A DNA stretch of 62,837 bases, counting the filler, from Collodictyon triciliatum (lineage: Eukaryota), in assembly GCA_043381765.1 (NCBI GenBank). It is 52 parts of 52 records of this genome, joined end to end, with 100 filler letters (N's around TTAATTAATTAA, not from the genome) between each part and the next. Parts side by side here need not be neighbours in the genome. Positions count along the whole stretch, not along the records: positions 49,693 to 50,797 come from JBHJMP010012284.1; 51 more parts are not named here. One strand, 5' to 3'. Both the position numbers and the translations under genes were made by a program. This document shows, in pieces, positions 1-62,837 of this stretch. The stretch's first letter is position 1, and every line of letters begins with the position of its first letter. Below the pieces are notes generated by a model. That model made no database searches. It saw nothing but the letters and a program-made list of their open reading frames with translations, and was not told the DNA's origin.

Positions 1-681
1 TGTTTGGCACATATGAAAAGGCTGGCGCCACAAAACATACGTTCTTTTGTTATCGATTCATACAGCACCATCCAAATTTTGATTTTCTCTATTGTAAGCT
101 TTATCAGCAAGATAAAGTTCCTGTTGCATAGCCCACCTGCAATTAGGAATATGATAACATATTGCAGCCTTGTGCCGGTGGATGATGCTGTAAACCTTGT
201 GGGGTTTTATTTATTCTGCTATCAAGATTATTACAAGCGCGGGACGGAATGTGGCGAGTGCTGTGTGTTTGTATGAATGTAGCGCTATTTTAGACTAGGA
301 AGCCATGATGTAGCAAAAGGGGAATCGAACTTAATCGAAGAAGCGAGAAAAGACCTTCCTTTTTTTTAAAAAAAAAAAAATTTAATAATAATCTAAACGC
401 GAATCATGTGTTTGACAAACGTTGGAACTCCATCGACTCGACATAGATTGACTATGTGGAAAGATGCATCAAGTGTGAATCTGGCTATCACACACCACCA
501 TTTAATCACACTTTTCATCAAACACCATTATACGAGTACATCGAACAGCGCCATTTATTCCGTGTGAATAATATTAACCAGAATCACAAGGTCGACATTC
601 AATCGTAGTATTATTTCGTATTTTCAAGTTAAAAAAATATGAAATGGATATGGAGATAATGCTCATTAGTTCATTGATTAC

Positions 682-1050
682 ATGTTGAATGCTGAGACCA
701 TCGATGGCACTGGACTAACCATAAATGTGTTAAATATAATTTGTTATAGTACTTTGATTTGGATTTGGTGGAGAGATGCTTGGATGTAAACCATTCCTAT
801 TCATGTGTCGCTCTCCCAGCGGGAACCAACAATGCCCTTAACGATATGAACCAGACCAGGTTATGCAACATGAATCCCGACTCTTGCATGTTTTAAAATA
901 TAATTCCATTTTTTTTATTTCAAGAGTCTTTCCAAAAGTTCAGAGCGTTTATGAAAGGCTTTATGTTGAAAAACAGTCAGCGAGTGCCTTCAAACAGCCA
1001 TCCGGAGCGGTCAACATGATACTCGGCCAGCTTTGAGGGTGTTATTTTGG
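682..1050 (+). pseudogene. Possible degenerate PIF/Harbinger-type DDE transposase remnant
   Basis: Frame-broken translation gives TIDGTG-LTINVLNIIC..LIWIW, then PAGTNNALNDMNQTRL, then FPKVQSVYERLYVEKQS, which resembles the Harbinger IDG(T/S)...G.ND...Q motif order; several stops and frameshifts. Confidence 0.3.
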
Positions 1051-1117
1051 AGATAAAGTCCTGAGGTAAGAAGAATAATCGAAGAAAGTTAATATTTTAA
1101 CACTAGACATGTTAAAA

Positions 1118-1217
1118 NNNNNNNNNNNNNNNNNNNNNNNNNNNNNNNNNNNNNNNNNNNNTTAATTAATTAANNNNNNNNNNNNNNNNNNNNNNNNNNN
1201 NNNNNNNNNNNNNNNNN
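1118..1217. other. Artificial contig spacer N44-TTAATTAATTAA-N44 (first of 51; recurs about every 1.21 kb, last core at 61678)
   Basis: Identical 100-nt block with a six-frame stop core between unrelated sequences; contig lengths fall from about 1117 to about 1104 nt. Confidence 0.99.
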
Positions 1218-1759
1218 TTGATGGGCGCCCTGTTAATGTTCGTCTCAAGCTAGACTCACAAAGCGTCACATCTCCTATCTCCCAAAGCACGTATGTGTCA
1301 CTTGCCGACTATATTCAAATCAAAGTGCATTATACCCTTTAAATATCGAGACTACAAGGTTACTGGAACTTTTTCTCATCCTGCATTTCATTTGCATGCG
1401 ACAGAATCTTTCCCGAAGTCGTCGACCCCAAGCCGTACGCTATAGCCCAGCCTTACGTACAACAGCCCTATGGGTACTATTCAGTGACAGCGCCATGGAG
1501 ACCTGGTCCCATCACACACTATGCGTAAGCATTTGCTCTAGTTATGGGTTCCTCATCCTAATTTGCTTCGCGATTAGCTATACCTTTTTACCCATTCGCA
1601 TAATGTTCTTTGCATTAGTTTTGCTTCCTCACTCTTCTCCCTTAGGTATGGTGGGTATGAACCTACATACAACCAACAGCACAGATATCACCAAAAATCG
1701 TACCCTGGAGGAAGACCTTACAAGGGTAAAGGGAGGAGAGATTACCAAAAGCCAGAAGG
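1218..1759 (+). CDS. Spliced fragment of a probable RNA-binding protein (end of an RRM plus Y/P/Q/G/R-rich tail)
   Basis: Exons read DGRPVNVRLKLDSQ, KPYAIAQPYVQQPYGYY and YGGYEPTYNQQHRYHQKSYPGGRPYKGKGRRDY, separated by GT-AG introns. Confidence 0.35.
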
Positions 1760-2433
1760 TTGGCCTTTTCATTTATCTCAATTTTTTACACTTTTATAAG
1801 TCCATTTTATATCGTATTGATGTAATTCTTGGTTGAAGTTATCTCTTTTGGTATTTAGATGACCAAGGCCATGAAGTTGGCGATTTGGTTCAAGACCTGG
1901 CAGCCAATATCGAAAGCTCGATCACAATTCACTCAGACCCTTCACAACGTACATTTATAACCATCAGATTATGTGCTAATAAAAGGAAATCACTCTCAAC
2001 ATAAAATACCTTCAGTCAAAGTGTACAATTGTTCCAGAGAAACCCATTTCAAACTATGATGTTGTTGAAATCAATATCTGATTCGGTTGTTCCTTGATTT
2101 TCATTAGAAGAAAGACCTGCTGGCTCAGAAACACAGGAGTCCCCTCATTCAAACCGGCCGCACTCAATCGATAAAATCGAAACTGATGGCAACTCGCAAC
2201 CAGCTGCAACACTCACCATCAGTGACCCTGCATCGCACCAGGCACATAGGCCCCATAACAAATCAACTGAATCAGCTTACACTGGACACAGTTACGGTGA
2301 TGGAACTAAAATCCGGAAGAAGAAAGGAAGGAANNNNNNNNNNNNNNNNNNNNNNNNNNNNNNNNNNNNNNNNNNNNTTAATTAATTAANNNNNNNNNNN
2401 NNNNNNNNNNNNNNNNNNNNNNNNNNNNNNNNN

Positions 2434-2612
2434 AAGATAATAGAGAGGATAATAGAGAGGATAATAGAGAGGATAATAGAGAAGATAATAGAGAAGATAA
2501 TAGAGAAGATAATAGAGAAGATAATAGAGAAGATAATAGAGAAGATAATAGAGAAGATAATAGAGAAGATAATAGAGAAGATAATAGAGAAGATAATAGA
2601 GAAGATAATAGA
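2434..2612. repeat. (GAAGATAATAGA)n 12-nt tandem repeat at contig end
   Basis: Directly visible tandem array. Confidence 0.95.
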
Positions 2613-3264
2613 GAGAAAAAAAGGTATATTATACCGTATTTGGAGAAAAAAATTCCTGCTTTAGTACAGAGGAGATGCCCGAAGTAATAAAATGAGATTC
2701 AGTACTGGCGTCGTTGGCTGTGAAAAATGAAGCACGTTCCGCAAGATTTTTAGGGAAAACCTGTATTGTAAATACAATTAAGAGCATTAGTACATTTTGC
2801 GATTGGGATAATGGAGCTATTTCAACCATGTTTTCGTTAGACTACTCGCTGCTAAGATTATACTTCATATGTTTCCATAGATTTTAAAGTGTCGTAATGA
2901 AGTCTTCCCAGATGCTTTTGTATCAAAGGTTCCCCAATATCGTACAGGTACCTGAAAATTTGCTGAAGATTTAAAATGATAAATAAAAAAGGAAAGACAG
3001 CTCGTGCAGATAGATAACTGAATAGATAAGACGTCTTCGTAATGATGAGATATTGATAAAGTCGGTTACGTCATATACACTGCGAGATATTAATATCTCT
3101 CCTCCTCTTGCGTTCAAACAAAGCACAGTACTTGAATACAAGGACTATAAAAGCATATCGAGGTCGTTACAATAGTTTAGTGGTCATAGCGGAAATGCGA
3201 ATAGAGGAGTCTGCATCATATATGAGCGACAGAGACTGACCTGTTAAACAACAAACAGCAAACA

Positions 3265-3550
3265 ACAACATAAAAAAACATAAAAAAACATAAAAAAACA
3301 TAAAAAAACATAAAAAAACATAAAAAAAAACATAAAAAAAACATAAAAAAAACATAAAAAAAACATAAAAAACAAAAAAAACATAAAAAACATAAAAAAC
3401 ATAAAAAAACATAAAAAAAACATAAAAAAACATAAAAAACATAAAAAAACATAAAAAACATAAAAAACATAAAAAACATAAAAAACATAAAAAACATAAA
3501 AAACATAAAAAAACATAAAAAAACATAAAAAAACAAAAAAAAACATAAAA
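3265..3550. repeat. (CATAAAAAA[A])n microsatellite
   Basis: Directly visible; source of the spurious F/M/L/C-rich ORFs. Confidence 0.95.
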
Positions 3551-3845
3551 NNNNNNNNNNNNNNNNNNNNNNNNNNNNNNNNNNNNNNNNNNNNTTAATT
3601 AATTAANNNNNNNNNNNNNNNNNNNNNNNNNNNNNNNNNNNNNNNNNNNNAAAAAAAGAAAAAAAAGAAAAAAAGAAAAAAAAGAAAAAAAGAAAAAAAG
3701 AAAAAAAAGAAAAAAGAAAAAAAGAAAAAAAAGAAAAAAGAAAAAAAGAAAAAAAGAAAAAAGAAAAAAAAGAAAAAAAGAAAAAAAGAAAAATCATATA
3801 TGATATAAACACAAACCATCCCACCCAGTGATATAGTAAACTCTT

Positions 3846-4766
3846 GCATAATCCCATAGCATAATCCCATAGCATAATTCCGTAGCATAATCCCGTCACA
3901 AATCCCGTATCATAATCCGCAGCATAATCCCGTGTCATTATCCCGTGGCATAATCCCGTGGTGGCATAATCCAGTATCATAATCCCATATCATAATCCCA
4001 TATCATAATCCAGTATCATAATCTCGTGCATAATCCCGTGGCATAATCCTGCAGTATAATCCTGTGCATAATCCCATGCCATAATCCCGTATCATAATAC
4101 CGTGTCATAATCCAGTATCATAATCTCGTGGCAAAATCCCGTGGCATAATCCCGTGGCATAATCCCGTGGCATAATCCCGTGGCATAATCCCGTGGCATA
4201 ATCCCGTGGCATAATCCCGTGTCATAATCCCGTGTTGGCATAATCCAGTATCATAATCCCGTGTCATAATCCCGTATCATTATCCCGTGGCATAATCCCA
4301 TAGCATAATCCCGTGGCATAATACCGTGTCATAATCCTGTGTCATAATCCCGTGTCTTAATCCCGTATCATAATCCCGTATCATAATCCCGTATCATAAT
4401 CCCGTATCATAATCCCGTATCATAATACCGTGTCATAATCCCGTGTCATAATCCCGTAGCATAATCCAGTATCATTATCCCGTAGCATAATCCCGTGGCA
4501 TAATCCCGTAGTATAATCCCGTGTCATAATCCCATGCCATAATCCCGTGGCATAATCCCGTGGCATAATCCCGTGACAAATCCAGTGGCATAACCCGTAG
4601 CATAACCCCGCATCATAATCCCGTGGCAAATCCCGTGTCATAACCCCGTGTCATAATCCCGTGTCATAATCCCGTGGCATTATCCCGTATCATAATCCCG
4701 TGACATAATCCAGTATCATAATCCCGTCGCATAATCCAGTATCATAATCCCGTGTCATAATCCCGC
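3846..4766. repeat. Minisatellite of about 13 nt, consensus CATAATCCCGT(GG/AT/GT), about 70 variant units
   Basis: CATAATCC core recurs about every 13 nt up to the contig end. Confidence 0.97.
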
Positions 4767-4866
4767 NNNNNNNNNNNNNNNNNNNNNNNNNNNNNNNNNN
4801 NNNNNNNNNNTTAATTAATTAANNNNNNNNNNNNNNNNNNNNNNNNNNNNNNNNNNNNNNNNNNNN

Positions 4867-5982
4867 GTAGTTTTACCAGCCGGTGAGATGATTGAGGAAG
4901 ATTCAATCTATACCTACTTGGAGGTGTTTGTCCTAATCAATGATTCCGTTGGGAATATGTTGAGGGTTTCAAGAACTGTCAGGGTAAAGCCTCTTTTATT
5001 CGATAATGAACTGCAGAGATTGTCTATTGTATCAAAATTTATTGACAACGAAATGAATACCGCCCTTAATTTGGGAGAAAATGATAAAATCTATCAATAC
5101 AATTTTGCTACGATGCGTATTCTCAGAGACATGAGTGGGAATTTGTGGTCGACCTCCTGTACAGCAAGTCAACTTTACGCGGGCGATATGCGATACAAAG
5201 TTTTTAAAATGCTTAAAGTGGCTGATGAAGGCCAATTATTTACTGATGCAAACCAAGTTGACGCAATTTTTCGACAACATTCCACGATAACAGCAGATGT
5301 TTGCATAAGTATGGAATTTATTGGCGAAGCATCGTTGCATTTAAAACATTTGGCTGGTTAGTATACTTTTTTAGATATGATGTTTGTTTAATGTAAATTT
5401 CAACTATCTTATATACATCGTAACAGAGATAAACTGACCAAAATTTTCTTTTCTCTATTCTTTTTTTTTATTTTATTATTTTTCTAATTTCTTTTATCTC
5501 ATAGGGAATGCTTCAACAGCTTATGCTCTCCAAAGCACTGGTATTGCACTTGCATCGGCTTTCGAGCTTCTTTATCGTGCATCAAAACTATATTTTGATG
5601 CTAATAATATACCAAAATTTCCCTTCCAATCTCCTTCAGAAGTAATGGGAGTTTATATTGATTCTGTTAAGGCTCTAGCGAGAGCCGGACTTTTGCTCTC
5701 TCAATGCGAAGATGGTGCTTTTGTTATCAACGGTATAGCTCTTCAAAGTTCATCTATTAAATTGTGCTCAGATATGAAATCATCTACTGTAAGACTAGAA
5801 AATATTGATGGTGAAATCAGTGCACATCTCAGCGAGTTCGCATATAAAAACTATGACTTTGTCATACAACATGTGATAAATTCTGAAGGGCTACTGCCTG
5901 CACCCAGCGATGGCATATTGGACTCTGACGTCTTGTCAGTTGTATTAGAAAACCCCTCTGCTGACTATACAGAGATACGTGT
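4867..5982 (+). CDS. REJ-domain / polycystin-1-like large extracellular protein, internal exons
   Basis: VVLPAGE...YLEVFVLINDSVGNMLRVSRTVRV matches the REJ pattern LP.G...l.v.V.D..G....v.V; long exons with one GT-AG intron at about 5357-5504. Confidence 0.5.
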
Positions 5983-6082
5983 NNNNNNNNNNNNNNNNNN
6001 NNNNNNNNNNNNNNNNNNNNNNNNNNTTAATTAATTAANNNNNNNNNNNNNNNNNNNNNNNNNNNNNNNNNNNNNNNNNNNN

Positions 6083-7198
<1,116 letters not shown>

Positions 7199-9738
7199 NN
7201 NNNNNNNNNNNNNNNNNNNNNNNNNNNNNNNNNNNNNNNNNNTTAATTAATTAANNNNNNNNNNNNNNNNNNNNNNNNNNNNNNNNNNNNNNNNNNNNTT
7301 TTTCGTTTTCACTCTTCTTTCTTTCTTTCTTTCTAGTTCAGAGGCTTTGATCCACGCCAACAAAAGGGAATGCGGAGGGGTGGGTGGGAATGCAACGCAG
7401 CTTTTGATTTTGGGGAACTCTCGCTCGGATCGCCTTTCAGAGATTGTTGATGCACCTTTGATTGTCTTCCGCTAAATAGAAACAAAAATACACTGTCGTC
7501 GCGGCGGAAGGAAATCTGAATTTCTTGTGATAAAGCGAAATTGTGCAAAACATTTACCAAATGTTCTCACTCATACAGAAACGTCCGTTTGTGCGAGACA
7601 ATATTCATTTAGTTTCGTTCATGGTAGGATTCCCTAATTTGTATAATTATATTCATTAATATATATTATTAATTATAATTTATACATTATTATCGTAAAG
7701 TTGGTTGAATAATCGACTAAATATCATTTGATAATATTTTCCAGATTTGATGATACGGTACCCATGATTGATGTTTTTTTTGTTTGGCTCGGATCACACA
7801 TCAACCACAGAGCCCAAACCAAACTTCCTGCGTAGATTCGGCGCCATGGCGACGCAAGCAAAGACTCTTTTTGACAACCTTTGTAAGAAGATCTTCCTTG
7901 GCCATTCATCTGCTCGATATCTTGTTGATAACCCCGACCCAGTCTCTAATATTGCTTCATTTCAGACTCTGCCTGCGTTGCGCTTGCGGTTTCGCTCCCA
8001 CAACCAACTCAAGGTATTCTGCATTTGATGGGCTCGACTTTTTCTACCTGAAGCTCAATAACCTCAATAAGCTCGCTTCCAAAAGGCTTTTATTTTGCCA
8101 CAAGCAACTTGGTATGCTCATGGCAAAACTTCCGTACAATAGAGGCGGCCCTGGTGGAGTTCCAGCAGCTGAAGAATCTTGGTGCTGGAAAGGAAGCCAC
8201 AACAGTCACGAGCTCCTTCACACTACACACAAAGTACAGTCACTTTCGCTCATTACCACGAATTCAACTCACCAGTTTTGTACACTTATCTTTCCCCAAT
8301 TTCTACTGGAGGCGCACATATACGTGATTAGTTCCTCGACGGGAAATGTCGAAAAGATTGTTTTTCTCTTTTTTTTTTTTCCCCCCCCCCCCCCCTTTTT
8401 CTTCAAACTTACAACTTATACANNNNNNNNNNNNNNNNNNNNNNNNNNNNNNNNNNNNNNNNNNNNTTAATTAATTAANNNNNNNNNNNNNNNNNNNNNN
8501 NNNNNNNNNNNNNNNNNNNNNNAAATGGGAAGGCAAAATAAAAAAAACTTTCATTATGCGTAAATATGAACAAAAGCAGATTGAACTGAAGCAAAAGCAT
8601 CTGAACTTATTCCATAATTAGAAATGATCTAAAATATACAAAAGCGGATATTATATAGTATATTTAATTTTTTTGGACATGACCTTTCGATTTATAAATA
8701 CTATTGCAATTATTTGATTGCATGTACCATTATTGATTATATTGTACCAATTCCAGAGAATTTCATTGCATGTTCGGTATTCAGAATGCACACATCCACC
8801 GCGTGCGCTAATCAAGAACAACCCACAAGCTCAAGGAATCGGGGCTACTAAATACTATGATAATAGTAAAAATAGCTAATGACCCGAAACAGAACAGCAA
8901 CGTTGGTTAAAATGGCGCTAGTTATCTAAAAGGTGCAGCGTATTTTGTTCAGAATTTGGTCTATTTCTTTGAATGGTTCAAGATTTGTGGCTAATTTATC
9001 ACCCTAATTTGGAAAAGCAAAACTTCTTCGCATTGGTTCGTTTTTACTGAATTATAAGTCTTAGTAACTTATTTAGGAAATTCTAAGAATTCTCGTAGAA
9101 AACCAAAACTAATCAAATCTGGAAAATATAATTAATGTATCATTAAAATTTAAGGAAATCAAAAAGCTGAGAATCGTATTAAATATACCTAGCGTAATAT
9201 TCCATCTCATGCTTTTATTATATTCTCGAACCCTTACTGCCTTCAATCAATGTCGCCACTCTTTGTCAATTCACAAAAGCACGCAAGTGGAGTATTCTAT
9301 CATATGCAGATTAGATGCAACAATATTGCATGTCTTTCAATCTTTAATTAAAACAGCCCCACCCTCATCAATACTTTTACAAAAAAGAGGCAATTGTGCG
9401 CATTACAGATGGTAGATGGTTTGTGCCTGATGATTGAAGAGAAAAGACGGTTGAGAAATAGCGACGACTGGATTTTGGGCGAGTGAGGCGACATATCGAC
9501 AGGATATATGGGTAAATAACAGTGAATCTATTTGAAAATCAAGCATTCATTTGCCTCAGGTTTCCTGATTGCTACCTGCCATCATTATGTAAACATATAA
9601 ATATAGCAAGAAAGCAATTAAGATAAAATGTCTACTTNNNNNNNNNNNNNNNNNNNNNNNNNNNNNNNNNNNNNNNNNNNNTTAATTAATTAANNNNNNN
9701 NNNNNNNNNNNNNNNNNNNNNNNNNNNNNNNNNNNNNG

Positions 9739-9885
9739 GCCCCGATGGTCCCCGAGGAAACCCCCGTGGTCAACGCCCTCTCGCAACAGCGCGCCTGCCT
9801 CGAAAACATCTTCCGTGCCTGTGTCGGTCTGCCCCCAGAGAACCACATGACCCTCGAGCACAAGCTGGTCGCAAAGCCTCAGTAA
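9739..9885 (+). CDS. INO1: myo-inositol-1-phosphate synthase, C-terminal end (missed by the ORF track)
   Basis: [42 protein letters not shown], then stop; conserved eukaryotic INO1/ISYNA1 C-terminus. Confidence 0.93.
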
Positions 9886-10952
9886 GGAACGCACGCCTCT
9901 CACCAGCGGCCCTCTGCCTCTGCCTCTGCCTCTGCCTCTGCCTTCCTCATGCGCGCGACTACTGCGCTCGACTGGGCGGCTCCCCGCACCAATAAACGCA
10001 CAATAATCACTTACACACTCTCCCACGGCTGTTCCCTTTGTCTCGTTGTTCGCTGTCATTCCAGTTCTTCCAGTTGTCGGCTGGTTCGTTCGCCTGGCCG
10101 GTTGTCATTCGGCCTTTATGCTGCCCTGATAAGGAGTGAACTGTGGAGCCCGAAGGGTTGGGTGGAAAGAGATGGGGTTGTTGCCGGAGGGAGTGTTGTA
10201 CTTGCTTGTGACTATGCTTCTGGGTTGGGTGCATAGAGTTTGCCCCGACACAAGAGGGGCTGTGATGAATCCAATCCACGGGCAGTCTGCTGGTGGGCCG
10301 GCCTCTGCTTCGCGCGGGTCGAATCGTAGCTCTGGTTTGTTCTTTTCTTTTCTTTTTTTTTTCCATTCCATTTCTTTTCTTTTTTCCTTTCGTTTCCTTT
10401 TCTTTTTTTCCATTTATTTTCTTTCTTCGCATTGATTCATTGGTTCTTTACCTTTCATTTTTCACCTAATATCACTACTTCATGCTCTGAATCCTGAGCA
10501 GCCCCAGAGATTCTTCTTGCGTTTGGCCCACAAGACCCTGTTGGAAGAACACTAAAGTTAGGCCGGGAGTCACTTTTGGATGAGTTTCATTCAAAGCAGG
10601 TCAAGATTAAGAACGAGGTTACCGATAGGGACAGTCAGGTTCGTTTCTTCTCTACCCCTAGATATTGAGCAGCGCATGTATATACTTACATATATTCTAT
10701 TCATATCGATGTAAATGAGGATTTCAAAGTGGTTATTGAGTTATCCGTCCAAAATTGAACCTAATTGGTGTCTTATTCATCTCATCTCAATCTAAAGATC
10801 GCTTCGTTGATGGCTGAGATCGAAAGAGCAGAGCGGGTTCGTGTTTGCGATANNNNNNNNNNNNNNNNNNNNNNNNNNNNNNNNNNNNNNNNNNNNTTAA
10901 TTAATTAANNNNNNNNNNNNNNNNNNNNNNNNNNNNNNNNNNNNNNNNNNNN

Positions 10953-11047
<95 letters not shown>

Positions 11048-12168
11048 TGTTACAGTCAGATTATAGTGCTTTCTACCTTTAATTTTATATACTCTTTTTT
11101 TAAGCTTTAGGAATTAATGATTAATTAGCAATCGAATGGGCTTTTGTAAATAGCACCATTAAAATTGCCAACAATAACAATGAATAATAATAATAAAATA
11201 GCGGAATATCAGTCATATGGCTTTTAACTTATTTGGTATTCTATACCGAACGAAGATATGTGATATTTTCTAGTAGAATTTATTGTTTCTTTTTTCTGAA
11301 AAAAAAGTCAGACAAAAATGGATTCTGATGCATTATACTAATAACCAAAAAAAAGTTATGATGAGAAGGTGTGTTAAGCTCAAGCAAAAGCATAAAATGC
11401 ATCAGAGATTAATATGAATAGCCCTTTAGGAAACAAATGGAATGTATTATTTATGTCTCCGAGGACTTCTGAACCGCAGAGGAACCCGAATCTATTACAA
11501 ATGAAATGATATTACAATTTGGTAACATGACGTGAATAAACATAAAATCAATGTCGCCAATCATGGGCTTTGGCGAGATAGGAGAAAACGAAAGAGAAAA
11601 GGAAAAAGTTCTTTCTTTTATATTTTCTTCCCTTATTGATATGTGGATATGACGCCAATGACAACGTGATAGTCAAGTTTTAGACATATTTGGACGTATT
11701 CATACATGCATTCCCTGTCGATTTTTTATGATATGAGAAATCTGTAAACATTCCGTGAGGGTCAAGAATATCCTCCAAAGAGTGCTCGCGGTCCAAATCA
11801 ATCGGAGCTTCGTCTTCGAAAGTCGAAAAGTTGCTTGGAAAAGAAAGAATAGAAGGAAAAAAAATGAACAAAAAGAAATAATGTATGAATGAAGAAATAT
11901 GTTGTCTATATAACAATAATGTTGACACACGTCCCTGGTCGAAACACACAATCATCATTTTACAATTGTGTGACTTTTGAGATTAGGCAGGTGAAGCGAG
12001 AACCTTGTGTCCAAGGCATTTGTAATCTGCGGTTGGATGGGAGCCGGAAGGTTGCGAATGAGTGCCCNNNNNNNNNNNNNNNNNNNNNNNNNNNNNNNNN
12101 NNNNNNNNNNNTTAATTAATTAANNNNNNNNNNNNNNNNNNNNNNNNNNNNNNNNNNNNNNNNNNNNA

Positions 12169-12297
12169 AATTTGGACAAAGAAGATTTTAAAAAAGTTGG
12201 CAAAACCATTGAAAAACCTTTCAAAAAGTTTGGCAAAAGTACAAAGAAAGGATTTAAAAAGTTTGGCAACAAGTTCAAAAAGGCATTTAAAATCTAG
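12169..12297 (+). CDS. C-terminal end of a Lys/Phe-rich amphipathic-helix protein (virus-like contig)
   Basis: NLDKEDFKKVGKTIEKPFKKFGKSTKKGFKKFGNKFKKAFKI then TAG; not in the ORF track. Confidence 0.6.
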   Translation, partial: NLDKEDFKKVGKTIEKPFKKFGKSTKKGFKKFGNKFKKAFKI

Positions 12298-12316
12298 ACA
12301 ATTGTAAATATGAAGA

Positions 12317-12493
12317 ATGAGTTTCTGCAGCAGAAAAAACGTCAAGCAATTAAAAATCGATTTAGGAGTGTTGCCTGTCCCTGGTATAATGAATCCTAGA
12401 GCTATAGAAGACTACACGCCTCCACCAAAAATCAGCAAAATAAAACCACACACGTTTTTATTGGGAATACCGGGAATAAAAAAAATTATGTAA
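12317..12493 (+). CDS. 58-aa hypothetical protein (virus-like contig)
   Basis: MSFCSRKNVKQLKIDLGVLPVPGIMNP...GIKKIM then stop; its 3' end overlaps that of the convergent minus-strand ORF. Confidence 0.5.
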   Translation: MSFCSRKNVKQLKIDLGVLPVPGIMNPRAIEDYTPPPKISKIKPHTFLLGIPGIKKIM

Positions 12494-12728
12494 CTTTTGG
12501 CAGTTTTAATGTATCTTTGGGAACTTGTCTGTAGTTTTGTTCCATGCCTACAGGGATCAGTTTGTTAGATAAATTAGGTCTTGCTAGTCCTTTGTTTCCA
12601 GGCAGCGGGATAGTGGGTGGCGCGCCTTTGTCTCCTTTTTTTTTGCCTTTATTTAATGAACAGCTGGGACACTGGCATAGATCAGGTGCAGACTTGGTGC
12701 GTTTTTTGGTGGCCATTTTATGCGACAT
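12486..12728 (-). CDS. 80-aa basic protein with a CxCxxC motif (virus-like contig)
   Basis: ORF track; ATKKRTKS...CQCPSC...KGKKKG; no intron. Confidence 0.55.
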   Translation of the reverse strand: MSHKMATKKRTKSAPDLCQCPSCSLNKGKKKGDKGAPPTIPLPGNKGLARPNLSNKLIPVGMEQNYRQVPKDTLKLPKVT

Positions 12729-12751
12729 TTTATTTATAAAACTAGAATAAT

Positions 12752-12985
12752 TTAAGCAAAGCCAACTTTAACTAGTAACTGCAGTTCATTGTTAAATTTA
12801 TAATACTGAATGACAACAAATAAAAAAAACAAAACAACACACACTAAAAGATTTTTTTGGTTCGTGGCAAAGTTTAATACTGGAACCTTCCAAAACAACA
12901 AACAAACAATGACAATAATAGCAATAAAAAGTTCATTAAAGTTGGTGTGTGCGAAAAACTGGTTGATATGTAATAATAACTGCAT
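12752..12985 (-). CDS. 77-aa small protein with two predicted transmembrane segments (virus-like contig)
   Basis: Hydrophobic stretches LFIAIIVIVCLLFW and LLVCVVLFFLFVVI. Confidence 0.5.
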   Translation of the reverse strand: MQLLLHINQFFAHTNFNELFIAIIVIVCLLFWKVPVLNFATNQKNLLVCVVLFFLFVVIQYYKFNNELQLLVKVGFA

Positions 12986-13027
12986 GTGAATTGAGCGATA
13001 TTAATATGTGAATAGAATTTGGTTTTA

Positions 13028-13282
13028 TTATTTTGGTGTGGGTATCAGTCCCACTTGGTCATCTGAAGGCGAACCAGGGGTAGGAGGAATGACACCATTT
13101 ATCATATCAAGAACATATTGATATATGTTATCGGGTCCCAAATTCAATTTAAATGGGTTGTCCTGTATTTTAAGGCCAGATGCCATGTGCGCCAAGTAAA
13201 AGCCTCGAATGCATTCGCTTTGTGATGGAAAAGAAATCATATTGCAATATCCGTCAAATGAATATTCGTGGTATTTTATTAT
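13028..13282 (-). CDS. C-terminal part of a hypothetical protein (virus-like contig)
   Basis: Frame open from the contig edge: IIKYHEYSFDGYCNMISFPSQSEC...GLIPTPK then stop. Confidence 0.5.
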   Translation of the reverse strand: MIKYHEYSFDGYCNMISFPSQSECIRGFYLAHMASGLKIQDNPFKLNLGPDNIYQYVLDMINGVIPPTPGSPSDDQVGLIPTPK

Positions 13283-13869
13283 NNNNNNNNNNNNNNNNNN
13301 NNNNNNNNNNNNNNNNNNNNNNNNNNTTAATTAATTAANNNNNNNNNNNNNNNNNNNNNNNNNNNNNNNNNNNNNNNNNNNNAAAAGAAGAAATGAAAAG
13401 AAGAAATGAAAAGAAGAAATGAAAAGAAGAAATGAAAAGAAGAAATGAAAAGAAGAAATGAAAAGAAGAAATGAAAAGAAGAAATGAAAAGAAGAATAAA
13501 ATAATTGAAAGCGTCAGATGTGTAGAGAAAAAGACCGAATGATAAATCAAAATGACTACCATATTCATTCTTCCCATGGCATCTTCAATACGAATTTGAA
13601 GCGATCTGTCGCACTCAGGAAACATTGAGGATATCAATCCCCATAGCGGAGAGAGTTGCTGCCATCGAGTGCTGAGAGTCTGGATGGCATCCAGCTTTTT
13701 TTTTTTTTTCACAGGAAGATGAGTTCATTTGTTCAGTACGTCTAATTACACAGTTCTCAACATATGATATCCTTTTTTAAAATATTTTTTCAACCAAATC
13801 TTCGGAAAACCTTATTGATGATCATTTTAAAAAAATTCTTGGAAGTTTGATTTTCATATGTTGGAACTT

Positions 13870-14281
13870 ACTCTATCATCAGCAACGCGGACATCCTCTG
13901 TTACCGGAACATGGAAAAAATTGCGACGCAGACAAGGGAGGTACTTGGGAGGGATATTAAGACAGGAATCCAACCCTATGCCATCCTTTGCAAAAATTGA
14001 CAAGGAGTGTGCAAATATTTTTCTTATCTAGGCGATGTAAAGTATATATTAATATTCTTCATTTTTTCTAATGGCAAGACACGGAATTTACAAAGGCATC
14101 GAATGGAGCGATTGGTATATAAAATAAATTCTCCATGAATTGGAGTAATGTTGGAATCAGAGAATTCCAAACCTCCCGTTCATGTAGCTCTGGAAATACT
14201 TGATTTATGACTGTCATAAACTCTGTTCTAGTAAGCAGCCCGTCTTGGTCTGAATCCATGTTTTGAAAGAATGTGTACAGC
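13870..14281 (-). CDS. EF-hand-containing protein, internal exons
   Basis: FFQNMDSDQDGLLTRTEFMTVINQ is a canonical DxDxDGxLxxxEF loop. Confidence 0.7.
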
Positions 14282-14598
14282 TAAATTATCAACATGTTGT
14301 AAATAAATAGTACCGATATTTTAATTTCTATGTCTCTTACAATTTCCTGAGTACTATTTTCTCTTATTCTGTTATTAAAAGATAAAATATAAAAGATAGA
14401 TAAAAGATAGATAAAAGATAGATAAAAGATAGATAAAAGATAGATAAAAGATAGATAAAAGATAGATAAAAGATAGATAAAAGATAGATAAAAGATNNNN
14501 NNNNNNNNNNNNNNNNNNNNNNNNNNNNNNNNNNNNNNNNTTAATTAATTAANNNNNNNNNNNNNNNNNNNNNNNNNNNNNNNNNNNNNNNNNNNNTT

Positions 14599-14742
14599 TT
14601 ACAAACATGCAACACAAGCAAAGAGGCTGTTTACAAGCTGCGTGACAGGGCTTTCCTGAATGAAAGCGCAGATAATACATCGGTTGTAGCACTACGCTTT
14701 GTGAACGAAAGTTTTCGATCATGTTCCTCTCATTCTCGTTGA
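14599..14742 (+). CDS. PP2C/PPM phosphatase domain, C-terminal end
   Basis: KEAVYKLRDRAFLNESADNTSVVAL matches the PP2C motif A..L...A....S.DN.SV. Confidence 0.75.
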   Translation, partial: LQTCNTSKEAVYKLRDRAFLNESADNTSVVALRFVNESFRSCSSHSR

Positions 14743-16827
14743 TATCTGTGACTTAACAATTTCCATCACATCCCATATTAATCTACATGCCCATCAATCA
14801 CCTTTCCTCTCTACATCCCATCGCATTCTTTCCTGACCTGGAGCACACATCTACCAGTCATGTCGGGTCAACATGAAGTTGATCTTATAAACCTTGCGTG
14901 TTTTGCAATAAGAGACTGTTATTAAAGAGATTCTGTCCGGGTGATTTATGTGGGGAGATATATTTTTCTTCTATTATTCGACATCACAACAGGGTTCGCA
15001 TCGGAAATGGACGCTCGCAATAATAAAGTGGGCGTTTGCATGATAATGTTGAGGTTGGTTCTTTTAAAGGGTGTTAGTAGATTACATTTACAGGTGTATG
15101 ATTTGTAGGTAATTCAAATTTTGCTTTTTTTTCTACAAATGAAAAGAAGAAATGGTAGGGAGAAGAGACACTTGCGATAGTGATAAAGAGGGCGCATATA
15201 GAAATAAAGAGGATATTAAATATCGTGGGAGTAGAGAAGGGGCATGTGCATCAGACACTAGAAAACACCATGGAATGTGTCACTGTCTGGTGATGTGATG
15301 TTGTTTGGGGTTGGAGCCCGCGACCTGCGAAAGAAGTTCCTGAATCCGGAGCCGATCTTGGAAACAGAAGAAGAGCGAATAACCGTATCGTTGTTCACTC
15401 TTGCAGATGAGCCTGTAGGTAGGAGAAAAGACGGCAAACATTTACAATCAATTTGGGAGAGAATTTATATAGGACAGTTTCTCATGATTCAAGAGCATAG
15501 ATTGTAAAACAGCGATGAAGGCAAAATGAACATGAGTAAAAAAAAGAAACGAATTTAGGTGCATCGAAATCCTTTGTAGAAGTGAAAAGTGCTGACAAAG
15601 TGTTTGTCCCTTGCTAGTAACATGGTAATGATTTTCTCCTGTTGTTTTACCTCCGGATGGTGGTGTCGGACAGGCCGGTGAGGGCGACCTGTTGATTGGT
15701 TTCAATGGGGNNNNNNNNNNNNNNNNNNNNNNNNNNNNNNNNNNNNNNNNNNNNTTAATTAATTAANNNNNNNNNNNNNNNNNNNNNNNNNNNNNNNNNN
15801 NNNNNNNNNNAAAGAAAAAGAAAAGAAAAAGAAAAAGAAAAAGAAAAAGAAAAAGAAAAAGAAAAAGAAAAAGAAAAAGAAAAAGAAAAAGAAAAAGAAA
15901 AAGAAAAAGAAAAAGAAAAAGAAAAAGAAAAGAAAATATTTTATAGGTGGAAATACCTCAGCATATTCATATCCCGTCTTCTTTTCAAGGGATACTGATA
16001 GTAATGATTCCCATAAATTAAACGAAACTGCTATCATTTTCTCCAAAAGCGTTGTGTCTTTCTCCGCTGAATACATATATTGAGGAGATTAATGGTGTTA
16101 TAAAAACGAAGCATCTAGAGGTAGAAAAGCGTAGGGGTGCCGCAATAGATTGAACTGTATGGACAGAAACCTTCCAGGACTCTTTCTTCTTCCTCTTCAT
16201 TATCTTTAGTTTGACTGGGAGTATTACTCTTCACTGGTCTCTTTCTCTTCAGTTTTGGTAGTTGTTTCTAAACGTTATTTACAAAATCGCATTTGATTTT
16301 ATTGACTAAATCTAGGAATATGATAAAATCATAATCATTATTCTCTAAAATATCCAAATAGGCTTATAATTTGATCTCTGGTAAATCATCGAAATATGTT
16401 TCTGATATAAAGTTCTATGAGAAAACAGGATAAGGCAAAACAAAAAAAAAAAGCTAAGCAAAACAAAAGGAACTGATAAATGAAAAGAAAATACAAATAT
16501 ACAAAAAAACCCGAAGGAAGGACACAATTACTTAAAAATGTAACAAATAAAAAAAAATCATGAACATTACGAAGACCTGATGCACTTTTGCTCTCACAGA
16601 GGGCGATGTAACCAAGCTTTGAAACACTTTTCGGTACAAACCTTCAGCAAGTGTGTATACCGAAGAGTGCGGCACATGTTTTCTTATCACACTGATGAAT
16701 ATGTTTTTTTTTTTTTTTAATATTCCAGTTGATACTGATACTGATACTGATACTGATACTGATACTGATACTGATACTGATACTGATACTGATACTGATA
16801 CTGATACTGATGCTAATAATGCTAAAA

Positions 16828-16924
<97 letters not shown>

Positions 16925-18101
16925 NNNNNNNNNNNNNNNNNNNNNNNNNNNNNNNNNNNNNNNNNNNNTTAATTAATTAANNNNNNNNNNNNNNNNNNNN
17001 NNNNNNNNNNNNNNNNNNNNNNNNACTTGTCGCGGGTGGATGCATCATTCAACTTTCTAGTTGCTCTGCGTCTTGTTGCTTTGGAGCAATCAAATATGCT
17101 GCAGGTTTCAAATTGCATATATTTCATTACTGGGCGAGTTAAAATTCGTTCATGTGATAATTACATCACTCAAAAAACGGGTCAAGGAAATTAAAAACCT
17201 GTACATCAACAACAGAGAAAGTTCATTACCAGGGTCCTAAATGATCAAAATCTACCTAAAAGTATCGAGGCTATATCAAGAACTCATCTTTCCAAGGTAT
17301 ATACAAATCACACCAAATCAAATATCAATAATACATCTAATTTAGCATATCTGATAATTTTTCCATTCTAATTTTTCTTCTGGTGGTATACTTTCCACAG
17401 ATATTGAACCAGATGAAAGATGAAATCAAGGTTTTTTCCCTGGAATTTGATACGCATATACTAGTCTATAATTCAAGACTTGGGGCTTTTTTTCCAGCAC
17501 ATATTTTTTTTATTCATATAAATTTCTATAGGAACCACAGGTATCGGGTATGGAAAAAGGAGGCGTTATGATGAATCTTCAATTGCTTCAAAACTGTGAA
17601 ATCGCGATATTGAATTCCTTGATAGAGGAGTACAAATAAAACCATGTCAATAAGAGAGATGCGTTTACCCATCAGGAAATTACTCAGAATGGTGTGTTAA
17701 CACACACACTGCTTCTAAAATTAGAAAATAAACAGCATAACTCGCAATATACGCACAAATACAGCTATCATATTTTTTCTTACAGTCCTCACGAACATAT
17801 AAATTAGGACGCCAAAAAAAAAAAAATAATTAAACAAGTGTCCTACATCATTATGTTCAGGTGCACTGTACTGTGTCATAAAAGAAATAAATTTATTGGC
17901 GTATGAATCTTATCGATGAATCAATAAATTAATCATCATTTTTTCTTTCTGTGATTCACCCCACAAATCATGTCAGCCAATAAAATGGGTTTTGTCAAGG
18001 CGACTCCCTTCCCACCTACAAACAGCGCATAATCTTATCATATATTTTAGCAACTAGATGTACGTGCGGTTTTGAAGGAAGCATGTTTTCGTCATTCTTA
18101 C

Positions 18102-18138
<37 letters not shown>

Positions 18139-18979
18139 NNNNNNNNNNNNNNNNNNNNNNNNNNNNNNNNNNNNNNNNNNNNTTAATTAATTAANNNNNN
18201 NNNNNNNNNNNNNNNNNNNNNNNNNNNNNNNNNNNNNNGAGAAGGGTATAGTATATTTTTGAAAACTATTTGGCTTTTGATTCTTTGTGAAAAAAAAAAA
18301 ACAAAAAAACTGCACCAAATAAACTGCGCAGCGACAAAGCTGTTGGGACGAGCGTTATCGTGTCTATTTGCTAGACAGCTCGGGGGAGCAATATTCGCAC
18401 GAGAAGAGTACTCGACTTTGTTTTATGTCGATAGAATAGGCAGCCGATCAGAGGAAAGAAAAAAGACAATATAAGGTAGCGAAGAAAAGAATAACGAAGA
18501 ATTTGTGAGCAAGAAAACCAATCCTTGGCAAAAGTTTAAATAGATCTTCCCCTTGCCGTGTTCCTCAACCACACGCGGTTAACATCCCTTGTCTCCCTGA
18601 CGTTGAGTGCTTTTTTGAGGGGATTCAATCTGCGGTATGACATACAAAATATATATATAAAAATTGTAGAAACTTTTTATATCATGGGTTGTGCTCAAAG
18701 ATGGAAGGTAGATATCTCCTTCCATAAGCGTCTTTTTCGTATATATAGTATGATTACGCGGTTCTCAGAAAGCAGATATCCTCACGCAAAGGGGATAAGC
18801 ACGTCGTCCGCGCAAGTCGTGTGTGGTATGTGTTCTATGCGATTGTGTGCTCCAGCCTTCAAGATGGAGAGAGTGTGTGCTTCAAAGCCTAAATACTTCT
18901 AGCTATCACACATCCATATTCTTTCCTTTAATCTTACTCTCAGTTTGTGCAAGATAGTGGAGATATAGGCTTTGATTCT

Positions 18980-19352
18980 CTAGCCTTTGTTCGCATGGAC
19001 GCTACTTGTTGGCCGGGTGGCAGAGAAGTAGTCCGTAATCAGGAATTGCATCCTGCGTTTCGGCCTGTAGCCTGGGTCTTGCGCCTGCATGAGACATACA
19101 AGGCGAGGTTGAATATCCTTATCAGCTTCTTTCCACATGTCTCTTCTCACGGGGTCGGAGTAGTAGAGAACGGGCAGGTGGCGAAGAAAGCTGTTGAGGA
19201 AAGAGATTTGTATGATGTCATCCAGCCTGTTATCAGGAATGGGTGGCTGGTTGTTGAGTCTTGCTTTGCGTGAGTATATGCACGCTATCCACATAGTCCA
19301 TAGCAAATGGCCTCGCGTCAATGCCCAGAATGTTTTTGCATCTGGACGCAGC
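18980..19352 (-). mobile_element. Non-LTR retrotransposon (L1/Tx1-like) ORF2 C-terminus, family A, ending in a PIP box
   Basis: TFWALTRGHLLWTMWIACIYSR resembles the W..W region after the LINE ORF2 zinc knuckle; homologous at protein level to the copies at 34540 and 58810. Confidence 0.6.
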
Positions 19353-19590
19353 NNNNNNNNNNNNNNNNNNNNNNNNNNNNNNNNNNNNNNNNNNNNTTAA
19401 TTAATTAANNNNNNNNNNNNNNNNNNNNNNNNNNNNNNNNNNNNNNNNNNNNAAAAACAAAAACAAAAACAAAAACAAAAACAAAAACAAAAACAAAAAC
19501 AAAAACAAAAACAAAAACAAAAACAAAAACAAAAACAAAAACAAAAACATGAATAAATAAATATATATATATATAAATCGATAGTCAAAC

Positions 19591-20412
19591 CTTTCAAATC
19601 GCGATGCAGAATCTTTCGTTTGTGAAGATAGTTAAGACCTGAAAGCATTTGCTTGACGTAGCTTTTGATCTGTCCTTCAGAGAAGGTGGCGACACCAGGC
19701 TTTATCATCAGCCCCGCCAAATCATGGTCCAGATATTCGAATACAAGATATGCAATCCCACGGGATAGCTCGATAGGATCTTTAGCAAGGGAGCGATTTT
19801 ACATTCGAAGACCAAACAACGGATGAAAACAATCGTTTTTATTTTCTTATTCTTCAAAACCAACAGGTCAAATAGAATGAAAAAATTATATAAAACCAAC
19901 AATATATTATTAAAAATAAAGTATTTTAAACTCCATGTTAAAGAGGAGTTTAAAATGACGGAGCAAAATCATGTGATTTAATCATACCACTAGGGGATAC
20001 AATTTCGATCAGTTTGACTACATGTTCGTTGGTCATTTCCTTAAGGATTTGAATCTCTCTAATTGCGGTGATTGGAAACTACATATTTTATATAAAAATG
20101 GGATACTAATACTTTGGTTATGTATTGCGTCTTAAATGCATGATGTTCGTCATAAAAGGAGTGGATGTTAATATATTTATTTTGTAACACTTTGAATCGA
20201 ATAAAGGAAAAAAATATTTATTTTGTAACAATCGTTCAAACGAATAGGAAAGTTTCAAAAGTGCAATTATATTTATTTCCCCTCGTGTATAGGTCAAAAA
20301 TGCATATAAGATCGAATCAAGGAGTACCCCTTCTCTCTCATGCTCAACATGTATTTTTTTCAAAGCGACGAGTTGCTTGGTGGCCTTGTTCATCGCCTTG
20401 TATACTGTCCTG
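19591..20412 (-). CDS. Cyclin-dependent kinase, CDK9/12/13 (CdkC) class, spliced N-lobe
   Basis: VYKA...VALKKI...EG, FPITAIREIQIL, YLVFEYLDHDLAGL...QIKSYVKQMLSGLNYLHKRKILHRDLK. Confidence 0.93.
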
Positions 20413-20478
20413 AAATGTGGATGAAATATTAAATATGACGATGGCGAAAATAGCAATAGCAATAGCAATAGCAATAGC

Positions 20479-20565
<87 letters not shown>

Positions 20566-21718
20566 NNNNNNNNNNNNNNNNNNNNNNNNNNNNNNNNNNN
20601 NNNNNNNNNTTAATTAATTAANNNNNNNNNNNNNNNNNNNNNNNNNNNNNNNNNNNNNNNNNNNNCTTTTTTTTCTCTTTTTTTTTCTCTTTTTTTTCTC
20701 TTTTTTTTCTCTTTTTTTTCTCTTTTTTTTCTCTTTTTTTTTCTCTTTTTTTTCTCTTTTTTTCTCTTTCGGCCGGGCAGAGACTCCTGACCTGCTCCAC
20801 CGTTCTGCCCCTGGCCGAACTCCCTGTCAACAGATTGAAGCAAACCAAAACAAAATGGTGCAATAATTGTTCCCGGTGCTTCATTTGGGTGTGTGTTGGT
20901 TGTGTGTTGGTTATGCTTTGTCGTCAAGAGTAGAAAAGTCTATTCGATGCTCTGGAAAGTCGGGTTGCGGTGTTCGGCCATTCAATTGAGCTACCTCTGT
21001 ATCACTTGATTTATTTAATCATGTTCATCTTTTTTTTCTTTTCTACTTTTATTATCTTAAAAGCAAGGAGGAAGGTCAGTCTAGACGGATTTCAGGAGAC
21101 GCCTCGAAATTATCGGTGCTGCTCCCTTTCATCGGCGAGCAGGGCTCTGACTGGAATGGCAATGCCTGGCGAAAATGGTGGTAAGAAAGCCTTAACAGGG
21201 ATTCATATTTGTTCTCTTATTATTTTCCAAAGTAGTAGCACATTCTTTTTATTTGACTGTATATGTGCGTATATATTTTATGTGTGTGTGGGTGAGTGAG
21301 TGGGTGCTTGTAGGTGTGAGTGTGTTCCTGTTGCGTCTAAAGTGCATACCCTCTGCGAGCCACTCGATTGTTGACTCATACCTGGAGATGACAATAGAGT
21401 AGATTAGAGGATGAATAGAAACCACCAAATACATCCAATATCCCCACTCGAAAAATATTTAATAGAAATGAATATATCATATGAGAACCTGTTTCTTTTT
21501 TTTTTCTTTTATTATTATCTCGAATTTGGCCCTCCAAACCTTCATTTCGTTGCCTCTTTGATGATGTGGGTGTTATAAACGAGTTTTCTTGCTGTGTACA
21601 TCTGGAGTTTATTTCGTTCATGTAATCATCCAGTAGTTTTTTTTGCTTTTGCATGGCGTCCAGAAATTCCTGTCGGTATGCTCACTATTTTAATGTATGC
21701 TTATATCATCCGAAGGCT

Positions 21719-21761
<43 letters not shown>

Positions 21762-21879
21762 TTTTTTTTTTTTTTTTTNNNNNNNNNNNNNNNNNNNNNN
21801 NNNNNNNNNNNNNNNNNNNNNNTTAATTAATTAANNNNNNNNNNNNNNNNNNNNNNNNNNNNNNNNNNNNNNNNNNNNT

Positions 21880-22991
21880 GCTCCAACTCTTTTATTTGGT
21901 GACTCGACGGTACCGCAATCAGGTATTTGGGGTACAGATGGGTCTATTAGAATTGGAACAGATGGTGTAGAAAGGTTTAATATTGGTAACACGGGCGCGA
22001 CTCTTACAGGCAATCTAGTTATGGCCGGAACTAACGGCGGCATTGGTGTTTTGCAAAATACAATAGGTAATAATCCTAATTCAGGGTTGTATTCAACAAC
22101 AAGCACTAATTCAGGCATTCGATTTTCAGACACTAATTCCAATTTTCGTGTATTATGCAATAATATGAATGTGTTAGACTGTACCCAGCAATCTACTGAA
22201 GGTATTGTAAGTATAGAAGAGGGCCTATTAGTGAAAAAAACTTTCCGAACGCCATTTTCGACCCAAGGTCACACAGCCAGTTTTATAACAACAACGACCT
22301 CTATGATGATAAGAATTGATATAAGCAATAATCAACCAGGCGCTATCGCTTTACCCTTTTTACAAAATAGAGCAAATGGCCAACAACATATCATTATTCC
22401 TTTCAAAAGTTCTACTAATACAGGCACGTTCTTTATATGGACTAGTAATACGGTAGGAGTTGAAATTCACATAATGAATAATTCAACAAGAACTGTTGTC
22501 TCAGGAACTACACAATTTCAATTATTTGAAGGTGGGGTATACACTTGTGTATGGCATTGGATTTCTTCAACTACTGGAATTTGGTATGTTTGGATTAACG
22601 GAATACCACCTACTAGTGTTCCCGATCCGTTTGTAGTTGGTACGTTTATAGATTTTGTCTCCCAAAATTCAGGTGCTAGAATACAGGGAGTAAATTCAGG
22701 AGCAGCCTCTACTGTGGGTATGGTTCTTAATACAACATTAACTACTAACTTTACCGTGAATGATACCGAAGTTCAAAATTCGCTACGATTGTTTAAAGCG
22801 CCGATTACCGATTTTATAATACACGACAGCGGAACGCACAATGTGAGTCGAAATTCACCAAATAAAATCGTATTGACAAAACAGTCATCGGGATCTTCAA
22901 ATGCAGTAATTATATTTCCAGTAAGTACTGATGTCCCGAATGGACTAGAAATTCAAGTATTTGTCTGGATGTTGCCAAATAGAAATGGAAC
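21880..22991 (+). CDS. Intron-less G/T/S/N-rich beta-strand protein, virion-fibre / tail-fibre-like (open across the whole contig)
   Basis: About 370 codons with no stop; APTLLFGDS..SGIWG.DGSIRIGTDGVERFNI resembles viral fibre repeats. Confidence 0.5.
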
Positions 22992-23561
22992 NNNNNNNNN
23001 NNNNNNNNNNNNNNNNNNNNNNNNNNNNNNNNNNNTTAATTAATTAANNNNNNNNNNNNNNNNNNNNNNNNNNNNNNNNNNNNNNNNNNNNTGCCGAAAT
23101 ATGCCACAATCTGAGGATTTCGAGCGAATATGATACACTAGTGAACTTTATGAAGAGTGAAAAGGTTAAATTGTGGATTTTATTTTTATTTTTGTGACAT
23201 ATGTTGTAATATAGTCTTTAGGTCGTTGTGAGCATGCTGGATGGCAACTATCGCTTCGAATTTTATGAATGCTGGAGAGCGCTGAATAAGAACGGTTATG
23301 ACCATAAAGTTGTCTATCGTGAGTTGGCCAAGGTGATAAAACTCAATTACATATGTCAATAATGAATTTATTTTAATGGATATGCACAACAGCAACTGAA
23401 TTCTGCTGGCTCTGAGTTGGTTAAGTACTTTCTAGAAATTCAAGAGAATGTCTTTTTGATTCCGATTCTTGAGCACCGCATTTCTGTTGAGACGGATGAG
23501 GGTTTGGCCATTTGATTTGGATTTTATGGGTGTGTTGCTAACTTTTGGTTTATCTTTATTA

Positions 23562-24175
23562 GGTTCGAACAGCAAAAATCTGAATTATCTGGGAATTGTT
23601 TACAGTGACCTTGGAAAGTATATTTTATTTGATTATGTATTTATATTTATCGTTCGTTAACTTATTATTTAATAGGTATGACAAAGCTCTGGAGTACTAC
23701 CACAAATCATTGGAAATCCGACTGAAAGTGTTTGGAGAAATCCACCCTGATGTTGCCGCTTCATATAATAACATGGGACTGGTTTACGATAACCTTGGAA
23801 AGTATGTTTTATTTGATCATGTGTATATGTTTATTTATCATTTAATTGGCTTATTATTTAATAGGAATGATAAAGCTCTGGAGTACCACCACAAATCAGT
23901 GGAAATTCGACTGAAAGTGTTTGGAGAAATCCACCCTGATATTGCCACTTCATATAATAATATTGGAATAGTTTATCGTAAACTTGGAAAGTATCTTTTA
24001 TTTGATTATCTGGTAGTGTTTATCCTTTCATTAACTGATCGTTTAATAGGTATGACAAAGCACTGGAGTACTACCACAAATCATTGGAAATTCAACTGAA
24101 GGTGTTTGGAGAAGTCCACCCTGAAGTCGCTGGGTCATATATGGGAATTGGAAACGTTTACGGTGACCTCGGAAA
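23562..24175 (+). CDS. TPR-repeat protein (42-aa kinesin-light-chain-type repeats), one repeat per exon
   Basis: YDKALEYYHKSLEIRLKVFGEIHPDVAASYNNMGLVYDNLGK repeats; exons 23676-23801, 23865-23990 and 24050-24175 are each 126 nt. Confidence 0.92.
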
Positions 24176-24303
24176 GTATCTTTTATTTGACTACGTATTT
24201 ATGNNNNNNNNNNNNNNNNNNNNNNNNNNNNNNNNNNNNNNNNNNNNTTAATTAATTAANNNNNNNNNNNNNNNNNNNNNNNNNNNNNNNNNNNNNNNNN
24301 NNN

Positions 24304-25415
24304 GCCAAACCTCATCGAGTCTCGCTTCTGTGCTACCATTGAAGGATGAGACCACTGTCATTGCACAAGGCTACACCGACGATTTGGAAGACTATCCACT
24401 TACATATTCCTTCTACGCCGTTGCAGATGTGGGGTTTTTTGGATCTTAAAATCATGCACGATTACGATAAATCGAACATCTTTACAGCCACTTTATTAAT
24501 AAATGAATATCTCTTCCTTATTAGGGCGTAAGAGTTAGCCTTCTCTACGATGACATAGTAAACTTTGTGCAAACGCGTATACCCATCACAAAATCATCCA
24601 GTGTCACCATTTTTGCTCAAGTGACTATTAAATTTTCCTCTTGCAATAACTTCATATACTTCATTTTTATTAGTTATTTATTTATAGATTGAAAATGATT
24701 TCTTTTAAAAATGTTAACATCCTGTTTTAACATATTTGATATTTGTTCGAATGAAGAATAAATATGAAGAGTAAACGAAACATGTTTCATTTCAGGTCAA
24801 GGATGTAATTGGCGATTCTACGACAGATTCTGTTACAATCCAAGTTGGCACTGTCTCAAACGTCACAGAGTTGATTTCTGGGTTGGTAGATATTGATTAC
24901 AATCTAGCAGTCAAGGCCCTCGATTACTTCAGTGCATCTAAATTGGCGTCACTTATTTTGTCAAGTTTGAACTCTGGTACGTCTTATAAAAAATTACGAC
25001 TATGCATATACTGGATTAACAGCTTTTGTGTATCTTGCAGAAATTTTGAATGAGAAGTAAAGTAAACTATCATTATATTTCTTGTCCTCAAATTCGATAA
25101 TTTTTTTTTGTTCTTAAGTCATTATTTTGCTGAAATCATTTATTTATTTTAGAAGAGGAACAGTCATCTCGTAGACAGTATCGCGACTCACTGGATACAC
25201 GAAACTATATCCTTCAGAATCAAGTAAACCATACTATTTTGTAGAATCCCAATACCATACTTAATCATGTATATCGACCTGATATACTATCAATTACTGT
25301 ATCCCGATTTAACACTTTTCTCAAATACCAGGCCCTTTCTGTCAAGAATGCCACAATCACCATGCCGTACATCCAAACGGTTCTTTCGACGCTTCTGCAG
25401 GGAACTTCTGTGTCC
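24304..25415 (+). CDS. REJ-domain (polycystin-1-like) protein, spliced internal exons
   Basis: TVIAQGYTDDLEDYPLTYSFYAV / VQTRIPITKSSSVTIFAQ / VKDVIGDSTTDSVTIQV matches REJ 'D...PL.Y.F...P....vti.v.V.D..G'. Confidence 0.6.
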
Positions 25416-25515
25416 NNNNNNNNNNNNNNNNNNNNNNNNNNNNNNNNNNNNNNNNNNNNTTAATTAATTAANNNNNNNNNNNNNNNNNNNNNNNNNNNNN
25501 NNNNNNNNNNNNNNN

Positions 25516-25762
25516 CCAGGGTTGTCAGGCCTTTCCCCAGGAAATTCGCGGCGGTGATTGTGCTCACCAGCGGGTTGGCAATTGTCTGGAATGCAGGTTT
25601 GATTCCTGTTCCCTGCAGCCCCAACTCAACCAGTCCGCCGCTCGCTCGATTCAAATCCGAGTAGGCTTTGTCTAATCGTTGCAGTTTGTTTAGTGCGTTG
25701 TCCGTGTGCCTGGTAAGAAAGCGACCAACACCTCTGCTTGCTTTTCTAACATCAACAATCAT
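25516..25762 (-). CDS. N-terminal part of a hypothetical protein, viral core/structural-like
   Basis: MIVDVRKASRGVGRFLTRHTDNALNKL...; no intron; divergent from the next ORF. Confidence 0.5.
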
Positions 25763-25795
25763 ACATTAGCCAAGAAATTTTATATAAGTTATATT
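25763..25795. promoter_or_regulatory. Candidate 33-nt bidirectional promoter containing TATATAA
   Basis: Only 33 nt separate the two divergent ATGs; TTTTATATAAG lies centrally. Confidence 0.4.
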
Positions 25796-26626
25796 ATGAG
25801 CTTCCGTCGTTTTACTAAACAAGAATTTATTTATTATATGACAAATGCGAGGCCTGATCTAGCAACTGAAGAAGAGCCTGATCTAACAGGAATGACAAGA
25901 GTTGAAGTTTATGAGTATTTACAAGCTATGACTACAGACCCGTTACCTACAAAAACAAAGACTACAATAGCAGATAAATATGCCTATGAAGAAAGATGGG
26001 AATATGTGTGGAAAAAATATAAAGAATTTTTCCCAAGTGCACCTGAATCTATTAAAAATCATCCAAAATTTAAGTTTGGAGTTTTTGAAACTAGGAAAGA
26101 ACCTGTGAAAGAACCTGAGAAATCAGAGCCTGATGACCCCTTAGACGAGCCACCCGAAAGTTTAGGTAAGCCTGGAGGCTCAAAAGCTTCAGCTGTGCCA
26201 ATTAGGGCAACCCCTCTTATAGATATGACTGATTATGAAGAAGCACCAGTACAAGTACAAACACCAGTACAAGACGAAGACGAAGACGAAGACGAAGACG
26301 AAGACGAAGACGAAGACGAAGACGAAGGAAAAGAAGAAGGAGAAGGAGAAGGAGAAGGAAAAGGAAAAGAAAAAGAATCAGAAGAAGATAAGGGACGATT
26401 GGATTCAACAATGGATGAGCTAAATGCGTATTTTGCACAATTTGACAAGGCAATAGAAAGCCCCGAAGGAGAGAAAGAATTGCAAAGAATTGCAGACGAG
26501 GTTATAAAAGAAATTGGAAATAAAAAAGAGTATTTGACAATAGGATACCTTCAGAAAAAAAATGCGCGTGGTCAGAGAGTAGCATCTAAAGTGTACACAG
26601 GTATGAATCTTTGTTTTAAAGAGTGG
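25796..26626 (+). CDS. Intron-less hypothetical protein with an acidic (DE)n/(EG)n tract, 3'-truncated
   Basis: MSFRRFTKQEFIYYMTNARPDL... open for about 277 codons to the contig edge. Confidence 0.6.
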
Positions 26627-26726
26627 NNNNNNNNNNNNNNNNNNNNNNNNNNNNNNNNNNNNNNNNNNNNTTAATTAATTAANNNNNNNNNNNNNNNNNN
26701 NNNNNNNNNNNNNNNNNNNNNNNNNN

Positions 26727-26759
<33 letters not shown>

Positions 26760-26782
26760 AAAACAAAACAAAAAACAAAAAA

Positions 26783-27161
26783 AACATTTCATCGATTGTT
26801 GGGAGTTGTGATTTCAATATGTAACATCTTGCAAACAGATAAGTGTCGGTAACCAAATTATGACACAATAAAACCGTATCGTTGGTTTTGTCATAATCAT
26901 CTGCATTCTTTACAATCGACTAAAGAGATGTTTTCAGATTTCGATAGCCTGGTTTACAGACTTTAGATTCTCAGACTAAAGACGTTTTCTTTTCTTCACC
27001 TGAAAGTCTTTGTTTTACTTTTTCCTTTAGAAAACTACCGAGTTTTCAATTGTAATAAAACTTAAGTCGATTAGTCAATTTAATAAATATACCTGCATGA
27101 AATCCATTCATGTAAAATTAAGCATCTACCGAGACTTTCAAAATATGCGCTTTGTGGCAAA
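26783..27161 (-). mobile_element. Fanzor1-like element copy B: decayed 5' ORF end plus conserved leader
   Basis: Aligns by eye with 50403-50797; encodes KTSL*SIVKNADDYDKTNDTVLLCHNLVTDTYLFARCYILKSQLPTIDE with stops and a frameshift. Confidence 0.7.
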
Positions 27162-28479
27162 CAAACATACAAAGTTTTTTTTTTTACAAGTGATTTGAGA
27201 CAAAACGCTGAGAGCCGATTCGGCGAGTTCGAAAGGACGGCCGTATAGCCATTGTGGCTGAAAGTCAACATATCGGCCCAAACAACATGATTACCGCCGC
27301 AAGTGTGGATAGAATGTTTTTTTTTTGAAATGCATGTTTGGTGGCAGGTTTATTGGGTGCGTTCTGTTTGGGCCAATGCAAGGCTTGTTTGTAATGTTTT
27401 AATTTTAATGATATTATTACATAAATGAAAAATAAAATAAAAATTAATTACAGGAATAAAATGAGATTGTTAAGTATTTTTAATCTTATTATATATATAC
27501 TAATCGTACTATCATATTTTTCAGGTTGCTTCTTGGATTCATCAAAGCTCCTGCTTTCGTCAATCCAGATTTAATTTGATGGTTGTCTGTGCAGTAAACT
27601 GCTATACATATGGGTACACTTTCGTTGCATAAAGAGTGTTGTGCCTCGAAAGGGATAAAACCAGGTTCGTCACAACCTTTGTAATGAAGTTAATCCATTT
27701 ACAGGCTGAATGAGACTGAAGAGGAAGGAAGGAAAAAGAAAGGAAAAAAAGAAAAAAAGAAAAAAAGAAAAAAAGAAAAAAAGAAAAAAAGAAAAAAAGA
27801 AAAAAAGAAAAAAAGAAAAAAAGAAAAAAAGAAAAAANNNNNNNNNNNNNNNNNNNNNNNNNNNNNNNNNNNNNNNNNNNNTTAATTAATTAANNNNNNN
27901 NNNNNNNNNNNNNNNNNNNNNNNNNNNNNNNNNNNNNACGGACTCCATCTCGGGGCGAGGGTTGGTGTCTGCAGTCGGCGGTCGGCAGAATTCGTGCTCT
28001 GTGTTGGTTTGCATTGTGGTTGCTGCTGCGGCGGTCATTCGCTTTGTCTGTGCCATGGAAGTCTATTGCAATCCGCGTCTGATTTACCTTGCCGGGTTGT
28101 GGGTGTTATCGTTTTCCACCCACAAAGGCAATCAGAGAACAATTAATAGACACCAATAACTGATTAATACGGTAGATAATTGATTTAATCGTTAGTAAAT
28201 CACTTAAAAAAAGTTAAGATGCATTGATTTCTGAATTGTATAATAAATATAATATATTCCAAAAATAGGAAAATGACCCACCATTCCATTATGGGGTGCC
28301 ACAAACGAAAGCTTCAATAAATACAGCCAACGCGGCTTCATCATTATTATTCAACGCTCGCAAGGTGGTATCCCAAAGATTACCTGCCATCCGTCACGAT
28401 TGGGTAGCGGTGCAACAGTGGACGCAGAAATACTGAGACCCTTACGGGACGTGTTAGCTTCAGCCAAAGCCGCGACGTC

Positions 28480-28770
28480 TAATTGAGTTCTCAAACATCA
28501 ACACTATTTCATAAAGGAAGTAAGCGACTGTGGACAATGAGATAACTCAAGATTTGTATCGGCAAATGCATTTATGTGGAATCCCAGTCTCGCTGCTCGG
28601 CCGGCACGCTTAGCGGAAGTGTGAGCGCACCCGCAGCCTTATACAGGAAAATCAGCAGGTCTGGCACAAGATGAAGGAAGTGGTGGGCGCATGCCTGATA
28701 TCAAACACGTTTGTAAGTAATGAATACCAGAAAGACGCTACGTCCCCATCAACGGTCTATTACCTTGCGA
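28480..28770 (-). pseudogene. Possible degenerate hAT transposase C-terminal dimerisation domain
   Basis: Frameshifted DVASFW...VPDLLIFLYKAAGALTLPLSVPAEQRD resembles hATC 'FW...P.L...A..L..P.S....ER'. Confidence 0.3.
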
Positions 28771-29217
28771 GACGATGTCACATGTGTTTTTTGATTGGCC
28801 TCGATGCTCTCACAAAGCTGCCTGCGAAGTGCAGTCCAAGCGCGAATATGAGAAAAGGATCGCTCCTCCATTTTACATTATTTTTATTTGAGCAAATAGG
28901 ATTTGAAAGTGTTTGTAACCTTTTTAGATTGTGGATGAAACCAATAAAGGTTATGAGCTATGTGTCTGGCTCGTCATCATGGACGCGCTGTGATACGGGA
29001 GGCGGTGATGTGAGGTAATTCTCATGTTTTCCTTCCCCTGGTGCATTCNNNNNNNNNNNNNNNNNNNNNNNNNNNNNNNNNNNNNNNNNNNNTTAATTAA
29101 TTAANNNNNNNNNNNNNNNNNNNNNNNNNNNNNNNNNNNNNNNNNNNNAAGGCGTACGAGTATGATGCGGCCTCTCTGGGAGGCATGAACGCCGGCCTTG
29201 AGGCTGGGAAGACCACA

Positions 29218-30258
29218 GCAGGCGTTGTAGTGATCAAATGCAGAGGGAGGAACTGCCAAAGCGACGCTACCCACTATTGCACTGTCTGTGGAGAAAAGGG
29301 TGTCTATTGCGAAGAGCATAGTGAAAAGCACTTAGACGTCAGCGATGAAGATCATATCATGAAGTAATTCTTTCGATATAATACTGATGTATAGTAAAGT
29401 CATATCAGTTATTGCTTTGGCTACATTTCAAACACATTCTCACATTACTTTCTCCTAGTAAACTCGAGTTCGGAGCCTTGCCGGGTGCAAAGAAAACGGA
29501 AAACTGCTCTATTCATAAGAATTTCCCAATCAATTTCTTCTGCCCATCCTGCCCCGAATCTCCATTGAAGTGTGCTGAGTGCGCATTGGAAGACCAAGGT
29601 CACTTGGGACAACATATAAAAATCACCCAACAAGGATTCGACGCCAATTCCATTCTAGTCACCAAAATCCAAGAGCTCCGCAAGTCAGAGAATAAACTTG
29701 CACCGAATATTGCATCCGTCCAGCTGAAGATGAGAAAGGTTAGCTATTTCAAAATATTTCTTTTCGATCTAAATACATATAAACTTGCCAACATAGACAC
29801 CACAATAACAACCTTGCCCATATAGGAAGCCGAGCAGCACCAGAAGAGAGGCAACGAACTCGACGCATTCATCAAAGAACTTGAAGCACAAGTCGGCCAG
29901 TTCAAGGCTGAGTCGAAGAAGGAGGTAAGCTCAACTTTCTCGCGTTTTCCAGAGTTTTTTAAATAAGAAAAATTATGCCATATTCCACAAGGATATTAAT
30001 ACCTACAATATAATCCAGCTCGAAGCGTTGAACGAGTCCATCCTTGGCCCGCTGAGGGACTCGCAGAGCAGCCTCATGAACGAAATGCGCCGAATCCACA
30101 TCGCCAAGCGAACGCTGCGCAAGCTGATTGAGAAGCCCGAAGGCGAGCGCTCCCTGGTCCAGATGGGCAACGCACTGCGCTTCGCCAACCAAGTCCTTTA
30201 TTCCAAATACGATACACCAATTGAGATTGCCCCACTTACCTTTGTCTCGAGACTGCCG
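29218..30258 (+). CDS. B-box zinc-finger plus coiled-coil protein (TRIM-like), spliced
   Basis: ATHYCTVC...YCEEHSEKH and CSIHKNFPINFFCPSCPESPLKCAECALEDQGHLGQH (B-box), followed by coiled-coil exons. Confidence 0.75.
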
Positions 30259-30776
30259 NNNNNNNNNNNNNNNNNNNNNNNNNNNNNNNNNNNNNNNNNN
30301 NNTTAATTAATTAANNNNNNNNNNNNNNNNNNNNNNNNNNNNNNNNNNNNNNNNNNNNCAATAAAATAACAACAATAAAATAACAACAATAAAATAACAA
30401 CAATAAAATAACAACAATAAAATAACAACAATAAAATAACAACAATAAAATAACAACAATGATAATAACAATGATAATAACAATGATAATAACAATGATA
30501 ATAACAATGATAATAATAATGATAATAGCGATGATATAACAATGACAATGACAATGACAATGACAATGACAATAACAATGACAATAACAATGACAATAAC
30601 AATGACAATAACAATGACAATAACAATAACAATAAGAATGACAATAACAATAACAATAACAATCACAATAACAATGACAATAACAATGAAAATCATAATC
30701 ATAATCACAATCATAATCATAATACTTATACTATCAAACCCCATGTATTAATATTTTATCTGCAAATACACACAGA

Positions 30777-31212
30777 AGAACTTGTAATCAGATCAGCTAG
30801 GACACATGTTAAAATAGACCATTGTGTTGAAAAGAAAGAGATTGGTAAAAAACGCACCCAAAAGCAAAGAGGAAAGCGTCCAATCAACGCATTTATGGCA
30901 TTTGCCTCCCATCTTCGTAATACTCGCCCAGAAGACGAAAGACCTTTCAACAACAAAGACTTTCTTCGAGCTCTTGGAGAAAAATGGAAAAACATTCACC
31001 CCGCTGAGAAAGAGCAGTACAAACTACTTGCTACGCAACTGACACGCGTTCGTGATGAAGAGGAAAAACACAAAGTTGTAATAGCATCGCCTCATTTTTC
31101 CATTCGCATGGACAAATGTCAGTCGTACGGAAAGATACCCCACGCGTATGTTTGGTGTCCGGAAAAGACTAGCACACCATCAAATATTGCCTCTTTGTCT
31201 TCATCGTCTTGA
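30777..31212 (+). CDS. HMG-box protein (SOX/TCF/MATA-type signature), last exon
   Basis: GKRPINAFMAFASHLR...NNKDFLRALGEKWKNIHPAEKEQYKLLA. Confidence 0.85.
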
Positions 31213-31391
31213 TTCGTCATATATTAAAAGTATTACAAGTTAGGTGTGGCAAGATTAGCACGAAAGCTTCTTTAGTGAACCTATCTGCTGTTGGTTGTAT
31301 TGCATTTACATCAAAAACAAACCCACAATCCCAACCGCATCTAAACTCTCGTTTCTTTAACCTCCGAGTATTCCATTGCGCAAGCCCTCCT

Positions 31392-31463
<72 letters not shown>

Positions 31464-32894
31464 ACACANNNNNNNNNNNNNNNNNNNNNNNNNNNNNNNN
31501 NNNNNNNNNNNNTTAATTAATTAANNNNNNNNNNNNNNNNNNNNNNNNNNNNNNNNNNNNNNNNNNNNAAAGAAAAAAGAAAAGAAAAAAGAAAAGAAAA
31601 AAGAAAAGAAAAAAGAAAAGAAAAAAGAAAAGAAAAAAGAAAAGAAAAAAGAAAAGAAAAAGAAAAAAGAAAAAAGAAAAGAAAAGAAACAAGGGAATGA
31701 AAACAGGCAAGGAAGTCAATTGCAAGGTCTCTGTCGATCTATCCTTTCCACTCCCTTTGCAGCACTCTCGAAGATCGCAGCACCTTTGTCTGTCCTTCAC
31801 GCGGACAAACACCACTGACAATGCAGACTCGCCAGTCATAGGAGACTTTGTGATGGATCCGCTGAAGGGGACGTCGCACAGCACACTCGCCAATATCATG
31901 GCTTCGGCTCGGGCCTCGCTCCTGCATCCCACCCGGCCAGAAACCCCCGGCGAAGACCCGAGACTCCTCCTCACCATCGACGAGTCGTCCCGCCCAAGCA
32001 CAGCCCGCAGGTTTATGCGCACCCATTCTCCCGTCTAGCATATGTTTTATCTCGTGGAATGACGCTGTGTTTCCTTGCAATAATATTATATTCACTACAT
32101 GGATTATAAAATACACTCTCAATCGTATGGGTTGCAGAGCGGTTCTTCTATCTTTTTTTCCTCTTTATTCGAAGGGGTTCTTCTATCTTGATTTGAATCA
32201 TGTGATTTGAAGTGTGTGTTGGTGAATTTATTGTCTGTGTCTTCATAGTGACTTGGGCGGTACTCTCAAGAGAAACATTCTGAGACGTGGAGGGAGTTTT
32301 ACAGAGGCTGACTTGAGCAATGACATGCATAACACTTCGCTGGATTCCTCTGCGGTATTGGTCACAATATTTCACAATGGATATTAAACTCCGACTCTAT
32401 CATAATCTTTATTCGCTTCCTGATATCACTTTTTAATTCTCTTAAAGAAAAATGTTGCAAAAATTCCTACGTTCATAAGCGATGTGATACTTGTTGCATA
32501 TTCGCTACTTTCCTTCAAGCCATGGAGCGATAACAATTCACATAATACGAATTATGCATATTCGAAGTCCTTATTGAAGGAATAATAAAATAAAATAAAA
32601 TAAAATAAAATAAAATAAAATAAAATAAAATAAAATAAAATAAAATAAAATAAAATAAAATAAAATAAAATAAAATAANNNNNNNNNNNNNNNNNNNNNN
32701 NNNNNNNNNNNNNNNNNNNNNNTTAATTAATTAANNNNNNNNNNNNNNNNNNNNNNNNNNNNNNNNNNNNNNNNNNNNGGACCAGGTTATTCATTCATTC
32801 ATTTATTTATTTATTATTTATTTATTATTTATTTATTATTTATTTATTATTTATTTATTATTTATTTATTTATTATTGTTATCTTATTTTGCAG

Positions 32895-33743
32895 GGGCCA
32901 AAGCAACAACGCTGTCGTTTAAGCACTTGGAGGTGAACTGCAAGGACGTCCGTTGTCTTCGATTTAGCTTTCTTGTCGGGACAAATGCACATAAACTATT
33001 TTCTGGTATGTCTGCCTCATTCTGGTATACTTTCGGCATGATAAATGACCGCTCAATCGCATAAAGACTATGTCGAGCGCTTTTTTCTGCCCGAATCAAC
33101 CGCTTTGGTATTTGCATTCAATAATAAGTACAATGTAAGTCATTATACCTGTGTATCTATGGGATTATATTCTCCTTGACTTTTCTTGACTTTTCTTGAC
33201 TTTTCTTGACTTTTCTTGACTTTTCTTGACTTTTCTTGACTTTTCTTGACTTTTCTTGACTTTTCTTGACTTTTTTTTTGACTTCTTTTTTGACTTCTTT
33301 TTTGACTTCTTTTTTTGACTTCTTTCTTGACTTCTTTTTTGACTTTTTTTTTTTGACTTTTTTTTTGACTTTTTTTTGACTTTTTTTTTGACTTTTTTTA
33401 TTTGACTTTTCTTGTTTTCATGCTTCATGTTACTAATTGAACTGTTATATCACTCCAATATGCTGTGGATGTAAAAGTTCCCTGTTGATTACGACGGATG
33501 GAATGTATATAATCCACAAGCTGAGTTTGAGAGGCTAGGTATATTGTCTTTTTTTCATCGTTTAATATTTTCAGTTTAAACAGAATATTCCAAAAGATTA
33601 GACTTTAAGAATACTTTCATTTTCATAAAAGATACTATAAAACTATTTAAAATACACGAATTGAGCATTTAATTGTTAAAAGGTGCAACCTCGGGCTTTT
33701 GGAGATTATCAGATGTCAACTCAGAATACAAAATATCCGACAG
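32895..33743 (+). CDS. Myotubularin-family phosphoinositide phosphatase, spliced fragment
   Basis: LEVNCKDVRCLRFSF (PH-GRAM), DGWNVYNPQAEFERL, FWRLSDVNSEYKISDR. Confidence 0.8.
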
Positions 33744-34539
33744 GTATCAATATGTCAATATTTCATGTCTTTTATGTCTTTTATGTTTTTTATGTCTTTT
33801 ATGTCTTTTATGTCTTTTATGTCTTTTATGTCTTTTATGTCTTTTATGTCTTTTATGTCTTTTATGTCTTTTATGTCTTTTATGTCTTNNNNNNNNNNNN
33901 NNNNNNNNNNNNNNNNNNNNNNNNNNNNNNNNTTAATTAATTAANNNNNNNNNNNNNNNNNNNNNNNNNNNNNNNNNNNNNNNNNNNNACATAAAAGACA
34001 TAAAAGACATAAAAGACATAAAAGACATAAAAGACATAAAAGACATAAAAGACATAAAAGACATAAAAGACATAAAAGACATAAAAGGCGTACAGGCGTA
34101 CAGGCACACAAGAACATCCACCCCCGAAGGCGCATTGAGTGTGCGGCACATACCAACGCATCTCTGGTTCAAACAACAGGGCAAATTGCGTGTTGGTATG
34201 TTAGCCTATTGATTTCGGGTCTTTCACCAATATTTTTGTGTAACATGTGTTTGAATAATTACGACGCTTGTTCCGTTCTGATTATATTGAATTGCTTTTA
34301 AAATTTTGAATTGAATTCAGGAAAAAAGAACGGAATCAGACATAACCACATAAGTGTACAGAGACATTGCAGAAATGTGACAGGGTATGCAGCTGATTCT
34401 AAGGTGCAGTGACATAGTAAGCAGCATGTGAAATATTAGGTACAGGATACACAGTGAAAACAGGGTTAGAGATTGGTGTTATTGAATATATATTCCACAT
34501 ATAGGTTACTATTATTGGAATAAACGTAAATACTGCTGG

Positions 34540-35040
34540 CGGAGAAGAAAATGTTGGCAACACTTCGCGTAACTGGGACTCGACCCGCCAATCGACACCA
34601 AGCAACCCACGACTCTAGAACACTCTGGACAGTCACAAGGGGACTTATGCTGTGTTCCTTATGAAGTGCGCGTATATTCTCGCTCTAGTCATTCACCCGA
34701 ACGAAAAATCAATGTATCGAGGCTTGAAAGCCTCGTGCAATACAGCTTCCTGAACAGCTTGCTGAAATACACCCGCATTCTTCGCTACTCTGACTGCAAG
34801 CGAAGAGAGATGTGGGAATGTGTCGTAAGATATCTCCCACAGCATATCCAGCTACTGCTATCCACGCAGCCAATCAACCAGTTGGGACACCCATCTGACC
34901 AACTCGCTGTCACTGATTTCTTTCCAGTGCTAGCCTATCCGCTTTATTGTCTTCTCTTACTCACGTTTGCTCTCTGCCACGCGCACACCTATCTTCAACT
35001 TTTTTTACGTTTTTGTTCTGTTGCACCTCGCATTGAATAT
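34540..35040 (+). mobile_element. Non-LTR retrotransposon 3' end, family B, decayed and probably 5'-truncated
   Basis: Clear nucleotide homology to 58810-59227 (ORF end and 3' UTR); frameshifts; ends in QLAVTDFF. Confidence 0.65.
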
Positions 35041-36059
35041 GTAAAAGAAAACTTGATAATTAATATATACAACCGATTGTTTAATGAACAGAAACCTTNN
35101 NNNNNNNNNNNNNNNNNNNNNNNNNNNNNNNNNNNNNNNNNNTTAATTAATTAANNNNNNNNNNNNNNNNNNNNNNNNNNNNNNNNNNNNNNNNNNNNCT
35201 TTGATTCCATCGCGCTAATTCGATTTTTTTTTTCCAAGCACTGGATTAGATGATATTTCCCAGCCTCATCCGCATGTTGTTTGCATGGCCAGGTGCATCT
35301 TGCAAAAGTTTCTCTGCCATGAAAGTGGGAAAAGTACATCGTCCAAAATCCAATCTGCTGCACATCATTCATCATCGATGTGTAAGAGAATACAATTTTT
35401 CTGTTTTCTTTTACCTTTCACGCAGGATAAATATTTTATTTTTCTCATTCTTCTCATCCCAGAGCGTAATTCCCGACGCGCAAGTACCTATTCCTTGCCA
35501 CCTTTCGCAGCTTATGACGTCGACTGAATACGGATATGCGATGCATGTTTCCAGTTGCTAGGATTATGTTGTGCTTCTTTGTGAAATGGTTGCTCATCGC
35601 CGCGGCTAAATGTTGCAGCGTCTATCAATCGGTCAATAAACTCAAAGCATCACTAATATAGATTAGCCAAGCAGATAAAAAAGTAATCACTCCTCTTTTG
35701 AGTAAATATTGAAGTTCAAGGATGATAGAATCAAAATTATTCGAAGGGGCATTTATTCGTTTGATATCGATTTTAAAAGCTCTAATCTACATTCTAAAAC
35801 TTGATGTTTATCTTGTGTTTGGCATCGAGCCTCTTCATTGATGACTCTGCACTGTACTGGGTAAATGACTGTCCTCATGTAATTAACAAAACGACAGATG
35901 CGTCAATCATCGCGACTCGGACGAAGAGATGTATTTCGCTCAGAAGACTGCTGATAGTATTTGGTGTCAAATAAGTTTTGATTGGAAAAAAATGACAGTA
36001 ATAGCGAAGAAATGAAAGTGCCACTAATTTATAATAAAGGAAAAAAGGAAAGGCAACCC

Positions 36060-36231
36060 CATTTCTTTGTCTTTCCAACGGCAAGTTTTGGAAGCCCGCG
36101 ATAAGGCTATCGAGCGGAAAACACGCTTTGCAGACTTTTTCGCTGCTGATGTATCCGCATCGTAAACACACACTTTGCACAGGAGTTTTGTCCTCGTTAT
36201 AAAAAGTCATTGCTTCGACCGATTGGATGAT
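36060..36231 (-). pseudogene. CTU1: Cytoplasmic tRNA 2-thiolation protein 1 C-terminal exon, apparently frameshifted
   Basis: QSVCLRCGYISSEKVCKAC..LDSL..G, with LPKLAVGK in a shifted frame; matches the CTU1/Ncs6 C-terminal CxxCGYISSxxxCKAC. Confidence 0.7.
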
Positions 36232-37821
36232 ACCTATTGAGAAAGTCTAGACACATGCGCAGCGCATCCGCATGAACTAAATCAAGAGTACAAATTAAAC
36301 ATTATATTNNNNNNNNNNNNNNNNNNNNNNNNNNNNNNNNNNNNNNNNNNNNTTAATTAATTAANNNNNNNNNNNNNNNNNNNNNNNNNNNNNNNNNNNN
36401 NNNNNNNNGCAGTTGGCTATTCTCTCTCAATTGCCTTGATTGATACAAATCGACAGTATTAAGATTCGCTTTCTCTTCCTTTTCTTTTAAAAACCATCAT
36501 CACACAGAAACATCCAAGTGAAAGGGAAAAAACAAGAAGGCAGTGATATTGGAAAACATTCACTTGAATTAATCAGGCGTAGAACGGCGCTGGATTGTGG
36601 CAGAATAACAGATGCCCGAGGTTGAGGGATATGAGGAGGCCCACGATTTATGGGGTACTTTTTTCCAGTAAGTTCCTAGAATGTCAGATGAAAGAATGCA
36701 ATATCAAAATATATCTCAAAATTCTCATCTTTCCCAATAAATACGATTTTTTTCAATTTGGGTATCAGCTATTATTCATTCAGTCATAGGCTTTCCTTTA
36801 AAAACAATTTAAAGAAAAATAGTAAAGGATGATTATTATGTATATAAACCAGGAGTAAGTATGTGTGATTCACTCTTTCTTTAAATTTCTTTTATTTACT
36901 ATATATAATTAAGTGCTGGTTATAAATGCAAAACCCTGATAAGCCTGATCTCTTTAAAGTTGTCTTTGGTTTCGTTGAGTTGACTGAAGCAGCTCCGTAT
37001 TCTGACGACTTTATCCTTGAGTGAAATGTGACCAGGTCTTAACAATCTTTGGAACTTTTTCCTTCAAAGTTGAGGAGGCTGAAGCTATACATGCAAAAAG
37101 GAGGGGAAAACATGGTTGAGATTGGGTTATAACTAATGTGACTTCTTTGTGTCAATCAATCCAATATGTAAATAAATATTGCACAATATCCTTATGAATT
37201 TACCTTCATTTTAATCGTCTTGTAAACGAAATAGGTAATGGGAAATGGGATGAAGAAAAATATAATAACAAGGTAAGATTGAATAAAGTATACACGAGCT
37301 CCTCTCATTGTTACGAAGGGATTATCTTCCGCCTTGGGCTCTGGTTTGACAACAAAATCTGTCATAAGGTAAGAATTGGCCTGCAGTGGCTTTGAAGGAA
37401 ACACTGAAATGACTTCGTCACTTTGCTAGGTATTACAAGGAGTGTTGAAGTTTTTGTTTATATTATATACAACTAATTCTTTATTCACACAAATGCGTTT
37501 TTAATAGATTATTTATGNNNNNNNNNNNNNNNNNNNNNNNNNNNNNNNNNNNNNNNNNNNNTTAATTAATTAANNNNNNNNNNNNNNNNNNNNNNNNNNN
37601 NNNNNNNNNNNNNNNNNTATTTCTTTTTTCTTATTTCTTTTTTCTTATTTCTTTTTTCTTATTTCTTTTTTCTTATTTCTTTTTTCTTATTTCTTTTTTC
37701 TTATTTCTTTTTTCTTTTTTCTTTTTTCTTTTTTCTTTTTTCTTTTTTCTTTTTTCTTTTTTCTTTTTTTTCTTTTTTCTTTTTTCTTTTTTCTTGTTTA
37801 ATGATGAGAAATATGAGAACA

Positions 37822-38530
37822 CCTCTCCAGCATCGTTGTATGTGATTAGAGCGGAATCGAATGCCTTAAATTGTTGTGTACTTGGCTTCTGTATCAACGC
37901 CATCGAGCGAATGCATGTCACGGTTTTCTTTGTGATTGTTTGGAATCGGAACCGAATCTGAGCTTTGATTTCGGAATCGCCAGATATCTAAAGTATTGAA
38001 GCAAACAACGATATGGTAGAAAGTTCTTTTGATGAAAACAGACGGGTGATGGGACACTATTACCATTCATATTAACAATGATTGTGAATGTCAGAATAGA
38101 TTATAAAATAGAGGGAATGAGAATGGCTCTTTTATCCATCGATGGCTATTGTAAATGACAGAAGATTGTGTCATCATGCTAAGAAACAAAAGCATAAAAA
38201 AAAAAAAAACGCAATCTGACCCGCGGATCGAAAAGAAAAGCCTGTCCTCTTGTCGAGTTTGGCGGCACTTCGCCCGTGCAAGCATAACGAAGGCACTCGA
38301 TGATGGTCTATCTCCAACAAAGCCGATAAGCAACAAGAAACGCCACATGCATCAAGATTAAAGATCTGCAGAAGAGCATATAAGTTGACCAGAGAGAATG
38401 TACCAACCGTCTTTCCCGATCCATTCGCACCAACGATCACAGTCAAAGGCTTGAAAAACTCAATGACATATTGATCTTCGGGGCTGTAACTGCGGATTCC
38501 ACGTATCATCATCTTTTCGATTGTTGCCAT
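37822..38530 (-). CDS. RAD50: DNA repair ATPase RAD50, 5' exons
   Basis: [17 protein letters not shown]...[19 protein letters not shown] / [24 protein letters not shown] / VTCIRSM...QFKAFDS. Confidence 0.95.
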
Positions 38531-40119
38531 CTCTTGACTCCTTCGAATACTCCGCAAGCGGGGCTGGAAGTGTTTTATGGTTTTTTATGGTTTTTTATGG
38601 TTTTTTATGGTTTTTTATGGTTTTTTTATGGTTTTTTATGGTTTTTTATGGTTTTTTATGGTTTTTTATGGTTTTTTATGGTTTTTTATGGTTTTTTATG
38701 GTTTTTTATGGTTTTTTATGGTTTTTNNNNNNNNNNNNNNNNNNNNNNNNNNNNNNNNNNNNNNNNNNNNTTAATTAATTAANNNNNNNNNNNNNNNNNN
38801 NNNNNNNNNNNNNNNNNNNNNNNNNNCTGAAAGCCGACTCGACCGAGCGCCGCTTCCTCGACCTTTTCTTCCTTTCTGCAGTCCCACTTTGCGGTGTGGA
38901 CATGACAACTCGTCCTGCTTTTTTTTTGTTTTTTTTGTTTTTTTGTTTTTGTTTTTACTAAACAAATCGCAGCACCCTATAATTATCTTCTGCGTTGTTT
39001 CCGGTTGAACACACAGGCATCAAACGAAACAACGAAGCGCGAAAAAAAGCAAGGCAAGTAGGATTGTCATTTGCGTAATTTTTTTTTATTGAGTGAGAAT
39101 AAGAATATATGTTTGGTAGTCTTTTTTATTTTATTTTTATTCGGTCTGTATCTTGAGATACTTAAGTTCGTCTCATTTTCACTCAGCCTTGCATTATTTG
39201 GCTATATAGTATGTTTTTGGCAAAGTTTCGCCGTTCATACATCGTGGGAATGAGTAGCACGCGGAATCCAAAAAACAGTAGCTTTTCGTCTTTTTCTTTC
39301 TTCTTTCCTTCTTTTTTTTCCTCCTGTGAAAGATGCTGTCATCGCCTGTAAGCTTCGTGATGAAAGAGCGGAGCCAAGACTTTATTTCTTTCGCTCTTGT
39401 TTTTTTTTTCTCAATACGAATCCAAGCCATGCAGACGCACAAGATAGTGGTGGCTTCTATCACGAAGAAATAGAAAAGAGAAGGAAAAAAAGAGAGAGAA
39501 GGGCTGTATTGCAAGAATCCCTAATCCACTGTTCTTGAATCTGCATCCAAGAAAGTATCATTTAAATCATATGTAATCACCAACGCAAATACGTCATTTT
39601 CTTTCCTTTCCATTTCTTTTTTATGACCATAAAATCGATGCACCAAAATAAATCTACATCATCTAAAAGGATAAGTTGAAAAATGTATGTCTAAATGTTA
39701 AAGAGTGAATAATATAGGAAAAAATACCTCCTATTTGCACAAAGTCTCCTGCGCTTCTATTCTCAACCACCAGGCTTTTCTATTTCCGTATATCCGTGAT
39801 TGCCGAGAGCGAAGCAGGCTTTTGCAAATGCGTCGGGGAATGCGCTTTTGAGCACGACTTCAACTGGTTGGATATCTTTTCCAAGTCCTGCGAATTGCGA
39901 AGCAAAACCCGTGCGCGGAGCTGCTCCGATTGCTTNNNNNNNNNNNNNNNNNNNNNNNNNNNNNNNNNNNNNNNNNNNNTTAATTAATTAANNNNNNNNN
40001 NNNNNNNNNNNNNNNNNNNNNNNNNNNNNNNNNNNAAAGAAAAGAAAAGAAAAGAAAAGAAAAGAAAAGAAAAGAAAAGAAAAGAAAAGAAAAGAAAAGA
40101 AAAGAAAAGAAAAGAAAAG

Positions 40120-40152
<33 letters not shown>

Positions 40153-40299
40153 ACAAAACAAAACAAAACAAAACAAAACAAAACAAAACAAAACAAAACA
40201 AAAGAAAGAAGAGGAAACGAAAAGAAAAGAAAGCAGGGGCTGAATTGGTGATATATAGAATGAAACCATGGGACTAAGAGAAAGAGAAAAAAAAAAGCA

Positions 40300-40778
40300 T
40301 GCCTCTCTTTTCTGTCCAAATTACGTATGTCGATCACTTTCAAGGCACATCTACCGTTCAATAGGATTACAATTACAGATCAAAGTTAAAGTTAGATATC
40401 AATACAAAATATGAGACTTAGGTTTGTCCTGTGATTATAGAATAGTTTTAATTCAGAGTCACAGGATAAGCGAGAGAGAGAGAGAAAATGAAAGGGAGTG
40501 TGTATTTGTCCCATATTCCATGCTTGCTCTGACGACAAAACTTTCCTTTCTTTTTTTTCTTTAATGTGGATATTGCAGCGAAACAAGAGAACAACTCGCA
40601 ATCCAATTGGCGGAGAATGAATCGGACGAAATAGTGAGTAAAACGCTCACGGGTCATCTTTTCCATTTTTCCTCGCAAGATAGACGGATCCGTAGCTCCC
40701 TTGCCCGAGAAGGCGGATAATGTCGTAGTCCTTGACGAGCATCGCCCCCGCCGCAAGACTCGACGCTAACCTTTGCAT
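40300..40778 (-). CDS. Ser/Thr kinase N-terminus, NEK-like
   Basis: KDYDIIRLLGQGSYGSVYLARK / CALKVIDIRNLDRKER. Confidence 0.75.
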
Positions 40779-42452
40779 TAAGCAGCCAATTTCTTTAATC
40801 CACGTCGTAAAGAAAGAAAAAAAGACAAGAAAAAAAAGAAAAAGATAAAGAAACAAAGAAAAATTAAAAGAAAAAGAAACAAAAAAAGAAAAAGAAAAAG
40901 AAAAAGAAGAAAAAAAGCGCAACCCGAAACCCGCGTTATAACCAACCCGTCCGAAACTGACGCGCTGATGGATTGTCTCAAGAAAACAAAAAAAAAATAA
41001 GGACAAATGTTCCGAACGTATATTCCACAAATAGAAACTAATCGTGCCACAGCACATTGCCTGTTCAAAGAAATGATATGGTTATGGATTGAATGTTGGT
41101 CTTTGGCAAATTTGGAAAGTCTAAGGATTGTCTGGATTCGTCGANNNNNNNNNNNNNNNNNNNNNNNNNNNNNNNNNNNNNNNNNNNNTTAATTAATTAA
41201 NNNNNNNNNNNNNNNNNNNNNNNNNNNNNNNNNNNNNNNNNNNNTTTTTTTTTTCTTTTTTCTTTTTTCTTTTTTCTTTTTTCTTTTTTCTTTTTCTTTT
41301 TCTTTTTCTTTTTCTTTTTCTTTTTCTTTTACAAAATTATTTACTACTATGGACAAATAAGATCCCAAACCATATGTAAGCCTTTCCTCTAATGAAGCTC
41401 TTGACTTCGATTCCATGTCCATTTCTGCCCGAAACTGGGAGAATCGTTTGTTCACTAGGCGAGATAGAATAGAATCCAAATCATCCTGTGATATGTACAA
41501 TAAGTGAGATTATTTTTTCAAAATGTATCATGGTTGCAGATTGTAAGATAGGGATGTGTGAGCTTCATAGCGGATGCGATGGTGATAGAAACAAAGTGTT
41601 TTGTTTTTAAGGGAAACAAACAAGGATAAACATAAGCGCTTATCAGATGAAATATCGATTGCTTTGATATTAAAACAAAACAAAACAAAAGACTTACACC
41701 CAAATTGGCAGTAATTTGAAAAGGTTCTCTTTCAGTGGTTATTTTCAATTCTAATTCTTCAATTCTTCTATATACCTCATTAAATCTACAAATGATACAC
41801 AAATGAGCGATGGCTAAAGGTAGGAACAAGTATGAATATATAGAACATATCAGGTAACGTCCGTGATAATAACAATTTGGTATCACGCGAGAGGAATTAT
41901 AAATTTCATGGTTGATTATGAATAAATAATGCTTGAACTGACTTGAATTCCATCAATGTGGCTGTTGACATTTTATCCTCTTGCTGCAACTTGGTTACTT
42001 CATGAGCCATTTTAGCGAGAGATTCAATACCTGTGATTCGACGAGAAAGTTGATCGACTAGCCCTATTGAAAAATACAGCTATCACATTGATAATAACCA
42101 TGTTACTCATAGTCATAGTCATAGTCATTGTCATTGTCATTGTCATTGTCATTGTCATTGTCATTGTCATTGTCATTGTCATTGTCATTGTCATAGTCAA
42201 AGTCATAGTCACAGTCATTGTCATAGTCATTGTCATAGTCATAGTCATAGTCATAGTCATAGTCATAGTCATAGTCATAGTCATAGTCATAGTCATAGTC
42301 ATAGTCATAGTCATAGTCATAGTCATAGTCATAGTCATAGTCATAGTCATAGNNNNNNNNNNNNNNNNNNNNNNNNNNNNNNNNNNNNNNNNNNNNTTAA
42401 TTAATTAANNNNNNNNNNNNNNNNNNNNNNNNNNNNNNNNNNNNNNNNNNNN

Positions 42453-42542
<90 letters not shown>

Positions 42543-42754
42543 GAGGAAATGAATGTAAATTCACAATATAATGAAAAATACCATAAGACTTAATATATCC
42601 ATAATTGACCATTTATCACGAAAATAATCTCGTATTCCTTGGGTAAACATCTATTACCCGAAAAAAAATCCGATTTGTGTCTAAGCTATTCAATCCATTT
42701 TATACAATTTGGACATGCCAGTACATTGAATTAAATGTATAAAGACATGACTTA

Positions 42755-43330
42755 CGTCCTTGATTTCCTGAAAAGTGTAATACCATACAAATATGAATAG
42801 GAGGCCTTCGAACCCCAACAGTATCATTCCGCGTGTTGTGTATACTCTATTTTGAAAATAATAGGACATAAAACACCATGATATATTCCAATAGACTACA
42901 ACCCTTACCGAAATGGTGATAAAGTTCGGATGAAGGAAGATGTGTAGAAGCCCCCAAATTCAGATGTCTCGACAACTAGTCTTGTGTGACTGACCAACTT
43001 TGAAGGTGGGTTATACAATGTAAAGTCAAGGAAAATCGCCCTTGAAAATGAATCGAGCCAACTCATCGCCTATAATATTGTATTGGAGTAACCAAGCATG
43101 AAATCAAAAAATTAGAACCTAGGAGTAACAAAGAAAAAAAGAAATAAGAAATAAGGCATGTATCTCTATGGAAAACGAACGTCATACTTCAAGCTCTTCA
43201 ATCTCTGCCGTCGCTTCATCATGATCATCAGATATTTTAGCAAAGAAACCCCCATCTGGATATTTTGCCAAAACACTTGCGTATATACTAGAGTATCGAA
43301 GCTCCCCTTTCGTATACTTGAATCTAGTTA
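42755..43330 (-). CDS. Polycystin (TRPP/PKD2-type) channel TOP-domain exons (missed by the ORF track)
   Basis: SWLDSFSRAIFLDFTLYNPPSKLVSHTRLVVETSEFGGFYTS matches polycystin WLD..TRA.F.DFT.YN...RL..E....GG; followed by the TM segment MILLGFEGLLFIFVWYYTFQEI. Confidence 0.8.
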
Positions 43331-43431
43331 CGTGAAGAGGTAGAGGTGTGGTCAAAAGTGAGCATATTCAAGGCAAACAAGCAATAACCAAATCCAAACA
43401 CATCCTCATCGTACTAAAATTAAAAGGAATG

Positions 43432-43528
<97 letters not shown>

Positions 43529-43659
43529 GAGGAAATGAATGTAAATTCACAATATAATGNNNNNNNNNNNNNNNNNNNNNNNNNNNNNNNNNNNNNNNNN
43601 NNNTTAATTAATTAANNNNNNNNNNNNNNNNNNNNNNNNNNNNNNNNNNNNNNNNNNNN

Positions 43660-43752
<93 letters not shown>

Positions 43753-43918
43753 ATTGAAGTTCTCATTATTTGTATCCCATGAATTGAAAATAATACAAAT
43801 TACCACAATATGTAACACAGACACCACTTTATAAAAATAAATTAAAATAAAATAATAATAATCGCACAATCAAATTTGCAAAGAGCTGGGCGACTAAGCA
43901 CTTGTCAATGGCAACAAG

Positions 43919-44137
43919 GTTTTGTGGGAAATGTTCACGCAAGAGGACCCGTATAAGGCCATGAACCCAATCCAGGTGGCCACGGCTGTTGCCTTCAGGG
44001 ATATGCGCCCTCCCATCCCGATGTTGTGTCCGCCTTCTTATCACTCTCTCATGGTGGAATGTTGGGACGGGTCGCCCAGAAATCGGCCCAGTTTTAAGGA
44101 TGCGCTGAGGCGTCTCCCACAGATGTCAAGCGAGTAG
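43919..44137 (+). CDS. Tyrosine-kinase-like (TKL) kinase, last exon
   Basis: VLWEMFTQEDPY..MNPIQVATAV...MRPPIP..CP...LMVECW...P..RPSF, then stop. Confidence 0.9.
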   Translation, partial: VLWEMFTQEDPYKAMNPIQVATAVAFRDMRPPIPMLCPPSYHSLMVECWDGSPRNRPSFKDALRRLPQMSSE

Positions 44138-45199
44138 AATCCGCACAGCGGAGATAGAAATGATGGGACCAAACACAATTCTGACTCTGTTGATTGCTGC
44201 CTATCTGCATCACATCACATCACATCACATCACATCACATCACATCACATCACCATCAACAGTATACGCTATGCCTGATAAAGTTAGTCTGCTTTCTTCG
44301 ATAAACTTACTCACCCAATCACGACATCAGTGAGCTCTATCCCGTGAATTACTTTGCCAGTCATCTCCCAAGAATTAATGAAAAGAAACAACAATGCAAA
44401 ATAATCATAATTATGTATCGACTAGCTGTTGCCTTCTTCAGGCTCCAACAAAAGATGTGGTTTGGATGGTATGCAAGGGCTTTTCTCTACAGATTCCTTG
44501 TCCCTTCCTTCATCTTTTTCGTTTATCGCGGAACTTAATTATGAATTTTTGTGATATTTATTAGTATCCGTATTTCTCATTAAGATGACTTTTTCCATCA
44601 CCGGTTTGCTTGGCGTGCTTCTTGGCGATTTCGTAGTCGTAGTCCTCCTATATATAAGGAGATGCATTTGCGATTATCTTGAGCTGACAATACCAAAAAT
44701 ACAGCGGTAATGCAGAAGTGATAGAGAAGCTCTCCCGTAACACACACACACACACACACACACACANNNNNNNNNNNNNNNNNNNNNNNNNNNNNNNNNN
44801 NNNNNNNNNNTTAATTAATTAANNNNNNNNNNNNNNNNNNNNNNNNNNNNNNNNNNNNNNNNNNNNCTCTCTTTTTCTCTCTCTTTTTCTCTCTCTTTTT
44901 CTCTCTCTTTTTCTCTCTCTTTTTCTCTCTCTTCTTTTTCTTTCTTCTTTTTCTTTCTTCTTTTGTCTTGTTTGTTGTTTGTTGTTTGTTGTTTGTTGTT
45001 TGTTGTTTCTTCTCTTTTTGCTCTTTCATTTTTTTTTTTTACTTTATTTTCATGAGCCAGTTGACGTGGATTCTTCACATTCTATTTTAAACTCATATGG
45101 TTTAGTCTGGGTTCCTCATTATTAATAATGATAATATTATTATTTGGTGGTTTGGTATTATTTATTTATTTTTTTGTCGTTGTTGGGGGTTTTTTTTTT

Positions 45200-45565
45200 T
45201 ACTTGGACGAAAGACCTTCTGTGGGTATGTGGAGGAGATTCTCAAGGACGATTCAGCATCTAAGGAGGACAAGAAAGCGAGTCTCGATGACTTTCTGAAT
45301 GGGGCCGCTCCTTTCAGATCGGGGTACGCATGTTTAGTTGCCTCAAAAATCTTACATATAAACGTGTGTTCTGCCTATGCACTTCAGCAGCCCTTTGTAT
45401 TTAGACCAATTAATCATAAAAGTGGGTTCATCAGTTTGGAAAATAAAGATGTAGTTTATATGCGCGTATTTTCTCCCAGGTTTGTCGACGAAGTTTTGAG
45501 TAGGTGGGATGAAGAGCATTTGAAAAGCCAAGTTACGACGTCCAAAAAAGAGATATCATTCGAAT
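45200..45565 (+). CDS. CCDC43-like (PWI-like helical) protein fragment
   Basis: LDEKTFCGYVEEILKDD...EDKKASLDDFL / FVDEVLSRW. Confidence 0.4.
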
Positions 45566-47392
45566 GTAACGCATGACTGTGATTAGATTAAAATATAAGG
45601 CATTGAAGTTCTTATCTATTTTTTAACAAGGTATCAAGTAAAAGTAAAAATAAATAAATAAATCTAAAGGCCTACATATAATGTTAATGTTCTTAAATGA
45701 AATATATCCTGGAAAAATAATAATAGTGAGTGCGTACGCACCACCGCCACCCCAAAAATTCGGGACATCTCAAGGAAACTCGTCTGCCAACAGCTCAGTC
45801 AAAGCCGGAGTCGGAGAAGAAGATTCGTCTGTTTACGTTTTCATTTCTTTTGTCATTATTTGACTATTTTATTCTATGTATGTATGTATGTATGTATGTA
45901 TGTATGTATGTATGTATGTATGTATGTATGTATGTATGTATGTATGTATGTATGTATGTATGTATGTATGTATNNNNNNNNNNNNNNNNNNNNNNNNNNN
46001 NNNNNNNNNNNNNNNNNTTAATTAATTAANNNNNNNNNNNNNNNNNNNNNNNNNNNNNNNNNNNNNNNNNNNNAACCAATAAAAAACCAATAAAAAACCA
46101 ATAAAAAACCAATAAAAAACCAATAAAAAACCAATAAAAAACCAATAAAAAACCAATAAAAAACCAATAAAAAACCAATAAAAAACAATGAGCAGAATCA
46201 TTTATGAAAGCAGAAGAATGACACATGCATCTTCGATGATGAAAAAAAGTTGGTCACCTCCTGTTTGCAGAGTTTTTTTGCTTAATGTGGCTAAGTGTCC
46301 ACGCCAGAAAGAATTGCCACATCAAGCCGCATGCTAGCCACCCAAGCAAAACGCACATGACAAAAACGAACCATGCGCCCGACGCCACGTATTCTTTCCT
46401 CACGTTGTTAGAGTTCAACCATCCAAACACCCACGAGCATCCACAGTAGTAAAGTCATGAAGGTGTGGTTGCTGAATAAATCCTCAATCCCTTCAGATAC
46501 ACTATTATATCACATTACTCACCGAGGTTGACAGTTGATGGTAGGCGTATTAACAGGAATTAAGAAACATGAAGAGGCGAGAAACGGGCGCTACCTCAAT
46601 AGCAAACAGAACGCATAAAGCCGCGCATTGACAAACGTTCTTTCCTTTCGCACTGAGCCAAACAAGGGCTTCCCTGAAAAGTGTGCCTCTTTGAGAATTG
46701 TCTCTCAGCGGCTGAGCAAGGCACACCTTTTTGTTGGCACATAGGAACAAAAGCTATGTCCAACCCATCAGCATCAGCATCAGCATCAGAATCACTGCCA
46801 AAACATCCGCCAAGGAGAAGGTTGAGCCGACCCACTCGGGAGGCCATAACACATCCTGCATCCTCAAGTGGCTTTTAGACAGGACAACCAGGTCTGCTGC
46901 TGTATTATCATCGACGGTCGATATGAGGCAGAAGTGGGCCTATTGCCACCTGTTCTACTTCTGCGCGCTTGCCTTCAGCCCGCTTCGATCCTTTTCAAAC
47001 CATTCCAGAATAAGAAAAAAGTAAAAAAGTAAAAAAGTAAAAAAGTAAAAAAGTAAAAAAGTAAAAAAGTAAAAAAGTAAAAAAAGTAAAAAAGCAAAAA
47101 AGCAAGTAAAAAAGCAAGAAAGTAAAAAAGTAAAAAAGTAAAAAAAGTAAAAAAAGTAAAAAAAGTAAAAAAAGTAAAAANNNNNNNNNNNNNNNNNNNN
47201 NNNNNNNNNNNNNNNNNNNNNNNNTTAATTAATTAANNNNNNNNNNNNNNNNNNNNNNNNNNNNNNNNNNNNNNNNNNNNAAAGAGAAAGAGAAAGAGAA
47301 AGAGAAAGAGAAAGAGAAAGAGAAAGAGAAAGAGAAAGAGAAAGAGAAAGAGAAAGAGAAAGAGAAAGAGAAAGAGAAAGAGAGAACCCACA

Positions 47393-47687
47393 TAGGCATG
47401 TTTTCAAGCAGCTTGATCACGGCATGGGGAATAAACTTGAGTGCCCCAAGGTGAAAGCGCTTGTCGTGGCGGAACTTGCGGCTACTAAGGTCGCCGTGAT
47501 CCTTGATGATCTTGCGGACGTGCTCGGGCGGCAGATCGTCTTTAGCCGCCTCCACATAGCCCACTTTGCGCTTGTCGGCGTAGCGCTTGCTGTTGAATTC
47601 GAGCCACTTGCGTGCTCGCGAGCGGATCGTGTCTTCGTTCACATCCGGTGCGACCACGTTCGCAGTTTCGTTGGAATCGATGTCCAT
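47393..47687 (-). CDS. PRP8: Pre-mRNA splicing factor Prp8, N-terminal exon
   Basis: ARKW...[60 protein letters not shown]. Confidence 0.97.
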
Positions 47688-48169
47688 CTGAGGAAAAAGC
47701 CAAAGCCAAAGCCAAAGCCAAAGCCAAAGCCAAAGCCAAAGCCAAAGCCAAAGCCAGCAAGTGGCGCAGGTGGAGCAGGATATGAGTCAGACGGCGAATG
47801 TGAGAGTCAAATGGCGAGGATTTGAAAGGTTCAAGGTGGAAGTTTTGTTCAGCTATAAGCCATCCACAGCGCAAACTGTGGCTACGACACAGACGCGGGC
47901 TTTGGATGTAGCTGCCTTGCTGATATGGGCCGGTCTGCTTGGAGCGTTTCTTTTATTCGCGAGTTGCACCTGATCCGTCCCATTGGCAGCCATGAAAGCT
48001 GATTGTTCTTTGTTTTCGAAAGTTGGATTCTGATCGCTGTCCGTGATGATTCGGTGAATTGGTTCTGATTTGGATTCTTAGTCTGGAATGTGGTCAATGA
48101 AGGGACAAAGCCCTAGAAATTGATTGGCCAAGTTCCACAAAAACTCAATCCAACGAAATCTCAACAAAT

Positions 48170-48386
48170 CATAATAATCATAATAATCATAATAATCATA
48201 ATAGTCACAAAAATCACAAAAGCATAATAATCACAAAAATCACAAAGTATAATAATCACAAAAATCACAAAATCATAATAATCACAAAAATCACAAAAGC
48301 ATAATAATCACAAAAATCACAAAAGCATAATAATCACAAAAATCACAAAAGCATAATAATCACAAAAATCACAAAAGCATAATAAT
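48170..48386. repeat. About 27-nt minisatellite (CATAATAATCACAAAAATCACAAAAG)n
   Basis: Directly visible. Confidence 0.9.
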
Positions 48387-49692
48387 NNNNNNNNNNNNNN
48401 NNNNNNNNNNNNNNNNNNNNNNNNNNNNNNTTAATTAATTAANNNNNNNNNNNNNNNNNNNNNNNNNNNNNNNNNNNNNNNNNNNNATATAATATAATAT
48501 AATATAATATAATATAATATAATATAATATAATATAATATAATATAATATAATATAATATAATAAAATATAATAAAATAAAAGAAGATAAAATGAAATAA
48601 AATAAAATAATGATATAAAAGAAAAGAAAAGTGGCAAAGTGGTTTGATTGACCAGTTTTTTGAATCGCAGACTGTGTCCCTTTCAAGCAGATGTCTGAAT
48701 GGACAATTTCAATCAGTTGGGTGTTTGATGCGCACGAATATGCTTTCCTCCTCCGCTGGTCTAAGGCGATAATCTGGTGCTTTCGTTTTTAATAATATGG
48801 ATTCGCATGTGCTAGGATTAATGAAATCTTCTATTAGCCCCCATGTTATTATTTTGTGCAGCAGCAATATTTCTCTTTTGTGGAAAGGGTGGTTACGAAA
48901 ATAACAAAGACACCACCAACAGTTGATTTATTTTCGGAACAAATTATGCATAATTCGTAAGAATTGTTCATGTTAGGGAAAAATCAATGAATCTTTCATT
49001 AATTCGCGGCAAAACCAGTCAAATATTGTTGCACTTCACAAAAAAAACGTTACTTTGTCAAATTCAACAATATGATGGAAGTAACGGAATGGTTTGCAAC
49101 TCTAACTATCATTTTTATCCGTGGTAATTTGCCTTCAAGACAATCACAAACCTGTTTACCCAGATAATCAAGACATCGGCCACAAAATTTTATTTCTTGT
49201 CCCTTCTTTCATTTTCATGATAATTGGTTCGGATGCCTTGTGCAACAAAAATTTATTATGAATACATAATTTACTAATGACTAGGTCTTATGGCATACAA
49301 TATATTATCGATTCCACAACAAGAAAAAACAAAGACATGTGTCTCTTATGTCACTTTTTCTGCTGGCACAATCCCACCGACACGAACACAGCCCATGAAG
49401 TTACAATACCAAACACCAGCACAACATAGTTATTGAATCCCTTACTTTTGTACCCTCACTCATTTTTTATGGCAACAATAACAACAAAACAAAAACAACA
49501 AAACAACAAAACAACAAAACAACAAAACAACAAAACAACAAAACAACAAAACAACAAAACAACAAAACAACAAAACAACAAAACAACAAAAANNNNNNNN
49601 NNNNNNNNNNNNNNNNNNNNNNNNNNNNNNNNNNNNTTAATTAATTAANNNNNNNNNNNNNNNNNNNNNNNNNNNNNNNNNNNNNNNNNNNN

Positions 49693-50797
49693 CATGTATT
49701 TAAAATTGTAGCCTCTTTGATGAAGACCCTCTTCTTCATTTCAAAGAACTTATCCCATAGTGTCTCTTTGCATCCTGATATATTCTTCATTAATAATGGT
49801 TTTCGACCTGACACTAATAGATCTATCAAACATGCAGTATCTAGAGTAATATGACATGGTATATTGTCAGTTCTTCTAGAGATTGGTTAAAACAGTTTGG
49901 TTCCAATTTCCCCAAAAATGCGATTCATGCAAATCAGACATGGAATGTACTTACTTGGATTGGCTTTGCTTCATATTCGATACCATTTACAATATCGCTG
50001 GGAATGATACGATTCAAATTTATTTTAGCCCATCCTTTATAGTATTCCGATATTTCGAGTTTCTTGAAGATGACTTCTTTTTTTTAACTTTCGTAACTCT
50101 GCCTTTTTAACAGCTCCCGTAATATTCTCATCTTTAGGAACTGTTTGATATATAAAGCACAGTAACCTCTCTACAAAATGCTCCTTCATGTTATTATGAT
50201 AAGCTGTTAACACTTGCTTCGCCAAGTACGGTAATGCATGAGACAGTCCAACTAACGGAAAGCGTTCTTCTCGGGACAGAAGGAATAGAAAATCATAGAG
50301 ATAAAAAGTAATCATGTCATAGCCCTTTTCTGGTTTTTTTTTAAAAAAACTTGCGAGTCTACCTTGTGAAACTACTCTGAAGTGTCTTTAAAACGTACAA
50401 AAAAACCATTTCATCGATTGTTGGGAGCTGTTGTGATTTCAATATGTAACATGTTTCAAACAGATAAGTGTCGGTAACTAAATTATGACACAATAAAACC
50501 GTATCGTTAATTTTCTCATAGTCATCCGCATTCTTTACAATCGACTCCAGAGATGTTTTCACATTTCGATAGTGTGGTTTTAAAGACATTAGATTCTCAG
50601 ACTGAAGACATTTTCTTTTTTTCATCTGAAAGTCTTTGTTTTATTTTTTCCTTTAGAAAACCACGGAGTTTTCAATTTTAATAAAACTTTTGTAAATTAG
50701 TCAATCAGTCAATTTAACAACGAAAAAACTGCACAAAATCAATTTAGGTAAAACTAAGCATCTACCGAGACTTTCAAAGTGTGCGCATTGTGGCAAA
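49693..50797 (-). mobile_element. Fanzor1-like element copy A: N-terminal part (about 310 codons) of a frameshifted RNA-guided nuclease gene plus 5' leader
   Basis: Successive frames: YRNVKTSLESIVK...INDTVLLCHNLVTDTYLF..CYIL...LPTIDE; LPYLAKQVLTAYHNNMKEHFVERLL.FI; LDTACLIDLL...LMKNI...KETLWDKFF.MKKRVF. This is the motif order of Fanzor1 before RuvC-I; the contig ends before RuvC. Confidence 0.72.
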
Positions 50798-50897
50798 NNN
50801 NNNNNNNNNNNNNNNNNNNNNNNNNNNNNNNNNNNNNNNNNTTAATTAATTAANNNNNNNNNNNNNNNNNNNNNNNNNNNNNNNNNNNNNNNNNNNN

Positions 50898-50995
<98 letters not shown>

Positions 50996-62837: not shown

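What the first reader, a model, noticed from the sequence alone, without database searches (positions are those of the whole stretch)
19013..19070. Retrotransposon ORF2 tail carries a p21/Cdt1-like PIP-degron
Seen: the family A C-terminus reads RPKRRM-QFLITDYF-SATR. Known: the PIP box is Q-x-x-(L/I/M)-x-x-aromatic-aromatic, and the CRL4-Cdt2 PIP-degron adds TD at positions 5-6 and a basic residue at +4, as in p21 (RKRR-QTSMTDFY-HSKR) and Cdt1 (QRRVTDFF-ARRR). All of these features, including the upstream basic patch, are present. Human L1 ORF2p binds PCNA through an internal PIP box between EN and RT. I am not aware of a C-terminal degron-type motif in a LINE. Inference: the element docks on chromatin-bound PCNA and may be destroyed in S phase or after damage, giving a self-limiting, replication-coupled retrotransposon.
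Basis: partly seen in the sequence, partly recalled or inferred. Interest (0 to 1): 0.78.

Follow-up and report, generated by a model that had tools for sequence, protein, structure and literature searches.

The report
PCNA-docking tail on a LINE enzyme
A jumping gene of the LINE-1 type from an uncultured freshwater organism ends its enzyme in a short, strictly conserved tag of the kind that proteins use to dock on the DNA sliding clamp PCNA, which suggests it ties its copying to DNA replication or repair; whether the tag also marks the enzyme for destruction is untested.

Summary
The motif is real. On the minus strand, an ORF open to the contig end (18983-19352, stop 18980-18982) reads RPKRRM-QFLITDYF-SATR, then ten more residues. 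The window is 52 contigs of about 1.1 kb joined by spacers, so only 123 codons are available.

Relatives from metagenomes fall into five lineages, 20-41% identical outside the box. Across 19 tails the only invariant columns are Q, T and the last F of the box.

The LINE reading holds indirectly:
- 21 of 27 relatives carry Pfam zf-RVT, with a CCHC knuckle 136-140 residues upstream of the box.
- Two predicted models each have human LINE-1 ORF2p as best fold match, Z 11.2 and 9.5.
- No RT domain was seen on any contig.

The degron reading is only partly supported:
- TD occurs in 15 of 19 tails and a basic +4 residue in 12 of 19.
- Lineages B and D lack the +4 residue, no tail has a basic +3, and the upstream basic patch is confined to lineage A.

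Most likely this is a high-affinity-type PCNA-docking box on a disordered ORF2p tail. PCNA binding was never tested because the complex job never ran. I rate it a new variant of a known kind.

The parts
18980..19352 (-). C-terminal 123 codons plus stop of a LINE-1-type ORF2. It corresponds to the helical end of the CTD plus a disordered tail, and the frame is open to the contig edge at 19352.
   Evidence: The copy is 87% identical to P0024 and P0025, which carry zf-RVT/CCHC upstream. The best fold match of their models is human ORF2p 9hdo_A.
19025..19048 (-). PIP box QFLITDYF, canonical Q-x-x-I-x-x-aromatic-aromatic with T-D at positions 5-6.
   Evidence: Q, T and the last F are the only invariant columns among 19 tails, and I is at 95%. 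The box lies in a stretch with pLDDT below 50, after the last long helix.
19013..19015 (-). Arg codon at position +4 after the box, the PIP-degron 'B+4' position.
   Evidence: K/R at +4 occurs in 12 of 19 tails and H in 2. It is absent from lineages B and D.
19049..19066 (-). Basic patch RPKRRM directly upstream of the box.
   Evidence: It is present only in lineage A (5 of 19 tails with net charge of +3 or more in the 8 upstream residues). K to N variants were seen (19058 T>G; P0024).
18750..18979 (-). Probable 3' UTR of the element. The repeat seems to end near 18750, and no poly(A) run is seen.
   Evidence: Contigs from other metagenomes cover 18750-19352 only, and none lies on 18239-18749. 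The sequence was read. The boundary is inferred from sparse cover.
58910..59227 (-). Lineage B copy of the same ORF2 tail, open to the contig edge. Box QLSITDFF at 58931-58954, followed by PVLA (no basic +4), then a stop 7 residues after the box.
   Evidence: Against L001 there are 9 synonymous and 5 non-synonymous codon differences, with differences by codon position of 4/1/10.
34573..34962 (+). Decayed lineage B copy, with stops and frame breaks upstream. Box QLAVTDFF at 34900-34923.
   Evidence: Its differences from the other B copies are spread evenly over codon positions.

Best explanation
The ORF is the end of the ORF2 protein (endonuclease/reverse transcriptase polyprotein) of a LINE-1-type non-LTR retrotransposon. 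The host is an uncultured eukaryote whose DNA turns up in freshwater metagenomes.

After the last helix of the C-terminal domain comes a poorly conserved linker of about 15 residues, then an 8-residue canonical PIP box with Thr-Asp at positions 5-6, the high-affinity type. A short variable end of 7-14 residues follows.

Inferred mechanism: the box, exposed on a disordered tail, inserts into the hydrophobic pocket and Q-pocket of one PCNA protomer. This tethers the ORF2p ribonucleoprotein to DNA-loaded PCNA at replication forks or repair gaps. Alternatively it holds PCNA at the nick being extended during target-primed reverse transcription. This would be the same host dependency that human L1 satisfies with a different surface.

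Shown here: the motif, its placement, its conservation at the protein level, and the L1-type identity of the flanking domain. Inferred: PCNA binding and its role in retrotransposition.
For: 1. Motif and conservation.
- In alignment A4 (19 tails) the only invariant columns are Q103, T107 and F110 of the window protein, and I106 is at 95%. The linker before the box (0.32-0.58 majority fraction) and the residues after it (0.32-0.58) are variable.
- A canonical PIP box occurs in 17 of 19 tails and TD in 15 of 19.
- The 19 tails form five lineages, 20-41% identical outside the box.

2. Selection acts on the protein, not the RNA.
- Lineages A and B use different synonymous codons for Q, I, T, D and F of the box.
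- Two B copies differ by 9 synonymous against 5 non-synonymous codons, with 10 of 15 differences at third positions.
- Two contigs about 12% diverged from the window copy show no listed difference inside the box. Ten rows of that table were not shown.

3. Context typical of a docking motif.
- The tail has pLDDT below 50 in both models.
- The box sits 7-14 residues from the C-terminus in 18 of 19 tails and 34 residues from it in P0010.

4. L1-type ORF2 identity.
- Pfam zf-RVT occurs in 21 of 27 relatives. The other 6 are fragments that do not reach that region.
- A C-x2-C-x8-H-x4-C knuckle lies 136-140 residues before the box.
- Of 48,161 chains, the top fold match of both models is human LINE-1 ORF2p 9hdo_A. 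The first gave Z 11.2, rmsd 3.8, 191 aligned residues, chain 804-1264, with the next match at 7.7. The second gave Z 9.5, rmsd 5.3, 173 aligned residues, chain 1077-1266, with the next match at 7.8.
- The nearest Atlas clusters are eukaryotic zf-RVT proteins.
- The family is multi-copy and includes decayed copies.

5. Precedent, from passages read.
- Human ORF2p needs PCNA for retrotransposition (PMC10830420) and acts mostly in S phase alongside PCNA (PMC5821460).
- PIP boxes are known on the Pogo, Tigger and Lemi1 transposases (PMC5371812).
Against: - No RT or endonuclease domain was seen. The longest relative, P0024 (427 aa), reaches 250 residues upstream of the CCHC and still shows no RT. 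No RT was found among 125 ORFs of the window. Two searches for longer relatives found none.
- The fold match is to a mostly helical region. For such folds the tool warns that Z below about 13 can reflect a common arrangement.
- Foldseek found nothing at E <= 0.001.
- Binding to PCNA was not tested in any way, because the complex prediction never ran.
- Lineage E (P0017) has a degenerate box, QYFNTPFF. One lineage C copy has L at the first aromatic position.
- Four sequences that reach this region were left out of the count of 19. P0002 has a one-residue deletion in the box. P0007 and P0011 diverge before the box. The decayed window copy at 34573 keeps a canonical TD box.
- The copies are not independent samples, since they form only five lineages.
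Confidence: 0.66

Rival explanations
1. The box is a true PIP degron: once docked on DNA-loaded PCNA it recruits CRL4-Cdt2, and ORF2p is destroyed in S phase or after damage, giving a self-limiting element.
For: - The window copy has every feature given for the degron in PMC8871960 (passages): a canonical box, TD at positions 5-6 and a basic residue at +4.
- The full pattern occurs in 9 of 19 tails.
- Arg at +4 is the consensus of lineage A (5 of 6) and of most of lineage C (6 of 9, with H in 2 more).
- Thr at position 5 is invariant, which a plain PIP box does not require.
- The motif lies in a disordered tail, as in known substrates (PMC8871960).
Against: - Lineage B (PVLA, 2 of 2 counted plus the decayed copy) and lineage D (SIIP, with TN instead of TD) have no basic +4 residue, yet they keep the box.
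- A basic +3 residue, said to matter in human cells (PMC8871960), occurs in 0 of 19 tails.
- The upstream basic patch is confined to lineage A.
- Within lineage A one copy has L at +4 and one has TN.
- A degron would lower the element's own enzyme level, so it is not obviously favoured.
- No host genome is held, so the presence of Cdt2 is unknown.
Confidence: 0.2
2. The conserved box binds another partner that reads PIP-like or FF-type peptides, for example a translesion polymerase scaffold or a mismatch-repair protein. Alternatively it folds back on ORF2p itself, as the internal 'PIP helix' of human ORF2p packs on the palm and fingers.
For: - In human ORF2p the canonical-looking PIP sequence is a structural helix packed on the palm and fingers (PMC10830420 passages), and PCNA is reported to bind elsewhere (PMC7617806 passages).
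- From my own recall, not from any call: PIP-like motifs are promiscuous.
Against: - Here the box is in a low-confidence tail beyond the last helix, separated from it by a variable linker, and not inside a folded domain.
- All four PCNA-contacting positions (Q, I and the aromatic pair) are conserved together in 17 of 19 tails.
Confidence: 0.1
3. The conservation reflects a nucleic-acid signal near the 3' end of the element, such as an RNA structure recognised by the RT. Alternatively the ORF is a host or domesticated gene rather than a mobile element.
For: - The box lies within about 300 nt of the inferred 3' end of the repeat.
- RT was not seen.
Against: - Codons in the box differ synonymously between lineages while the residues stay the same.
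- The family is multi-copy and has decayed, frameshifted copies.
- zf-RVT is present and the fold is ORF2p-like.
Confidence: 0.04

Closest known systems
Human LINE-1 ORF2p and its PCNA dependence
   Same: - Same type of protein. A CCHC knuckle is followed by a helical C-terminal domain, and 9hdo_A is the best fold match of two models.
- Human L1 requires PCNA for retrotransposition and acts in S phase (passages of PMC10830420, PMC5821460, PMC5371812).
   Different: - In human ORF2p the canonical-looking PIP sequence is internal (residues 404-419 or 407-415, tower/NTE) and packs against the palm and fingers.
- A 2025 study places PCNA on a non-canonical 'PUB' surface of the wrist, involving W1011, I1014 and N968 (PMC7617806 passages).
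- Here a textbook PIP box with TD sits on a disordered tail appended after the CTD.
- Sequence identity in the structural alignments is only 13-14%.
PIP boxes of DNA-transposon transposases (Drosophila Pogo, human Tigger, Arabidopsis Lemi1)
   Same: A mobile-element enzyme carrying a canonical PIP box. Pogo was found as a PCNA interactor (PMC5371812 passages; a Pogo-derived peptide is used as a high-affinity PCNA ligand, PMC4103810 passages).
   Different: Those are DDE transposases of cut-and-paste elements, unrelated to reverse transcriptases. According to the review, the function of their boxes is also unclear.
PIP degrons of CRL4-Cdt2 substrates (Cdt1, p21, Set8)
   Same: The window copy matches the stated consensus: a canonical box, TD at positions 5-6 and a basic residue at +4, in a disordered terminus (PMC8871960 passages).
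   Different: - The +4 basic residue is not conserved across lineages and the +3 basic residue is absent.
- No evidence of degradation exists.
- The carrier is a retrotransposon enzyme, not a cell-cycle regulator.

Membership tests
Canonical PIP box (PCNA-interacting peptide) | Sequence Q-x-x-[I/L/M]-x-x-[F/Y]-[F/Y] | tested here: met
   The window copy reads QFLITDYF. The pattern occurs in 17 of 19 tails, with V also allowed at position 4 in the pattern used.
Canonical PIP box (PCNA-interacting peptide) | Lies in an exposed, disordered region, usually near a terminus | tested here: met
   pLDDT is below 50 for residues 402-427 of P0024 and 236-262 of P0025. The box is 7-14 residues from the stop in 18 of 19 tails.
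Canonical PIP box (PCNA-interacting peptide) | Binds PCNA in a motif-dependent way | not testable with these tools
   The complex prediction, with an archaeal PCNA stand-in, could not be run because the queue was full or gave no answer. No host PCNA sequence is held.
PIP degron (CRL4-Cdt2 substrates) | Thr-Asp at positions 5-6 of the box | tested here: met
   The window copy has TD. TD occurs in 15 of 19 tails, T is invariant, and D becomes N in P0010 and P0003.
PIP degron (CRL4-Cdt2 substrates) | Basic residue (K/R) at +4 after the box | tested here: inconclusive
   Met in the window copy (Arg, 19013-15). It occurs in 12 of 19 tails, but lineage B has Ala and lineage D has Pro, so it is not a family-wide constraint.
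PIP degron (CRL4-Cdt2 substrates) | Basic residue at +3 (important in human cells according to PMC8871960) | tested here: not met
   0 of 19 tails have it.
PIP degron (CRL4-Cdt2 substrates) | PCNA- and Cdt2-dependent proteolysis, with Cdt2 present in the host | not testable with these tools
   No genome is held for the window. No Cdt2, DDB1 or PCNA was found among 125 ORFs scanned, which says nothing about a genome seen only as 52 short contigs.
LINE-1-type non-LTR retrotransposon ORF2p | Reverse transcriptase domain in the same ORF | tested here: inconclusive
   Not seen. All contigs are 2.1 kb or shorter, and the longest relative stops 250 residues upstream of the CCHC. Searches for longer proteins gave nothing. 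One Atlas structural neighbour cluster carries RVT_1 in 84% of its members.
LINE-1-type non-LTR retrotransposon ORF2p | C-terminal Cys-His knuckle (Pfam zf-RVT) | tested here: met
   Present in 21 of 27 relatives, above the curated cut-off in P0024 (34.6 against 27.5 bits). The motif is C-x2-C-x8-H-x4-C. The window contig itself ends before this region.
LINE-1-type non-LTR retrotransposon ORF2p | Wrist/CTD fold like solved ORF2p | tested here: met
   9hdo_A ranks first of 48,161 chains for two models, with Z 11.2 and 9.5. Caveat: the region is helical, and Foldseek found nothing.
LINE-1-type non-LTR retrotransposon ORF2p | Dispersed multi-copy family with decayed copies | tested here: met
   There are three copies in the window, one with stops. 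L001 is frameshifted. About 30 related protein fragments sit on separate contigs.

The most novel reading that the evidence does not exclude
In lineages A and C the tail is a working PIP degron. ORF2p that has docked on DNA-loaded PCNA would then be ubiquitylated by CRL4-Cdt2 and removed. Each enzyme molecule would get one replication-coupled attempt at insertion, and the element would limit its own toxicity. Lineages B and D, which lack the basic +4 residue, would be natural non-degradable variants of the same box.
Probability: 0.2. Interest if true: 0.8.

Novelty: new variant of a known kind. Interest (0 to 1): 0.52.

Why it matters
PCNA dependence of LINE-1 is established only for the human element, and how ORF2p contacts PCNA there is now disputed (internal PIP helix against wrist 'PUB' surface). 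An L1-type family that carries an unambiguous, strictly conserved, terminal PIP box would show that clamp docking is a recurrent need of these elements, met by different means. It would also give a simple, transplantable peptide for testing what PCNA does in target-primed reverse transcription. The natural split between lineages with and without the basic +4 residue is a ready-made comparison for the degron idea. My full-text searches found no paper describing a PIP degron in a retrotransposon or a C-terminal PIP box on a LINE protein. Subscription-only papers are not covered by those searches.

Tried and rejected
- **Whole genome:** none is held.
- **Pfam on the window fragment alone:** no family.
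- **Searches for longer or full-length relatives:** none found.
- **Locus searches:** Genome contigs and viral contigs gave nothing. Metagenome contigs gave one 1,157-base locus, L001.
- **HMMER over 1.84 billion representatives:** only 8 hits. I set aside two as probably spurious. P0005 is a 3,194-residue repeat protein with 37 short matches to residues 7-34. P0008 is an Exo_endo_phos protein at E 6e-4 that matches only the basic stretch. I did not use the 78-residue fragment P0009.
- **RNase H idea:** a profile search of PDB sequences gave only a weak RNase H match (3h08, E 0.75) over the R-L-E...Y-S-D region. I rejected a cryptic RNase H domain because both models are all-helical there.
- **Other structure and sequence searches:** Foldseek against PDB found nothing at E <= 0.001. 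phmmer of the 40-residue tail against PDB sequences gave 0 hits.
- **Complex prediction:** tail plus the archaeal PCNA stand-in PCNA_PYRFU never ran. Searches were not sent on. One search gave no usable answer. Nothing can be said about binding either way.
- **Sequencing runs:** 20 rows hold part of 18900-19352, with a best share of 0.34, all from freshwater, lake, aquatic or subsurface metagenomes. Only X1, X3, X15 and X16 were laid. The lack of cover on 18239-18749 and the RNA-library contigs on 19100-19352 (7 in X16, 1 in X15) are weak hints only. The RNA contigs do not reach the box.
- **Earlier findings of this scan:** nothing on retrotransposons.
- **Second PIP-like match:** QGRLASFF followed by KKK in ORF 50040-50387(-) is at chance level for the loose pattern.

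Full report
**What the window is**

The 62,837 bases are not one locus. They are 52 contigs of about 1.1 kb, sorted by length and joined by N44 + TTAATTAATTAA + N44 spacers. No whole genome is held.

The finding lies in contig 18239-19352. Other contigs carry ordinary eukaryotic gene pieces: a kinase, Prp8, a cation ATPase, TPR, LRR and an HMG box. At least one may be phage-like, so the set may be of mixed origin.

**The observation**

On the minus strand, a frame open from the contig edge (19352) to a stop at 18980-18982 encodes 123 residues. Its end reads:

| Element | Peptide | Coordinates |
|---|---|---|
| Basic patch | RPKRRM | 19049-19066 |
| PIP box | QFLITDYF | 19025-19048 |
| Next four residues | SATR | 19013-19024 |

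Ten more residues follow before the stop.

In a six-frame scan of all 52 contigs, the box-plus-TD pattern occurs 3 times against 0.03 expected from 200 shuffles. The three hits are not independent. They sit at the homologous place of three related ORFs:
- the finding itself;
- a second, diverged family at 58910-59227(-);
- a decayed copy of that family at 34573-34962(+).

**Relatives**

The fragment alone has no Pfam family. HMMER against 1.84 billion representatives gave 8 hits, of which I judged two spurious and left one short fragment unused. A word-indexed profile search and two cluster look-ups added more. One metagenome locus, L001, was also fetched. All relatives sit on contigs of 2.1 kb or less from environmental assemblies.

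Alignments A3 (27 sequences) and A4 (19 sequences that reach the tail) were built from them. At 75% single linkage the 19 tails form five lineages: A (6, including the window copy), C (9), B (2), D (1) and E (1). They are 20-41% identical to one another outside the box.

**Is it a LINE ORF2 tail?**

Three lines of evidence are indirect but consistent.
- Pfam zf-RVT is found in 21 of 27 relatives. The six without it are fragments that do not reach that region.
- Lineage A copies 87-95% identical to the window fragment carry a C-x2-C-x8-H-x4-C knuckle 137 residues before the box. The range over all lineages is 136-140.
- I folded two relatives with their alignments. P0024 (427 aa) gave mean pLDDT 54, with 70-89 over the knuckle and the helices after it. 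P0025 (262 aa) gave mean pLDDT 61.

An exhaustive structural comparison with 48,161 PDB representatives put the human LINE-1 ORF2p TPRT complex, 9hdo_A, first for both models:

| Model | Z | rmsd | Aligned residues | Chain range | Next best Z |
|---|---|---|---|---|---|
| P0024 | 11.2 | 3.8 | 191 | 804-1264 | 7.7 |
| P0025 | 9.5 | 5.3 | 173 | 1077-1266 | 7.8 |

The aligned part ends about ten residues before the end of the human protein. The helices after the knuckle therefore correspond to the normal L1 C-terminal domain, and the PIP tail is an appendage beyond it.

There are caveats:
- The region is helical, and the tool warns that Z below about 13 can arise from common helical arrangements.
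- Foldseek found nothing.
- No reverse transcriptase or endonuclease domain was seen on any contig. The longest relative stops 250 residues upstream of the knuckle.
- None of 125 window ORFs has an RT domain.
- Two searches for longer proteins were empty.

The family is multi-copy with decayed and frameshifted members, as expected of a transposable element.

**Conservation of the box**

In A4 the only invariant columns of the whole 124-residue region are Q, T and the last F of the box, and the Ile is at 95%. The roughly 15 residues before the box and the residues after it are among the least conserved, with majority fractions of 0.32-0.58.

The box by lineage is:

| Lineage | Box |
|---|---|
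| A | QFLITDYF |
| C | QT[VA]ITDFF |
| B | QL[SA]ITDFF |
| D | QSVITNFF |
| E | QYFNTPFF (degenerate) |

Overall, 17 of 19 tails are canonical and 15 of 19 have TD.

Four sequences that reach this region were left out of the 19:
- P0002 has a one-residue deletion in the box.
- P0007 and P0011 diverge before the box, probably through frameshifts.
- The decayed window copy keeps a canonical TD box.

Selection acts on the protein:
- Lineages A and B encode the same Q, I, T, D and F with different synonymous codons.
- Two lineage B copies differ by 9 synonymous and 5 non-synonymous codons, with 10 of 15 differences at third positions.
- Two contigs from another metagenome, about 12% diverged from the window copy, show a synonymous Ser change just after the box and a Lys-to-Asn change in the basic patch. 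They show no listed change inside the box, though ten rows of that table were not displayed.

Both models give the tail pLDDT below 50. An island of strict conservation in a disordered, otherwise variable terminus is the signature of a short linear docking motif.

**Degron or plain docking box?**

From the passages I read of PMC8871960, a PIP degron is a canonical box with TD at positions 5-6 and a basic residue at +4, and a basic +3 residue is also important in human cells. The window copy meets the first three criteria. Across the family the picture is mixed:
- K/R at +4 occurs in 12 of 19 tails and His in 2 more.
- By lineage, it is the consensus in A (5 of 6) and C (6 of 9).
- B has Ala (both counted copies and the decayed one) and D has Pro.
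- A basic +3 residue occurs in 0 of 19 tails.
- The complete degron pattern occurs in 9 of 19 tails.

So the constrained unit is the box with its Thr, and the degron-specific additions are lineage-specific. That leaves the degron idea open for lineages A and C, at about 0.2. It is not the best general explanation.

**Mechanism proposed**

The most economical reading is that the tail docks ORF2p on PCNA. This is inferred from motif identity, placement and conservation. It was not tested, because the one complex prediction I tried (tail plus an archaeal PCNA stand-in) never ran.

The precedent is human L1. From passages read:
- PCNA is required for retrotransposition and recruits RNase H2 (PMC10830420).
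- Retrotransposition peaks in S phase, with ORF2p on chromatin alongside PCNA and MCM proteins (PMC5821460).
- The sequence long called the L1 PIP box (residues 404-419 or 407-415) is a helix packed on the palm and fingers (PMC10830420).

The family described here would reach the same partner by a simple terminal peptide attached next to the wrist/CTD side of the enzyme. Mobile-element enzymes with canonical PIP boxes are otherwise known among DNA transposons: Pogo, Tigger and Lemi1 (PMC5371812; a Pogo-derived peptide as PCNA ligand in PMC4103810).

**Where it occurs**

Parts of 18900-19352 are held by 20 run rows from 19 studies, all freshwater, lake, aquatic or subsurface metagenomes, with shares of 0.34 or less. 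Four runs were laid:
- One lake-water contig is identical to the window over 18973-19161, box included. It may be the source sample.
- Cover from other contigs stops near 18750. This suggests that the repeat ends there, giving a 3' UTR of about 230 nt with no poly(A) run visible.
- Contigs from two RNA libraries lie on 19100-19352. This is only a weak hint of transcription.

**Novelty**

Five full-text searches found no paper on a PIP degron in a retrotransposon or on a C-terminal PIP box in a LINE protein:
- 'PIP degron' with 'retrotransposon', 0 papers;
- 'PIP box' with 'ORF2p' and 'PCNA';
- 'PCNA' with 'non-LTR retrotransposon' and 'PIP';
- 'PIP box' with 'LINE-1', 'conserved' and 'zebrafish';
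- 'PIP-box' with 'retrotransposon', 'C-terminal' and 'PCNA-interacting'.

Subscription journals are not covered. The primary papers on Pogo-PCNA, on the L1 PIP box and on the definition of the PIP degron were not read. I know them only through the reviews cited and from recall.

I rate this a new variant of a known kind. PCNA use by L1-type elements and PIP boxes on transposases are both known. A canonical, TD-type, terminal box on an L1-type ORF2p is not, as far as these searches go.

**Verdict**

| Question | Verdict |
|---|---|
| Observation | Confirmed |
| 'ORF2 tail' | Supported indirectly; RT not seen |
| 'PIP box' | Strongly supported as a conserved motif |
| 'PIP degron' | Possible in two lineages, not general, untested |

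Interest is 0.52.

Noticed in passing
whole window (spacers at 1118-1217, 2334-2433 and so on): The window is 52 contigs of about 1.1 kb in order of length, joined by N44+TTAATTAATTAA+N44 spacers. Many contig ends are microsatellites. Neighbouring stretches are therefore not linked in a genome.
   Followed up: yes
relatives only: P0024 residues about 70-139 (upstream of the part present in the window): A confidently modelled small beta-barrel (pLDDT 74-89) lies upstream of the CCHC. Its weak fold matches are Tudor, Agenet and PWWP readers: 3nth_A Foldseek probability 0.89 at E 0.28, 4gy5_A Z 5.8, 7yta_A Z 5.2 and 6wau_A Z 5.2. It is not aligned to human ORF2p. This could be a chromatin-reader insertion in a LINE ORF2.
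   Followed up: partly
26775-27161 and 50397-50797: A second repeat family, 86.5% identical over 401 nt. In one contig it abuts a long A/T run at the contig start. No coding frame is evident in the shared part.
   Followed up: partly
50040-50387 (-): A 116-codon ORF next to that repeat has a PIP-like QGRLASFF followed by KKK, eight residues from its upstream stop. The loose PIP pattern is common in this T-rich sequence (26 matches observed, 8.6 in shuffles), so this may be chance.
   Followed up: no
21880-22989 (+): A frame open through the whole contig (370 codons, Gly/Thr/Asn/Ser-rich) has no Pfam family. Its nearest Atlas clusters are phage proteins at scores of 0.87-0.88, which are leads only. 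This hints that the contig set is of mixed origin.
   Followed up: partly
19100-19352 (residues 36-75 of the window protein): The R-L-[DE]...Y-S-D stretch gives a weak profile match to a bacterial RNase H (3h08_A, E 0.75) over the region of two catalytic residues. Both models are helical there, so I did not accept an RNase H remnant.
   Followed up: partly
P0005 (3,194 aa): A very long metagenome protein with 37 short stretches matching residues 7-34 of the window protein, and Fer2_4-like repeats. This is probably a repeat or low-complexity artefact.
   Followed up: no

What the first reader, a model, noticed from the sequence alone, without database searches (positions are those of the whole stretch)
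49693..50797. Multi-copy Fanzor1-like RNA-guided nuclease element
Seen: three consecutive minus-strand frames join into a protein of about 310 aa with the motifs VKTSLESIVK, INDTVLLCHNLVTDTYLF..YIL..LPTIDE, YLAKQVLTAYHNNMKEHF and DTACLIDLL..KNI..K..LW..FF. A second diverged copy (26783-27161) shares the ORF start and about 170 nt upstream. Known: Fanzor1 proteins of protists, fungi and giant viruses show this N-terminal pattern ahead of TDG and RuvC-I, and act as omega-RNA-guided endonucleases carried by transposons. Inference: two copies in 52 contigs imply a sizeable family, so an intact copy or a reconstructable consensus with its own omega-RNA and TAM may exist. Both copies here are pseudogenes, and RuvC and the 3' end are not in the window.
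Basis: partly seen in the sequence, partly recalled or inferred. Interest (0 to 1): 0.82.

Follow-up and report, generated by a model that had tools for sequence, protein, structure and literature searches.

The report
Decayed front half of Fanzor1 gene
A 1.1-kb contig of a fragmented eukaryotic genome holds the broken front half of a Fanzor1 gene (a transposon-borne RNA-guided DNA cutter), one of many decaying copies; the family is already known and this copy is dead.

Summary
The window is 52 unlinked contigs of about 1.1 kb from a eukaryote.

Contig 49693-50797, minus strand, carries four collinear reading-frame pieces, 308 aa in all, starting at ATG 50623-50625. They align to residues 3-314 of a 634-aa protein, P0006. 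P0006 matches the solved Fanzor1 of Spizellomyces over residues 14-607 at E 9e-37.

A profile of the N-terminal half alone, which included three window pieces, finds only the three solved Fanzor1 proteins in the PDB, at E 7e-17 to 1e-15. The next hit is at E 0.31.

The copy is dead. It has three frameshifts, an in-frame TAA at a conserved Gln and a Cys at a conserved Arg. The contig stops four residues before the TDG motif, so the RuvC domain, zinc finger, omega-RNA and element ends are absent from the window.

A second, worse copy at 26775-27161 is 87% identical over 401 nt. Two public runs of coded organisms hold 176 and 186 diverged contig pieces, so the family is multi-copy.

The nearest full-length relatives (41-43% identity) lie in giant-virus contigs, many of them inside about 2.4-kb transposons with inverted ends. 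This is a new member of a known kind, of low to moderate interest.

The parts
50626..50797 (-). Non-coding stretch upstream of the ORF, 172 nt, running to the contig end. It is shared with copy 2. The left boundary of the element is not reached.
   Evidence: The 87% alignment with copy 2 runs to the last base of the contig. In runs X2 and X4 the summed depth of related contigs falls from 70-255 (bins 50618-50691) to 13-52 beyond about 50692 (table 2).
50623..50625 (-). ATG start codon, followed by a Lys/Arg-rich N-terminus (MKKRK).
   Evidence: It aligns with the N-termini of P0006, P0004, P0016, P0019 and P0009.
50383..50625 (-). Piece A, 81 aa, aligned to P0006 residues 3-87. It covers the WED N-terminal strand (VKTS motif) and the first REC helices.
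   Evidence: In the P0006-SpuFz1 alignment the KTS motif lies on SpuFz1 H21-T22-K25. The chain offset of 394 was derived, and the contacts come from PMC10432273.
50376..50382 (-). Frameshift 1. Seven bases lie where the close relative P0001 has two codons. It is not in a homopolymer.
   Evidence: Coordinates. P0001 reads through this place in one frame.
50079..50375 (-). Piece B, 99 aa, aligned to P0006 residues 91-186. It is the REC domain with the family's best-conserved helix (TAYHNNMKEHF). Cys at 50157-50159 replaces an Arg kept in 95 of 96 full-length relatives.
   Evidence: At 50159 the related contigs read the other base in 15 contigs of X2 (depth 283 of 305) and 9 contigs of X4 (depth 197 of 197), which gives Arg (table 3).
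50078..50085 (-). Frameshift 2. One surplus base in a run of eight A.
   Evidence: Pieces B and C are separated by one base. P0002 reads through. Related contigs show several different indels here (table 4).
49964..50077 (-). Piece C, 38 aa, aligned to P0006 residues 186-223.
49964..49969 (-). Frameshift 3. One base is missing, so pieces C and D overlap by one base.
   Evidence: Five contigs in each of X2 and X4 carry one more base behind 49968, at depth 73.5 of 136.1 and 99.3 of 146.4 (table 4).
49695..49964 (-). Piece D, 90 aa, aligned to P0006 residues 224-314. It covers the end of REC and the second part of WED (ITLDTA motif). The contig ends four residues before the TDG motif.
49887..49889 (-). 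In-frame TAA at the position of a Gln kept in 95 of 96 full-length relatives (P0006 Q249).
   Evidence: At 49889 the related contigs read the base that gives CAA: 12 contigs in X2 (depth 163.6 of 163.6) and 11 contigs in X4 (depth 173.2 of 180.7) (table 3).
26775..27161 (-). Copy 2. It holds the same upstream stretch and the first 70 or so codons, 87% identical to copy 1. The start codon reads GTG, there is a TAG in the SLESIVK motif, and there are small deletions. It runs out into a T-rich simple repeat at the contig end.
27162..27837 (-). DNA upstream of copy 2, 676 nt. It is either part of the element's left arm or host flank. No match to any other contig of the window.
   Evidence: It cannot be compared with copy 1, because contig 1 ends at the matching point.

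Best explanation
Contig 49693-50797 holds the 5' half of a decayed, intronless Fanzor1 gene. Fanzor1 is the eukaryotic, TnpB-derived, omega-RNA-guided DNA endonuclease carried by DNA transposons.

The part present encodes the recognition lobe. That is the WED N-terminal strand, the REC helical domain and the second WED segment, which in SpuFz1 hold the TAM duplex and the guide-target heteroduplex. The nuclease lobe (RuvC, zinc-ribbon NUC), the 3' omega-RNA and both element ends lie beyond the contig.

This copy cannot make a protein. It carries three frameshifts, one nonsense codon and a Cys at a conserved Arg. Copy 2 is more decayed still. Each copy and each database fragment has lesions of its own, as expected of transposon copies that decay neutrally after insertion from a once-intact source.

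Shown here: homology, the lesions, the multi-copy state, and intact catalytic residues and a 3' structured RNA in distant full-length relatives. Inferred: that the ancestor of these copies was an active RNA-guided nuclease on a transposon with inverted ends, like its giant-virus relatives.
For: Homology to Fanzor1:
- PDB phmmer of piece B at E<=10 gave 2 hits, both Fanzor1: PpFz1 at 0.013 and GtFz1 at 0.15.
- An exhaustive phmmer search gave 19 hits at E<=1e-3. Three are full length: P0006 (634 aa), P0016 (682 aa) and P0019 (627 aa).
- P0006 against the PDB gave SpuFz1 at 9e-37 over residues 14-607, PpFz1 at 7e-34 and GtFz1 at 7e-16. These were the only 3 hits at E<=0.01.
- An N-terminal-only profile (18 rows, 313 positions, with window pieces A-C) gave GtFz1 7e-17, SpuFz1 6e-16 and PpFz1 1e-15. 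The fourth and last hit was at E 0.31.
- The window pieces cover P0006 residues 3-314, with 108 of 300 positions identical. Of the 67 covered positions that are >=95% conserved, 43 are kept.

Lesions. At three of them, related copies in other runs read an open frame or the conserved residue.

Copy number: copy 2 is 87% identical over 401 nt. Runs X2 and X4 hold 176 and 186 contig pieces at 80-99% likeness, with 5-21 contigs at most of the 40 listed variant places (1-4 at the five places between 50310 and 50406).

Full-length relatives:
- 350 stretches in IMG/VR encode a relative.
- Among 96 full-length proteins, D372 is kept in 96, E530 in 95, D581 in 94, and T318, D319 and G320 in 96, 96 and 95.
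- 43 of 79 loci with enough flank have inverted ends scoring >=22. The best score in any of the 79 shuffled controls was 14.
- The elements measure 2274-2490 bp and run TA-CACC...GGTG-TA.
- Two covarying stems lie at the 3' end of the ORF.
Against: - No RuvC half, zinc finger, omega-RNA, inverted end or target duplication can be seen for this lineage. Only 2 of 52 contigs match any of the 19 family proteins.
- Nothing above 49% identity to the close fragment P0002 was found in the metagenome or viral contigs.
- Pfam gave no family for pieces A, C and D. For piece B it gave only an unrelated DUF5958 match below threshold, at E 0.0082.
- A word-based protein search of piece B found nothing.
- 24 of the 67 covered positions that are >=95% conserved in the viral clade differ in the window copy. 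The lineage is therefore distant, and some of its properties may differ.
- One frameshift lies in an A8 run and could in principle be an assembly error.
Confidence: 0.9

Rival explanations
1. The gene is alive. On this reading the frame changes are assembly errors or short introns, and the contig is simply a piece of an intact Fanzor1 gene.
For: One of the three frameshifts lies in a run of eight A. The assembly is very fragmented: 52 contigs of about 1.1 kb, many ending in microsatellites. The start codon and an N-terminus of the family's type are intact.
Against: - The pieces abut without gaps on the relatives, so there is no room for introns.
- Two frameshifts are outside homopolymers.
- There is also a TAA at a Gln kept in 95 of 96 relatives and a Cys at an Arg kept in 95 of 96.
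- Five lesions in about 930 nt are too many for assembly error.
- Copy 2 and the database fragment P0001 have different lesions of their own.
Confidence: 0.05
2. The stretch is part of an integrated giant-virus genome, or viral DNA in the sample. On this reading it is not a transposon family of the host.
For: All 80 listed loci of the viral scan, out of 350 positives, encode relatives. Some metagenome loci are the same contigs as viral ones; for example L005 and L024 share a 254,533-base contig. Bao and Jurka raise the same suspicion for the Hydra element HMa-1 (PMC3627910, section 7).
Against: - Identity to the viral proteins is only 41-43%.
- Both copies are decayed and lie on contigs with simple-sequence repeats of the kind seen on many other contigs of the window, several of which carry plain eukaryotic genes.
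- The two copies differ by 13%.
- Two coded organisms hold 176 and 186 diverged pieces. That is the picture of a family which multiplied in cellular genomes.
Confidence: 0.06
3. The organism reads TAA and TAG as Gln (a ciliate-type code), so the stops are sense codons.
For: The TAA falls exactly on a conserved Gln. The TAG of copy 2 falls on a Glu or Lys position where Gln would be tolerable.
Against: - A changed code does not remove the three frameshifts.
- Related copies read CAA at the TAA place in 12 contigs of X2 and 11 contigs of X4. That fits a single C-to-T change in this copy.
- No other coding contig of the window was seen to need such a code, but no systematic test was run.
Confidence: 0.02

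Closest known systems
SpuFz1, the Fanzor1 of Spizellomyces punctatus (PDB 8GKH, 9CEU-9CEZ; Saito et al. 2023, PMC10432273), with GtFz1 (9CER) and PpFz1 (9CF0)
   Same: The N-terminal profile that includes the window pieces aligns over positions 2-305 with SpuFz1, at E 6e-16. This span covers the WED strand (KTS), the REC helix (..NN.KEHF..LLRFIN) and the ITLDTA segment. Full-length relatives share TDG, the RuvC D-E-D residues and the zinc ribbon.
   Different: - Similarity to the window itself is weak: piece B alone scores E 0.013 to 0.15.
- The SpuFz1 residues that read the TAM (Q129, Q130, N133; PMC10432273) are not conserved in P0006 in the alignment, so a different TAM is expected.
- The window copy is a broken half-gene with no nuclease lobe.
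[quoted passage not shown]
   Same: The nearest full-length relatives found here lie on giant-virus contigs. In 43 of 79 loci they sit in units of 2274-2490 bp with inverted ends of about 30-40 nt reading TA-CACC...GGTG-TA, which carry only the Fanzor gene. This is the architecture the paper describes for Fanzor-only Mariner derivatives with TA duplications.
   Different: - The window protein is 41-43% identical to the longest of these relatives (P0004, P0006).
- Neither end of the window's element can be seen.
- No 'TACACC'-type end was noticed by eye in the 676 nt upstream of copy 2. This was a reading, not a search.
Prokaryotic TnpB (IS200/IS605, IS607) and Fanzor2
   Same: They share ancestry of the RuvC and zinc-ribbon half. 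P0019 and P0006 give weak Pfam matches to Cas12f1-like_TNB (PF07282), at E 3.8e-5 and 0.0089, both below the curated cut-off.
   Different: The N-terminal profile found no TnpB or Fanzor2 structure at E<=1. The enlarged REC domain seen here is the Fanzor1 type (PMC10432273).

Membership tests
Fanzor1 | N-terminal recognition lobe (WED strand, enlarged REC, WED) homologous to solved Fanzor1 proteins | tested here: met
   The profile with window pieces A-C hits only GtFz1, SpuFz1 and PpFz1, at E 7e-17 to 1e-15, with the next hit at 0.31. Piece B alone hits only PpFz1 and GtFz1.
Fanzor1 | RuvC catalytic D...E...D after a TDG motif | not testable with these tools
   The contig ends four residues before TDG and no other contig of the window matches. 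In 96 full-length relatives D372, E530 and D581 are kept in 96, 95 and 94. That these residues are the catalytic triad rests on the alignment to SpuFz1, the motif in PMC3627910 and recall.
Fanzor1 | C4 zinc ribbon between RuvC-II and RuvC-III ([TS][TS]-x-x-C4...RD motif of Bao and Jurka) | not testable with these tools
   Absent from the window. In the 96 relatives T533, S534, C537, C538, C540, C567, R580 and D581 are each kept in 92-95.
Fanzor1 | omega-RNA encoded at the 3' end of the ORF, up to the right end of the element | not testable with these tools
   The 3' end is not in the window. In 30 viral relatives (chosen from 37 distinct tails) there are two stems with compensatory changes. 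Seven of 18 predicted pairs change on both sides. A second hairpin forms in 29 of 30 sequences with four different stem sequences.
Fanzor1 | Carried by a DNA transposon (inverted ends, target duplication), multi-copy | tested here: inconclusive
   The multi-copy state is met: 2 of 52 contigs, and 176 and 186 pieces in runs X2 and X4. The ends cannot be seen, because contig 1 stops inside the shared upstream stretch and the 3' part is missing.
Fanzor1 | Open reading frame able to give a protein | tested here: not met
   Copy 1 has three frameshifts and a TAA. Copy 2 has GTG for ATG, a TAG and small deletions. This bears on activity, not on descent.
TnpB / Fanzor2 | Short REC of about three helices, and an HTH-type N-terminus in some members | tested here: not met
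   No TnpB or Fanzor2 chain was hit at E<=1 with the N-terminal profile. No HTH_OrfB_IS605 hit appeared in Pfam.

The most novel reading that the evidence does not exclude
The source lineage, an unidentified and possibly freshwater eukaryote, may harbour a large and still partly intact Fanzor1 family. It would form a deep branch of its own, at most 43% identical to the longest relatives found (P0004, 308 aa; P0006, 634 aa) and at most 49% to any locus with flanking DNA in the collections searched. It would have its own omega-RNA and TAM.

At three of the window copy's lesions most related copies read an open frame or the conserved residue. Intact natural copies may therefore exist.
Probability: 0.3. 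Interest if true: 0.5.

Novelty: new member of a known kind. Interest (0 to 1): 0.3.

Why it matters
Fanzor1 nucleases are compact eukaryotic RNA-guided DNA cutters used as genome-editing scaffolds. Each deep new lineage may bring a new TAM and guide architecture.

This window adds little to that. It shows only that one more eukaryotic lineage carries, or carried, a multi-copy Fanzor1 family, and that its nearest full-length kin are the abundant giant-virus elements. The copy itself is dead and lacks the catalytic half.

The finding would gain value only if a naturally intact full-length copy were found in the source organism or its relatives.

Tried and rejected
- The whole genome of the window is not held, so no genome-wide copy count or extension was possible.
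- Pfam on the four pieces gave nothing useful.
- A word-based protein search of piece B for longer proteins gave 0 hits at E<=0.01 among 229 candidates.
- PDB phmmer of piece A gave 0 hits. Piece D gave only two herpesvirus egress-protein matches at E 0.35 and 0.49, taken as noise.
- Rfam and tRNA scans of the window gave 0 matches each.
- The repeat finder on the whole window was swamped by microsatellites and the N spacers. blastn was used instead.
- I at first took the third break for a GT...AG intron. I rejected this once the other frame read straight on in register with P0002 and P0006.
- Sequencing runs: no RNA holder is listed, and no run holds more than 0.20 of the sampled words. The lake and freshwater metagenome holders have small shares. 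Only X1 (1 piece) and X3 (6 pieces) were laid, so no habitat is claimed.
- The metagenome scan (23 loci) and the second viral scan (7 loci) found nothing above 49% identity to P0002. No extended copy of this lineage was obtained.
- Exact-sequence look-up shows the close fragments P0001 and P0002 sit on unnamed contigs of 714 and 626 bases.
- This scan's earlier findings hold nothing for this genome or sequence.
- No tree was built, because no outgroup sequence could be brought into the script box.
- No structure was predicted, because the sequence evidence was already decisive.
- The host taxon was not determined.

Full report
**What the window is.** The 62,837 bases are 52 separate contigs of 1,102-1,124 bases, joined by N and TTAATTAATTAA spacers and sorted by length. 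Many end in microsatellites. Several carry fragments of ordinary eukaryotic genes: a P-type cation ATPase C-terminus, an SMC/Rad50-type N-terminus, an HMG box, TPR_12 repeats and LRRs. No rRNA, tRNA or other Rfam family is present, and no whole genome is held for the window. The finding covers exactly one contig, 49693-50797. Neighbouring coordinates are therefore not genomic neighbours.

**Checking the observation.** The four quoted motifs stand on the minus strand. From ATG 50623-50625 the reading runs through four pieces:
- A: 50383-50625, 81 aa.
- B: 50079-50375, 99 aa.
- C: 49964-50077, 38 aa.
- D: 49695-49964, 90 aa.

The pieces total 308 aa. Between them lie three breaks:
- a surplus base within 50376-50382;
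- a surplus base in the A8 run 50078-50085;
- a missing base at about 49964-49969.

Piece D also holds an in-frame TAA at 49887-49889. I first took the third break for a GT...AG intron. The other frame, however, reads straight on in register with relatives, and the pieces map to P0006 residues 3-87, 91-186, 186-223 and 224-314 without gaps. There are therefore no introns.

The second copy is confirmed. Window 26775-27161 matches 50397-50797 at 87% over 401 nt. It was the only other hit among the 52 contigs. Copy 2 has GTG in place of the ATG, a TAG inside the SLESIVK motif and small deletions. It runs out into a T-rich simple repeat at its contig end.

**What it is.** Pfam gave no family for pieces A, C and D, and only an unrelated DUF5958 match below threshold (E 0.0082) for piece B. 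A word-based search found nothing either. The following searches identified the gene:
- phmmer of piece B against all PDB chains at E<=10 returned two sequences, both Fanzor1: Parasitella PpFz1 at E 0.013 and Guillardia GtFz1 at E 0.15. Both align on the TAY.NN.K/E.HF helix.
- An exhaustive phmmer search of 1.84 billion representatives gave 19 hits at E<=1e-3. Two short fragments are 71-72% identical (P0001, P0002), several fragments are 33-49% identical, and three are full-length proteins (P0006 634 aa, P0016 682 aa, P0019 627 aa).
- P0006 matches SpuFz1 (8GKH) at E 9e-37 in one alignment over residues 14-607, PpFz1 at 7e-34 and GtFz1 at 7e-16. Nothing else matches at E<=0.01.
- To test the N-terminal half on its own, I built an 18-row profile. 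It contained six N-terminal fragments, the first 318 codons of nine viral loci, and window pieces A, B and C. It hits only GtFz1 (7e-17), SpuFz1 (6e-16) and PpFz1 (1e-15). The next hit is noise at E 0.31, and no TnpB or Fanzor2 chain appears.

**Which part of the protein.** In the P0006-SpuFz1 alignment, subtracting 394 for the MBP tag places SpuFz1 H21, T22, K25, Q129, Q130, N133, Q148 and R157 exactly on the letters named in the structure paper (PMC10432273, passages seen). Three points follow:
- The window's VKTS motif is the WED strand that stacks on the first guide-target pair.
- The TAYHNNMKEHF..LL(R)F helix is the REC helix along the heteroduplex.
- The TAM-reading residues of SpuFz1 are not conserved in P0006, so a different TAM is expected.

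The contig thus encodes the recognition lobe only. It ends four residues before T318-D319-G320 of P0006. tblastn with all 19 family proteins hit only the two known contigs. The nuclease lobe, the zinc ribbon and the 3' RNA are therefore not in the window.

**State of the copy.** Besides the three frameshifts and the TAA, the copy has Cys where 95 of 96 full-length relatives have Arg (P0006 R159). Overall, 24 of the 67 covered positions that are >=95% conserved in the viral clade differ.

I laid Logan contigs of four public runs on the contig at 80% likeness or more. Runs X2 and X4, from coded organisms A and B of one study, gave 176 and 186 pieces. Their likeness classes (99+ / 95-99 / 90-95 / under 90) were 11/37/76/52 and 16/34/75/61. 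At most of the 40 listed variant places 5-21 contigs carried the variant; at the five listed places between 50310 and 50406 there were only 1-4. Two lake metagenomes gave 1 and 6 pieces. In these related copies:
- The TAA place reads the base that gives CAA in 12 contigs of X2 (depth 163.6 of 163.6) and 11 contigs of X4 (depth 173.2 of 180.7).
- The Cys codon reads Arg in 15 contigs of X2 (depth 283 of 305) and 9 contigs of X4 (depth 197 of 197).
- Five contigs in each run carry the base that the window copy lacks at frameshift 3, at depth 73.5 of 136.1 and 99.3 of 146.4.
- At frameshift 2 the copies show a mixture of indels. At frameshift 1 few related contigs align at all.

The database fragment P0001 reads through frameshift 1 but begins in a wrong frame. 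It is itself a broken copy. Lesions private to each copy are the signature of transposon copies decaying independently. Whether X2 and X4 are RNA or DNA is not on record, so nothing is said about expression.

**Relatives and how the family works.**
- A scan of IMG/VR with the full-length alignment found 350 stretches that encode a relative. The 80 kept lie on viral contigs, many of them labelled as giant-virus bins.
- From the 103 loci in hand at that point I took the 93 ORFs of 500 aa or more, plus P0006, P0016 and P0019, giving 96 proteins. D372 is kept in 96, E530 in 95, D581 in 94, T318, D319 and G320 in 96, 96 and 95, and the cysteines C537, C538, C540 and C567 in 92-95.
- Nucleotide similarity between loci stops about 20-60 or about 400-440 nt upstream of the ATG and about 60-100 nt past the stop.
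- In 43 of 79 loci with enough flank, inverted ends score 22-38, against a maximum of 14 in the 79 shuffled controls. They bound units of 2,274-2,490 bp that read TA-CACC...GGTG-TA.
- These are Fanzor-only Mariner/Tc1-type elements, as described by Bao and Jurka (PMC3627910; passages, section 7 read).
- For 30 of the 37 distinct 3' tails, the last 100 nt of the ORF plus the right end give a stem with compensatory changes. Seven of 18 predicted pairs change on both sides.
- A second hairpin spans the stop codon. It forms in 29 of 30 sequences, with four different complementary stem sequences. This is what an omega-RNA scaffold of two stems would look like.

All of this is shown for relatives that are only 41-43% identical to the window protein. 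For the window's own lineage it is inference. No closer relative with flanking DNA was found in the metagenome contigs (23 loci, at most 49% to P0002) or in the viral contigs (7 loci, at most 43%).

**Rivals.**
- A live gene with assembly errors is unlikely. There are five lesions, only one of them in a homopolymer, and other copies differ at those places.
- A giant-virus insertion or viral contamination is unlikely. Identity to the viral proteins is low, the copies are decayed and carry simple-sequence repeats like many other contigs of the window, and related organisms hold many diverged copies.
- A ciliate-type code would explain the two stops but not the frameshifts.

**Comparison with what is known, and novelty.** Fanzor1 has been known since 2013 from fungi, protists, metazoans (Mayetiola, Hydra) and large DNA viruses (PMC3627910). 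It was shown in 2023 to be an omega-RNA-guided endonuclease found in fungi, protists, arthropods, plants and giant viruses (PMC10432273, passages). Three other papers were seen only as a search listing with the start of the abstract: PMC10530073, bioRxiv 2023.08.09.552727 and PMC11832414.

Earlier notes of this scan describe Fanzor1 in Mariner-type transposons of giant viruses. My own loci show the same.

The window adds a new, deep and apparently high-copy lineage in an unidentified eukaryote, seen only as dead half-genes. It is a new member of a known kind, with interest 0.3.

Noticed in passing
L024-L103 (viral contigs), for example L038:5518-7900: A very uniform giant-virus Fanzor1 clade: 350 stretches in IMG/VR. 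In 43 of 79 loci with enough flank it sits in elements of about 2.3-2.5 kb with inverted ends reading TA-CACC...GGTG-TA. A covarying two-stem RNA overlaps the ORF's 3' end, and the stop codon lies inside the second hairpin.
   Followed up: partly
window 34629-34986 and 58868-59227 (contigs 33989-35098 and 58124-59227): A second repeat family in the window: about 360 nt at 87% identity, in opposite orientation on two contigs. Its nature was not examined.
   Followed up: no
window 21880-22989 (+): An ORF of 370 aa open over the whole contig, rich in Gly, Thr, Asn and Ser, with no Pfam family. It looks unlike the other contigs' gene fragments and might be foreign (bacterial, phage or viral).
   Followed up: no
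window 25694-26626 (+): An ORF of 311 aa running to the contig end, with an acidic tail and no Pfam family.
   Followed up: no
window 47283-47786 (-), 6511-6921 (-), 38177-38584 (-): Fragments of conserved eukaryotic genes. By eye the first resembles the N-terminus of the splicing factor PRP8 (recalled, not tested). Pfam gives a P-type ATPase C-terminus and an SMC/Rad50-type N-terminus for the other two. They could be used to place the host taxon.
   Followed up: no
P0001 (139 aa, NCBI contig of 714 bases): This database 'protein' is a gene call on another broken copy. Its first 40 or so residues are the family's N-terminus read in a wrong frame. They match the out-of-frame ORF 26814-26909 of copy 2.
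   Followed up: partly
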